From Scyliorhinus canicula (Eukaryota): a stretch of DNA of 64,000 nt. The DNA lies in the NCBI RefSeq assembly GCF_902713615.1, contig NC_052153.1, forward strand, positions 94,304,301-94,368,300, in the 5' to 3' direction. This document shows positions 1 to 64,000 of this stretch, one piece after another. Made by a program: the position numbers and the translations under genes. Below the pieces are notes generated by a model. The model did not search any database. It saw nothing but the letters and a program-made list of their open reading frames with translations, and was not told where the DNA came from. Each line of letters begins with the position of its first letter. The stretch's first letter is position 1.

Positions 1-3000
1 TAGGGGGGTGTTTGCTAGAGCTGTTGGGGAGGGTTTAAACTAATGTGGCAGGGGGATGGGAACCGATGCAGGAAGTTGGAAGGTAGTAAAACAGGGACAG
101 AAGCAAAAGGAAGTAAGGGGGAAAGTGCAAGACAGAGAAGACATAGTCAAAAATCAAAAAGGGCGACAGTACAAGGTACAGTGACTGAGGGGAGCTCAGT
201 GAATAGGCCCAGTAATACTAAAAGGAGTAAAACTGGAGATGTTAAGATTCAAAACAGAGGTAAAAAAACCAACATAAGTGTACTGTACCTGAATGCTCGT
301 AGTATTCGGAATAAAGTAAATGAGTTGATGGCGCAAATCATTGTGAATGACTATGATTTAGTGGCCATTACTGAAACATGATTAAAGGATGGTCACGACT
401 GGGAGTTAAATATCCAAGGGTATCAAAATATTCGGAAGGACAGAGTGGATGGTAAGGGAGGTGGTGTAGCTCTGTTATTTAAGGATGACATCCGGGCAAT
501 AGTTAGGGATGATATCGGTGCTATGGAGGATAAGGTTGAATCCATTTGGGTGGAAATCAGGAATAGTAAGGCGAAAAAGTCACTGATAGGAGTAGTCTAT
601 CGGCCACCAAATAGTAACATTATGGTGGGGCAGGCAATAGACAAAGAGATAACTGATGCATGTAGAAATGGTACAGCAGTTATCATGGGGGATTTTAATC
701 TACATGCCGATTGGTTTAACCAAGTCGGTCAAGGCAACCTTGAGGAGGAGTTTATAGAATGTATCCGCGATAGTTTCCTAGAACAGTATGTAATGGAACC
801 TACGAGGGAACAAGCGGTCCTAGATCTTGTCCTGTGTAATGAAACAGGATTGATTCATGATCTCATAGTTAGGGATCCTCTCGGAAGGAGCGATCACAAT
901 ATGGTGGAATTTAAAATACAGATGGAGGGTGAGAAGGTAAAATCAAATACTAGTGTTTTGTGTTTAAACAAAGGAGATTACAAGGGGATGAGAGAAGAAC
1001 TAGCTAAGGTAGACTGGGAGCAAAGACTTTATGGTGGAACAGTGGAGAACCTTCCAAGCGATTTTTCACAGTGCTCAGCAAAGGTTTATACCTACAAAAA
1101 GGAAGGACGGTAGAAAGAGGGAAAATCAACCGTGGATATCTAAGGAAATAAGGGAGAGTATCAAATTGAAGGAAAGAGCATACAAAGTGGCAAAGATTGG
1201 TGGGAGACTAGAGGACTGGGAAATATTTAAGGGGCAACAGAAAGCAACTAAAAAAGCTAAAAAGAAGAGTAAGATAGAGTATGAGAGTAAACTTGCTCAG
1301 AATATAAAAACAGACAGCAAAGGTTTTTACAAATATATAAAGCAAAAAAGAGTGGCTAAGGTAAATATGGTCCTTTAGAGGATGAGAAGGGAGTTTTAAT
1401 AATGGGAGATGAGGAAATGGCTGAGGAACTGAACAGGTTTTTTGGGTCGGTCTTCACAGTGGAAGACACAAATAACATAGCAGCGACTGATAGAAATGAG
1501 GCTATGACAGGTGAGGACCTTGAGAGGATTGTTATCACTAAGGAGGTAGTGATGGGCAAGCTAATGGGGCTAAAGGTAGACAAGTCTCCTGGCCCTGATG
1601 GAATGCATCCCAGAGTGCTAAAAGAGATGGCTAAGGAAATTGCAGATGCACTAGTGATGATTTACCAAAATTCACTAGACTCTGGGGTGGTCCCGGTGGA
1701 TTGGAAATTAGCAAACGTGACACCACTGTTTAAAAAAGGAGGTAGGCAGAGAGCAGGAAATTATAGGCCAGTGAGTTTAACATCGGTAGTAGGGAAGATG
1801 CTGGAATCTATCATCAAAGAAGAAATAGCGAGGCATCTGGATAGAAATTGTCCCATTGGGCAGACGCAGCATGGGTTCATAAAGGACAGGTCGTGCCTAA
1901 CTAATTTAGTGGAATTTTTTGAGGACATTACCAGTGCAGTAGATAACAGGGAGCCAATGGATGTGGTATATCTGGATTTCCAGAAAGCTTTTGACAAGGT
2001 GCCACACAAAAGGCTGCTGCATAAGATAAAGTTGCATGGCATTAAGGGTAAAGTAGTAGCATGGATAGAGGATTGGTTAATTAATAGAAAGTAAAGAGTG
2101 GGGATTAATGCGTGCTTCTCTGGTTGGCGATCAGTACATAGAACATAGAACAGTACAGCACAGAACAGGCCCTTCGGCCCTCGATGTTGTGCCGAGCAAT
2201 GATCACCCTACTTAAACCCACGTAACCCGTATACCCGTAACCCAACAACCCCCCCATTAACCTTACACTACGGGCAATTTAGCATGGCCAATCCACCTAA
2301 CCTGCACATCTTTGGACTGTGGGAGGAAACCGGAGCACCCGGAGGAAACCCACGCACACACGGGGAGGACGTGCAGACTCCGCACAGACAGTGACCCAGC
2401 CGGGAATCAAACCTGGGACCCTGGAGCTGTGAAGCATTGATGCTAACCACCATGCTACCGTGAGGCTAGTGGTGTCCCTCAGGGATCCGTGTTTGGCCCA
2501 CAATTGTTCACAATCTACATAGATGATTTGGAATTGGGGACCAAGGGCAATGTGTCCAAGTTTGCAGATGACACTAAGATGAGTGGTAAAGCAAAAAGTG
2601 CAGAGGATACTGGAAGTCTGCAGAGGATTTGGATCGGTTAAGTGAATGGGCTAGGGTCTGGCAAATGGAATACAATGTTGACAAATGTTTTGGTAGGAAT
2701 AACAGCAAACGGGATTATTATTTAAACAATAAAATATTAAAGCATGCTGCTGTGCAGAGAGACCTGGGTGTGCTCGTGCATGAGTCACAGAATGTTGGTT
2801 TACAGGTGCAACAGGTGATTAAGAAGGCAAATGGAATTTTGTCCTTCATTGCTAGAGGGATGGAGTTTAAGACTAGGGAGGTTTTGCTGCAATTGTATAA
2901 GGTGTTAGTGAGGCCACACCTGGAGTATTGTGTTCAGTTTTGGTCTCCTTGCTTGAGAAAGGACGTACTGGCACTGGAGGGTGTGCAGAGGAGATTCGCG

Positions 3001-3476
3001 AGGTTAATCCCAGAGCTGAAGGGGTTGGATTACGAGGAAAGGTTGAGTAGACTGGGACTGTACTCGTTGGAATTTAGAAGGATGAGGGGGGATCTTATAG
3101 AAACATTAAAAATTATGAAGGGAATAGATAGGATAGATGCGGGCAGGTTGTTTCCACTGGCGGGTGAAAGCAGAACTAGGGGGCATAGCCTCAAAATAAG
3201 GGGAAGTAGATTTAGGACTGAGTTTAGGAGGAATTTCTTCACCCAAAGGGTTGTGAATCTATCGAATTCTTTGCCCAGTGAAGCAGTTGAGGCTCCTTCA
3301 TTAAATGTTTTTAAGGTAAAGATAGATAGTTTTTTAAAGAAAAAAGGGATTAAGGGTTATGGTGTTCGGGCCGGAAAGTGGAGCTGAGTCCACAAAAGAT
3401 CAGCCATGATCTCATTGAATGGCGGAGCAGGCTCGAGGGGCCAGATGGCCTGCTCCTGCTCCTAGTTCTTATGTTC
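1..3476 (+). mobile_element. CR1/HER1-type LINE: 3' end of ORF1 plus decayed ORF2 (APE endonuclease + reverse transcriptase) and 3' tail
   Basis: ORF pieces carry APE motifs (YLNARS, ITET, GVVYRPP, GDFN, SDH) and RT motifs (PGPDG, YRPVSLTS, QHGF, LDFQKAFD, FADD). It has several stops and frameshifts, a CR1-type 3' end (..GCTCCTAGTTCTTATGTTCT), and a SINE inserted at 2136-2462. Confidence 0.95.
2136..2462 (-). mobile_element. HE1/V-SINE-type tRNA-derived SINE with CR1-type tail, nested in CR1 ORF2
   Basis: The reverse strand has A/B-box head, the GTGGGTTTCCTCCGGGTGCTCCGGTTTCCTCCCACAGTCCAAAGATGTGC core and a (TTCTATG)n tail. It splits the RT coding sequence just before SGVPQGS. Confidence 0.9.
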
Positions 3477-3751
3477 TCAGATTTATTACCATTAGTGCTG
3501 TCCTTTCATAAAGAAACATCTTTTTTGCACCTTCATGGTATGTGGGTGTCTACTGCCAATCCCCAATTGACCTCCTCTCCTTTATTTATCCTAGTGCTGA
3601 ATCGACATGCTATTCCCATAGTTTTTCCAAAGCAGACTCGCTTTAATTCCATGCCACTGTTGAAAGCTCTAGTTGGAGACTATTTGATGCTTTTAGATTT
3701 TGTCTCAGGCTGTGGGCATAACTGGCAAAGCAACAATTATTTGCCTGTATT

Positions 3752-3920
3752 GCCGGGTTCGACCCCGGCCCCGGGTCACTGTCTGTGTGGAGTTTGCACA
3801 TTCTCCCAGTGTTTGCGTGGGTTTAGCCCCCACAAACCAAAGATATGCAAGGTAGGTGGAACACGCTAAATGGCCCCTTAATTGGAAAAAATGAATTGGG
3901 TACTCTAAATTTTTTTTTTA
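3752..3920 (+). mobile_element. 5'-truncated HE1-like SINE (short-tail subfamily)
   Basis: GGGTTCGA B box, core and ..AATTGGGTACTCTAAATTT tail shared with other copies. Confidence 0.85.
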
Positions 3921-5493
3921 AATTAAGGATAGAGTGCCTCCCTAAGCCATTTCTGACGATGCTACAAATCAACCAAAAATCGTCTATTTTGCAGCGGGCT
4001 TTGGGGTAGGGGGTCGATTTTGGTTAGTGTGCGTGAGGGATGGAAGAGCTATGCAATGTGTGTGGGTGAGACTGTGTGCCTTACTCCCAGCGTCAAATTT
4101 CTCACTCGCTCTCATCACCCCACACCAACACATGCTCATGCATCCACTCAATGGATGTGGAAGAGTGGGTGTGTATCCTGAGAGTGAGCCAGACACAAAC
4201 ACACACACTGACCCTCTCACCTTCTCATTCTTATGATTTATTCTCTTTTAATTTATGAAGATAATGTGCTGACATTGCTTTACATTTACTCAGAAATTAT
4301 TTTCTTTCTTAATACCTCAACTTTTTTTGATATACAGTTTATTCTTGTGCTAAATGTTATCTTCCTGAAATTTGCTTGAGTCTCTTGAGTATGAAAAAAA
4401 TTCCAAATGTGGCTCCCCGAAGAAAAAGGTTTGACAAGCCTGTTCTAAGGGGATTGAAGGATATGTGAATAGTGTGGCACAACAAAGTTGATGTAGAATA
4501 TCAGCCATGATTGTGGTGAATGGGAGCTGGCGCAATAGGTCAAATGGCCTCAATCTGCTCCTATTTCTTAAGATCTTATATGAACCGTATATTGTGGAAC
4601 TGGAGTCTTATGTAGGCCAGGTAGGGGTGGAAGTTTCCATTCTCTGAAGGAGGGGGAATCAGTTGGGATTCTATCAAAATTGAACAGATTTCATGGTTAT
4701 TTCTCATGTACAAGTCTACAAATTCCCTGTTTCATTGAAGAACCCATGGCATCTGGTTGTTAGTTCAGCACAATAATCTGTAAACTACGCCTTTGGATTG
4801 TGTGAAAAATGCCTAGATTCAGTGCTGGGTTTACACTTGCACATAAAAGACCAAGTAACTCTCAACTACCACATCACAGCGTTCACACAGAACTGGTAGA
4901 ATTTAACACAAGAGGTTGTTAAACATCTACCTTGCATACATTGATCAACATGCTGAGTTACCAATAACAGCTACAAAACTTGAAATAAAGGAGATTGTCG
5001 AGTGGATGGATAACGAAATAATATAAAGTGACAATTGTAAAGAAGCAAGTTGGCAACTGGGCCATAATACGAGAGAACTGCATTGTAAATTGAATGTATA
5101 TTTCTCTGGAAAACCGAATATTGAGTCAAGTCAATGGACTTCTAAATGGCACTGGTTACAGCAGTGCTGGAACTGTCAGACCACCTGAGAAATAGCAGCT
5201 AAAATGCTGAAATTTCATTTCATTTTCATTAAAATATTGCAACGGCAGGATGTCATTGTGCATTATCAACTTCCCTCAGTTTTGCAGATATTATACTGTC
5301 AATCAAATTCAATTTCAGGATGAAATAGCCTCATTTTGCAATAACTTGTTACAATTTTGTGGCAATTGTATATGAGGTTTTACAGCTGGTGATCCGTGTA
5401 GATTTTCCGAATTGTTCCAGAAAGTATAGATCAGCAGCTTTCAGGTTATTGGCTGCAAGGGCTGGCCTGTTAGCTAGTACACAGTATTGCATT

Positions 5494-5713
5494 ATTTTTT
5501 AAAATAAATTTAGAGTACCCAATTCATTTTTTCCAAATAATGGGCAATTTAGCGTGGCCAATCCTCCTAATCTGCATATCTTTGGGTTGTGAGGGTGAAA
5601 CCCATGCAACACGGGGAGAATGTGCAAACTCCACACGGACAGTGACCCAGAGCCGGGATCGAACCTCGGCGCCGTGAGGCAGCAGGGCTAACCCACTGCG
5701 TCACTGTTCTGCC
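5494..5713 (-). mobile_element. HE1-like SINE, A-rich short-tail subfamily, with 13-bp TSD
   Basis: Flanked by ACAGTATTGCATT (5481-5493) and ACAGTTTTGCATT (5714-5726). Confidence 0.9.
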
Positions 5714-6249
5714 ACAGTTTTGCATTCTGAGTGCCATTGACTGTCAACATACAGATCTTGTAGTCAGTGGCATTTCAGACATAAAGACGACATTCTCCCA
5801 AGCCCCAGAAAAAATTGCAAAACTGATTCAAGTATTCGCCCTGGCAAAGATTTCTAATAGTAGCTGACACATTGGTCTCAATGTGATGTCTATAATAAGC
5901 TTTGGACATTCTAAACAATACTTTCTCGAGTACTTTGGTGCAAAATAAAGTACTCACCCATATAGAAGCACCAATGCTGAAGTCCACATCATATTTAGGC
6001 AGGTGATGTGAAACTCAGCTCCAGTAGGAGGCGGCCCCAGATCACTTCAATTTTGCATCAGCTACAATGTGACTGCAACTATTGTGAAGGGTGTTATCCT
6101 CAACAATAATGAGAAGCTCAGCAAAAAGCACTTGCGGGAGTTATTGAGGTCCCAGACGACAGGAGGCTCTTGTTCCATGAGTACGAGCTGTTCCAGTTAC
6201 AGCCAGAAAGTGAATTAAACCTGATTGCAAATCAGAGCCTGGAACATCA

Positions 6250-6403
6250 GAACTGATGAATAGGTCATCGACCTGAAACTTTAATTTTATTTCTCACTCT
6301 ACAGATATTGCCTGACCTTCAGAGACTTTCCAGCATTCTCTATTTTTATGTTGCTCTGCCTGACCTTCTTAAACTTTCCAGCATTCTCTGGTTTTATGTT
6401 GCT
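6250..6403 (+). mobile_element. Penelope-like pLTR remnant with minimal hammerhead core and ~47-bp tandem duplication
   Basis: CTGATGA-a-taggtc-atc-gacct-GAAAC at 6253-6279. It is followed by two copies of TGCCTGACCTTC..ACTTTCCAGCATTCTCT..TTTTATGTTGCT, similar to the Penelope ends at 9775 and 57853. Confidence 0.65.
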
Positions 6404-6619
6404 AAAAATGTTGTCATTTTGGCAGATCAGTATATTTGCATTGGAGCATGCATTATGCACCAGGCTAGCCCAGCATCTTTTCCTAGATCTACAACTCCAA
6501 TCAATGTCATTAATCATTTCTATCTGGCCTACATCCTTGGCATTGTGTGTTTCTCATGCAAACATTTTTGGTCAGTTCAAATAAACATTATCTAAAGCTA
6601 AATGTAAACAGAAAACATT

Positions 6620-6980
6620 GATATAAGCTCTTTTCATATCTCAGCATCCCAAAGTGTTTCACAGCCGGTGAAGTACTTCAGAATTAGTCACTATTGTAGC
6701 AGGAAAATACTGCATTACAAGGTCTTACAAACAGCAATGAGATGATAATCAGATAAATATGTTTCAATGATCTTGGTTGAGGGTTAACATCTGTCAGGAT
6801 GTTAACAGGATACCAGAATAATTCTCTTGTTCTTGTTCAAAGAATACTATATGATAGTTCATGTTCAGTATGCCAACTCATTTAATGTCCCATCTGAAAC
6901 ATGGCACCTCAAGCAGTACAGTGTTCCTTCAGTACTGCACTAATGTGACGGCCTAAATTGTGTTCAAGTTCTTGGAATGG
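6620..6980 (-). mobile_element. Old SacSINE1/Deu-domain-like SINE
   Basis: Colinear similarity to the copies at 34835-35170 and 38305-38675. The family name comes from recalled shark DeuSINE sequence. Confidence 0.55.
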
Positions 6981-7176
6981 GGTATAAAATTAGTCAAGTT
7001 CATTGTCACAAATATCTCCTTGACTAAAGGAAAAGCAATTAAAATGTATTTGAGAATGGAAAAAAATCTCTAAACACCAAAATCAAACATCACAAAACCA
7101 CCAACTAAAATTATAAAATATACCTCAAAGAACTAAGTCTGCTGGCACAACTTGTACGGACTGTTTTTGGCTACTA

Positions 7177-7488
7177 TCATAGAATCCCTACAGTGCAGAA
7201 TGAGGTCATTCAGCCCATCAAGTTTGCACCCACCCTCTGAAAGACTGCCCTACTTCGGCCCACTCCACCATCCTATCCCATTAACTCTACCTAACCCATA
7301 CATCCCTGGACACTAAGGGGCAATTCAGCATGGCCTATCCACCTAACCTGCACATCTTTGGACTGTGGTAGGAAATCCAAGCAGACATGAGGCGAAAGTG
7401 CAAACTCCACAGTCAGGCACCCAAGGCTGGAATTGAACTGCAGTCCCTGACGCTGTGAGGCAGCAGTGCTATCCACTGTGCCATTGAG
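7177..7488 (-). mobile_element. HE1-like SINE with CR1-type tail
   Basis: ATCATAGAATCCCTACAGTGCAGAA tail plus reverse-complement SINE core and head. Confidence 0.85.
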
Positions 7489-8049
7489 CAACCCTACCTT
7501 CCTTCTTCACTCTGGTTACTGTTCATAGCAAACTCTATGTAGTAAACAGTAACAATAATCACAAGCACGTAAATAATGCATGCTTCTTTTTAAAAATAAA
7601 ATTATTGAAGCTATCAGTGAGATTGCTAATTCTGTTGGAAAGCCCTGCGTGGAGTTTCCCCTAGATAAGCTCAAACCACTGATTAAAACCTAGGGTTTGA
7701 ATTTGAAATTTCACTTGGAATTGAATGCTGGATATCGTCATCTGCTATTGAAAATGATGTCCTGCTATACGAAAAACCCAATCAAAAATATTTTTTTAAA
7801 AATGTAAGATAATGTGGGAGTGTAGTTTTCATCTTGCTCCTGACAGCTTGAGACATGGACAAAGAAAAACATGAAGCAGTTTAACTTGTAAATTTTCAAG
7901 GCTTAAACCAAAAAAAAGAAACTTTAGGCTGTTGATATTGTTCAAAATAAGAGGATTTTTTGTGTTTTTGTAGAACGGGACAGCCTTGACGAATCAGGGA
8001 GAATAAAATATGAAGTACTTAGATTTTTAAAAATATATATAGCATAGTA

Positions 8050-8410
8050 TATGCTATTGGATTCATAATTCCAAATTCTGGACTCATGACACATGAGTTT
8101 AAATCCAAACATAGAAAATTAAGAATTTAAATTCCTTTATTACATTTGGATTTTTAAAAATTATATTAGTAAAGGTGACCATATAACTACTGGTTTGTTG
8201 TAAAAACCCAACTGATTCACTAATATATTTTTGGGAAGGAAACCTGCTGTCCTTACCTAACCTGGCTTTTAGCTGGCTTTAGATCTACAGTTATGTGGTT
8301 GATTCTGAACTGCCCTCTGAAATGTCCTAGCAAGCCACTCAGTTACGGAAAATTAGGAATGGACAGTAAACCTCAGCCTTGTCTGTGACATCCGTGTTCC
8401 ATGAATGATC
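8050..8410 (+). mobile_element. Old, degenerate shark SINE-like repeat
   Basis: Resembles a common elasmobranch repeat (GTAAAAACCCA.CTG.TTCACTAAT..GGGAAGGAAA.CTGC.GTCCTTACC). Family not assigned. Confidence 0.45.
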
Positions 8411-8542
8411 ATACAAAAAAAACTGTTAATCTATCATGGTGAGTTAAGCAAAATGTGAACATTTTCTAATGTAAATTCCAGAATACAAAGTTTTAGCGAA
8501 GAAAGAGCAAATCACAAGATCATCTTTAACTTTTAGGCACCA

Positions 8543-9480
8543 GAACAACAAAGAATAGTACAGCACAGGAACAGACCCTCCAAGCCTGCATCGATCACGT
8601 GTCCTATCTAGACCAACTGCCTATATCCTTCTATACCCCATCTGTTCATGTGCCTGTCAGATAAGTCTTAAAAGTCGCTCACGTATTTGCCTCAACCACC
8701 TCACTTGGCAGTGCATTTCAGGCCATCGCCACCCTCTGTGTAAAAACCTTTCCCTGTACATCTCCACTGAACCTATCCTCCCTCACCTTGAACTTGTGCC
8801 CCTTTGTAATTGTCATTTCCGCCCTGGGAAAAAGCCTCCAACTGTTCACCCTATCTATACCCTCCTAATTTTATAAACTTCTATCAGGTCGCCCTCAGCC
8901 TCCGTCTCTCGAGGGAGAACAATCCCAGTTGATTCAATGTCTCCTCATAGCTAATACACTCCATACCAGGCAGCATCCTGGTAAATAGTACTCTCTTCAA
9001 AGCCTCCATGTCCTTCTGGTAGTGTGGTGACCAGAATTCCAACTGTGTCCTAATCAACGTTCTGTATAACTAACAGGGCAGCATGTGGCACAGTGGTTAG
9101 CACTGCTGCCTACGGCGCTGAGGACCCGGGTTCGAGTCCAGGCCCTGGGTCACTGTCCATGTGGAGTTTGCACGTCACCCCTTGTCTGCTTGGGTTTCAC
9201 CCCCACAACCCAAAGATGTGCAGGTTAGGTGGATTGGCCACACTAAATTGCCCCTTAATTGGAAAATAAATAATTGGGTACTCTAAATTTTAAAAAACTG
9301 TTACAACATTTGGGAGCTTTTATACTCGATACACCGTCCGATGACGGCAAACATGCTTTCTTTACCACCATTTCCACCTATGCTGCCACTTTTAAGGAAC
9401 TGAGCACCTGCACTCACAGATCTCTCTGTGTCTCTATGCTCCTGATGGTTCTGCCATTTATTTTGTAGCTCCCACCTGAG
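8543..9480 (-). mobile_element. CR1 LINE 3' fragment interrupted by a SINE
   Basis: Reverse-complement CR1 tail (ACAGCACAGGAACAG) and RT C-terminus, continuing after the SINE at 9076-9297. Confidence 0.85.
9076..9297 (+). mobile_element. HE1-like SINE, A-rich short tail
   Basis: GGGCAGCA head, A box TGGCACAGTGG, B box GGTTCGAGTCC, A-rich end. Confidence 0.9.
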
Positions 9481-9575
9481 CATTTGGTTGGGTAATTTTG
9501 GGGCCACAATCTTATTTTTATAGCATGACACAACAATTCCAGTGCAGCTTTACAGATAATAACTGGCCAAATAAA

Positions 9576-9773
9576 GGGCAGCATGGTGGCACAGTGCTTA
9601 GCACTGCTGCCTCACGGCACTGAGGTCCCAAGTTCGATCCCGGCTCTGGGTCACTGTCTGTGTGGAGTTTGCACATTCTGCCTGTGTTTGCGTGGGTTTT
9701 GCCCCCACAATTCAAAGATGTGCAGGATAGGTTGATTGGGCACGCTAAAGAAAATGCCCTTAATTGGAAAAAT
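9576..9773 (+). mobile_element. HE1-like SINE
   Basis: Full head and core; the tail runs directly into the Penelope palindrome. Confidence 0.9.
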
Positions 9774-9774
9774 G

Positions 9775-9945
9775 AAAGAGAAAATGCTGGAAAAACTCAG
9801 CAAGTCTGGCAGCATCTGTAGGGAGAGAAAAGAGCTATGTTTTGAGTCCGATGACTCTTTATCAAAGATGCTGCCAGACTTGCTGAGATTTTCCAGCGTT
9901 TTCTCTTTTGTTTCAGATTCCAGCATCCACAGTAATTTGCTTTTA
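9775..9945. mobile_element. Penelope-like inverted terminal remnant (43-bp-arm hairpin)
   Basis: 9775-9817 and 9866-9908 are reverse complements (41/43). The same sequence forms the ends of the 57853-58555 element. Confidence 0.8.
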
Positions 9946-10065
9946 GCTATTTTGATGGAATCTGGTACTGTAAAGCACTGATACACTCTGCTTGGCCTGA
10001 TCTTATTGCAGTACATCATTTTATGCAAATAAATATAAAATTGATGATGTCTCTTTTTAATTCAG

Positions 10066-10156
10066 TGTCACAAATGGTGGAAAAACGACACTTGCATGCA
10101 AACTTAAGAAAGCTCTTCCAAACAGCATTTTACTATGTCAAGATACATTTTTCAAG
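10066..10156 (+). CDS. NMRK1: Nicotinamide riboside kinase 1, P-loop exon (internal; 91 bp)
   Basis: ttcag|T GTC..TTC AAG|gtaagc encodes VTNGGKTTLACKLKKALPNSILLCQDTFFK, matching NRK (G)VTNSGKTTLA..QDDFFK. Confidence 0.95.
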
Positions 10157-10832
10157 GTAAGCCATAAAATGCTGTAGATTATTTGAAACCAATTTAGGCT
10201 TTGTCTGATATTACTGTGTTGTGTTATGTTACGTACACGAGATTAGAAGAGGCCACTGGGCCTGTATGCATTTTTCCTAATCTTAAATAGGCTTACTTCC
10301 ATGTCCACACTCTTTGCTTCGCTCCAGCAGGAGTAAAAGAGATAAAGAAACAGTGACCAAACCAACAAAAAAACTCTCTAAACTTCTATTGTAATCAGCC
10401 AAACCCCAAACAAAATGGTTGTTATCCAAAATCATTCCTCCCTCTGGTCCTTCTGCCATCTGTTCTAAATGTATTTCTAAAGGCTTTCAAAAGCTGGAAC
10501 AGAGCAATTCTTTAACAATACTACTATCTATTTATATTGCAACTTTAATGAGAAAGCATCCCAAGGCATACAGAAGTAGAATCAGACTATTGTGAACTGC
10601 ACCTTCACAACTTGATTATCCTCCGAGAGGATACTTATTCCAAACTTCCAAACTTACTCCCTACTTTCTCAATTTAACTGGACAGTCCCTAATTTTACCT
10701 GGTCTCAGATCCTCACCATATCTATCCACTTATGTAATTAATACCCTTGAATATCTGAATGAGTTCCAAGCCTTTCCACTGAATCCAAGCCCAAGGTATG
10801 AAGTCTATCTCCATATGTATTGACTGTGACTA

Positions 10833-13818
10833 AAGTGGCAGGGGATGGGAATCAGATTAGAAGGTTAGAGGTCAGTAAAGAGGCAGCAACTAAAGCCAGT
10901 AAGGTACTGGATAATAAACTCAATGTGACTAAGGGGAAGAGTAGACAGGGAAGAGATGATGAACGCAAAGGGACAGGTGCATTTATTTTAATGCAAGAAG
11001 TGTAGCAGGTAAGGCAGATGAACTTAGGGCTTGGATTAGTACCTGGGAATATGATGTCATTGTTATTACTGAGACTTGGTTGAGGGAAGGGCAAGACTGG
11101 CAGCTAAATATCCCAGGGTATAGATGCTTCAGGAGGGATAGAGGGGGAGGTAAAAGGGGTGGAGGAGTTGCATTACTGGTCAGAGATGATATCACAGCTG
11201 TGATTAAGGAGGGCACTATGGAGGATTTGTGCACTGAGGCAATATGGGTAGAGCTAAGAAATAGGAAGAGTGCAGTAACATTGTTGGGACTTTACTACAG
11301 GCCTTCCAAAAGCGAGCGTGAAGTAGAGGTATAAATATGTAGACAGATTAGAGAAAAATGTAGGAGCAATAGGGTGGTTGTGATGGGAGATTTTAACTTC
11401 CTCAACATTGAATGAGACTCATGTAGTGTTGGAGGCGTAGATGGAGCAGAATTTGTAAGGAGCATCCAGGAGAGTTTTTTAGAGCAGTATGTAAATAGTC
11501 CAACTCGGGAAGGGGCCATACTGGACCTGGTATTGGGGAATGATCCCAGCCAGGTGGTTGAAGTTTCAGTCGGTGATTACTTTGGGAATAGCGATCACAA
11601 TTCCGTAACTTTTAGAATACTCATGAACAAAGACGAGAGTGGTCCTAAAGGAAGAGTGCTAAATTGGGGAAAGGCCAAGTATAACAAAATTTGGCAGGAG
11701 CTAGGGAATGTGGATTGGGAGCAGCTGCTAATGGTAAATCCACATTTGAAATGTGGGAGTCTTTTAAGGAAAGGTTGATTAGAGTGCAGGACAGACATGT
11801 CCCTGTGAAAATGAGGGATTGAAATGGCAAGATTAGGGAACCATGGATGACGGGTGGAATTGTGAGACTAGCTAAGATGAAAAAGGAAGCATACGTAAGA
11901 TCGAGGCAACTTAAAACTGATGAAGCTTTGGACGAATATCGGAAAGTAGGACAAATCTCAAACGCGCAATAAAGAGGGCTAAAAGGGGTCATGAAATATC
12001 TTTGGCTAACAGGGTTAAGGAAAATCCCAAAGCCTTTTATTCTTATATAAGGAGCAAGAGGGTAACTAGAGAAACGATTGGCCCAGTCAAAGACAAAAGA
12101 GGGAATTTATGCGTGGAGTCAGAGGAAATGGGTGAGATTCTTAATGAGTACTTTGCATCGGTATTCACCAAGGAGAGGGACATGACGGATGTTGAGGCTA
12201 GGGATGGATGTGTAAATACTCTAGGTCAAGTCGGCATAAGGAAGGGGGAAGTTTTGGGTATTCTAAAAGTCATTAAGGTGGACAAGTCTCCAGGACCGGA
12301 TGGGATCTATCCCAGGTTACTGAGGGAAGCGAAGGACGAAATAGCTGGGTCTTTAACAGATATCTTTGCAGCATCCTTGAGCACGGGTGAGGTCCCGGAG
12401 GACTGGAGAAGGGTAGCAGGGATAATCCAGGGAACTAGAGACCTGTGAGCTTGATGTCAGTGGTAGGCAAACTGTTGGAGAAGATACTGAGGGATAGGAT
12501 CTATTCACATTTGGAAGAAAATAGACTTATCAGTGATAGGCAGCATGGTTTTGTGCAGGGAAGGTCATGTCTTACAAACTTAATAGAATTCTTTGAGGAA
12601 GTGACAAAGTTAATTGATGAGGGAAGGGCTGTAGATGTCATATACATGGACTTCAGTAAGGCGTTTGATAAAGTTTCCCATGGCAGGTTGATGGAAAAAG
12701 TGAAGTCGTATGGAGTTCAGGGTGTCGTAGCTAGATGGATAAAGAACTGGCTGGGCAACAGGAGACAGAGAGTAGTGGTGGAAGGGAGTGTCTCAAAATG
12801 GAGAAAGGTGACTAGTGGTGTTCCACAGGGATCCGTGCTCGGACCACTGTTCTTTGTGATATACATAAATGACCTGGACGAAGGTATAAGTGGTCTGATT
12901 AGCAAGTTTGCAGATGATACTAAGATTGGTGGAGTTGCAGATAGCGAGGAGGACTGTCAGAGAATACAGCAAAATATAGATAGATTGGAGAGTTGGGCAG
13001 AGAAATGGCAGATGGAGTTCAATCCAGGCAAATGCGAGGTGATGCATTTTGGAAGATCTAATTCAAGAGCGGACTATATGATCAATGGAAGAGTCCTGGG
13101 GAAAATTGATGTACAGGGAGATCTGGGAGTTCAGGTCCATTGTACCCTGAAGGTGGCAACTCAGGTCGATAGAGTGGTCAAGAAGGCATCCAGCATGCTT
13201 GCCTTCATCGGACGGGGTATTGAGTACAAGAGTCGGCAGGTCATGTTACTGTTATATAGGACTTTGGTTAGGCCACATTTGGAATACTGCGTGCAGTTCT
13301 GGTCGCCACATTACCAGAAGGATATGGATGCTTTAGAGAGGGTGCAGAGGAGGTTCACCAGGATGTTGCCTAGTATGGAGGGTGCTAGCTATGAAGAAAG
13401 GTTGAGTAGATTAGGATTGTTTTCGTTGGAAAGACGGAGGTTGAGGGGGGACCTGATTGAGGTCTACAAAATGATGAGAGGTATGGACAGGGTGGATAGC
13501 AACAAGCTTTTCCCAAGAGTGGGGGTGTCAATTACAAGGGGTCACGATTTCAAGGTGAGAGGGGGAAAGTTTAAGGGAGATGTGCGTGGAAAGTTTTTTT
13601 ACGCAGAGGGTGGTGGGTGCCTGGAACGCTTTGCCAGCGGGGGTGGTAGAGGCGGGCACGATAGCATCTTTAAGATGCATCTGGACAGATATATGAACGG
13701 ACGGGAACAGAGGGAAGTAGATCCTTGGAAAATAGGCAACAGGTTTCGATAAAGGATCTGGATCGGCGCAGGCTGGGCGGGCCGAAGGGCCTGTTCCTGT
13801 GCTGTAATTTTCTTTGTG
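10833..13818 (+). mobile_element. CR1 LINE, near full-length decayed ORF2, in an NMRK1 intron
   Basis: WQGDGN start, APE motifs and a 435-aa RT ORF (12445-13752: QHGF, DFSKAFD, GVPQGS, FADD). It has in-frame stops and frameshifts and a CR1 3' tail. Confidence 0.95.
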
Positions 13819-14762
13819 ACATCGCAAATCACCTCCACTATTTCTTGAGAACTTTCGGGTAAATTAAATCTGTCCTTGATGATTGTTCTGTTTGAGCCCC
13901 CTTAATTTATCCCACATGGTTTCTCTTGATATAATTAAATTATCCGTTTAAGTTTTAGTTTCCTCAGCCATACGAAGGCAGATTCAATCCTTCCACAGTT
14001 ATAAACATCCAAAAGTCTGAAAATTCTTGGTGTTCCACTGCCCCCCTTCAGAACTCTCTGCCTGTCCCTGATGAGATAAAGGGTTTTGGAGTGGAGCCAG
14101 ATGCATGGATGCTCTGCGTTGGTAGTTATGGCTTTACTTGGAACCCATTGTAGTTTTGGATGCAAGTCAGGTGCTGTCGCACTGATCCTGCAAACTCTAG
14201 TGTGGCTGACACAATGCCAGCTTTAACAGTTGCCTCATGTCCTGTGGATTATTGAGGTCACTGTATCTATTCAAATCTCACGCTCTCGGGGTCATCTATA
14301 AATGAGCTATCCTGCATGCATCCTTAATATTTTGTAAATTCCTAGCATAAACAAAAAAACATACCCTCACACTTGATTAAGTTTAACCTGGTCCTTTCTA
14401 AATTCAGATTAGTATGTTTTTTTGTTAATACCTTTTGCTCTCCGAAAGACCTTTTTTGAGAGCAAGTTGCCTAATGAAGTGTCCAAGTGCCACTGTGGCT
14501 TCAACTCATCATGCATTCTTCAATCTTTCACAACTTTGTTTTGGTGCAAAATTGCCCCTCAGCTTCCTTTACTATTAACTTGCTCTCGGTGAGCAGAACA
14601 TTTGAAAGCATGGTATCAGCACACTACCATCCATAAACTTTCCATACCTCGAACGATATAAACATATCTAACCAAAGTTGAGGTTCAGTTCTTAAACTAT
14701 GAATGAGGAACTGTATTTTTGGAGTAAATTTACAACAAATTAAGTTTTTATGTTTTATCCAG

Positions 14763-14811
14763 CCTGTCAATGAGGTAGAGGTCGGAGAAGATGGGTTTCA
14801 GCAGTATGATG
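14763..14811 (+). CDS. NMRK1: NMRK1 exon (49 bp)
   Basis: ccag|CCT..GAT G|gtaaga encodes PVNEVEVGEDGFQQYD, phase 0 to 1. Confidence 0.95.
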
Positions 14812-15402
14812 GTAAGATTTGTCACACCATTGGGAAAGGTTTCTTGATACAATAATGCAGTGGTCACAAATTCTTAATTCAAAGAACAGACTTGTTAGAC
14901 TAGATATGACCTGATTGAAACTGACCTGGGATCTGCATGATTCAAACTTACAAGAACCTACAGAAACATATAACAAATATCAACATATACTGCATTAGAT
15001 GGTGGAACATGCAAAAGGAATTGTCTTAATGTAGGAAAATGTATTTTCTTTACCACTACTTATATCTGTGATATATTTTTGAACTAATCATGAGAAAAAT
15101 GCTTTCAGTATCTTCCCTTCCTCAGTCTCTCCAAACCCTTTTGATTTCTCCTGTGCCCTCTCATGGAATTGAAATGTTCCACCAGGATGTGGCTCTCCTT
15201 TCAGACTCTTGACTTTATTTATGCACCAAAACAAATGGTTGGAACTCAAAACCAGTGAATCTCCATAGGGAAATGAATAGAACTCTGCTATATGTATTAA
15301 AAGGAAAAAAATCATTTACATGTGTGTGCAGACATTTGTGTTTGGTTACATTTTTAAAGAGTTAGTTTCTCATCTGCCAGTAATTATTTTATTAACATTT
15401 AG

Positions 15403-15559
15403 TTATCACAGCTCTGGACATGGAAGCCATGATGAATACAGTTTATGCCTGGATGGAGAACACGACTGCTATGCACGTTGAGCAAAAAGCTCCAATTTTA
15501 TCAGAGAAGAAAGGCCCCAATATTCTACTAGTAGAAGGTTTCCTCCTTTACAACTATAA
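15403..15559 (+). CDS. NMRK1: NMRK1 exon (157 bp)
   Basis: ttag|TT ATC..TAT AA|gtaagt encodes VITALDMEAMMNTVYAWME..NILLVEGFLLYNY, with the conserved EGFLL motif. Confidence 0.95.
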
Positions 15560-15762
15560 GTAAGTTTGCTGTGTCTTTGAAAAATAATCAGTTAATGTAA
15601 TATGCTAATTAATTTATAGTTTTATTAAATTGTTATACAGAAACTAAAAATTAACTGGGTTGTAAAGAAATTATTGGATTGGTCAATATCAAGGTAACAA
15701 CTCTGCTTGGAACATGGGAGCACCAATTGTTTGTGCCACAGCAGTGTGTTCAGTTTGCTTCA

Positions 15763-16038
15763 ATTTTCTTTTTACAAATTTAGAGTACCCAATTATTTTA
15801 TTTTTCCCAATTACGGGGCAATTTAGCCTGGCCAATCCACCTACCCTGCACATCATAGATTATCATAGAATTTACAGTGCAGAAGGAGGCCATTCGGCCC
15901 ATCGAGTCTTTGGGTTATGGGGGTGAAACCTATGCAGACATGGGAAGAATATGCAAACTCCACACAGACAGTGACCCGGGGCCGGGATCGAACCCGGGTC
16001 CTCAGCGCTGTAGGCAGCAGTGCTAACCATTGTGCCCC
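15763..16038 (-). mobile_element. HE1-like SINE (A-rich tail, 14-bp TSD) containing a nested CR1-type SINE tail
   Basis: TSD TTCAG(T/C)TTGCTTCA at 15749-15762 and 16039-16052; foreign tail at ~15853-15909. Confidence 0.88.
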
Positions 16039-16254
16039 TTCAGCTTGCTTCACCTTTACCAACTGCTGAAGCACAGAAATAAATGAATGCACCAGTTCCC
16101 ATTTAAATTAACTCCGAACAAGGTGCTTGAAGAGGTTTTTACCAGTCCTAACAATTTGTGGATCCTGTATCCACTCAGATTTGACGGTGTTGATACGTAT
16201 GACTGGATTTATAATGCTGTATGTAGTGCTTTACACACACATATATGTTTTTAG

Positions 16255-16326
16255 GCCGTTAAATGATGTTTTTAATCAACGCTACTATCTCTCCATTCCG
16301 TATGAAGAATGCAAGAGAAGACGATG
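16255..16326 (+). CDS. NMRK1: NMRK1 exon (72 bp)
   Basis: ttag|G CCG..CGA TG|gtaagg encodes [23 protein letters not shown]. Confidence 0.96.
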
Positions 16327-16405
16327 GTAAGGTCTGATTAAAAATGCTTTAAATACATCATTATCATCAAATGATCTAAAACTGAACAGAATCTCTTTAT
16401 TTTAG

Positions 16406-16512
16406 TTCAAGAGTCTATGACCCACCTGATCCACCTGGAAACTTTGATGGACACGTGTGGCCAATGTACCTCAGAAACAGAAACAAAATGGAAGAGAAAG
16501 TAGCTGACATAA
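16406..16512 (+). CDS. NMRK1: NMRK1 exon (107 bp)
   Basis: ttag|T TCA..ATA A|gtaacc encodes SRVYDPPDPPGNFDGHVWPMYLRNRNKMEEKVADI. It follows a 79-bp intron. Confidence 0.96.
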
Positions 16513-16675
16513 GTAACCATTTTTGCTTTCATTTACATTTTTCTGACCAAATCATGGTTGTTAGATTTCTGTGAATAACAGTTTAATGTCAGAATGTTCT
16601 CAATTTAAATTTGTAAACGCTGCTGTTTTTTGAGGATGTTACTTGTGTGCAGATAAAGGAGAACCAGTGGATATA

Positions 16676-16864
16676 GGGTGGGATTCTCTGTCCCGCCGCA
16701 CCAGTTTTTTGGTGCAGCGCACTCCCACCGGCAGCGGGATTCTCTGTCCCACTAGCCAACCAATGGGGTTTCCCATTGTGGGGAGCCCCATGCCGTTGGG
16801 AAATCCCCGGGCGTGGGTGCGCTGCTGTCGGAATGCAGAGTCCCGACAGTGGAGAATCCAGCGC
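16676..16864. mobile_element. MITE (probably PIF/Harbinger-derived)
   Basis: GC-rich island with terminal inverted repeats GGGTGGGATTCTC...GAGAATCCAGCGC and internal sub-repeats. Confidence 0.65.
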
Positions 16865-16884
16865 GTGGTGTATTTGCATTTTCA

Positions 16885-18120
16885 GAAGGATTTCAGGTAA
16901 CCCATGAGTGGGTCACAATGCATAGATGAAACTTGGCAGGGTTAATGGAAGAGGTTAAAGGGGACTTTGAAAGGTGGGATATGTTGCATTTGACGTTGGC
17001 AGGGAGGGTGCAGGTAGTAAAGATGAATGTGCTGTCTAGGCTCCTGTTTGTCTTTCACGATTTTTCCTTCTACAGTCTTTTTCTGGAAGGTGGAGGCACT
17101 GTTCTCGGATTTTGTGTGGGCAGCGTAGGTGCCGGGGGTAAGGAGTGCCCTACTACAATGAGAGAGGTAGGGAGGGGGGGTTGGCGCTCGAACCTGATGC
17201 ACTACTACTGGGCAGCAAATGTGGAGAAGGTGAGGCACTGGTGGGGAGGGGCAAAGTGGATCAGGTTGGAGGAGGAGGCCTGTAAGGGCTCCAGTTGGAG
17301 GGCTCTGGTGACAGCCCCGTTGCCGCTCGCTCCTGTATATGGGGAGTCCAGAGGTGGAGTCAACTATTAAGTTCTGGAATCAGTTGAGGAGGCACTGTAA
17401 ACTCAGCCACATGTCGGTGCTGACACCACTCTATTGGAACCACAGGTTTAAGCCGGGGCGGATGGATAGATGTATGGGCGTGGAGGGAGGAGGGGTTGGA
17501 GCGGTTCAGGGATATGTTGTTGGAGGGGAAATTCGCTGAATTGGATGAGCTGCGGGAGAGGTTTAAATTACCGCGGGGGAGCGAGTTTAGGTACTGACAA
17601 GTGCGGGGGTTTGTGCGGAAGGAGCTACTGACGTCCCACCTACCGGAGTATACACTGCTACAGAAATTGCTGCTCCCAGGTGAGGTGGGGGAGGGCAGGA
17701 TCCGAGACATATACGAGTGGCTGGGAGAACAGGGTGAGGCGCTGCTGGAAAGAGTTAAGTTGAAATGAGGGGGGGGGTTTGGGGAGAGAGATAGGATGGG
17801 GGCTCTGGTGTAAGGCGATGTGGCGAGTGGACTCAACTTCCTCCAGTGCGAGAATGAGCTTGATTCAGTTTGAAGTGGTGCACAGGGTAAACCTGAAGCG
17901 GGTTCAGATGAGTGAGTTCTTCCTGGGGGTAACCAATGGGCGTGAAAAGTGTGGACAGGGGCCGGCGAATCATGTTCACATGGTTTGGGGTTGTGGCATG
18001 TTGGGAGAGCTTCTGGGAGGCAGTATTTGGGACCTTATCGTGGATGGTGGGGGCCGAGGTGAAGCTGGACACAATGGTGGCAGTCTTTGGGGTCTTGGAG
18101 GTGTTGGAGCTGCTGGAGGT
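16885..18120 (+). mobile_element. Decayed L1/Tx1-like LINE, post-RT region and zinc knuckle
   Basis: LTLAGRVQVVKMNVL, YYWAAN and C..C..PANHVHMVWGC motifs; homologous to the 42476-44865 copy. Confidence 0.85.
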
Positions 18121-18129
18121 CGGATATCC

Positions 18130-20930
18130 AACCTGGAATTTCAGCCTGACTGGGGTTTCTCTGGTTGGCCAATGCAGAATTCATGGACTTCCACCATAGA
18201 AAAACCGGCGCCACACCTGGACCGATTCTTTGACTGCTAAGGGGCTCGAACCGATGCCACATGGAACACAATCGATTCTGATGAGAAACAGTGCAGGATT
18301 TGCCGGTTTCGCGATTCACACTCAAAGGCTGACAAGCTGCAGCCGCATATACAGTCTTTACTCCCCACACACACATCCAAACCAACAAGATGGCATCGAG
18401 GAGAGCAGCCCCGAAGTTTACTGATGCCGAGCTGGATACCCTCTTGGACGCGGTGGAGGAGCATTAGATGACCTTGTATGCCCAGGAAGGAGGCTGCCAG
18501 CTGCCTCCCTTCACTGTGCCTGGGCGCAGGTGACAGAGGCTGAGAGCGCCATGGGGGCCAGCAGTCCGGAGGCCAGCAGTGCCGGACAAAACTGCACAAT
18601 CTCCTCAGGGCAGCCAGGGTGAATAGGCAGCACTGTGCTTTGGCAGTAACCTGCAACCCACAAACCCAGAACCCTACGTCACCCCACTAAGAGAATGGCT
18701 GAACCCCCATCCGCCTCACATGCTGGTACCCATACCAGGTGCCCCGGCCGGGTGTCCTGGAGACTGAGGGCACCAGCTACCCACCCCCTGGCTGCATGCG
18801 TCGGACTGTTGTTTTTCTGTTCCTCCCCCCAGTCCCGGTGAAGGCCCGGCACAACTGCCGGGAATGGGAGAAGACGAGAGGTGGTCTGCCGGACCTGCGG
18901 CCCCTCACTGTGGCCAAGCAGAGGGCCCTGGACTTGGTTGGCGGTCCGGAGGAACGGGTCGTCTCTGAGGTGGAGCTCGGCAGCGGGTGAGGAAGTGAGG
19001 CCCTGCTTAGTTGCAGTTCCCTGTGACACGTGTGCCAGCGCTGACCTCCCTGACCCCCGTAGCACCCTCACCCCCATATCAGCCTCATGCCAACACCACC
19101 ACCCGTCACCCCACACCCCCACGCCCACCCCCGACAACCCCACCCACACGCCAACCCCCGCTGGCCTGTGGTCTAATCATACATTCTGTCTTGTGTCTTG
19201 CAGGACCTGCTGGTGTAGGGGCGGGTCCATCTGGCGTCCCCGCCCCCAGCGAGTGCCAACAGCCGGGGCCCCCCTGTGAGCCGGGCAGTGATGCTGAGAG
19301 CAGCTTGGACACCAGTCCTTCACCCAAAACTCCGGGGATCCTAGAGCTCGGGTCGGAGAATGACACAGATTTCCCATGACAGCTATCTCCAACACCCACC
19401 ACCATCCCAGAGACACTCACTTCAGGTTGGGCATGTTAGTGAAGAGGCTCCTGGGACACTACCTGTTGAGCACCACACAGCTGCTCCGGTACATCAGGTA
19501 GAGGTAGGAGCACCCGAGGAGGTGGATGGTTGGAGGGCGAGCTGACCCCAGGGACTCGCTATCGTCAAGGTGGGTCTTGAGCTTCTGGAACAAACAGTCC
19601 CATCATAGTGGAGATGCAGTCGCAGAGCCAGGGACTACATGAGGGGCTGTCGTCGAGCATCCAGTACCTGCAGGTTCAGTTGGAGGAGTCCAACTGCTTG
19701 CAGGAGCAGGAGGTGGTGCAGACCATGTGTGCCACCCAGGCCAACACCGCAAGGGTGGCATTCGTGGTGGAGGCATTGGGGGTGATGATTTTGGCTATGG
19801 ATCAACAAGGCCAAGGCCTGGGGCGTTCTGTGCAGGCGCTGGCCGAGGCCCAGGACAGGGTTGTCGCCTCACAAGTGACCATGTCCCTGAGCCACCTGGA
19901 AATTGTAGCGCTCTTGAGCGTGGCCCAGTCACAGCAGGCCATGGCTGGGAACGTTGGTATCATTGCCCAGGCGCCAGTCAATGTGGCACAGACACAGTGA
20001 GAGGTAGCCCAGTCCCAGAGGAAGATGGCGCAGTCACTGGCTGATGTGACACAGCCCCAGAAGGTGGTGGCACAGCCAATGGGTGATGTAGCGCTGTCCC
20101 AGACAGAGATGGACCACTCCCTATGCTACATGGCCACCAGCATGCAGACCCTGGTCGAAATCAGAGCGAGCCTCGAGGACTGGCAGCTCTAGGTGACAGG
20201 GCAACTTCGGGAGATAGCTCCCCTTGCACCCCCGTCCCATGGAGTAGCCTGGGGGCCATCGGGCACTCCTGGGAGGAGGTGATGGGGCCTTGCCGGTGAC
20301 GCCCAATGGGGAGGCACCGGAACGCTGCAGCACCTCGGACTCTTCCACCCTCTCCCCCTCCTGTCCCTGCCGCATCTGGTGAGCAGTGAAGCAGGCAGAA
20401 CGGGATGGCACCATGCCACCCGGGACACCCGAGCAACAGCTGGGCCTATCCATGCCCGGTCACCCCAGAAGACGCCCGCCAACGGGGACCCAGGTCGCAG
20501 GCAGGAATCACATCAGGCCGTCTCCATTCCTGCTGTACCATCTGGGGAACCACCTAGATGTAGCATTAGGGCCCATAAGGTCAGGAAGTTAGACACCATT
20601 TAAGTTGGCATAGGTGCAGGGCACAGTTTACTTATAGGGGCTATGGTACAAATCTGTATATATTCTCTCACATTAAACACCTGTTGCCACCTTTACAACT
20701 GCCTCAGTGCTCTGTCTGATGGGTGTGAGGGGTGGTTGGTCAGGTCTGGCTGGGGGAGATGTGTGGGGGGGATGGGCGGACCCTGAGAGGCCCGGGCTCC
20801 CCTCCTGCCTCCTGATCGTCCCTCCCATCCCAGGGATCCAATGGGACCATGTGGTGGAATGGCTAGTTTACATGCAGAGATCACCCAGGTGGACGATGGA
20901 CAGTGCTACTGTGGGCAGGAATCAGCGGTT
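18130..20930 (+). mobile_element. PIF/Harbinger transposon remnant carrying a spliced Myb/SANT-like gene; boundaries approximate
   Basis: GC-rich block. ATG 18390 gives MASRRAAPKFTDAELDTLLDAVEE, then QCRTKLHNLLRAAR|gt (18619), then KARHNCREWEKTRGG, followed by Pro/Ser-rich and coiled-coil segments. No DDE transposase was seen. Confidence 0.75.
18390..20603 (+). pseudogene. Harbinger Myb/SANT-like DNA-binding protein, multi-exon, disrupted
   Basis: In-frame TAG after VEEH, frameshifts and a damaged exon-2 acceptor; acceptor cttgcag at ~19203. Confidence 0.7.
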
Positions 20931-22120
20931 ATGACGTTTCTGCCTTGCTTCCAACGTTCTCCCAACAAAATCACTGTCAGGCTTCTCTGGGTTTGTTTGA
21001 AAGCGTCTGCTGGTTTTCCTTTGAAACCTCCCACTGGTTTCCTTTTGAAACCCCTTTCTGGTTTTCTTTAAAAGCTCTTGCAAGTTTTCTTTCGAAACTG
21101 TTTGCTGGTTTTCCTTTGAAAATTCTCTTTTGCTTGTCGATTTCCGACATGAAAGTTGTGTATTGTTTCACTCTCTTGCTTCTATCTTTTAAAAATATTT
21201 TTATTCTCCTTATTTTCCATTTTTTCATCAAATATACAACCAACAATAACAAGTACAATAGCAATCCCCCGACCAACATCCCCTTCAACATACAAACCCA
21301 AACCTCACCCCTACATCCCAAATACAAAATAAAAAAGCCCAAAAGCGTTCAATTATCTTATCGTAGCTTTTCCTGTCATCCTCCAAGGCAAACTGTAGCG
21401 TGTTATATAAGTTAATTGCTGGGGACCAGCTACAGTCATCAGTAGGGCTATTTTCCTCTGATCCGAAGCCTCCTAGAGACCCTGGGTCTCCAGATAAAAA
21501 GTAAGTTGCTGCTTAAAGCATTCCATTTGGCATGTACATGACCAGTCGTGCAGAGTGGGCCGGGAATCCTGAGTGCCTCCATCTCGCTTCACCTGGTTGT
21601 CTCGAGTTTCGCAGCCGACCTGTTTCCTGTCGAGCTTCCGATGTCCTTGTCGATTTTTTTTATTGTATCTAGTTTTTCCTAACTACACTCGTTTGACACT
21701 CACTCCGTGATACCATGGTAATGTTTTCTGTAAGCACGGATGGCGATGTCTTTGTTGTTAAAGTGATCAGAGAACATATGGCTTTGTAAATGAACAGAAC
21801 TGTTTTTTAACTAATTAAAATAATAAAGGGTTTCTATAATGTCAAATATGATTGCAGTTGGATTCTATGGCTAAATACAAATAACTATGATTAAGTCGTA
21901 TTAATGACTATTGACTAGGAGCGACTCGGTATGAGACGGGTCTCTGCGCCTGTTCTCCATGTTCTGCTTCACATGCGTCTGTGTTCCAGTAACGTTCTCC
22001 TGTTGATTCGCCAGCTGTGGTTGGAGGCTAGAATTGTAATCTATGCATGCAGGCACTAATGTTTATATACAATTTGGTTATTATATTATATACACAGATG
22101 ATAGTTCACATATCATCACA
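20930..22120 (-). mobile_element. Gypsy (Mag-like) LTR retrotransposon 5' part: LTR 22120-21716, PBS, gag start
   Basis: The minus strand begins TGTGATGATATG and ends ..ACCA. PBS-like TGGTATCACGGAGTG (21715-21701). ATG 21582 gives MEALRIPGPLCTTGHVHAKW/FKQQLTFYLE..DQRKIALLMTVAG/AINLYNTLQF, with frameshifts. Confidence 0.75.
21005..21125. repeat. Degenerate tandem repeat of CTGGTTTTCCTTTGAAA-like units
   Basis: About five imperfect units with ~24-bp spacing. Confidence 0.7.
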
Positions 22121-22797
22121 CACCTTACCCTCATCATACATCACCCTACCGATCTCCATTGCCGCTGCCTGCTTCCTCAACTGATGGGGCAGCATCCTTG
22201 ATGCCTTCTGCCCGTACTTATAAACTGCCCCCCTTGGCCCACTGCAACTTATTTCCTAAATTGAAAAAAATCAAATGAATCTTTAGAAATTGATGCGTAT
22301 GTCTGCATGTTTTAAAACTCTAATATAAGAAATCAGAGTAGTAAAGAGTAAATTTAGACGATCATAATTCTAACCACAGCTGTAAATGTTACGATGAACA
22401 GAAACTTGGGTCGGGCTTTCATGAAGGAGACTGGAAGTGAGAGTCAAGAAAGTTCCTGACTCTAAAACATCTCCATGAAGGAATCCCTTCTCACGATGTT
22501 TTCATTCCAGGATAGTGGAACGGGATGTAGTCAGGCCCTCTTGGCTCCGGGGGCAGGCTCAAGGCTGAAATGGAGACAGATAGATGGAAGGCCTGCAGGC
22601 TAGTCGGCCCGCTTCCATTTTCTGGGACATAGACCCAGTTATTATCAAGACTGTCAAGCCCCTACCCTCATCATCAACCTCCCCCCCGCCTCCATTCCTC
22701 ACTGGCCACCTCCCCACCATGCTTCTTCCGTGTCCCTTCATATCTCCTGCACCCCCTCAGGCCCCTTTCATGTCCCTGCATATTCCTGGCCATCATC

Positions 22798-23159
22798 GGG
22801 GCAGCACGGTAGCATTGTGGAAAGCACAATTGCTTCACAGCTCCAGGGTCCCAGGTTTGATTCCGGCTTGGGTCACTGTCTGTGCAGAGTCTGCACATCC
22901 GCCCCGTGTGTGCGTGTGTTTCCTCTGGGTGCTCCGGTTTCCTCTCACAGTCCAAAGATGTGCAGGTTAGGTGGATTGGCCATGATAAATTGCCCTTAGT
23001 GTCCAAAATTGCCCTTAGTGTTGGGTGGGGTTATTGGGTTATGGGGATACGGTGAAGGTGTCGACCTTGGGTAGGGGGGTGCTCTTTCCAAGAGCTGGTG
23101 CAGACTCGATGGGTCGAATAGCCTCCTTCTGCACTGTAAATTCTATGATAATCTATGAT
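22798..23159 (+). mobile_element. HE1-like SINE with CR1-type tail
   Basis: Full head, core and ..CTGCACTGTAAATTCTATGATAATCTATGAT tail; no TSD seen. Confidence 0.92.
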
Positions 23160-24053
23160 GTCGCCTGATATTCTCAATGTGTCCCAGTGGTCCCCATGCT
23201 CCTCTTATCCTCCATTCACCCCACCTGCATATCTCCTCTTTCCCTTCCATGCCCACCCCTATTATCCAGTATGAGCCTCTAGCAAGTTGTGCAAATCTAC
23301 AAAATCATTCTGAAACTAATATCTGAAGCAGAGCCTTTTTTTCAAAAAAGGTCCGTTTCAAATTTTTAACTCAGAGTATGAATCAATCACAGTCATTCAT
23401 AGTGTCAATACCAGAAGCTTTTTTCCACTTCACACCTTTTAATCTTATGTGAATAAATACAGAAACCACATCGGGAAAAACAAGTGTCTGCTTCTGTTCA
23501 TACAATTGCCAGATGGTCTCGTTATGAATGCTTGGCCGAGCTCCAAGACTGCCCAGTCCAGTGCACTCAGCTCAGCAGGCAATGTTTATGCGGCCTTCAG
23601 AGGAGTACAAGCTTTGTTTGATTGACATCCCTATTATGTTGTAATAGGGTTCTTTTACGTGGCTTTTTATCATTTATTTGCAAAAGATTAATAACTTAAG
23701 TGGAGAAAATCTTATGACATTGATGCTATGAATGGCTGTGATTGACTGCCGGCTAATTGGGAAGATAAGAGGGCAGTCTATTACGATGGAAATATTGAAT
23801 TTTTTTAATGGATGACTTGGGACCAGGTCTACTCATGATTTACAACTCCCTGAGAGGCCGTAAATCACAGTGACTTACAGAAAATGTCCAAGTGCACCCA
23901 AATTTGAGGGAGGGTGGTGGTGGTGTTGGTGGTTTGATGTGCCTGCTCCGATAATAGAGTCAACAAGAGCCGGAGGTCTGCATGTGGGCTGGCTACCTGC
24001 ACCCTGTGATGATATGCATAAGAAATCTTGTATATAATAATGTACATAACGTC

Positions 24054-24072
24054 TGACCACCAGGTGGCAGTG
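24054..24072 (+). promoter_or_regulatory. CTCF-like motif inside the solo LTR
   Basis: TGACCACCAGGTGGCAGTG closely follows the CTCF core consensus CCACCAG(G/A)(G/T)GGC(G/A). Confidence 0.55.
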
Positions 24073-24207
24073 TAAACCTACCATGTGGGGCGGTTGGGAG
24101 TAAGTCGTGTTGGTGGATAGACGTATTTTTCAGTAGCTCGAGGATCGTTAGTTAGTTTTAGTAGTTTGTTTATATTCATTCTAGTTATCTTTACCATGTA
24201 GTTGTTT

Positions 24208-24557
24208 TAGAACATAGAACAGTACAGCACAGAACAGGCCATTCGGCCCTCGATGTTGTGCCGAGCAATGATCACCCTACTCAAACCCACGTATCCACCC
24301 TATACCCGTAACCCAACAACCCCCCCCCCCCCCCCTTAACCTTACTATTAGGACACTACGGGCAATTTAGCATGGCCAATCCACCTAACCCGCTCATCTT
24401 TGGACTGTGGGAGGAAACCGGAGTACCCGGACAAAACCCACGCACACACGGGGAGGACGTGCAGACTTCACACAGACAGTGACCCAGCCGGGAATCGAAC
24501 CTGGGACCCTGGAGCTGTGAAGCATTTATGATAACCACCATGCTACCGTGCTGCCCC
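24208..24557 (-). mobile_element. HE1-like SINE with CR1-type tail
   Basis: Nearly the same sequence as the 2136-2462 copy. Confidence 0.92.
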
Positions 24558-25004
24558 AATTTTATAATTAATTATTTTAACTAGTCAAGAACTAGATGTT
24601 CTGTAGTGCATCATTCAGACTGACCAGTCCACAGAACATGACACACCCTTCTCCCACGTCAATGAATTTTGCCAGAGGTGGTAAATGGGGTCGAGGATCC
24701 CAGAATCATCTTCCACCCACCCGTATCAGCTGATCTGGTGAAAATCTGGGCCCATAAAATCTTTATTCCGCGCAAACCATTAATGCTTATTTTCTTTTTA
24801 ATTAATCATAAAATTATTAATTGTAATATATATTTAAACCTAGCTGGTAAATTCATGTGTTGATAGTTAACATTTTCAATGCTCCTGGCATTTGTAGTAG
24901 TTTGTGCATTTTTCTGTAAGTTAATGCTGACAATAAAGATCACAATGTTTAACTTCACAAAAATACACAGAGCATCAAGTAATTCAGTATATTTTTTGTT
25001 TCAG

Positions 25005-25088
25005 TTTATTTGGATGGAACAAACTCTCCAGATGCGTTGTTTGCACGAGTATATGAAAATATTTTAAAGGAAGTTCAAAAACTCCAAG
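25005..25088 (+). CDS. NMRK1: NMRK1 exon (84 bp)
   Basis: tcag|TT TAT..CAA G|gtcacg encodes IYLDGTNSPDALFARVYENILKEVQKLQ (NRK YLDGT motif). Confidence 0.93.
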
Positions 25089-25169
25089 GTCACGCTTTTT
25101 TTTCTTGTGTTCCATGCTTCTGTTTTGATAGAATGAGGAGCCGCAATATTAGCTAAATGGTTTAATCTT

Positions 25170-25870
25170 AAAATGAGTACAGGAACAGATAGACCCTGGG
25201 TTTTGCCCATAGAAGTCTTTGGTGGCAGGGTAAATTGAGAAACCGCTCAGAAAAATACTTCAGATCCTTGGCTTTATAAATAGTGTAGAATACAATAACA
25301 AGGAAGTTATACTAAACCTTTATTAAATCATTGGATAGGCACCTGCTGAAATATTGAGTCCAATTCTGGTAACCACGCATTAGGAAGGATTTCAATGCCT
25401 TGGACTAGGCACAGAAGAGGTTTATGGAATGATAGCCGGGATGTGAGACTTAATTAATTAATTAATGATCTTTAGACGAGAGAAGCTGTTTTTTCCCCTC
25501 CTAAGTACAGAAGGATAAGGGGAGATTTAATAGAAGCAGTCAAAACAATTAAACATTTTGATAATGTAAATAATGGTTTACAATGGCCGAAAGGTCAGTA
25601 ACCAGAAAACGCATATATAATTGACAAAAAGCAGAGGCAAGATGAAGAGGATTCTTTTTACACAATGTTATTATGATCTAGAATGCACTGTCTGAAAGGG
25701 CAGTGGAATAATTCAGTCATGATTACTGATAACTTTCGCAAGAAAATTGGAGTAATGCTTAAGAGGGAAACATTTGCAGAATTCCAGGGAGAGGGCAGAG
25801 GAATTGCAATAATTAAATAGCTCTTTCAAAGAGCTCGCATCGGCACAATGGCCTGAATTTCTCTGTGAAT
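25170..25870 (+). mobile_element. Highly decayed CR1 3' fragment
   Basis: Remnants of LEYCVQFWSP and RGDLIE coding patterns. Confidence 0.6.
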
Positions 25871-26180
25871 TAAGAAGGCAAACAACCTCCACTTTTAGAA
25901 AGTGACCTTCTCTTCCATACAAGTGGAATTAGGAATGATTTAACGAATGTGTTTGCGCCACACTTATGGTTTTTCAAACAATTCCTGCATGGGTGCTCTG
26001 ACCAACATTCTGCCAATTTTAACATTAATAAGCCTTTACTCCAAATGAACATTAGTTTACACCTATTTAACCAGCTTGCTTTTATCATTATGCCATACCA
26101 CATAATAGAAAGTTACTGATTTGTGAGTTGAAAACAGCTTTCTTTCATTGACTGTATCATAATGATTGGCTTTTTTATAG

Positions 26181-26191
26181 ATTGTTGCTGA
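26181..26191 (+). CDS. NMRK1: Probable NMRK1 terminal coding exon (..D-C-C-stop)
   Basis: Acceptor ttttttatag at 26171-26180. The phase-1 junction gives GAT TGT TGC TGA, and a short last exon fits NMRK1 structure. Too short to prove by homology. Confidence 0.6.
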
Positions 26192-26346
26192 CTAACTGAC
26201 ACCTCTGAAATAGGATATTGGAAAATTGAAGATTCTGGTGAACAAATGACTTGCAGCACCGAGCTATCTATGACTGAAGGCGATTTGGTGAAAATCCAGA
26301 GATTCTATTGGAATTTGCATAAACCAAGCCTTTGAATAATCCATGC

Positions 26347-26746
26347 ATTCAAGATTTTGCATTTGAACATTTCCTGCCCTCAAAATTTCACATCCTGTTA
26401 TTATTACAACATTTGAGTGATGCTTTAGTTTATTTCCTAATGTCAACATTAATCATGGGAATTCTCTATTTACCTATAATAAGTAATAGTCTGTCATATT
26501 TCTGCAGTTTCCTCCAGCAAATCGGATTGTGGTAGCTGCTCTGCTCATCTTGCAACCAACTACCTTTTTGTGGCACATGTTTGAAAGTGCTTTCTCTTGC
26601 TTCAGCCTGTGGCCAGGATTTTCCAGCACCACCAGTGGTGCATATCGTTGCTGGCAGCGCTGGAAAATCCCAGCCAATGTCGAGGAACTAAACACAAGTT
26701 CAGCGATTCAACAACATATTTTGTGCTTTTTTCGCACCTCACATAA
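26347..26746 (+). repeat. Left arm of ~400-bp inverted repeat (in probable NMRK1 3'UTR)
   Basis: Reverse complement of 28644-29044; by-eye alignment gives ~14 substitutions and 4 small indels. Confidence 0.97.
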
Positions 26747-27130
26747 TTAAAATTTTAAAAACTGATTCTTCTTTTAATTTCTGATTTTCTGCAACAGTTT
26801 TTGCAGTCTGTAGTCACACTTCTAGTATTCACCTGTTGCTGCAATTTTGTCCTATTCAGAATTTCCAAGCATGACTCTCAAATTTCTTGGTTCCCCAATG
26901 AGACTCCACGGTCCTGCCCTTTTCAAAATGTCTTTGTCACATTGTCAGAAGTTCCAACCGTCTGCATGACTATCTCCATCAAAACCTCCTTGTTTTCCAG
27001 TCCTACCTCTCTTTATACAACTATATTTCCCTTATTCATGCTCCAATAATGCTGTGAATTATGATATCTTGCTTCTTAATTGTTGTGGCATAGCTTTACT
27101 GCAACCACAAGCAAATTATTGCACCTTTTG

Positions 27131-27136
27131 AATAAA
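27131..27136 (+). terminator. Candidate NMRK1 polyadenylation signal
   Basis: AATAAA followed by GT/T-rich TGTGGTGTCTCTGTTTTATTTTT. Confidence 0.5.
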
Positions 27137-27860
27137 TGTGGTGTCTCTGTTTTATTTTTAAGTGTCTAGCCATTTACAACTTTCATTATCATCTCCGCTG
27201 TGAGACTTTTTTTCCAACTACCATCGCTTTGCCCATACACAGCCCGAGTATTGATGACCCTGTCCTACCTCCCATCCTTCCCATACCCTACATTCAAATT
27301 TGAAGCTATCTTTCATATTCTTATTTTCATGCAATGCACACGCATTACTCAATTTGCTTTCTTCCTGCTACATCAGACCTATGTCTTTCCTATTACTAGT
27401 CTGTATCATTTTTCATGCTAAAGGGCCCTGCCTCTTGGGCTATCCTAATCCCACTTTCATTTATTTTCCCACCCCGCTCCCCCACCTTCTCATTAGGTAT
27501 TCTACTGCAGTGCTACCACAACCTGTCTCTAGCTTCCATCTCAGCCCTACTCTTAGATCGTTTTCTCAGATTGCATTTGGCCTAACACCTTGCAAATTTC
27601 ACTGTCAATTCTTCATCTTTCCTCTGTCATTATGTTCCAACTTTAATCTAACATTTTATTCCAATACTACTCTTTGTCTCATCCTCGAAACTTCTAGCTC
27701 AATCCTCATCCATATCTAATTTTCTCTTCTTCCATCATGCTTTACACCTCTTCGACATCCCAGTCCCACTCCTCAATTCTTCAATATCCACCCCAACACA
27801 TCCCAGATATAATCTTTCAATTTTATATTCCAAGTTGGGCTTTATCTCAACCAACCATCT

Positions 27861-28293
27861 AAGAACAAGAACAAAGAAAATTACAGCACAGGAACAGGCC
27901 CTTCGGCCCTCCCAGCCTGCGCCGATCCAGATCCTTTATCTAAATCTGTCTCCTATTTTCCAAGGTCTACTTCCCTTTGTTCCCACCCGTTCATATACCC
28001 GTCTAGATGGCTCTTAAATGATGCTATCGTGCCCGCCTCTACCACCTCCGCTGGTAAAGCGTTCCAGGCACCCACCACTCTCTGCGTAAAAAACTTTCCA
28101 TGCACATCTCCCTTAAACTTTCCCCCTCTCACTTTGAAATCGTGATCCCTTGTAACTGACACCCCCACTCTTGGAAAAAGCTTGTTGCTATCCACCCTGT
28201 CCATACTCTCATAATTTTGTAGACCTCAATCAGGTCCCCCCTCAACCTCCGTCTTTCCAATGAAAACAATCCTAATGTACTCAACCTTTCTTC
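27861..28293 (-). mobile_element. Young CR1 3' fragment
   Basis: Near-identical reverse complement of ~13390-13818. Confidence 0.93.
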
Positions 28294-28643
28294 AACTAGA
28301 CCCCATCAAGGCCAGTCCAATCTTTCTAATTTCAAGTTTATAAAATAGGCTCACAGAACTCAGAGCTAGATTTTAATAAGCCAAATTCAGAGACTACAAG
28401 ATATATACTTCCATTTAGCACACATTTCCAGTTCCAACTTTACTTATTGTACTTTGTTCATTACACTGCTATTGCTATGAAACAGTTCATACTTGACACA
28501 ACATGAAAAATATTATTTCATAATAAAAGGTGGACATAGCATGTTGGAGTAATGTCTCATTGTAATGTGAAAGTTTTTATATTATCCAATAAAATATTAA
28601 AATGACTGCATTCTGATTATTATTCAATAAGTACATTGACAGT

Positions 28644-29044
28644 TTATGTGAGGGGGGAAAAAAAAGCACAAAATATGTTGTTGAATCGCTGAACTTGTAT
28701 TTAGTTCCTCGACAGTGTCTTAGGATTTTCCAGCGCTGCCAGCGACGATATGCACCACTGGTGGTGCTGGAAAATCCTGGCCACAGGCTGAAGCAAGAGA
28801 AAGCACTTTCAAACATGTGGCCACGAAAAGATTGTTGGTTGCAAGATGAGCAGAGCAGCTACCACAATCCCATTTGCTGGAGGAAACTTCAGAAATATGA
28901 CAGACTATTACTTATAGGTAAATAGAGAATTCCCATGATTAATGTTGACATTAGGAAATAAACTAAAGCATCACTCAAATGTTGTGATAATAACAGGATG
29001 TGAAATTTTGAGGGCAGGAAATGTTCAAATGTAAAATCTTGAAT
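28644..29044 (-). repeat. Right arm of ~400-bp inverted repeat
   Basis: Reverse complement of 26347-26746. Confidence 0.97.
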
Positions 29045-30014
29045 AAAAAAATAATTTTTAAAAACAAATTATTCTTTGAACTGCTAGCTATAAACTGCGA
29101 TAACAGCAGTAAGAAAAAATAAATAATGAATGACACATCATGTCTTCAGTTTGTCATCTGTGCTTCATATCCAATTCATTATTTTTTGAATTTCATTTAT
29201 TGTTGTTACATAGGCAGATATGGTCACTAGTGTAATAAATGCCAAGTTAATCTGTTGGGTTAGTTGGGAGCTATATACCTGCTATGACACTAGCACAGCT
29301 TTTACTCTTCAAATAGTGGCCCAAGAGGTGGAATTTTATGCCGTGATGGTCTGACTGGGTGCATTCCAGAAGCAGGAAGAGATGGGGCAGGGTCATAAAA
29401 TTGGATAGCGGGGGTGCTGTACCCATCACTGGTACTGTGGGCTTCGGGCAGCTCGCCATCCTTGGGCTAATTGAGGCCCTTAAGTGGAAAATTAATGCCC
29501 TGTTTCTATCTTCCTGCTGCTTGCTATTTTACCATCGGAGGGGGTGCCCAGCCCCATGGCGAAGGCACCAGAATTTACCAGCTGGCGACTTTGCTTGGGG
29601 ATGAGATGGGGCCCTCCTGCTTGGGCACTCTGTACCCACCTGAGGCCCCACCCCATGCATTTGTTCCTGCTCCTGGTTTCTATTTGCCCCTCACTGGGAA
29701 TTGCCAGACTGGCCTGGCAAATCCCGCACCCCCTTACCTAGGTGCCTGACTGCAGTCACTATATTTTGTTAGGAAATGAATGTAACCCAACAGTGGCAAC
29801 CAATCCTGGAGGTGCTACGGGAACCAGAGCTCCGTTGGCCACTTGATTGGGTGGTAGCTCTCGGAAGTGTAACTTACTCACAAATAGGGTGGCAGTATCA
29901 TCTTGAGTCAATTAACTGTCCAATGGCAGTAAAATCTGCTTGGAACTTCCCCACCAAGCATAGGCAGGCCCACTCTCATCTTTTAAGCTATTGGTGGGGC
30001 AACCACCGTGTTGT

Positions 30015-30302
30015 ATTTGGTGTTCGATGTCCAGCAAGGAATCTACCAAGACTTGAGTCTTGTCCAAACCAGGTTCTTTATTGAATCACACGTGGTAAGA
30101 TAGTGCTCTGTTACAGAGCAAGTTATCATGGAGTTTCTTTGTGCTCCTCTGGAACTACACCTAACACGACTATCCACCTGTACGTCTTATAACCATCTGA
30201 TCATGACCGGACATGTCCGCACACTCCCATGTAAAATTTCATCCATGATCTAAGTTAACTGACTATTGGTGTAGAATCTCATCTGAAATATTGCAACCAA
30301 CA
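30015..30302 (-). mobile_element. Possible old solo LTR
   Basis: Ends in ..CCAACA, with minus-strand AATAAA at 30077-30082. The left terminus and TSD are degenerate. Confidence 0.3.
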
Positions 30303-30689
30303 ATCTAGAATTGTTATATTGGAGTGCTCACCCTGGAATTACTGCACAAAGTTTTCACCACCATTAACAAAATGGCTGCAAGAAGTAGCAGTAAAAATAT
30401 ATAGTTTTGCCACTTGAGTCACAAACCCAACTACTTACATTTATATAACACGTTTAACACATTAAAATATCCTAAGGGACTTTGTGGAGCAGAAACAAAA
30501 GGTTTTTTTATTCTTTCACGGGGTGTGGGTGTCACTGGTTTTTCCAGTAAATGTTAGGTCTGCAATGTACTATGAGTGCACGGTGAAGGCAGGTCCGATA
30601 GGGACATTAAAACGACAATTAGACTGTTAAATGAAAAATAATTATCAGCGTTCTGGGGAGAAGGCGCTAAGTAAATTGGAGCGCCAGTG

Positions 30690-31190
30690 TAGACACGATG
30701 GGCCGAACAGCCGCCTTCTGGGCTGTGACAATGACGGTGTGTTTATTAAAATCAGTTTTAAAGCGAGAGTATTTGGCAACATTCTTGCGGTTGACACCTG
30801 ACGTACAGCTGATTGAGCGTTCTGTTCCTAAATCCTCCGGGCCTCCAGGTGTCGCTGTGATGCGAGAATGTGGCTAGTGCGCGCGCGTGCGCGCGCGGTA
30901 CGGCCGCTCTTTCTGTCGCCGTCTCCTCGGCGCGGTTGTGAGGCAAGGATTTTGTTGGCGGCGGCTTTGCGGAGAAGAGGAAAAGGAGAAAAGATGGAGA
31001 ACGAGAACAACGAGCACTGCCCCGGGGAGGAACAAGAGAAAGAGGAGGAGGATCGCTTGGAGAAAGAGCACTTCTGGAAAATCATTAATGCTTTTAGATA
31101 TTATAGGTAAACTGGAAATAAACAGGCGGCCACCCAGTTGAGGGGGTGAGAGGAGGCAGCCCAGGCCTGAGAGGGGGAGGTGGTCAGGGG
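30690..31190 (+). promoter_or_regulatory. CpG-island promoter of CARNMT1 with NRF1-like GCGC motif
   Basis: Local CpG enrichment, TGCGCGCGCGTGCGCGCGCG at 30878-30897 and a TGACG half-CRE near 30799, directly upstream of exon 1. Confidence 0.8.
30994..31106 (+). CDS. CARNMT1: Carnosine N-methyltransferase 1, exon 1
   Basis: Strong-Kozak aagATGG; MENENNEHCPGEEQEKEEEDRLEKEHFWKIINAFRYY|gtaaac matches CARNMT1 RLEREHFWKIINAFRYY. An alternative in-frame ATG lies at 30868. Confidence 0.93.
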
Positions 31191-31819
31191 CTGGCTCTCT
31201 TGACAGCAACACACACAAACCTTGGTCTACAATACAATTTACATTTACTCAGCTTCTTTATAATCCAGGCATGTTTGTTCAGAGCTATTTGTATTTATCT
31301 GTGGATAAATCCTTCTATTGTAATTCCCAGGGGATGTAAAGGGCTGTGGTGTGTCAAAAATACTGAAGATCTAGACAAACCGTCCCTTGGTTTAAATGTA
31401 ATCTCTCATTGGCCTACTGCTTTTTCTATCTCTGCTCCCCTCCCACAATGAAACACTGTTAGAAACTTAACCTATTGACCCTTTATCTAAAAGAAACACC
31501 CTATTTTGTGGGGATAAGAGGGTGGCAAAGTTTAGGATTATTAGGGAAAAGAAGGAATATCTTTGAAATTCTTCATGCCCCGTACAGATGTACTTATGTT
31601 GTGTGTATTATCTACTTCTGTAACATATTTCAGTTCAGTAATTTTAGCAGCTGTAGTTATTGTATTGATCCAGTGATTTTTTTTTGTTATTAAACTTTTT
31701 TTGCATGAATATTTAATCAATTCAATGAGTTCTCACACAAAAGAATATGCAATACAAGAGTTTGTGGAATTGGAGTTAATATGCCAGCATGGAAGTGGGG
31801 TACCACAGTATTGCAACCT

Positions 31820-32730
31820 TGGCTATTTCCATCTATGTCATTAATAAAGATTGTAGGTGTAATGTATCCAGGTTTATCGATGATACAAAGCTAGGTGGAA
31901 TACTTGAGCTATGAGGAAGACACAGCCTGCAAAGGGATGCAGACAAGTTAAGTGAGCAGGCAAGCGGGAACAGATGGGAGTATCATGTGGGGAATTTAGG
32001 TTTTCAACTTGGATAAGGATAGAAAAATATTTTTTAAATGGTGAGAAACTATTAAATATTGGTATTCAGAAGAATTGGGATGCCCTTGTACAAGGAACAC
32101 AACGTTTACTTGCAGTTATTGCAAGCAATTATGAAGGCAAATGTTGAAAATGCAGGTCTTAATTTAAAAGGGAGTTAGTGCAGGATAAGAAAGTCCTGTT
32201 GCAATTTTATAGAACTTTGGTGGGGCTGCACCTGGAGTGCTGTGTAGAGTTTTTGTCTCTACCTCTGGAAGTATATACAGGTATTTGTCTACTGTTCATT
32301 AGATTAATTCTTGCAATAAAAGGGTTGGTCTTTGAGACGAATGGGTCCATACTGAAGTTTAGAAAAATGACCGGTGATGTCTTTGAAACTGGAAGATTGT
32401 GTGTGTGTGTGTCAGATAGATTAGGTGCCGAGAGGCTGTTTCTCCAGGCTAGATCTAGGGGTCATTGTCTCATAAGGGATTGGCCATTGAGGATTGAGAT
32501 GAGAAATTTGTTAACTCGACAGGTTGCAAATCTTTAGAATTGTCTACCTAGAGCAGTAGCTGGTTAGTCATTGAGTATACTCAAGGTAGAGATGGACAGA
32601 TTTTTGGACTCAAGGGGAATCGAGGCGGAAAGTGGAATAATGGTCGATGTTTAGCCATGAGCTTAATGAATATCAGAGCAGGCTCATGGAGCTGTATGGT
32701 CTAATGCTCTTATTTTTATTCTTGCGTTCC
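31820..32730 (+). mobile_element. Decayed CR1 3' fragment
   Basis: DDTKLGG and LLQFYRTLV..HLECCV remnants plus a CR1 tail. Confidence 0.75.
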
Positions 32731-33642
32731 TTCAGAAACTATTACCATTGTTAGTGTTAGTACTCAACATTCATTCTAACTTAGGAGATCCATCTTGGAA
32801 CTCTCTTGTATATTCAAAATATCTGTGTTTTATAACTGAATTTGATTTTAAAAAAATAAAATAAATAATTTCCACTTGTTTCTTGATTTTTTTTTCAATG
32901 CATTTTTCAAGATTCAATTTGATTTCACTTTCTATGCTTTGTAGAGGATCAAAGGGGTAGAAGTAGTGTTTTGAAAGTAAATAATACAGCACTGAATGGC
33001 TTGGCTTTCAATCTGTTGTCTTCAATGCCCAGTGTGTATTCTACATATATCATAAATTTCTCAATTTCATTCCTAGACTTTTCCCCTCAAAATTAAGTTA
33101 CTAAAATATAAGTCTTGCATCAGTTGTGCATGGAACAATTTTATTTTCTACATTGAGTTTCTAGTTAAGACAAATGGCTGTCTGAAACTAGATTTGCTTT
33201 TTTGTCCGTTGTAAATAATGGAAATAAGGAAAGGGAAGTGTGTACATATATATAGATTTAGCTTAATTTTAAATGTCCCCAATAAGTTTGCAGATGCAAG
33301 AAATCAAACAAATGCTTTTAAAAGTATTAATTATAAAATAGCATTAAACACTAAAATACATCATATTCCATGTGTTTCATCATAATAAGCAGTGATGCCA
33401 TGTATTTGAAAATAAAAGATCTACGTGAGTAAACCAACTAGCTTCTGCACCCATGCACTTGAAAATAACTTGCAGAAAATTTATAGAGACATTTCGAACT
33501 TAAAGGGCAGTATGAAAACATGCGAGGAGTTCAATTCATAATTTTATTCGTTAAACTAACCCGGATAATATTTTGTGAAATGGTGCAACGGTATCTGCTT
33601 ATTAACTTGTGATGTAATTATATTGAGAATATATTCAAACAT

Positions 33643-33756
33643 TTTTTTTTAAAATTTAGATTACCCAATTATTTTTTCCAATTAAGGGGCAATTTAGCGT
33701 GGCCAATCCACCTACTCTGCACATTTTTGGGTTGTGGGGGCGAAACCCACGCAGAC
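33643..33756 (-). mobile_element. 5'-truncated poly(A)-tailed HE1-like SINE with perfect 17-bp TSD
   Basis: AGAATATATTCAAACAT at 33626-33642 and 33757-33773. Confidence 0.92.
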
Positions 33757-34834
33757 AGAATATATTCAAACATAATAAATTTTAAACATTTCCGAATTAA
33801 AGCTGAATTCACAGTTCTAGATGTGGATGCTCAACATGTAAGCATATAATTCTGAGTGAATTTGCAATTCTGTTGTGATCAGCCCACTTCCATTGACTGT
33901 CTTAGTAAAAGATGAACTACAGATAATAACATGAAAGCACCAATATATAAAATAGTTATATTTTCACTGAACAATACATAGTAGGAAGTTAAATTTGAAA
34001 ATTGGGATTGGTTTGCACTTTCCAATGCAGCCCTGTATCAATACCCAGCTCCCTTTGGATTATCTTGGGTGTTCAGTTTATCTGGAGGAGATAATGATAG
34101 CTAAAATGACAGATTATTGATCACAATTGAAGTGAAGACATATTTTGTGTATGGGGTAATTGTCAGTGGGTGAGTGGCACTGATGAGGAACAAGGCAGTA
34201 ATTCTTTTGAATAGCGTATCAACAATGCTGAAACAAATTATGCTTAAATTATCTGGCAGCCATAAATTTTAATTACTATGTGTTGAGGTCACTCAATACA
34301 GCATTATGTAAGTGGGAAGCTATGTCTCCATGTTCTCAACTTGAACATTGAGATCCCTGAAGGGTTTTGACTTTCCTTCATTGTGCTATTTTCCCTCCTA
34401 TATCTATGAATAAAAAATCTGCCATGCAGTATACCATTTGATTTATAAAAAAAACACAGATTGTTCCTGTAACTTATAGGTTGAGAGTGGAACTACGTGC
34501 AATAGCTTGCTTCAATGTCTAAGTCATAGCCCATGTTTTCAGTTGCTAAAACTTTTAAGTATGGAAGTATGAACTATGCACCAGATTTTTATATTACTTC
34601 CGTTATACAATTATTCAAAGTGATGAAATTTATTATTGCAAGATTTGATGTGGCTAGCTACAGAATAAATATCTGAACTATGTTAGTTCTTTATCCAGTA
34701 ATTCAAGTGAATTATGTATTTGTGAGCATTGGCATAAATGTCAGGTTATAAGGGCATGGCACAATTTTGGAAATTTTAATGAAGGTGGTTGAATGAGACC
34801 TGAATGAGCACTCAAACAATAACACCGGGGTGGG

Positions 34835-35170
34835 TCATATAGTACCTGCCAGTACCTCAATGTCCCAAATTGCTTTACAGTTAGTGAAATACTTTTGAAG
34901 TGTAGTCACTGATGTAATGTGAGGAACTCCACTGCAAATTTGTGAAAAGCAAGGTCTTGCATGCACCAATGCAACAAAGATCAGACTACTTGTTTTAGTG
35001 ATGAGAGTTGAGGTTTGAGTAAACTTACCTGCTCCTCTTCGAAGTAGTGCCACAAGATCTTTTCCATCCACATGAGAGCCAACGGAGCTTCACTTTAATA
35101 TGCTATCTGTGCAGCACTTGATACTGTAATTGAAGGCCTGCCTTTATTTTGCACTCTAGTCTCTGAAATG
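34835..35170 (-). mobile_element. Old SacSINE1/Deu-domain-like SINE
   Basis: Colinear with 38305-38675. Confidence 0.55.
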
Positions 35171-35909
35171 GAATTTGAACTTGCAATCTTCTAGGCTGAG
35201 GCTTGATAGGGTATGCACTGAAAGGTTGATCCAATGGATGGGGAATCTAGAACATGGACACAGTTTCAGGATAAGGGGACACTTTAGGACCAAGATGATT
35301 TGCCATGATTGTATTGAAGGGCAGAACTGGCTGGACGGTCCACTTCTTTTCCTGTGTTCTTCTAAATCAAAGGTGAGAGTGCTACTAATCCACTGTTGAT
35401 GCAGCACCCCATTAAAAAAAACGATCCAATGAATTCATAGCTCTGTAATTTGCTTCAAATTTAGAGAGACTTAATCTGTGGCTGTAGGTTTAATAAATCT
35501 CAGGAAAGCAGCTCCAGGCAGTGATCAACTTTTAAAGTATCATTAGTATTAAAAGCAAAGGACTCATTTCTAGATTTTTTTTTTACAGTGATTAGTTGAG
35601 GTTATCTTTTTCAAATTATACTGTTTACCTTTTTTTAAATTTGGTGGTTCTGAGATAAAAATTGTTCACTTTGACTCATTTGGAGGCTATATGTATGTTT
35701 TATGTTATTTCATTTATTTGTCTATATTTTCTTGTTTTCTTTCCTTCTATTGTACCCGTACTGTACTGTACAGTATTCAAAATTTGAAGAGCACAGACTA
35801 TCCAGAAACATTGCATTGGTGTCCTTCATAGGATTTACAAATGTGGTACTTCAGTAAGCATATTTTTGGGTGCTGTTCTTGTGTCCAGTCATTAAAAGAC
35901 ACATCCCTT

Positions 35910-36002
35910 GCTTTGACAGAGTAATCCAGACTCAATTTAGCTCCGTTCTCTCCACAGATGCTGTCAGATCTGCTGAGATTGTGCAACATTTTCTGTTTTT
36001 GA
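35910..36002 (+). mobile_element. Penelope pLTR fragment
   Basis: CTCTCCACAGATGCTG.CAGA.CTGCTGAGAT shared with the 58460-58510 end. Confidence 0.6.
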
Positions 36003-36351
36003 TTTTTTTTTAAAACACAATCTGTTTTAAGCATTTTGAATAAATTCCTGCTGCTTTTCTGGCAAATTATAATTATTTTAGTTAAATAGTATTCTCAAAT
36101 GTTGCTAGCAGTCCTTTGGTCTATTACGCAAGCTTTATTGGCAATTTAATTTTTTTGGGTAAAGATAATTGGCATTAATATCAATGTAATATGATTGCTG
36201 TAAATTTTATAGATATTTGAATGATGGACTCCCACACTTTGGTATAGGTTTCTAGGCTATAAGATGAAATATTGCAGGATATGTTTGTCAAAATGTGTTC
36301 CATTGTTCACAATTTTCCCTGCTCATTTTTCAATGCAACTTCACTTTCCAG

Positions 36352-36556
36352 GATTTATGCTCATGAGAGGGTAACTCGTTCAGAAAAGCAATTCCACTCC
36401 CTCCCAGCAGCTCATCGGAAGCTGCTTCCTAATTTCCTTCCTCACGTGAACAAATTAAGGGAGTGTGTTGAACATAACTACGAGATCCTGAAAGCAATTA
36501 TTAATAACTGCAATCACATGTTTGAAAATAAGGAATATGGAGTTATAGATATGGAG
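36352..36556 (+). CDS. CARNMT1: CARNMT1 exon 2 (205 bp)
   Basis: ccag|G ATT..GAG|gtaagt encodes [32 protein letters not shown]. Confidence 0.95.
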
Positions 36557-37404
36557 GTAAGTGAAACACAAACATGGAATAATTTTGAAAACTCAGCTGC
36601 ATGCAGCATTGGCTCAATTTGCATCTGCTTTGAATTCATACCAACTATCTAGTAGCTTATATATACATGCAAATAAATTTTCTGTATTGTACTTAACTTG
36701 GATTTTACTTAAAGGGATTTATTTTCCTGTACTTGTTAGCATAATTGTACAATATTCACAGTTTGTTCTATGAAGGGCAGTTCATACCTGGGAGTGTGCA
36801 AGTCGATGACCTTAAATCAAATATTTTATTGTCATCTAGACTAAAAGTTGATAACAGTCTATTAAGTCAAATACGATGTAGACAGTATTTATCTTTCAAG
36901 CATTAATGGTTGCGATATCACTTTAATAAATTGTGATCCCCAATGGATAATATTGTAATACCGTAGTGTGTATGGTATTGAGCATAAAAGTTGTCACTCC
37001 AAGGCCCTCAAAGTTAGCTTGTTTCAACCTGTATAGCATATCAAATGCTGCAGTTATCTTCAGTGTCCCTGCGTGACGAGGTGAAAAATTGGCCAAAGCT
37101 TCCACTTCAGATTGGTATCTCATGGCTTTTCCTGGAAAATGATCTTGGATAGTGTGAGGAAGACTAAGCACTACTCACTGCGTGATAAAATGTATCTTAG
37201 ATGAAGTATAGAGTTTCACTGTAGCATTGCAAATTCAGAAGGATGCCATCTTCCTTCCACTCCCACTCCTTCACTGCAAAGTGCAGCATTTCCATGCTGC
37301 GTACAATTTACTTCAAATGACCAAATGAAAATGACATCCAAGGCATTTTGTGTTGTGGACTTGGACTGCTGTGTGCTGGATTAAAATTGTTCAATCATTC
37401 TCAC

Positions 37405-37692
37405 GGGAGCACAGTAGTTCCACTGTTACTTCATAGCGGCAGGGTCCCAGGTTCAATTCCGACTTGGGTCAATGTGCAGAGTCTGCACGTTCTCCCTGTG
37501 TCTGCGTGGGTTTCCTCGGGGTGCTCTGGTTTCCTCCCACAAGTCCCGAAAGACGTGCTGTTAGGTAATTTGGACATTCTGAATTCTTCCTCTGTGTACT
37601 GAACAGGTGCTGGAATGTGGCAACTAGAGGCTTTTCACAGTAACTACATTGCAGTGTTAATGTAAGCCTACTAGTGAAAATAAAGATTATTT
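37405..37692 (+). mobile_element. HE1-head SINE with third tail type (..CACAGTAAC.ACATTGCAGTGTTAATGTAAGCCTAC..AATAAAGATTATT)
   Basis: Same head and core as the other SINEs but a different 3' half; also at 56110, 57527 and 60367. Confidence 0.85.
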
Positions 37693-37941
37693 TCTTTTAA
37701 ATTAAATTACTTGGGATACTCTGGCAGGTGAGACCTCGCTACATTCTTTATGGAGATGACACGTGGTGGTTGGGATAATAGTTATATTTTGTGTGACATT
37801 CAGAAAGCATTTGACTAGATGTAGCCAGTTGCGATTAGAGACGATTGAGGGGTATGGAATTAGTGGGCGAACATCAAGTTGGATTAAAAGTTAGTTAAAA
37901 GGCAGTAAATAGAGTAGGATCTGGGAGCAACTCCCCAAAGT

Positions 37942-38287
37942 AGGGTAGCATTGTGGATAGCACAACCGCTTCACAGCTCCAGGGTCCCAGGTTCGATTCC
38001 GGCTTGGGTCACTGTCTGTGCGGAGTCTGCACAACCTCCCCGTGTGTGCGTGGGTTTCCTCCGGGTGCTCCGGTTTCCTCCCACAGTCCAAAGATGTGCA
38101 AGTTAGGTGGATTGGCCCTGGATAAATTGTCCTTAGTGTCCAAAATTGCCCTTAGTGTTGGGTGGGGTTACGGGGATAGGGTGGCGGTGTTAACCTTGGG
38201 TAGGGTGCTCTTTCCAAGAGCCGGTGCAGACTCGATGGGCCGAATGGCCTCCTTCTGCACTGTAAATTCTATTTAAAAAAAAAAAAA
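37942..38287 (+). mobile_element. HE1-like SINE with CR1-type tail plus A-run
   Basis: Close to the 22798 copy. Confidence 0.9.
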
Positions 38288-38304
38288 GTGGTTGGAGTAA
38301 AAAG

Positions 38305-38675
38305 AAAGAAGGACTTGCATTTCTGTAATCCTTCCAGGACCATCAGACAGTCAAAGTGCTTTACAGAAGTACTTTTTAAAAAATGTAGTCACTGTTGTAA
38401 TGTAGGCAATGTGATGTTGATTAAGGGGTAAATATTGGCCAGGGTGCCGGGATGACTCTCGTGCTCTTCTTCGAATTAGTGACATGGGATCTTTTACGTC
38501 AACTGGGGCCTTAGTTCAAAGCCTCATCTAAAAGATGACATCTCCCTGACAGTGCAACACTTTAAGTATTTCACTGGAATGTTTGCATAGATTTTGTGCT
38601 TAAGCCCTGGAATGGAACGTGAACCCACAGCCTTGTGAATCAGAGGTGAGAATGCTACCAACTGAATCACAGCTG
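38305..38675 (-). mobile_element. SacSINE1/Deu-domain-like SINE
   Basis: Best-preserved copy, with a tRNA-like head on the minus strand (..GTGGGTTCAC..). Confidence 0.6.
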
Positions 38676-39223
38676 ATACTCAAGTAAGTAATGGTGTCTT
38701 ACAGGGTTCTAATACCACTCACTATGTACATATGTTTTGAATGGAAGACAGCTGGATGATGTGGATAACAGTGGGGTTTTGGTTTTCAGATTCACAAGAC
38801 TCTAAAAGCAACACCTTTGGCATATGAGATCAATTTTTAAAAAGCTATTTAAATACTGACAAAAGGCATAGAATATAAAAGTTGAGGGTTGTGAGGTTGT
38901 GGAATGCACCGTTGGGGTTAGTGATTGAAGCAAAGAACACGGCAGCATTTAAGAATATGTTCATTGTGTAGTTGAAGGAAAGTGGAATAAAAATATATAG
39001 AATGGGTCCAGGCATTTGGAATTACAGGGTACTGCTGGTGTGGAAGGTACACGCCAGTATTGAATGGTTGGTGTAAATGGCCTATGTTTGTGTTGTTTGT
39101 ATGTAATTCATGCAATGAACTGGAAAATACGAACATTTAGGAGAGTTAAATCTAAAATTTTCCCACCAAATTTTGGAGTTCATTTAGTAATAAGTGATTA
39201 TTTTTTGATTATAACATGTACAG

Positions 39224-39390
39224 GCTGACCCGGGACGATTAAAACCAGCATCCACCTTTGACATGGACAAACTGAAGTCCACCATTAAACAATTTGTAAG
39301 GGATTGGAGTGATGATGGCAAGGCTGAACGGGATGCTTGTTATCGACCAATCATTGAAGAAATCGTAAAACATTTCCCTCAGGAGAAATG
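39224..39390 (+). CDS. CARNMT1: CARNMT1 exon 3 (167 bp)
   Basis: acag|GCT..AAA TG|gtacgg encodes ..[37 protein letters not shown]. Confidence 0.96.
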
Positions 39391-39869
39391 GTACGGTATT
39401 GGTTCCAAAAAATGACATGTTTAGAACCCTGAATGAGAGATCAATTAAAATAATTTAATGCATCTATTAGCCTTTTTCATTTGAGCCCAATTTTCAGTTT
39501 AAGAGTTTAGCAGATTAGATTGAATGCATAGCCAGTGATTTGTACTGAGTTAGCTAATCTCAGTTATGACAACTGTGGGCCATCATAGCTGATCTCTGTT
39601 CCTGGTTAGAAGGAAAATAGCATTCAAAGATCTTGGTCACATTCCAGTGTTTTCTGTTGTAAAGCAGATTTGCGCAGAAATTGGTTGAGTTTTGTCAGCG
39701 TGGCCAAATAATTTGCCAACATTTGTTACCAGTACTTCCCACAGAACACATGCCACCTGGGGAGATACTTCCATGATGTTGTTTACCTTTCCTCAGCATA
39801 AATCATAATTTTCAGAAGTGAGAAGAAAATTGAAACATTAAACACTCCAAAATACATACTTGCAATAAT

Positions 39870-40412
39870 AAAATGGCCAAACAATGCGTAGTTAACCAGG
39901 AGCCAATGTTGGTGAACCAGCACATGGGGTGTGGATGAATGGAATTTAGTGCGAGTTAGTACACAGGTAGTTGAGTTTTGGACAACTTCAAGTTCATGAA
40001 TGCACAAGTCTGGCAAGAGTGTGTTAGAATAGTCAAATCTGGAGGTAACAAAGGCATGGATGAGGATTCAGCAGCGCAAGAGCTGATGGAAGGGCGAAGA
40101 TGGGTCCTTGTAACCAGGTGGAAAAAGGCATTTTTAGCACCCTGTCAGGATATATGGTTAAAAGCTGATCTCATGGTCAAATATGACAAAAGGTTGCGAA
40201 CAGCCTGGCTTAGCCTCAAACATTTGCCACGGAGAAGAATGGAGCCAGGGGGAAGGGAACAGAATTTGTGGCCGGTGCCAAAGCCAGTGGCTTCAATCCT
40301 CGCAATATTCAATTGAAGTAAATTTCTGCTCACCCAGTAACAAGCAGTTCTGAGACAATGGAGGAGCAGGCAGAGGTGGTAGCAAGGCAGAGCTAGGTGT
40401 CATCAGCATACA
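39870..40412 (-). mobile_element. Decayed L2-like LINE fragment
   Basis: Minus-strand YADD (gtcatcagcata), LQLNI..TE and L..VQNS..VL remnants. Confidence 0.6.
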
Positions 40413-40417
40413 AGAGG

Positions 40418-40853
40418 AGAACAAAGAACAAAGAAAAGTACAGCACAGGAACAGGCCCTTCGGCCCGCCAAGCCTGCGATGACTATGCTGCCCATTTAAA
40501 CTTAAAATCTTCTACACTTACGGGTCCGTATCCCTCTATTCCCATCCTATTCACGTATTTGTCAAGATGCCCCTTAAACATCACTATCGTCACTGCTTCC
40601 ACCACCTCCTCCGGCCGCGAGTTCCAGGCACCCACTACCCTCTGTAAAAAAAAAAAAAAATGTTCCTCTAAATCTTGCCCCTCGCACCTTAAACCTATGC
40701 CCCTTAGTAATTGACCCCTCTACCCTGGGAAAAAGTCTCTGCCTATCCACTCTGTCTATGCCCCTCATAATTTTGGAGACCTCTATCAGGTCACCCCTCA
40801 ACCTCCTTTGTTCCACTGAGAACAAACCAAGTTTATTCAACCTCTCATAGCTA
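40418..40853 (-). mobile_element. CR1 3' fragment
   Basis: [22 protein letters not shown]; tail. Confidence 0.9.
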
Positions 40854-42475
40854 AAAGACTTATGGTGTGTTCATGGATAATGTCAGGAGGGGCAATATGC
40901 AGATTAGAATTAGGAGGAGTCAGGTGATGTGAGCATGGGAGCTGATGTGTTTTCTCGAGCTCTCGCTCAATTCTTTTAATCCTTTATTTTATCCTAATGC
41001 ACATTTTTGGAATATATGTTTTCTGCTGTGTCCCTGCATGATCCTGGTCAGAGTTTGGTGGTGAAGAGCCGAGTTGAATCAGAAAGAATCCTTCTTTGAT
41101 TAGGGCGGTCGGAGATGGCTGGAGTGGGGTCCAGCTTGCAGTGGCGGTTTTGCTGGTGAGCGGACATGTGCCTTGGCGATGCTGTATGCATCGGGATGAT
41201 GACCGCCATTGCAAATTATGATCTTGGCTCAGTGGTGCAGGTTTGTGTTGCTCACTTTGAACTGCAAAGTATCCTTGAGAGAAGGTTCGACAGAGTACAT
41301 TGTATCTGGTCTTCGGGCTTGATTGGGGGCCTTAATCATTCGTCTTGGACTGTCCTGTCTGTGATACTTGTTGTGAGGAGTTGGAGGTGGGTTACAAACA
41401 GACTTTTAAATGATTTAACAAGGCAAAGCGAAGCTGGTTATTCAGCCTGGAGGAAATCTGAGGTTTAATAATATGCTATGTTAGCAAAATCTGTGTTAAT
41501 CATTACAGTGGCAACAACGTTAAACTAGGTTCGGCTTGTGGTAAGCACTACAGAGTGTGCACACTGGCTATAATTGATCCTGGCGATTCTGACATCATCA
41601 GGAACATGCCAGAGTAAATCAGTGAGAAATAAACCAAACAACGACTGAAATATTTTCCAAATTAAATTATATTAAAAAGACAAAAAAAAATCTTTCCAAC
41701 AGTTAATTCTGTTTGAATCTGATAAATTTCATATAATAGATTACTAAAACAGCCAATAATAACATATAAAAGCATTGTGTCCGTTTTGAAGCCAAATGTA
41801 CTCTTTGGAACATAACCATGTAATGATAGATTCAAAAATAGTGGGGCACTCAAAATGCAGTTGGATGCTAGGCTTAGGTGAGTTAAGAACGAGAATGCAA
41901 AGCTTTGAAAAGTGAGTAACCTTTTCATGTTTACTTTTTCTTAACTGTCCTGACTCGAGTAAGTTTTAAAAAGTTACTGATTTTACAGTGTTCAAGTGCT
42001 TTTCCTTTGCACACATATCATATAACTGTATAATCGCACTTGTTTTCTCCCCTCAGAAGCTTCCCTCCCTCATCAGACCCCATATTTTCTGTGGTTAAAA
42101 AACCTGGGCAACCTGGTGTCAGTCTGTTCCTAATGGGTTTTCCCCATCTAATGCCAATAAGCATGTAAATTGTCATAGGAGATTCCCTATCTAATGTGTA
42201 TTACTCTCCACATTGAACGTGTTGGCCTCAACTGTGTTTTTAATGTGTCACACCTGAGATTTTGCCTCAGTTTGTTTGGAATACAGATCTGCATTCTCTA
42301 CTCCATAGTGACATGTTCATGTAGCCCAGTGTGTATCATTACTATGCAGCTCCACCTGGAGAAACAGTGTTAACAAGATTTGACTCAATATTTCTTCAGA
42401 AACTTGTGCATCATTAGTTATTTTCAATTTCCAAACTTCTGACTAAAATGTTGTGGCAAATGAGCAAACTATCAC

Positions 42476-44865
42476 TTTTTTAAAAAATAATTTTTATTCC
42501 AATTTTCAACACGTTTTAACCAACAAAAACAGAAGAAAAAGAGAAGTAACAGTAACCCCCCCCCCCAACACAGAAACAATAAATTAACAAAAATAATTAA
42601 CATGAGAACAAATACACATATCCAATAAAGGAAAAAAAACAAACACGCCCATTCCCCTCCCCCGGGTTGCTGCTGAAATTGACCACCCCCTAATGCTCCG
42701 CCAGGAAGTCTAGAAACAGTTGCCACCGCCGGAAGAACCCTTGCACCGCCCCCCCTTAGGGCAAACTTGACCCCCCTCCAGTTTGATAAACCCAGCCATA
42801 TCATTGACCCAGGATTCCACGCCCAGGGGCCTCGCATTCTTCCACTGCAAAATAATCCTGTGCCGGGCTACCAGGGACGCAAAGGCCAGAATACCGGCCT
42901 CTTCCGCCTCCTGCACTCCCGGCTCCGCTGCTACCCCAAATATTGCGAGCCCCCAGCCCGGCTCAACCCTGGAACCAACCGCCCTTGACAGCGTCTCCGC
43001 GACGCCCCTCCAAAAGCCCTCCAGCGCAGGGCACGCCCAAAACATGTGGGTGTGGTTTGCTGGGCTCCCAGAACACCTGACACATCTGTCCTCTCTCACA
43101 ATGAACCGGTTCAGCCTTGCCCCTGTCATGTGCGCCCTATGCAGCACCTTTAATTGAATTAAACTAAGCCTCGCGCAGGAGGAGGAGGAATTCACCCTCC
43201 CCAGGGCATCCGCGCACGTCCCCTCGTCGATCTCCTGTCCCAGCTCCTCCTCCCACTTGCCTATCAGCTCTTCCACCGAGGCCTCCTCCCCCTCCTGCAT
43301 CACTTGGTAGATTGCCGAAATCCTCCTCTCATCAACCCACGTCCCCGAGAGCACCCTGTCCTGAACGCCCCTTGGCGGCAACAGTGGAAACTCCGCCACC
43401 TGCTGCCTGACAAACGCCCTTACCTGCATGTATCTGAAGGTGTTCCCTAAGGGAAGGCCCAACCTTCCCTCCAACTCCTCTAGGGTCGCAAACTTCCCAT
43501 CAGGAAAAAGGACCCCCATCCCCCTGATACCTGCCCTGTGCCAGCTCAGAAACCCTCCGTCCATTCTCCCTAGTACAAACCGATGGTTCCCCCGTATCGG
43601 GGTCCAGACTGAAGCCTTCACCTCCCCACTATGCCGCCTCCACTGCCCCCAAATTCTGAGGGTAGGGGTCTTCTGCGCCCACACAAACCCCATAATACTC
43701 CTATTGACCCGCCTGAAGAAAGCCTTAGGAATCATGATAGGAAGGCACTGGAAGAGGAACAAAAACCTCGGGAGCACCGTCATTTTGACAGACTGGACCC
43801 TGCCCGCTAGGGAGAGTGGCAACACATCCCTCCTCCTCCATCTGCTCCACCAGCTTCGTAAAGTTGAGCCTGTGCAGGGCCCCCCAGCTCCTGGCTATCT
43901 GGACCCCCAGGTACCTAAAACTCCTCCTCGCCCTTTTCAGCGGTCCTGGTCCCCCGGATGTACTACGAACAGCTCACTCTTTCCCACGTTGAGCTTATAC
44001 CCGGAGAAGTCCCCGAACTCCCTGAGAATCCTCATCACCTCCGGCATCTCCCCCCACCCCCCACCGTGTCCGCCACATACAACAATAGATCATCCGCATG
44101 TAACAAAAGCCGATGCTCTTTCTCCCCCCCCCCCCCCCCCCCCCCGCCCCCCTTCACTATCCCCCTCCAGTTCCTCGACTCCCTCAGCGCCATGGCCAGG
44201 GGTTCGATCGCCTGCGCAAACAGCAGGGGAGACAGGGGGCACCCCTGCCTCGTCCCCCGGTACAGTCGAAAATTCTCCGACCTCCTCCCATTCGTAACCA
44301 CACTCGCCACCGGGGCTTCATACAGCAGCCTCGCCCACCTAATAAATCCCTCTCCAAACCCGAACCTTTTCAACACCTCCCAAAGGTATCCCCACTCCAC
44401 CCTATCAAAGGCCTTCTCCGCATCCATCGCCGCCACTATCTCTGTCTCCCTATCCACCGCCGGCATCATTCTGACATTCAGAAGCCTCCGTACATTAACA
44501 TTCAACTGCCTCCCCTTCACAAAACCCCTTTGATCCTCATGTATGACCTGCGGCACTGCGTCCTCCACCCTCCTGGCCAATACCTTTGATAGCAGTTTCG
44601 CATCCACATTCAGGAGCGAAATCGGTCTATATGACCCGCACTGAAGGGGATCCTTATCCCGCTTCAGGATCATTGAGATCAGTGCCCTAGACATCGTCGG
44701 GGGCAAAGCCCCCCCCTCCCTTGCCTCATTAAAGGTCCTAACTAGCAGCGGGCCCAGCAGGTCTGAAAACGTCTTGTAGAATTCAACCTGGAACCCATCG
44801 GGCCCCGGTGCCTTCCCTGTCTGCATGCTCCCCATCACGTTAACCAGCTCCTCCAGCCCAATTGG
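42476..44865 (-). mobile_element. L1/Tx1-like LINE, 5'-truncated, RT to poly(A), with internal deletions
   Basis: KAPGPDG, YRPISLLN, DAEKAFD, RQGCPLSP, HADD and C..C..H.FW.C motifs; AATAAA and poly(A) at the left end. Confidence 0.93.
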
Positions 44866-44911
44866 TGGCAAACTATCACTCTTGTACATATAATTTTATA
44901 TATTGATTAGG

Positions 44912-45342
44912 ATCTACACCTCCCGCTGCTCCATCTACACCTCCCGCTGCCGGGGGAAAGCAGGCAGCATAATCAAGGATCCCTCCCACCCGGCTTACTC
45001 ACTTTTCCAACTTCTTCCATCGGGCAGGAGATTCAGAAGTCTGAGAACACGGACGAACAGACTCAAAAACAGCTTCTTCCCCACTGTCACCAGACTCCTA
45101 AATGACCCTTTTATGAACTGTCCTCATTAACACTACACCCTGTCTGCTTCATCCAATGCCACTGCTTGTGTAGTTACATTGTATATCTTGTGTTGCCCTA
45201 TTATGTATTCTCATGTATTTTCTTGAATTCTGTTCAATTCCCTTTTCTTCCCATGTACTGAATGATCTGTTGAGCTGCTTGCAGAAAAATACTTTTCACT
45301 GTACCTCGGTACACGTGACAATAAACAAATCCAATCCAATCC
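44912..45342 (+). mobile_element. Rex1/Babar-type LINE 3' fragment
   Basis: IIKDPSHPAYSLFQLLPSGRRFRSLRTRTNRLKNSFFP; (CCAAT)n end; 18-bp duplication at the 5' junction. Confidence 0.8.
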
Positions 45343-45567
45343 AGGAGCGTCACAGTGGCCCGGTGGTTAGCCCTGCTGCCTCATGCGAGGACCCAGGTTC
45401 GATCCCGGCTCAGGGTCACTGTCCGTGTGGAGTTTGCACATTCTCCCGTGTCTGTGTGGGTCTCTTCCCCCAAAAACCCAAAGATGTGCAGAGTAGGTAA
45501 ATTGGACATGCTATGTTGTCCCTTAGTTGGAAAAAAAATTGGCTACTGTAAAAAAAAAAAAAAAAAA
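45343..45567 (+). mobile_element. HE1-like SINE, poly(A) tail
   Basis: Head, core and A-run. Confidence 0.85.
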
Positions 45568-46294
45568 ATTTTAAACTAATTTGTTGAATGATATCAAAAA
45601 TAAATAGGAACGTAGAAAATAATTTATGGCACAAACGGAATCATGTCTTTCCAGTCCAAAAAATACCTTTGCATCCTAATCCCACCATCCTGCTCTTGAT
45701 GCATAGCTCTCTCTATGTTTGACTTTGTTAGAAGCCTTGCTAAAATTCCTATAGATTGCATTAAATGAGCTATCCACCTCAATCCTCCTTTCCAAAAATG
45801 TAATCCAGTTTGTCAGATGTGACATTCTTGTACCAAATAAATGCTATCTATCCTTAACTAATCCGTGCTTTTCTAAATAGTGATTTATATTGCCACTCAA
45901 AGTTTTTTTTCCAATAATTTGCCCACCTCTGAGGTTAAGCTGATTTTCCTATTATTACTCGGGTTATCCCTTCCTTTTCAAACAGTGGTACAACATAAGC
46001 AGCTCTCATGTTCTCCGGCACCATACCTGTGCCCAGAGAGGATTGGAAAATGATGCTCAGAGACTCCATTATTTCTTACCCTGCTTTTCTTAGCAGCATG
46101 TGATACATTTCATCCAGACCTGTTGATTTATCCACTTTTAAGGGTGCTAAACATCTTAATATTTCCTTCATTGTGTTCATGTATTTAACTTATCCAATAT
46201 TTCACACTGCTCCTCCTTACTTGCGTCCACTTTGAAAACAAATGCAAAGCATCCATTAAGGATCAAGTCAAAGTCTTCCACTGTCATACACATT

Positions 46295-46521
46295 ATTGGC
46301 TTGGATTGGATTTGTTTATTGTCACGTGTACCGAGGTACAGTGAAAAGTATTTTTCTGCAAGCAGCTCAACAGATCATTCAGTACATGGGAAGAAAAGGG
46401 AATTAAACAAAATTCAAGCTTTAGAATTAATTTTTAAAAGATTAGAACGAGTATAAGTTAAGTAAAAAGTGGATCTGTTGGGGAGAGCTTGCAGAGAGTC
46501 GCTTCGCTCCGGCGCCATCTT
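46295..46521 (-). mobile_element. Short Rex1-derived element (tail joined to AAGATGGCGCC 5' segment)
   Basis: 46298-46418 is the reverse complement of ~45223-45342; the minus strand starts AAGATGGCGCCGGAGC. Confidence 0.65.
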
Positions 46522-46888
46522 TGTGCCATCATGTCTCCAAGTGGCCCTACTCTTTTCTTATTTATCCTCATCCTTTTTGTGTATTTATAAAACATCTTTG
46601 AGTTTTCCTTGATTCTACTTTCCAATATTTTTTGTGCTCTCTTCTTGCTTTCCTAATTTCCTTTTTAATTTCACACCTGCACTTTCTTTGCGACAGAAAG
46701 CCTAAAAGAGGACTGTTGAGCTTTTGACATCTGATGTGCTCTGAATGCTCATTAGCATCTGTGGTCCTTAAATGGAATGAAGACTAAAAATTAGCCTCTC
46801 ATTTACACATGGGTAGTCAGAAATAGCTTCTTGTTCAGATTGAGCCATGTGGACCAATTATAAGCCACGTTATTAGAATTAGAAACAT

Positions 46889-47114
46889 GGGGCAGCACGG
46901 TGGCCTAGTGGTTAGCACAACCGCCTCACGGCGCTGAGGTCCCAGGTTCGATCCCGGCTCTGGGTCACTGTCCGTGTGGAGTTTGCACATTCTCCCCGTG
47001 TCTGCGTGGGTTTCGCCCCCACAACCCAAAAATGTGCAGAGTAGGTGGATTGGCCACGCTAAATTGCCCCTTAATTGGAAAAAATAATTGGCTAATCTAA
47101 ATTTAAAAAAAAAA
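46889..47114 (+). mobile_element. Young full-length poly(A)-tailed HE1-like SINE with 14-bp TSD
   Basis: AGAATTAGAAAC(A/G)T at 46875-46888 and 47115-47128; CpGs intact. Confidence 0.93.
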
Positions 47115-47128
47115 AGAATTAGAAACGT

Positions 47129-47910
47129 AAAAATAGGAGTAGGCTATTCGGCCCTTCATGCCTGCTCTGCCATTCAATATTATCATGGCTGATCCTCTAT
47201 CTCAACGCTTTGCTCCCCACACTCTTCATACCCTTGCCACCTTTAGATTCTCGAAATCTATCTATTTAATTCTTAAATATATTCAGTGATTTGTCCTCCA
47301 CAGCCTTTGGTAGAGAATTCCACAGGTTCACCACCTGCTGAGTGAAGCGGTTTCTCCTTATGTCAGTCCTAAAAGGCCTACCACATATCCTAAAACTATG
47401 ACACCTTGTTCTGGACCCCCAGGCCTGAGGAAATAAAATCCCTGCATCCAGTCGGTCCAACCTTGTCAAAATTTTATATGTTTCAATTAGATAATTTCTC
47501 ATTCTCCTAAATTCCAGTGAATACAGGTCCAGTCGATCCAACCTCTCGTCATTCAACAATTCTGCCATCCCAAGAAGCAGTTTGCTGAATTTTCGCTGCA
47601 CTGTCTCGATGGCAAATATACCCTTTCTTATATAAGAAGACCAAATCTGCGCACACTGCTCCAGGTGTGGTCTCACCAAGGCCCTCTACTACTGTAGTAA
47701 GACATTGTTGCTCCTTCTACTCAAGTCTTGTAATGATGGCCAGGTGTGGCCTCACCAAAGCCCTGTACAGCTGCAGTAAGACATCCTTGCTCCTTCTACT
47801 CAAGTCTTCGTCTAATGATGGCCAGGTGTGATCTCGCCAAGGCCCAGTACAGCTGCAGTAAGACATCCTTGCTCAATGTACTCAAGTCCCCTTGTAATGA
47901 GGCCAACATA
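47129..47910 (-). mobile_element. CR1 3' fragment with triplicated ~80-bp segment
   Basis: VRPHLEQCAQIWS..RRMR..LIET ORF; CCAGGTGTG..CTCAAGTC unit at 47661, 47740 and 47822. Confidence 0.85.
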
Positions 47911-48240
47911 AGATGAAACATTGATGTTGTTGCATTATCAAGATAGTTGGTTCTAAACGATCAACTATGAATGATACCTTAGTTTTACAAGAATTTTAAC
48001 TACATACACAGAAAACAATTGAAGTATAAATTTTCAAACAAGAAATGGATAAACATACCTACATTTGAAGGAGCAAAAATCCTTGTATTATTTTATAATT
48101 GCCAAAATGCAGTAAGGTACAAAACCTGGCTAATCCATTTGAACCATTTGATGTACACTGTGACTCTTGATAATTATTTAATTTACCAGCTAAGTCTTTG
48201 CATCTGAAATTAATTATGATATATTGCTCTTTCAATACAG

Positions 48241-48381
48241 CAATCCTGCTGACATGAACATACTTGTACCAGGAGCAGGACTTGGAAGACTAGCCTGGGA
48301 GATTGCTAGATTGGGTTATAGCTGCCAGGGTAATGAGTGGAGTTTATACATGCTCTTCTGTTCGCATTTTGTACTCAACAG
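48241..48381 (+). CDS. CARNMT1: CARNMT1 exon 4 (141 bp), SAM-binding motif I
   Basis: acag|C AAT..AAC AG|gtagag encodes [41 protein letters not shown]. Confidence 0.97.
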
Positions 48382-48408
48382 GTAGAGTATGACTTCAGAA
48401 TTTGCTAT

Positions 48409-49229
48409 TGTTGCTCGTTATGTTTTCCCTTAAATTGCTCTGTTTTAATTACCTTTGCTCAAGAGTCGCCAGGTGTCTTTCTGATACCACCACAGGGTTC
48501 AAAGCCGAATACTGATCAAGACACATTTATTTACACACCCAGTCAATTATTACTCATGCACAAACTCTACTCACTAAACTACAACTACTACTAAAAGCCT
48601 ATACTTAGCTTCAAGTGGCCCACTCAGTCAGATGAACAATGGCCGTTGTCCGGTTCTGATACTGCTGGCTTCGAACTGGTATAGAATAGTAGCTAGGAGC
48701 ACCTATCTCGTAGCGTGCGTTGACCTTAGACTTACTTGGCTGGTGCTTGGCGGCCTCTCGTCGCTGAGAGCCAAATGCCAAGTTGAAGATGGAGAGGAGT
48801 AAGAGAGCAAACTGACCTTGGGGACTCTGTTTAATGCCCCCAGGGTCTTTGTGCCCTTCTGGGCGGACCCTGGACTTGGTCCCAATTAATTGGACCATGT
48901 CCCAATCGTTCGTATCGATTTTCTCCAATAACGGGGTTGTTCCCTGATCGTTGGGCGGGCTCTCTGTAACCGTTGGCCTGCCTTTGTTTTAGCTTCCACT
49001 GGCGCCGGGAAGTCTGTCCTGGTATCGATTGTTTCAATGTTTCTTTTTGTCTCCGGAGATACCTCATTACTATGCTAATGGCTAGTAGTTTCAGTTCTGT
49101 CTGGGTTCTGCAGGTTCCAATCCACAGGAACCTTGCACCTGCTTGTTTTGCTAGTGCTGTCCATTTTCCTCTGCACTCTTTGCGAGTATCCATTTTGGAA
49201 TCGGGATGTGGCCACCCCAGGTGGCTACA
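48409..49229 (-). mobile_element. 821-bp solo LTR with 4-bp TSD CTAT
   Basis: TGTTGC...GCTACA termini; CTAT at 48405-48408 and 49230-49233; minus-strand AATAAA near 48526. Confidence 0.85.
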
Positions 49230-49538
49230 CTATAAAGTGTTGTTTTAAAACTGTTTTCTAATTTGACATGATTAAAAAGCTGTATGATTTGTTTTGAAAA
49301 CAAAACAGAAACTGCTGGATTACACAGCAGGTCAATCAGAATTTATAAAGAGACAATATAGGTTGTGTCCAAATCTTTCATCAGTCCGACTTGAAATATT
49401 AACTGACTGATCTGTGTATTTTCAGCACACTGTTTTAGTTTGATTTTCAGCGTTTACAATTTTTTTGTTTGTTTTGAAAAATCTAAATGTGATTATGCTG
49501 TATAAAAATACATAATTTAACTCATTCCCCTTTTTTAG

Positions 49539-49717
49539 ATGTACTGGAATTAACACAATGACACTTTATCCCTGGATACATCAATTTAGTAACAACAAGC
49601 GATCAGCTGATCAGATTCGACCAATCCATTTTCCTGATGTTAATTCACATAGTCTTCCATCACATGCTAACTTTTCCATGACAGCAGGGGATTTCCAGGA
49701 GATCTATGCAGAACCAA
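49539..49717 (+). CDS. CARNMT1: CARNMT1 exon 5 (179 bp)
   Basis: ttag|A TGT..CCA A|gtaagt encodes [38 protein letters not shown]. Confidence 0.97.
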
Positions 49718-50224
49718 GTAAGTAATTCCATTCTTGACAATTATTCTGTCAAATTATAGATTTAGATTTGCATTTAAATCTCAAATGAAGCTGCAATAGC
49801 AATGGTTTTAATACAGTCTAAGCGATCTTCATCTAAATCTTTGAATTCCATGTTATTGTTTACAATCAAGCATTATGACTTCATTATAGCCTTGATCCAA
49901 ATATTGACAAAATAACTAAATTTCAAAGGTGAGGTGGGAGTGACTGCCCTTGGCATCAAGGGAAACTTACTAAGCAGGTGGACTGCTTGATGGAGCCATT
50001 CTAATTTGGCTCACCATTGTTTACCTGGCATCCTACTACCACCCAACCACGAGAGGCCAGAACATATTGTCCATAACTGATTTAATGATATGAAGTATCG
50101 ATCAACTGCCTGGGTGAATTTTATCATCCTTTCCTTACAGGACTTTTTTTCAAAAAAGTGGAATATTTCCTTGAGTCTTTGTAATACACAAATGTCAAAT
50201 AACTTAAGTTTTTTGTATTAACAG

Positions 50225-50338
50225 ACACATGGGACTGTGTAGCAACATGTTTCTTCATTGACACAGCACATAATGTTGTTGATTACATTGAAACAATATG
50301 GAAGATTCTGAAACTTGGAGGAATATGGATAAATCTTG
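50225..50338 (+). CDS. CARNMT1: CARNMT1 exon 6 (114 bp)
   Basis: acag|AC ACA..CTT G|gtgcgt encodes [37 protein letters not shown]. Confidence 0.96.
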
Positions 50339-52574
50339 GTGCGTAATCAGAATGTTCTGTTTCAGCTAATATTGCTTGCTCTTTTGATTAGCTAAAGGTA
50401 TATGTACCTATGCATTTTAAGCTGTTATAAATGGAATACATATCTCAGGTTTAAGAATGAAATGTTTTAGCATTTGAATCAGTCTCGGGAATTAATAAAG
50501 CCAGAATCGCCCCACATTAGCTGTACTGGAATGTTTCCATTTTTAAACCAAATATATAAATTGATGCTGCCAAATCAGTGAATGTAGTTTTGAGAAGAAA
50601 CCCTTTTGTATGTCAGTCCTGTTTTCTCCAGAAATAATGATCACAACTGCCTTGACTCCTTAAGGTATAGCATAACAAAGTAAAATGTGAACGTGATGGT
50701 ATCTGCTTTTATAAATGTACAACAGCAATATTAAATGTAACAGAAGCACTAGTGGTATTTTAAATTATGTTCCTCTGATGCTTTTCCACCTATTTCCTTA
50801 TATAGACAACACAAATACTTCGTGCAAAGTGCAAAACCTGATAAAGAAAGCACCTTGAAGACTCTTTGTAGGTGACCATTATTCTGCAGATTGTGTTTTA
50901 TTTTGCCTTTAATTTTATATATAAACTAAGCAGATTAGAGAAGTGAGAGAAACCTGACTGTATTTGATCAGGGTGAATGCTCATTTATGAAGTTATTAAT
51001 GCTTGAGTGGCAGAATATTGGTAGCTACTGAATCTTGACCTTAAAGGAAGCGAACAATATGGCAGTAGAGCAGTTCCTGGCTTTGATGGAAGTACTGTTA
51101 GTTCAGATGTTTTCACCAAAACAATAATGAGACAAATTTGAAATAGCATAGGTTTTGACTGAAAGTATGTTGCGGAGAGTTTTGGAGATTTGTAAATTAC
51201 ATACACAGCCAATAAAATGCACGATATTAATTGTAAACATCTAAGGTAAATGTATATTTTTATAGAAGTGCTTTTTATTTTATATAATTTTTGCCAACAG
51301 TTTATATTTTTTTCTCAAACTGTTTAGGGTTGGAACTTAATATTTTCAAATGAACATTTTGTGCTGCTGGTTGTATCAATTATATGCAAATGCAACAATC
51401 ATACAAACATCACTTTTTGGTGAATTGTAGATATTTGTCAGAAAAGTTAGAATAAAAATTGTCCTTGGTTATCAAATCTGCTTTTACACAGCCTACATGC
51501 ATCATGAACTCTACCACGCTTAGAAAATTATTTGAGGGAAGGTTTTTATGCATTTTAACTTTTACCCTGCCCTGTAATCTGTATTAATACTAATACAGAT
51601 ATTAATCTAACTTTATCATCTATAATATTCAGCATTTTACAACTAGTTTCTGCAAATATTTCCATGGTTTCGTTAGCATAGGAACCATTTTGTTCCATGG
51701 AATATTTGAATGTGTCTGTCCCTATTTATCCTTATCTACCCTTTTCTTCACCAGCCATTTGCCTCTCTTTTTAAGTCATGAATACAACCTTTGCTCTGTG
51801 TCTGTTCCACATTGTCTTCTATGAGGAGGGAAGAATTTTCTCCCAATTCTATTCTTGTTAATTTTGCTATCGTGTTTAGTATTCTCACTCCAAAGTAAAT
51901 GACCTGCATATATCTATATTATTGTATTTGAGCATTTTAAAGACCTGGAACATGTCTCCTTATTTTCTCTAATTAATACAAATGCAATCGATGACTCTGT
52001 TCATAACATGGAGACCGAAATACCTCATAATTCTGTAACTCCTCCCTAAGTCCTCTCGTTGCATCAGTCTTTCTGGAGGTAGGACGTGCAGGATTTTAAA
52101 CGTCAGGTAAACAGTGCGTTTTCATAGCTTGTTTTGACTTGTCTTCAAATATTTTCCGATACATTCTTACACTTTAGCTCAGTTACAGGAGCAGTCTTGC
52201 CTATTTATATACTTGCAGTATGTAGCCAGCAATCATGTTCTTTGCAAATGGACAGGTATTCATGTTTAAACTTCAGGTTTTCTTCTGTAAGGAAAGTGTT
52301 AATAAGATTGACTTGGTGGACTGCTGTAATGCTGCTTTTAATGTCTCTTTACATTGTCGTGTTATTAGTTTTTGTAGTTAAACAGTGAATTCTTGCCTTC
52401 ATGATGCTAGCTAAATTTGGGGTTACACAAAATGGTTAATACTACAGGTTATAAGGAATGGAACCACTGCAGTCTACAACTCTGAAAAGCAAACAATTTA
52501 AAAACAACAGGACAGAGAAAACAAAAATCCTGCTGTATTCGGCATTTTTTTTGTTCCTTTTTCTCACCAATTAA

Positions 52575-54345
52575 TAGGCTAAGGGCTGACAAGTCCCCTG
52601 GTCCAGATAGCTTGCATCCTAGGATCTTCTTAAAAGAAGTGCCTGCAGAGATAGTAGGTACATTGGTTGTAATCAGGGTGGCTCGGTGTCACAGTGGTTA
52701 GCATTGTTGCCTCATAGCACCAGGGACCCGGATTCGATTCCAACCTCGGGTGACTCTGTGTGGAGTCTGCATGTTCTCCCCCTGTCTGTGTGGGTTTCCT
52801 CCTGGTGCTCTGGATTCCTCCCTCATCCAAAGATGTACAGGTTAGGTGGATTGGCCATGCTAAATTGCCCTTAAGTGTCCAAAGATTGTGTGCGGTTACA
52901 AGGATAGGGATTGGACCTAGGTAGAGTGGTCTTTTGAAGGGTCGGTGCAAACTTGATGTACCAAATGGCCTCTTTTGGACTACAGGCAGTCTATGATTCT
53001 AATTGTCCAAAATTCCCTGGATTCTGAAATTGTCTCAGAAGATTGGAAAACCGTAAATGTAACACCTCTATTCAAGAGTGAAAGTAGACAGAGCAGGAAA
53101 CTACAGGCCAGTTAGCCTATCTGTCAATGGAAAAATACTAGAATCAGTTATTAAAGAGATTGTGGCAGGACTTTTAGAAAATCATAATAGAATCAGTGTT
53201 GACATGGTTCCGTGAAATAGAAATTTTGAATTCTTTGAGTAGGTAACAAACATGCATGAAGTGGAATGAATAGATGTAGTGTATTTTGATTTACAAAGGG
53301 CATTCAAGCAAATGCCACATAAAAGGTTACTACATAAGATAAGAACTCATGGTGTTGGGGATGGTACATTAGCATGGATAGAGGACTGGCTAGCCAGCAG
53401 GAAACAGAGAGCCGGGATGAATGATTAATTTTCAACTTGCCAAACTGACGAGTGGAGTGCCACAGGATTCAGTGCTGGGGCCTAATCTATTTATGATCTG
53501 TATTAATGACTTGCATGTAGGGACTGGATGTATTGTGACCAAAATTTGCTGATGACACAAAGATATGTAAGAAAGAAAGTTGTGAGGAAGATACAAAGAG
53601 TTTGCAAAGGGATGGATTAGGTGAGTGGGCAAACAAATTGGGAAATAGCATATAATAGGGAAAATGTGAGGTTGTCCACTTTGGCAGGAAGAATAGAAAA
53701 ACAGAATGGTATATAAATAGAGAGGGACTTCAAAATGCTGTGGTACAGAGGGATCTGGGTTTCTTCGTTTATGAGTCACAAAAAATGAACAGTTGCAGCA
53801 AGTAATTAGAACGGTAAATAGATTGTTGCCCATAATTATAAGACAGACGGAGTACAAAAGTAGAGAAGTCTTACTACAACACTCAGGGTAATTGATGAGA
53901 CCAGACATCGTGTACTGCATACAGTTTTGGTTTCCTTATTTAAGGAGGGGATATGATTGCATTGGAGGCAATTTAGAGAAGGTTGAACAGGTTAGGTCTG
54001 TAGAAGGAGAGGTGATCTTATTGAAACATTTTAATTTATGAGGGGGCTTAACTGCGTCGATGCTGAAGAAATATTTTCGTCATGGGGAAATCTAGTACTG
54101 GGGGTGCAACTAAAAATAAGGGGTCGACCATGTACGACTGAGATGAGGATGAATTTCTTCTCTCAGACAGTTGTTAATCTTTGGCAATCTCTTTCCCAGA
54201 GAGCAGTAGAAGGTGGGTCATTGAATATATTCAAGGCTAAGTTAGGTAGGTTTTTGATCAACAAGAGAGTAGAGCGTTATGGTGTTAATACCACAATAAG
54301 CTATAATCTTATTGAGTCAAGGGACTGATTGGTCTATTTCTTATG
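52575..54345 (+). mobile_element. Decayed CR1 ORF2 with nested SINE (52676-53000)
   Basis: DKSPGPD, YRPVS, DLQRAF, SGVPQ and FADD remnants plus tail. Confidence 0.85.
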
Positions 54346-56109
54346 ATTTAATGAACTTTTTTTATGTTTTGACAAAGGGAGGGTTGCAGTGAAACCAAAT
54401 GCAGGAGGATTAGGATGTTGAGGAACAAGTCCAGAGTCCCAGTTGTGCTCTCGATTTACAACTGTCTCCCACTGATGGTCTTAATCATGCAGCTTCCATC
54501 CCACATTCCTTCAGATTGTACCAACACGGCGCATGTATATTTTCTTGTTTATTGCACAGTTCTGAGCATTGTTCTAACTGTTTGATCAAGCTTTTATAAA
54601 TTACATGTATCGCTTGGATCATCAGATCCTTTTTGGTGTTGGACTCTTCGTCAGATAGTTTTAACCCATTTAAATGTGCCTTTGTTTCAGACCATGTCCA
54701 ACATAAATTTTGGTCCTTATGTTCAGGGCTAAATTTCTCCAAACTCTTCCATAATTTGGCATGTCTTTATTATAATTTACTGTAACCTGACAGTATTGAA
54801 AGTTGACAGAAGACTTGAATCCTACTTATTGAAGAATCGGGTAGTGAACCTTAATTCTACATTCAATTGAATATACACTTCTAGATTGCCAATTTTTAGA
54901 GACAAATTAAATGTGTATATTCTTACTGATAGTTTACTGCTCAAATCAGTAGTGTTCACAGTGTTAACTGTCATATGTCAGATTATTAAGCATCCAAGAA
55001 TTAAATGTGCACTCAATGCCAATATCACAAGCAAAATCTTCTGAGTTTTAGCCAGAGAATTCAAACATGTTAATGTTCTGAACTCGATATACATGTTGAA
55101 CATATCTTAATCTAATTCAAACGTATTTGTTCCTGCACCAACTTTTTATACTTTTTGCTCACCTCTTCACGATTCACAAGCTTCATTGTTATATTATAAA
55201 GGTTTAATTTGCAACTAAATTGATTATGTTCTGTTCTTGTAAATATAAATCCGTCTTAGAGTGCATATCATGGAGGGAGAAAATATCAATTTCTTACACT
55301 TGTATGCTTAATTTGTCCAACTCATAGAATTATATGAATCTCTTAAACTATTATCAAGTCCGAGGTATGACTATAAAATTACCATAATCTTTCAACAAAT
55401 GATACTGCACTGTTCAAGATAAAACTGTTTAAAGTTTACATGTTTTATTTGTTCACACTTAGAAGTATCATTTGTCGGCAATGTTCAATTGCCATACACT
55501 GGCCAGATTATTGAAATATTGAATTAGCAGGTCACCTGTTTCATTTGTTAGTCACTGGTTGAAAAACTTCTATTTCAGAGCCCAATAGTAATACTACTAA
55601 TGTGTCAAACTATATAGGTTAAAATCTCAGTCATCATGTTATCATTAGTTTTCTAGTATCCCTACAGTGCAGAAGAAGGCCAATCGGCCCAACGAGTCAA
55701 CACCAACCCTCTGAAAGAGCACCCTTTCCAACGTTACCTTCCCCCACCCTGTCCAACGTTACCTTTGGACACTAAAGGGCAATTTAGAATGGCCAATCCA
55801 CCTAACCTGCATTGGACTGTGTGATGAAACTATATCCAATTGTATAAGTGTGCAGAAATGGTGGATAGGAAAACACAGTTGGTCCATTGAACTTGCCCTG
55901 CATGGTTGTGATTCCTTTTAACATTATTATTCACACTATACCCTTCCCGCAGCTGCTAACAGCTATGTAATTACCTGGAAGAGGCAAAGTGTTTTATAAA
56001 ATGGCCACTTCTGATAGTTAAAATTTCTCTCCAACACCCTTAAACAATCAAAGCTAGTTCAGGAGACCACATTGACCCTGATTTATATTGCTTACTGTCT
56101 CATCCTACA

Positions 56110-56412
56110 TATAATCTATAATCTTTATTAGTGTCACAAGTAGGTTTACATTAACACTGCAATGAAGTTACTGTGAAAATCCCCTAGTCGCCGCACTCCG
56201 GCGCCTTTTCGGGTACACTGAGGAAGAATCCAGAATGTCCAATTCACCTAACAAACAAGTCTTTCAGGACTTGTGGAAGGAAACCAGAACATCCGGAGGA
56301 AACCCACGCAGACACTGGGGGAATGTGCAACTCCGCACAGACAGTGACCCAAGCCGGGAATTGAACCCGGGTCCCTGGTGTTGTGAAGCAACAGTGCTAA
56401 CCACTGTGCAGC
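56110..56412 (-). mobile_element. HE1-head SINE, third tail type
   Basis: Reverse complement of the 37405 type. Confidence 0.85.
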
Positions 56413-56707
56413 CCAGCCATCAACAGGTTCAGCTCTCTTTTGGATGTATGCAACTCAAGGCAGTAACTTGTTAAATAGATCTACAATGCCTTTGGATAAG
56501 ATTTTCCTGATATCTACTTCTACCCATGTGTCACTTTATGAATATAACCCTGACTTCACCAAACCTACCACTGGAAATCTGTCATTATGAAAACAGTCTA
56601 GCCCTTTTAATTATTTTAACCACCCTTACCAGATCACCCATTTCTAAAATAAGTAATCCCTGTTTTTTTTTTAAAGATAAACAGAAAATGCTGTTAATAG
56701 GCACCAG

Positions 56708-56710
<3 letters not shown>

Positions 56711-56738
<28 letters not shown>
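56711..56738. repeat. (GA)n microsatellite
   Basis: Fourteen GA units. Confidence 0.95.
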
Positions 56739-56741
<3 letters not shown>

Positions 56742-57852
56742 TTGGTGGTCAGGTATGTGATTTTCATCACAACAGGTTGAGGAAGTACAGAGGTGAGGAA
56801 AGAACAAAATAGAAACTCTGTGGTAGGGTGGCAGACATGAGTGATTAGAAATACGAAAGGGATGAGACTGCACAGCAAAAGTGGGTGGTAAAGGAACAAG
56901 TAAAGATATGAGATGGCTCCAAAGGAGCTGTAAATGGCAGCAACATCATTACCAAGAACTGTTATTTGATGAAATGGGAGAGTGGTTCTGGTCTATAGTT
57001 GTTGAACTCAATTTTGAGTTCATTAAGTTATAAATTAAAAGGTTTTCTTATGATCTTGTAAGATGAGGCAGCGTTCCTCAAACTTGCACCAACTGGATTG
57101 TAACAGTGTAGGGCGTCATAGTCAGAGTGGCAGTGGGTGGAGAATTAAAATAAGCAGCAAGAAACTTGGAATACTGCCTGTGGACAGAAGAGGTGTTCAT
57201 CAAAATTATCCCCAGTCTCTGGTCTCCCCAGTGTAGTGGAGATTTCAGCATGAACAACAAATCAGTATACCAAGTTGAAAGAAGTTCAAGTAACTAGCTG
57301 GGCCCTGGATGGTGGGAAGAGAGGAAGCGAAAGAGCAGGTATTGCATCTTCTATGTTTGCGTGGAAAGAGGAGCAGGTGTTAAGGGTGAGCCAAGAGAGA
57401 ATCAAAATACCACAGAGTGAATAATCCCTTTGGAATGCTGAAATGGGATGAAATTATGTATTTGTTGATGGCATAATGCTAAAGTAGCCAAAATGGTGGA
57501 GGTTAGTGGGATGAAAGATGTGGTCAATAATAATAATCTTTATTGTCACAAGTAGGCTTACAGACACTGCAATGAAGTTCCTGTGAAAATCCCCTAGTCA
57601 CCACCCTCCTGGGCCTGTTCGGGTACACTGAAGGAGAATTCAGACACCCTATCTTGTCTTGATAGGAAGGGTTGAAAGCAGAAGCGGGGAACTAAGTCTG
57701 TCAACTGCGGTGGAGAGGAATCCTCAGTTGATGGAAAAGGAAGACCTATCAGAAGCAAATATGAAAATTGGCATCACCAGAACAATGTGAAGAGACAGAA
57801 TAAATGGAATAACGTCTTACAGGAAGCAGGGTAGGAGGAAATATAATCAACG

Positions 57853-58555
57853 AAAGAGAAAATGCTGGAAAATCTCAGCAGGTCTGGCAGCATCTGTAGG
57901 GAGAGAAAAGAGCTAACGTTTCGAGTCCGATGACACTGTCAAAGCTAACAGACAGAGAAAGTGGGAAATATTTATACTGTGGAGTGAGAATGAAAGATGA
58001 GTCATAGCCACAGAAACCCAGGGAAACCGGGTGCTAAAGGCCACAGAAACCAAGGGGAAAGAGTGCTAATAGCAGTCCCCAGAGAGAACAAAAGATGTGA
58101 AAGGTCAAACAGCAGGGAAACTAACATCAGAGGATGAACTGTAGATGTGGGGGGAGGGGAAGGGGAAGCAAAGAGGAGAAAGGTGGATAAGATTGGGGGG
58201 GGAATTAAATAGAAAGAAAGAAATGGTAAAAGACAGTTAAAATGAAAAATAGGATGAAAACAAATGGGTCGAGGTAGGGTAGAGCTGATCATCTGAAGTT
58301 GTTGAATTCGATGTTCAGGCTGGAAGGCTGCAGCGTGCCTAACCGGAAGATGAAATGTTGTTCCTCCAGTTTGCGTTGATTCTCACTCCACAGTATAAAT
58401 ATTTCCCACTTTCTGTCTGTTAGCTTTTGACAAAGTAATTGGACTCGAAATGTTAGCTCTTTTCTCTCCCTACAGATGCTGCCAGACCTGCTGAGATTTT
58501 CCAGCATTTTCTTATTCCTTTCATATTCCAGCATCCGCAGTAATTTGCTTTTATC
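57853..58555 (-). mobile_element. Penelope-like element 3' end with inverted pseudo-LTRs
   Basis: Arms 57856-57991 and 58379-58512 are reverse complements. Minus-strand QRKLEEQHFIFRLGTLQPSSLNIEFNNFR resembles the C-terminus of the PLE GIY-YIG ORF. It sits in an older decayed Penelope region (~56680-59200). Confidence 0.85.
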
Positions 58556-60366
58556 CAAGGTAGTTATGGATGTCATTGGGCTGGTAGTAGATGTTGGCTG
58601 ACAGTAATCGAGATATAAAAGTTGAGGAAGGGATAGGAGGAGTTGAAGTTGAGCTATGTGGAGATGAAGGAGGATTGAAAATTTGAAACAGTTGAAATCA
58701 ATCAGTTCTGGGTGAGTGCAGGAAGCAACACTGATGTAGGCATCAATGTACTCAAAGTAAAAGTGAAGAAGGGGACCTCAGTAGGACTGGAACAAAAAAT
58801 CCCATAAAAAGCACAGCTATGATCCATGCATGACACCATAATGGCATATTTTATTTGAAAAAAGTGAGAGGAATCAAAGGAGTAAGGTAGAGGCCTGTTC
58901 ACCAAAACTCAACAGTGATGCCATTTTCAGTAGATTTGATGACAACATCAGTGTTGGATTTTGAGAGAACAGTGAGTTTCAAGTTCAGAAGGGGCAGGTT
59001 AAAGACATTGAGATGGCCCATGTTAAGCAGTAGGAGGTTGTTAGGGAGGGGTCCGGTGGAGTGAAAATTCTGAAGATGGGAGAAAGTGTCTTGTATGCAA
59101 GGAGCAAACACGTTGCCAAATGAAATGAGCACAGAGGTGAAGGTAACAGAAGAATAACTCAACTTTCTGCCAAGCTCAAGAATGAGGTAAATGACATGGT
59201 TTAAGCTGAGTATCATTCAATTAGCCCTGAACCATAACCAAAACCTTCAAATCTCGCCATGTAAGACGATGCTGTATTCTAAGTGAACGTAACCAATGTA
59301 ATACAATCAGAACATTGTATTTTGATTTATATTGAAACATTCTGGCAATGCAGCCTACCACTTTGTTTGCTTTGATTATCACTTCACAGCATTATGAACT
59401 TTAAGACAATTGAGCATCTTATTTTCTTTCAACAGATTTCAGTTCTGTACCCTGTAAGGTGTATGTATGCTTCGCATTGACTGCCCACATGCTGAACATT
59501 TATCAAAGCTAGATACCATTTGCCAATTATGCACCATTTCCCCACAGTTATCATTATCCACTTGAAGTAATTTTTTCCACTCGCTCAAACCTTCACGTTT
59601 CAACAAATTGTACATCATTGCCCTAACATCTACGTTCAGGTCATTAATGAGGATAATAAACGGCAATACCCTATCACTGATCTCTGCGGGAATTTTATAT
59701 TGTCATTCAATAGTGCACAGTTTAGAGTTTAACGTCTGTATGAACAAAATATACATATCAATCAGGGGTATTAAGCATTTATGATCAAAGGATATGGAGC
59801 CATAGGGGCCACGTAAAACATTTAAATTTATTTTCCAATGTGCAGTATTTATAACAGAGTATTTCAAGAGTGTGAATAAAAGTGCTGAATACTCAATACT
59901 TGCACTGTTCCTCAACTCTTGTATCAAAAATAAATCTTGGAAGGTTTTAGACTTAAGACACATTTTAAATTTCAGGAATGGAACTCCAAAGAAGTATTGT
60001 ATTGAAGTTCACTTACAAAATTCTTAGTGACTTGACTAGGTCAGAATTTTTGAAAGTTTTGCCTCCCATCTGTAGCCCTAAACTTAGAAAGGCTGAATGG
60101 AATTTGCAAGCTCCAAAGTTAAAGAAGACGGGTGCAGGCTTAAATCTGAGGCTATTGGCAATATCTATTTGTAAGGAAAGGGGTTGTGCAATCCTGGTGT
60201 TCTTTAAATTTTACTGGAAATAAAACAGCTTAAATAAGTTGTGAAAATGGGAAACCATGATAATTTCAGTTTCGTTGTGTTGTGGTCTAGCATACAAAAA
60301 TGAATGTGGACAATACTGTAATAGCATTGTTTTTCGATACATATTGAACATAGTTCACTGTGCATC

Positions 60367-60658
60367 AATAATAATATTTATTGTCATATGTAGGCTTATA
60401 TTAACACTACAATGAAATTACTGTAAAAAGCCCATAGACGACACATTCCAGTGCCTGTTCAGATACTCAGGGAGAATTCAAAATGCCCAAATTACCTAAC
60501 AGCATGTCTTTCGGGACTTGTGGGAGGAAACCAGAGCCCCCGTAGAAAACCCACGCGGACACAGCGAGAACGTGTAGACTCCGTACAGACAATGACCCAA
60601 GCTGGGAATCGAACCTGGAACCTTGGCACTATGAAGCAACAGTGCTAACCACTGTGCT
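60367..60658 (-). mobile_element. HE1-head SINE, third tail type
   Basis: Similar to the 56110 copy. Confidence 0.8.
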
Positions 60659-61612
60659 AATAGCTGTGTTTAGCAAAAATCTTAAAACAATTGAGTATTT
60701 TCATTATTGTTTAACTATTATTAAAATCATATGCTGCAAAAGTTAGAATTGGTTGACTGGTCACAAGTCCTTAATCTTTTGAGATATTTTGCAAGCCTTC
60801 CCATGTCACAGATCATTCGGGTCAAAAATCTATAATTGATGCAAGTACAGATTTTCGAATGTCACCTTTGAGCACAATGCATCCCTTTTTCTTAAAATTT
60901 TTCCTACAGCTGACCACTGCAGCCAGGTTGCAAAAAAAAACCTCAAAAATACACTGACATCACAGGAACAAAATAACACAGCCTTATTACCATGTGTGAA
61001 CCACCAACTAGTGCTATGATCAAATTCAAAATCTCAAAGGTGTTCTCGATAATCCTTTTAAATGTTGGTGTGTTCTCTAAACAAAATATTGCAATTGTTG
61101 TTCTACACTTAAAAATAGAATTCAGTGGTGAGAAAGATAAGAAGCAGCTTCAAAATAATTGGGTAAATGGCTGAGCAGCAATGTTTTACATCTCATGGCC
61201 ATTCAGAATGCCTCTTATACTTAAGAGGTTAAAGCTGAATAGGTCATAATAGCGGCAGTGAGTAGGAAGGAGTGAAGTCGTTTAGTTTGATATAAGTTTG
61301 GGTAATTAATTTGGGGACTAGTAGCAATTCTGCTTCAACCTTTTCAAAGAAATAAATTACAATTTATTTCAGATAATTCTCAACATACAATTAGTAAAAT
61401 AATGGGGCAAAACCTGACCTGATGTATTTCTCCGATCTTGACAACAGAAATCACTTAATGACTTAATGCCCAATTTAGGAAGGGACTCCTTTTATGAGTC
61501 ACGTTATGCACAATTCCTTTGCATGATTGTGGCCCTCTTAGTGTTATTCAATTGTAAATTGATAAATTAAATGGATTGACAAGACCACCTAACTTAAACT
61601 AATTTCTCCTAG

Positions 61613-61716
61613 GTCCTTTGCTCTATCATTTTGAGAATATGGCAAATGAAAAATCAATAGAACTGAGTTATGAAGACATCCGGCATTGCATACTTCAATA
61701 TGGATTCAAAATTGAG
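61613..61716 (+). CDS. CARNMT1: CARNMT1 exon 7 (104 bp); final exon beyond the window
   Basis: ctag|GT CCT..GAG|gtaaga encodes [35 protein letters not shown]. Confidence 0.96.
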
Positions 61717-62073
61717 GTAAGACCCTTGACTATAAATGTGATTAAAAATAGAAAAAATCATTATGATTGAACAAGCCCCAACCCCTATTGGTGAATCCAC
61801 ATACCTAGCTTCTCACTGTCATTTATTCCTTTTTAATTAGGTTGCCACAACAGCCGATAAAGGAGAAATATGGCAAAGCGTATACTTGGAAAACATATCA
61901 AAATTTGTCGTGAAATGTATATTTATTGCTACACATAATGCACCACCACATTCAGTAAAACCTCAAGACATATGATACTTAATTTTCCCTAGCAAAAAGA
62001 CTATTCTTTGCCGTTGATGTTGGAGCAAAGTCTTTATAGTTGTATGCTAAATTATGTAGTCACAAGTTTCAGG

Positions 62074-62308
62074 TTTTTTAAAATAGATTTTTATAAATTA
62101 AAAGTTCCCAATTTTTTTCAATTAAGGGGCACCTTAGCATGGCCAATCCACCTATCCTGCACATCTTTGAGTTGTGGGGGTAAGAGCCATGCAAACACGA
62201 GAGAATGTGCAAACTCCGCACAGACAGTGACCTGGAGCCAGGATCGAACCTGGATCCTCAGTGCCATGATGCATCAGTGCTATCCACTGCGCCATTGTGC
62301 CCTCCCCA
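62074..62308 (-). mobile_element. HE1-like SINE, A-rich tail
   Basis: Reverse-complement head and core. Confidence 0.85.
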
Positions 62309-62419
62309 GACTTTCACAGTCAACTTTTGTATTCTGTTTCTAGTCCAATATTTAGGACCAACTGCTTAACTTCTAAAAGAAAGTTATTAAAATAGTACTA
62401 TCCTTAGTAGAACATGCAA

Positions 62420-62707
62420 AGTTTTAGGCTAAGGGATGGCAGATTTAAAAGAGACATCAGGAGGAATTGCTTCACTCAAATGGTCGTGAATCTGGAATTC
62501 TCTACCTCAAGAGTGCAGAGGACGCCAGAACACTAAACAAATTTGAGGAGGAGATACCTGGGTTTTTAATTAATAGCGGGATGAAGGGTTTTGCGGAGCC
62601 AGCAGGAAGGTGGAAATGAGGCCGAGATAAGATCAGCCATGATCTTACTGAATGGCAGAGCAGGCTCGAGGGGCTGAATGACCTCCTGCTCCTAGTTCTT
62701 ATGTTCA
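62420..62707 (+). mobile_element. CR1 3' end
   Basis: The tail matches 3395-3476. Confidence 0.85.
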
Positions 62708-63289
62708 TAAACACTGCTGATTTGTTTACATGTTCATTTAGTACTCTTCCCAGGTGATAATAGAAACAATACTTGGCAAATCATAAGTTCTGCAGTTGAT
62801 CATATACACATACAGGCAAAAATAAACATTTACAATATAAACAAAGAGCCCAGCGCAAAAATTTCAACACTCGGCGCAAAGAGTATATAAGATATTGCAT
62901 GTGTCAAAATAAACCAAATTCCTTCACAGTTGCAACAGTAAGTTGACCTGAATTCCTGCCAATGGTTAAATGACTGAAAATATGTAGCACATTTGTTAAA
63001 GATTTAGAACAGTATTGGTAAATGACCTTGAGAGGTTAACACTATCTTTTACCAGATTTGCAAGCTATTTCCGCTCAATGTGCCTCATTCAGCAGTTGAA
63101 ACAGAATTCTTAAGTGCTACCTGGACTTTATAATCATGACTTTAATGTGCATTGTGACCACAATCCCTTAGATGGTTACAGTAGACCCGTACGAAAAGTG
63201 CACATCTGTTGGTATGGAGCATCGCACCTTCAGGATATAGCATCCTTCATAAACTCCAACTTGTTCAAATTCTTTGTTGCACTTGACTC

Positions 63290-63810
63290 TATGGAATCAT
63301 AGAATGGTTAGTTACAAAAGGAGGCCATTCCAGCCAATCGTGCCTATGCCAGCTGTCCGAGAACAACTCGGTTAGTCCTCCCCTGTGTTTCTCCATAGCA
63401 CAGCATTTTTTTTTTCTTTTCAGGTGCTTCTCCTAATCTCTTTTTTTTTTGTAACCCATGATTAAATCTGCCTCCACCACACTCCCAAGCAGTGCATTCC
63501 AGGTCGTAACCACTTAAATCAAAAACATTTGCCTTATGTCACTATTAGGTCCATTGTAATTCACCTTGAATCAGAATCCTCTGGTTTTCTCACTTTCAAA
63601 ATGTGAAAAATATCTGTCTGAACGCCTCCATCAAATTTTTTTCTCTGCCTTCTTTCCTAAAAGGAGAACAGGCGTGGCTTCCCCAATCTATATTCGTAAA
63701 TTTTTTCTTCATTTTCTCTCAAACCTTCATATCCTTCCTCAAGTTTGGTGCCAAGAATTGGACCCAGAACCTCCAATTGAGGCCAAACTAGTATTTTATA
63801 ACGGTTATCA
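63290..63810 (-). mobile_element. Decayed CR1 3' fragment
   Basis: Reverse-complement tail ATCATAGAATGGTTA and VWPQLE..QF remnants. Confidence 0.65.
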
Positions 63811-64000
63811 TTACTTCTTTTTTTTATTCTATTTATGAAGCCCATATAATTTTCTGGAAGGGCAGGAACCTCATTTAAATACATTTAAATAATTTTAAAT
63901 GTAGTTAAAGGGCTTCCCCGACCATATGTTCCCCTCGGGTAAGGAATTCCCATCACGTCGGTGAGGTTTACAGCAAATATTGAAAAACTGGAAGCAGTCA

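Follow-up and report, generated by a model that had tools for sequence, protein, structure and literature searches.

Hyper-edited double-stranded RNA (dsRNA) formed by inverted repeats in the 3'UTRs of mRNAs is known from the editing-enriched regions of C. elegans (PMC4408787), and hyper-editing has been described across metazoans, the elephant shark included, so that there is a precedent for hyper-edited long dsRNA in a cartilaginous fish (PMC5625713). Immunogenic cytosolic dsRNAs need ADAR1 editing to avoid MDA5 (PMC12695637). Two more points of reference are the inverted Alu pairs of humans and an engineered mouse transgene in which a coding region is followed by a long inverted repeat within a polyadenylated 3'UTR; mice tolerate the latter, editing it only slightly in somatic cells and turning it into siRNA mainly in oocytes. 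With regard to how such repeats arise, inverted duplications mediated by template switching and microhomology are rearrangements of the MMBIR/FoSTeS type.

The locus described here lies within a window of 64,000 nucleotides (the whole stretch of DNA that was analysed) from the shark Scyliorhinus canicula, and its features are collected in the table. It is probable that the 3'UTR of NMRK1 has acquired a derived, local inverted copy of part of itself, and that the default mRNA folds into an edited stem which is a tolerated by-product. The edited NMRK1 hairpin is real but of a familiar structural type, and it is not a new kind of system. As in inverted Alu pairs and the C. elegans regions, a long and nearly perfect intramolecular duplex is predicted within a 3'UTR, and as in other hyper-edited 3'UTR dsRNAs the A>G differences cluster densely on the transcribed strand and do so only within the arms that pair. 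Unlike Alu pairs, the shark arms consist of unique UTR sequence that was duplicated once and locally, and their stem of 386 bp exceeds that of most such pairs in length and regularity. The layout resembles that of the mouse transgene, although the shark hairpin is a natural and apparently fixed allele of an endogenous gene, and assembled RNA contigs show the edited form at the listed sites, in contrast to the slight editing of the transgene. The ADAR1-dependent dsRNAs that avoid MDA5 (PMC12695637) differ in organism, and a cytoplasmic location of the shark hairpin or an involvement of MDA5 or interferon would be conjecture.

Features of the NMRK1 3'UTR and its surroundings (positions are those of the window)
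Feature	Positions	Strand	Remarks
NMRK1 penultimate coding exon (..YLDGTNSPDALFARVYENILKEVQKLQ)	25005-25088	+	human NMRK1 residues 168-191 matched weakly in PDB; shark NMRK1 proteins matched by tblastn; donor site in use in RNA contigs
NMRK1 last exon	26181-29140	+	11 coding bases (D-C-C-stop, TGA 26189-26191), then 2.9-kb 3'UTR
Left arm	26347-26746	+	ancestral NMRK1 3'UTR sequence, in situ
Palindrome-containing segment, ~70 nt (GGATTTTCCAGC...GCTGGAAAATCC)	26624-26695		in both arms; missing in all three outgroups (alignment, blast gap)
Spacer (loop)	26747-28643	+	single-copy ancestral UTR except for LINE-like insert; DNA depth 2-5
LINE-like repeat fragment, 5'-truncated	27862-28294	-	in spacer; very high copy, lineage-specific; DNA word depth 5x10^5-6.6x10^5
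Right arm	28644-29044	-	derived inverted copy of left arm
AATAAA	29042-29047	+	created at duplication junction (arm end ..GAAT + ancestral A-run); Heptranchias has ATATCAAAAAGG here
AATAAA	29118-29123	+	kept in Heptranchias (L003 GAATAAAG at ~29117); candidate ancestral poly(A) signal
CARNMT1 first coding exon	30994-31105	+	PDB 5yf0 match, E 3e-7

The end of the NMRK1 reading frame is fixed by a splice from 25088 to 26181 (GT..AG; joint 25086 to 26179, cut +2), which is present in RNA contigs of runs X32 and X15 and in one raw read of X24; NMRK1 proteins of other sharks end in ..QKLQDSC. The 3' end of the gene falls somewhere in ~29060-29140. CARNMT1 follows on the same strand, so that the two genes stand in tandem, and in the orthologous Heptranchias locus (L003) a CARME-domain gene begins 4.3 kb past NMRK1. 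An Rfam search of 25000-31000 gave only sub-threshold chance matches (HOTAIR_3 at 20-21 bits against a cut-off of 80, and snoZ267), and Pfam gave no match for the ORFs of the arms and spacer. A 79-aa ORF at 28577-28816 on the minus strand has zero relatives among 5.8 billion proteins, and the arms thus offer no coding or transposase lead.

A global alignment of the two arms contains 383 matches, 14 mismatches and 7 gap bases (383/397 aligned bases match), and a repeat search resolves their complementarity into four collinear blocks of 89-99%. The preliminary description was therefore correct in placing inverted arms at these coordinates, with the left arm beginning 155 nt past the stop codon and AATAAA motifs at 27131, 28522, 28588 and 29042. 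It had also reported two perfect runs of ~74-75 bp, of which one is indeed 74 nt (26575-26648) and the second, at 70 nt (26406-26475), is close but not equal, and it had pointed to arm differences compatible with G-U pairing in the + strand RNA; these exist (4 of 6 transitions), but at a level no higher than chance and not significant, and the pattern of arm differences looks neutral. Exactly two copies of the arm occur in the 64-kb window, where they form the high-identity inverted pair with the closest spacing. DNA word depth, counted at a likeness of at least 85%, is 1-8 in the arms and 4-8 in single-copy flanks, against ~5x10^5 in the repeat within the spacer, which bears out the view that the arms belong to no repeat family and are not transposon ends. 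An interspersed pair of the inverted Alu kind was considered and set aside, as neither arm belongs to a dispersed family by window copies or DNA depth. The spacer repeat, putatively LINE-like judging from the tail motif of its ORF, has further copies in the window at 13392-13817, 40418-40846 and 8544-8925. An assembly artefact is unlikely, since contigs run across each of the four arm junctions, in three cases contigs from the runs of other studies: the outer left junction by a contig of X32, the inner left by contigs of X15 and X32, the inner right by contigs of X1 and X32, and the outer right by a contig of X1.

The ancestral state of the UTR can be read from Heptranchias, Rhincodon and Chiloscyllium, which made up the outgroup DNA. 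All three keep the left arm, its flanks and the spacer in the order of the window (left arm at L003 27219-27525 in Heptranchias), and the spacer is collinear with L003 27524-29003 at 68-71% identity, the LINE-like fragment being missing from the orthologous site there. At the orthologous site Heptranchias, which has 88 nt there, and Rhincodon both lack the right arm, whose sole match in them is the left-arm orthologue, in reverse. The Chiloscyllium locus, with a run of N (41167-41695) downstream of the last spacer-aligned stretch and no counterpart of the right-arm site, is uninformative on this point. Absence of the right arm from two outgroups in which the left arm is collinear marks the right arm as a derived inverted duplication. 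Arm-to-arm K2P distance is 0.032-0.036, compared with 0.26-0.35 from arm to outgroup, and derived substitutions are present in both arms; a rate-based estimate would put the duplication at about one tenth of the age of the species splits from Heptranchias and Rhincodon, and gene conversion between the arms may have taken place. Judging from the alignments, the palindrome-containing segment is an earlier insertion, older than the arm duplication.

The junctions of the right arm display 2-4 nt of microhomology and a small loss or replacement of target bases, and no direct repeat of at least 4 nt is found at the arm boundaries that could represent a target-site duplication. Homology of the flanks past the arm ends, in inverted orientation, scores no better than shuffles. 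These features liken the event to MMBIR/FoSTeS-type duplications (a nearby inverted copy, short junction microhomology, no target-site duplication, slight change of target bases), although in the shark the mechanism is deduced from the junctions alone. The duplication would have been a local, non-transposon event, with a replication template switch and end-joining insertion of a free fragment fitting equally well. The fallback reading of the preliminary description, a local duplication resembling a template switch, agrees with the outgroup comparison as far as origin is concerned. One copy of an 8-mer, TTGAATAA, precedes the left arm by 7 nt, and another overlaps the end of the right arm (offsets of 7 and 6 nt). 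The 8-mer was considered as a hAT-like target-site duplication and rejected, as the repeat would not adjoin it and the outgroups retain the supposed element. A retrocopy origin of the right arm was likewise dismissed, given that the A-rich run after the arm is ancestral (ATCAAAAAGGTCATTTTT in Heptranchias) and that a target-site duplication is lacking.

Bulk RNA depth is flat from 26181 to ~29100, continuous to the 28950-29149 bin, and zero beyond; it is also 0 in the NMRK1 intron. In X32 the depths are 45.6 for the spliced contig, 52.1 for the spacer and 48.6 for the right side, and spliced NMRK1 contigs continue into the left arm. Such even depth across both arms, followed by zero, suggests that the major NMRK1 mRNA carries both, which would make the hairpin-bearing form the default one. 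Because contigs break within the arms, neither a read nor a contig was seen to span the two, and as the RNA evidence consists mostly of assembled contigs, minor unedited or shorter isoforms would be hidden.

In the predicted minimum free energy structure of the 2.9-kb UTR, 386 nt of the left arm are bound up with the right arm in a stem that includes helices of 132 and 96 bp. A>G differences from the genome were found at 44 (X32) and 47 (X15) places in RNA, against 11 in DNA run X1, an excess of 33-36 on the + strand; T>C differences (13-14 in RNA, 14 in DNA) are not in excess. The listed RNA-only A>G sites fall inside the arms in 12 of 13 cases, at 26351, 26352 and 26519 on the left and at 28665, 28670-28672, 28675, 28773, 28774, 28785 and 29020 on the right. 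The listed sites read A in X1; all 12 of those in the arms fall in A:U pairs of the predicted stem, and at none of them is the 5' neighbour a G. One 204-nt arm contig contains 22 differences, compared with 1 in 1187 nt of spacer, and A>G density in the arms is ~50 times that of the adjacent spacer. Site 29020 is G in 8/8 raw reads of + strand RNA. Clustered A>G of this kind is ADAR-type hyper-editing, with ADAR itself as the presumed enzyme. The proposal that the arms form long dsRNA serving as an ADAR substrate, with A-to-G clusters on them, has thus been borne out, with + strand RNA covering both arms.

Since RNA and DNA were sequenced from different samples or animals, a polymorphism could underlie any given A>G site; for this reason editing is argued from clustering, strand bias and restriction to the arms, and not from individual sites. 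That the A>G differences as a whole are polymorphisms, or artefacts of mapping or assembly between the arms, is very improbable: contigs of one arm can align to the other, but placing arm on arm yields at most two A>G places (28699 and 28831), neither of them listed, and the excess is of a single substitution class on one strand, recurring in two studies and in raw reads with the density contrast between arms and spacer given above. There is also little chance that ADAR acts on a duplex of two molecules, NMRK1 sense RNA and an antisense transcript, and not on an intramolecular hairpin. Single-cell reads with the first mate on the + strand do cover 26750-27749 at a depth of 3-6, opposite to NMRK1 exon reads, which implies either that antisense RNA exists or that an artefact is present. 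Yet these reads lie in the spacer, whereas editing is limited to the arms, and the T>C excess expected of an edited antisense partner does not appear. Moreover, bulk RNA depth is 0 in 29150-29950, which argues against an abundant unspliced transcript from the CARNMT1 side; the divergent CARNMT1 transcript that had been suggested to cross the arms does not appear in bulk RNA (depth 0 at 29150-29349 and 29550-29949).

The least credible explanation of all takes the 2.7-kb unit for a non-autonomous DNA transposon or foldback element whose terminal inverted repeats measure 400 bp, or else for the result of two independent insertions of the same interspersed repeat. Long inverted termini and the 8-mer near both outer ends would suit it, but species without the right arm still carry the left arm and the whole spacer, collinear, and single-copy arm depth, arm ORFs without protein relatives and the lack of any target-site duplication abutting the repeat ends speak against it as well. 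A different proposal, put forward in the preliminary description, is that alternative polyadenylation toggles between a short NMRK1 mRNA and a hairpin mRNA, a regulatory switch acting via nuclear retention, Staufen, Dicer or PKR/MDA5. Four AATAAA motifs do lie upstream of the distal sites (one of them at 28957, inside the right arm; the other distal motif is at 29118), a slight 3'-biased signal (1.4) occurs near 28350-28549, and few tissues and runs were looked at. Bulk depth, however, does not drop after 27131, 28522 or 28588, and 3'-biased single-cell reads pile up distally, at 7.2 in 28950-29149 versus 0-1.4 near the proximal sites (one run, 1% sampled). With distal 3' ends dominant the switch is unsupported; in addition, neither Heptranchias nor Rhincodon shares the motifs at 28588 and 29042, and the arms have diverged as neutral sequence predicts, which leaves the switch improbable. 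Somewhat apart stands the idea that in this lineage the hairpin acts as a brake on NMRK1 output, either by keeping the RNA in the nucleus, by lowering translation, or by giving rise to Dicer-made siRNAs against NMRK1 itself. The AAUAAA created at the junction is situated in the base of the stem, and stem formation, or unwinding driven by editing, could thereby decide which 3' end is used; we consider such a brake unlikely.

The reading that we favour, a local duplication giving rise to a tolerated hairpin, would run as follows. At roughly a tenth of the age of the split from Heptranchias and Rhincodon, a 400-bp piece of the NMRK1 3'UTR would have been copied in inverted orientation to a place 1.9 kb downstream in the same UTR. 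A template switch or the insertion of a fragment by end joining would have brought this about, given microhomology of 2-4 nt at the junctions and the lack of a target-site duplication. As the NMRK1 mRNA would normally end at a poly(A) site just beyond the copy, the default transcript would fold upon itself, its arms pairing within a single molecule into a ~386-bp stem with perfect helices of up to 132 bp and a 1.9-kb loop. Both arms of the + strand RNA would then lose many of their adenosines to deamination by ADAR-type enzymes, and the stem, partly unwound by editing, would persist as a tolerated by-product and not as a selected switch.

The NMRK1 hairpin is thus a natural counterpart of the engineered long-hairpin 3'UTR transgenes, with a stem of ~386 bp that is not derived from repeats and that resides in the default mRNA of an NAD-salvage kinase. 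Its ancestral state is known, and hairpin-less relatives are available for comparison. The locus would indicate that a vertebrate can tolerate a long-hairpin mRNA while editing it heavily, and it offers a defined substrate for the question of how cartilaginous fishes route endogenous long dsRNA among ADAR, Dicer and innate sensors.

NMRK1 and its downstream neighbour CARNMT1 lie in tandem on the + strand, where exon-sized ORFs are similar to human nicotinamide riboside kinase 1 (2qg6, E 2e-6) and, exon for exon, to shark NMRK1 proteins, and the ORF at 30868-31110 is similar to carnosine N-methyltransferase (5yf0, E 3e-7). The last coding exon of NMRK1 is tiny: the splice 25088|26181 leads into D-C-C-stop, in agreement with the ..QKLQDSC C-termini of other shark NMRK1 proteins, and places the stop (TGA, 26189-26191) 155 nt before the left arm of the inverted repeat, as the preliminary description had it. 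One NMRK1 intron contains a G+C-rich stretch (16589-20500, up to 64% G+C near 20000) in which many ORFs of 100-158 aa overlap on both strands; it probably represents what is left of a mobile element.

The inverted repeat itself (26347-26746 and 28644-29044, 1897 nt apart) was confirmed by global alignment, the left arm and the reverse complement of the right sharing 383 matches, with 14 mismatches, 7 gap bases and perfect runs of up to 74 and 70 nt. Neither the outer nor the inner flanks hold inverted homology above shuffled controls, and the edges of the repeat are therefore sharp. BLAST found two arm copies in the whole window, both being the arms themselves. When contigs of the DNA run X1 were placed on the window at a likeness of at least 85%, the arms had a summed word depth of 1-8 and the unique flanks one of 4-8, and the value reached 5x10^5 to 6.6x10^5 on 27750-28349, where the spacer fragment that we take to be LINE-like served as internal positive control for a dispersed repeat. 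The arms are thus not a repeat family, and the restriction to two copies holds on both counts. Diverged copies of the LINE-like fragment occur at other places in the window, and one NMRK1 intron contains, at 13392-13817, an inverted copy that is 93% identical to it. The arm ORF had no relatives in a large protein collection, and Rfam gave nothing above threshold. The interval from the right arm to the CARNMT1 promoter contains further interspersed repeats at 29350-29549 (DNA word depth 63) and 29950-30750 (up to 4626), both also present in the RNA runs.

Many small contig sets contain 0.4-0.74 of the stretch's words. The RNA sets X32 and X15 carry a GT..AG joint, 25086->26179, at depths of 45.6 and 30.2; their depth is 0 in the intron bin 25950-26149, continuous from 26150 through the bin 28950-29149, and 0 at 29150-29349. 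The spliced, spacer and right-side contigs of X32 have similar depths (45.6, 52.1 and 48.6). In X24, a poly(A) single-cell run of which 1% of the raw reads was sampled, NMRK1 exon reads have their first mate on the - strand, and such reads peak at 7.2 in 28950-29149, against 0-1.4 near the proximal AATAAA sites. From this distal peak and the continuous bulk depth it follows that the hairpin-bearing form is the predominant NMRK1 mRNA of these samples, although no single molecule with both arms was seen; a polyadenylation switch between an ordinary mRNA and a hairpin-bearing form, as had been proposed, is not supported by the same data. The 3' end falls between about 29060 and 29140. Besides the AATAAA motifs already recorded at 27131, 28522, 28588 and 29042, others occur at 28957 and 29118; the one at 29042 was created by the duplication junction, and Heptranchias shares the one at 29118.

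In the minimum free energy fold of 26181-29075, 386 nt of the left arm are base-paired to the right arm, the stem including unbroken helices of 132 and 96 bp; for the two arms by themselves, a duplex energy of about -688 kcal/mol is predicted. A>G, T>C, C>T and G>A differences numbered 11, 14, 15 and 11 in X1, 44, 13, 13 and 11 in X32, and 47, 14, 16 and 7 in X15, so that the RNA excess of 33-36 places is confined to the A>G class, in a comparison that is unmatched since the RNA and DNA runs come from different animals. Clusters of RNA-only A>G sites were found on the arms as anticipated (26351, 26352, 26519, 28665, 28670-28672, 28675, 28773, 28774, 28785 and 29020); X1 has A at every one that it covers (its depth is nil at 26519), and each of the 12 adenosines pairs with U in the predicted stem. 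Among raw reads of the + strand RNA class, 8/8 have G at site 29020, and X15 shows 22 differences in a 204-nt arm contig against 1 in a 1187-nt spacer contig. A 5' G precedes none of the 12 sites, compared with 19% of arm adenosines (chance of 0 in 12, 0.08). Placement of contigs from one arm on the other was rejected as the source, as it yields at most two possible A>G places, neither of them listed. There is no T>C excess (13-14 in the RNA runs, 14 in X1), and an edited antisense partner is therefore not indicated. On the folded model, the pattern appears to be what ADAR hyper-editing leaves on an intramolecular hairpin of the + strand. Editing of this kind has been documented on a large scale in the brain of the elephant shark (PMC5625713).

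X24 also contains reads oriented opposite to the NMRK1 exon reads, their first mate lying on the + strand. These cover 26750-27749 at a depth of 3-6, exceeding the sense reads there, end at the left arm's inner edge, and are absent from 28350-28949. They could stem from antisense RNA, with priming on A-rich stretches, or from an artefact of the library, maybe one related to the hairpin. As bulk RNA depth is 0 at 29150-29349 and 29550-29949, the signal is not an abundant unspliced CARNMT1-promoter transcript, and the divergent transcript suggested to cross the arms has no abundant unspliced form.

Searches for representatives and for homologues supplied shark NMRK1 proteins, and the loci of Rhincodon typus (L001), Chiloscyllium punctatum (L002) and Heptranchias perlo (L003) were compared with the window, non-coding sequence aligning at ~68-75% identity.

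Features of the NMRK1 3'UTR region and their counterparts in Heptranchias perlo
Feature	Window	Strand	Heptranchias (L003)	Remark
Upstream flank	26058-26344		26909-27216
Left arm	26347-26623 and 26696-26746		27219-27525
Spacer, first part	26751-27861		27524-28675
LINE-like 3' fragment	27862-28294	-	missing; 22 nt between neighbouring matches	X1 word depth 5x10^5-6.6x10^5; heavily represented in RNA
Spacer, second part	28326-28641		28697-29003
Right arm	28644-29044		missing; 88 nt instead of 448
Downstream flank	29089-29320		29091-29330

In Heptranchias the right arm matches the left-arm orthologue only, in reverse orientation; in Rhincodon it is likewise missing and an unrelated repeat occupies the site; in Chiloscyllium, where the last aligned spacer stretch of the locus is followed downstream by a run of N, no counterpart of the site was found. 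Continuous homology crosses both left-arm edges in all three species, so the left arm is ancestral UTR in place and the right arm a derived inverted copy, an arrangement incompatible with a transposon bounded by terminal inverted repeats. The A-rich run that follows the right arm is ancestral sequence, and its reading as a poly(A) tail was rejected accordingly. The junctions allow microhomology of 2-4 nt and, as had been noted, bear no target-site duplication, no direct repeat adjoining the arm boundaries; a template switch or an end-joining insertion would fit them. The 8-mer TTGAATAA is present a few bases upstream of the left arm (26332-26339) and again overlapping the right arm's end (29039-29046), where it supplies the junction-made AATAAA; the pair does not qualify as a target-site duplication. 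An A/T-rich direct repeat of 33 nt (26750-26782 and 29053-29085, 79% identity, local alignment score 19 against a shuffle maximum of 16), 4 nt past the left arm's inner end and 9 nt past the right arm's outer end, could be chance in low-complexity sequence or the trace of a multi-step template switch.

Arm-to-arm K2P distance is 0.032-0.036, against 0.26-0.35 between window and outgroups, which would put the duplication at about one tenth of the age of the splits from them, if there was no gene conversion. Polarised differences occur on both arms and only 4/6 transition differences keep a G-U pair, as would be expected from neutral decay. Both arms share a ~70-nt segment that contains a palindrome of its own (26624-26695, mirrored within 28697-28770; GGATTTTCCAGC ... 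GCTGGAAAATCC) and is missing from all three other sharks; it is a small insertion or template switch that affected this spot earlier, before the 400-bp duplication. Both orectolobiform sharks have a ~1 kb insertion inside the left-arm orthologue, near window 26490-26513 (L001 11310-12280, L002 37235-38236), and Heptranchias is without it.

In sum, an inverted duplication of young age and local origin makes the default NMRK1 3'UTR a hyper-edited hairpin. Of the earlier interpretation, the double-stranded ADAR substrate is supported by public RNA data, and the polyadenylation switch and the "undescribed regulatory system" are not. In the scenario proposed here, a 400-bp segment of the 3'UTR would have been copied downstream in inverted orientation by template switch or end-joining insertion, and mRNA ending past the right arm would fold the arms into a hairpin that then undergoes ADAR-type editing of the + strand. 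Mice tolerate an engineered long hairpin in a 3'UTR well, its entry into RNAi taking place mainly in oocytes (PMC3245926), and in human cells exonic dsRNAs are the class needing ADAR1 editing to avoid MDA5 (PMC12695637); both cases are reasonable leads for the shark locus.
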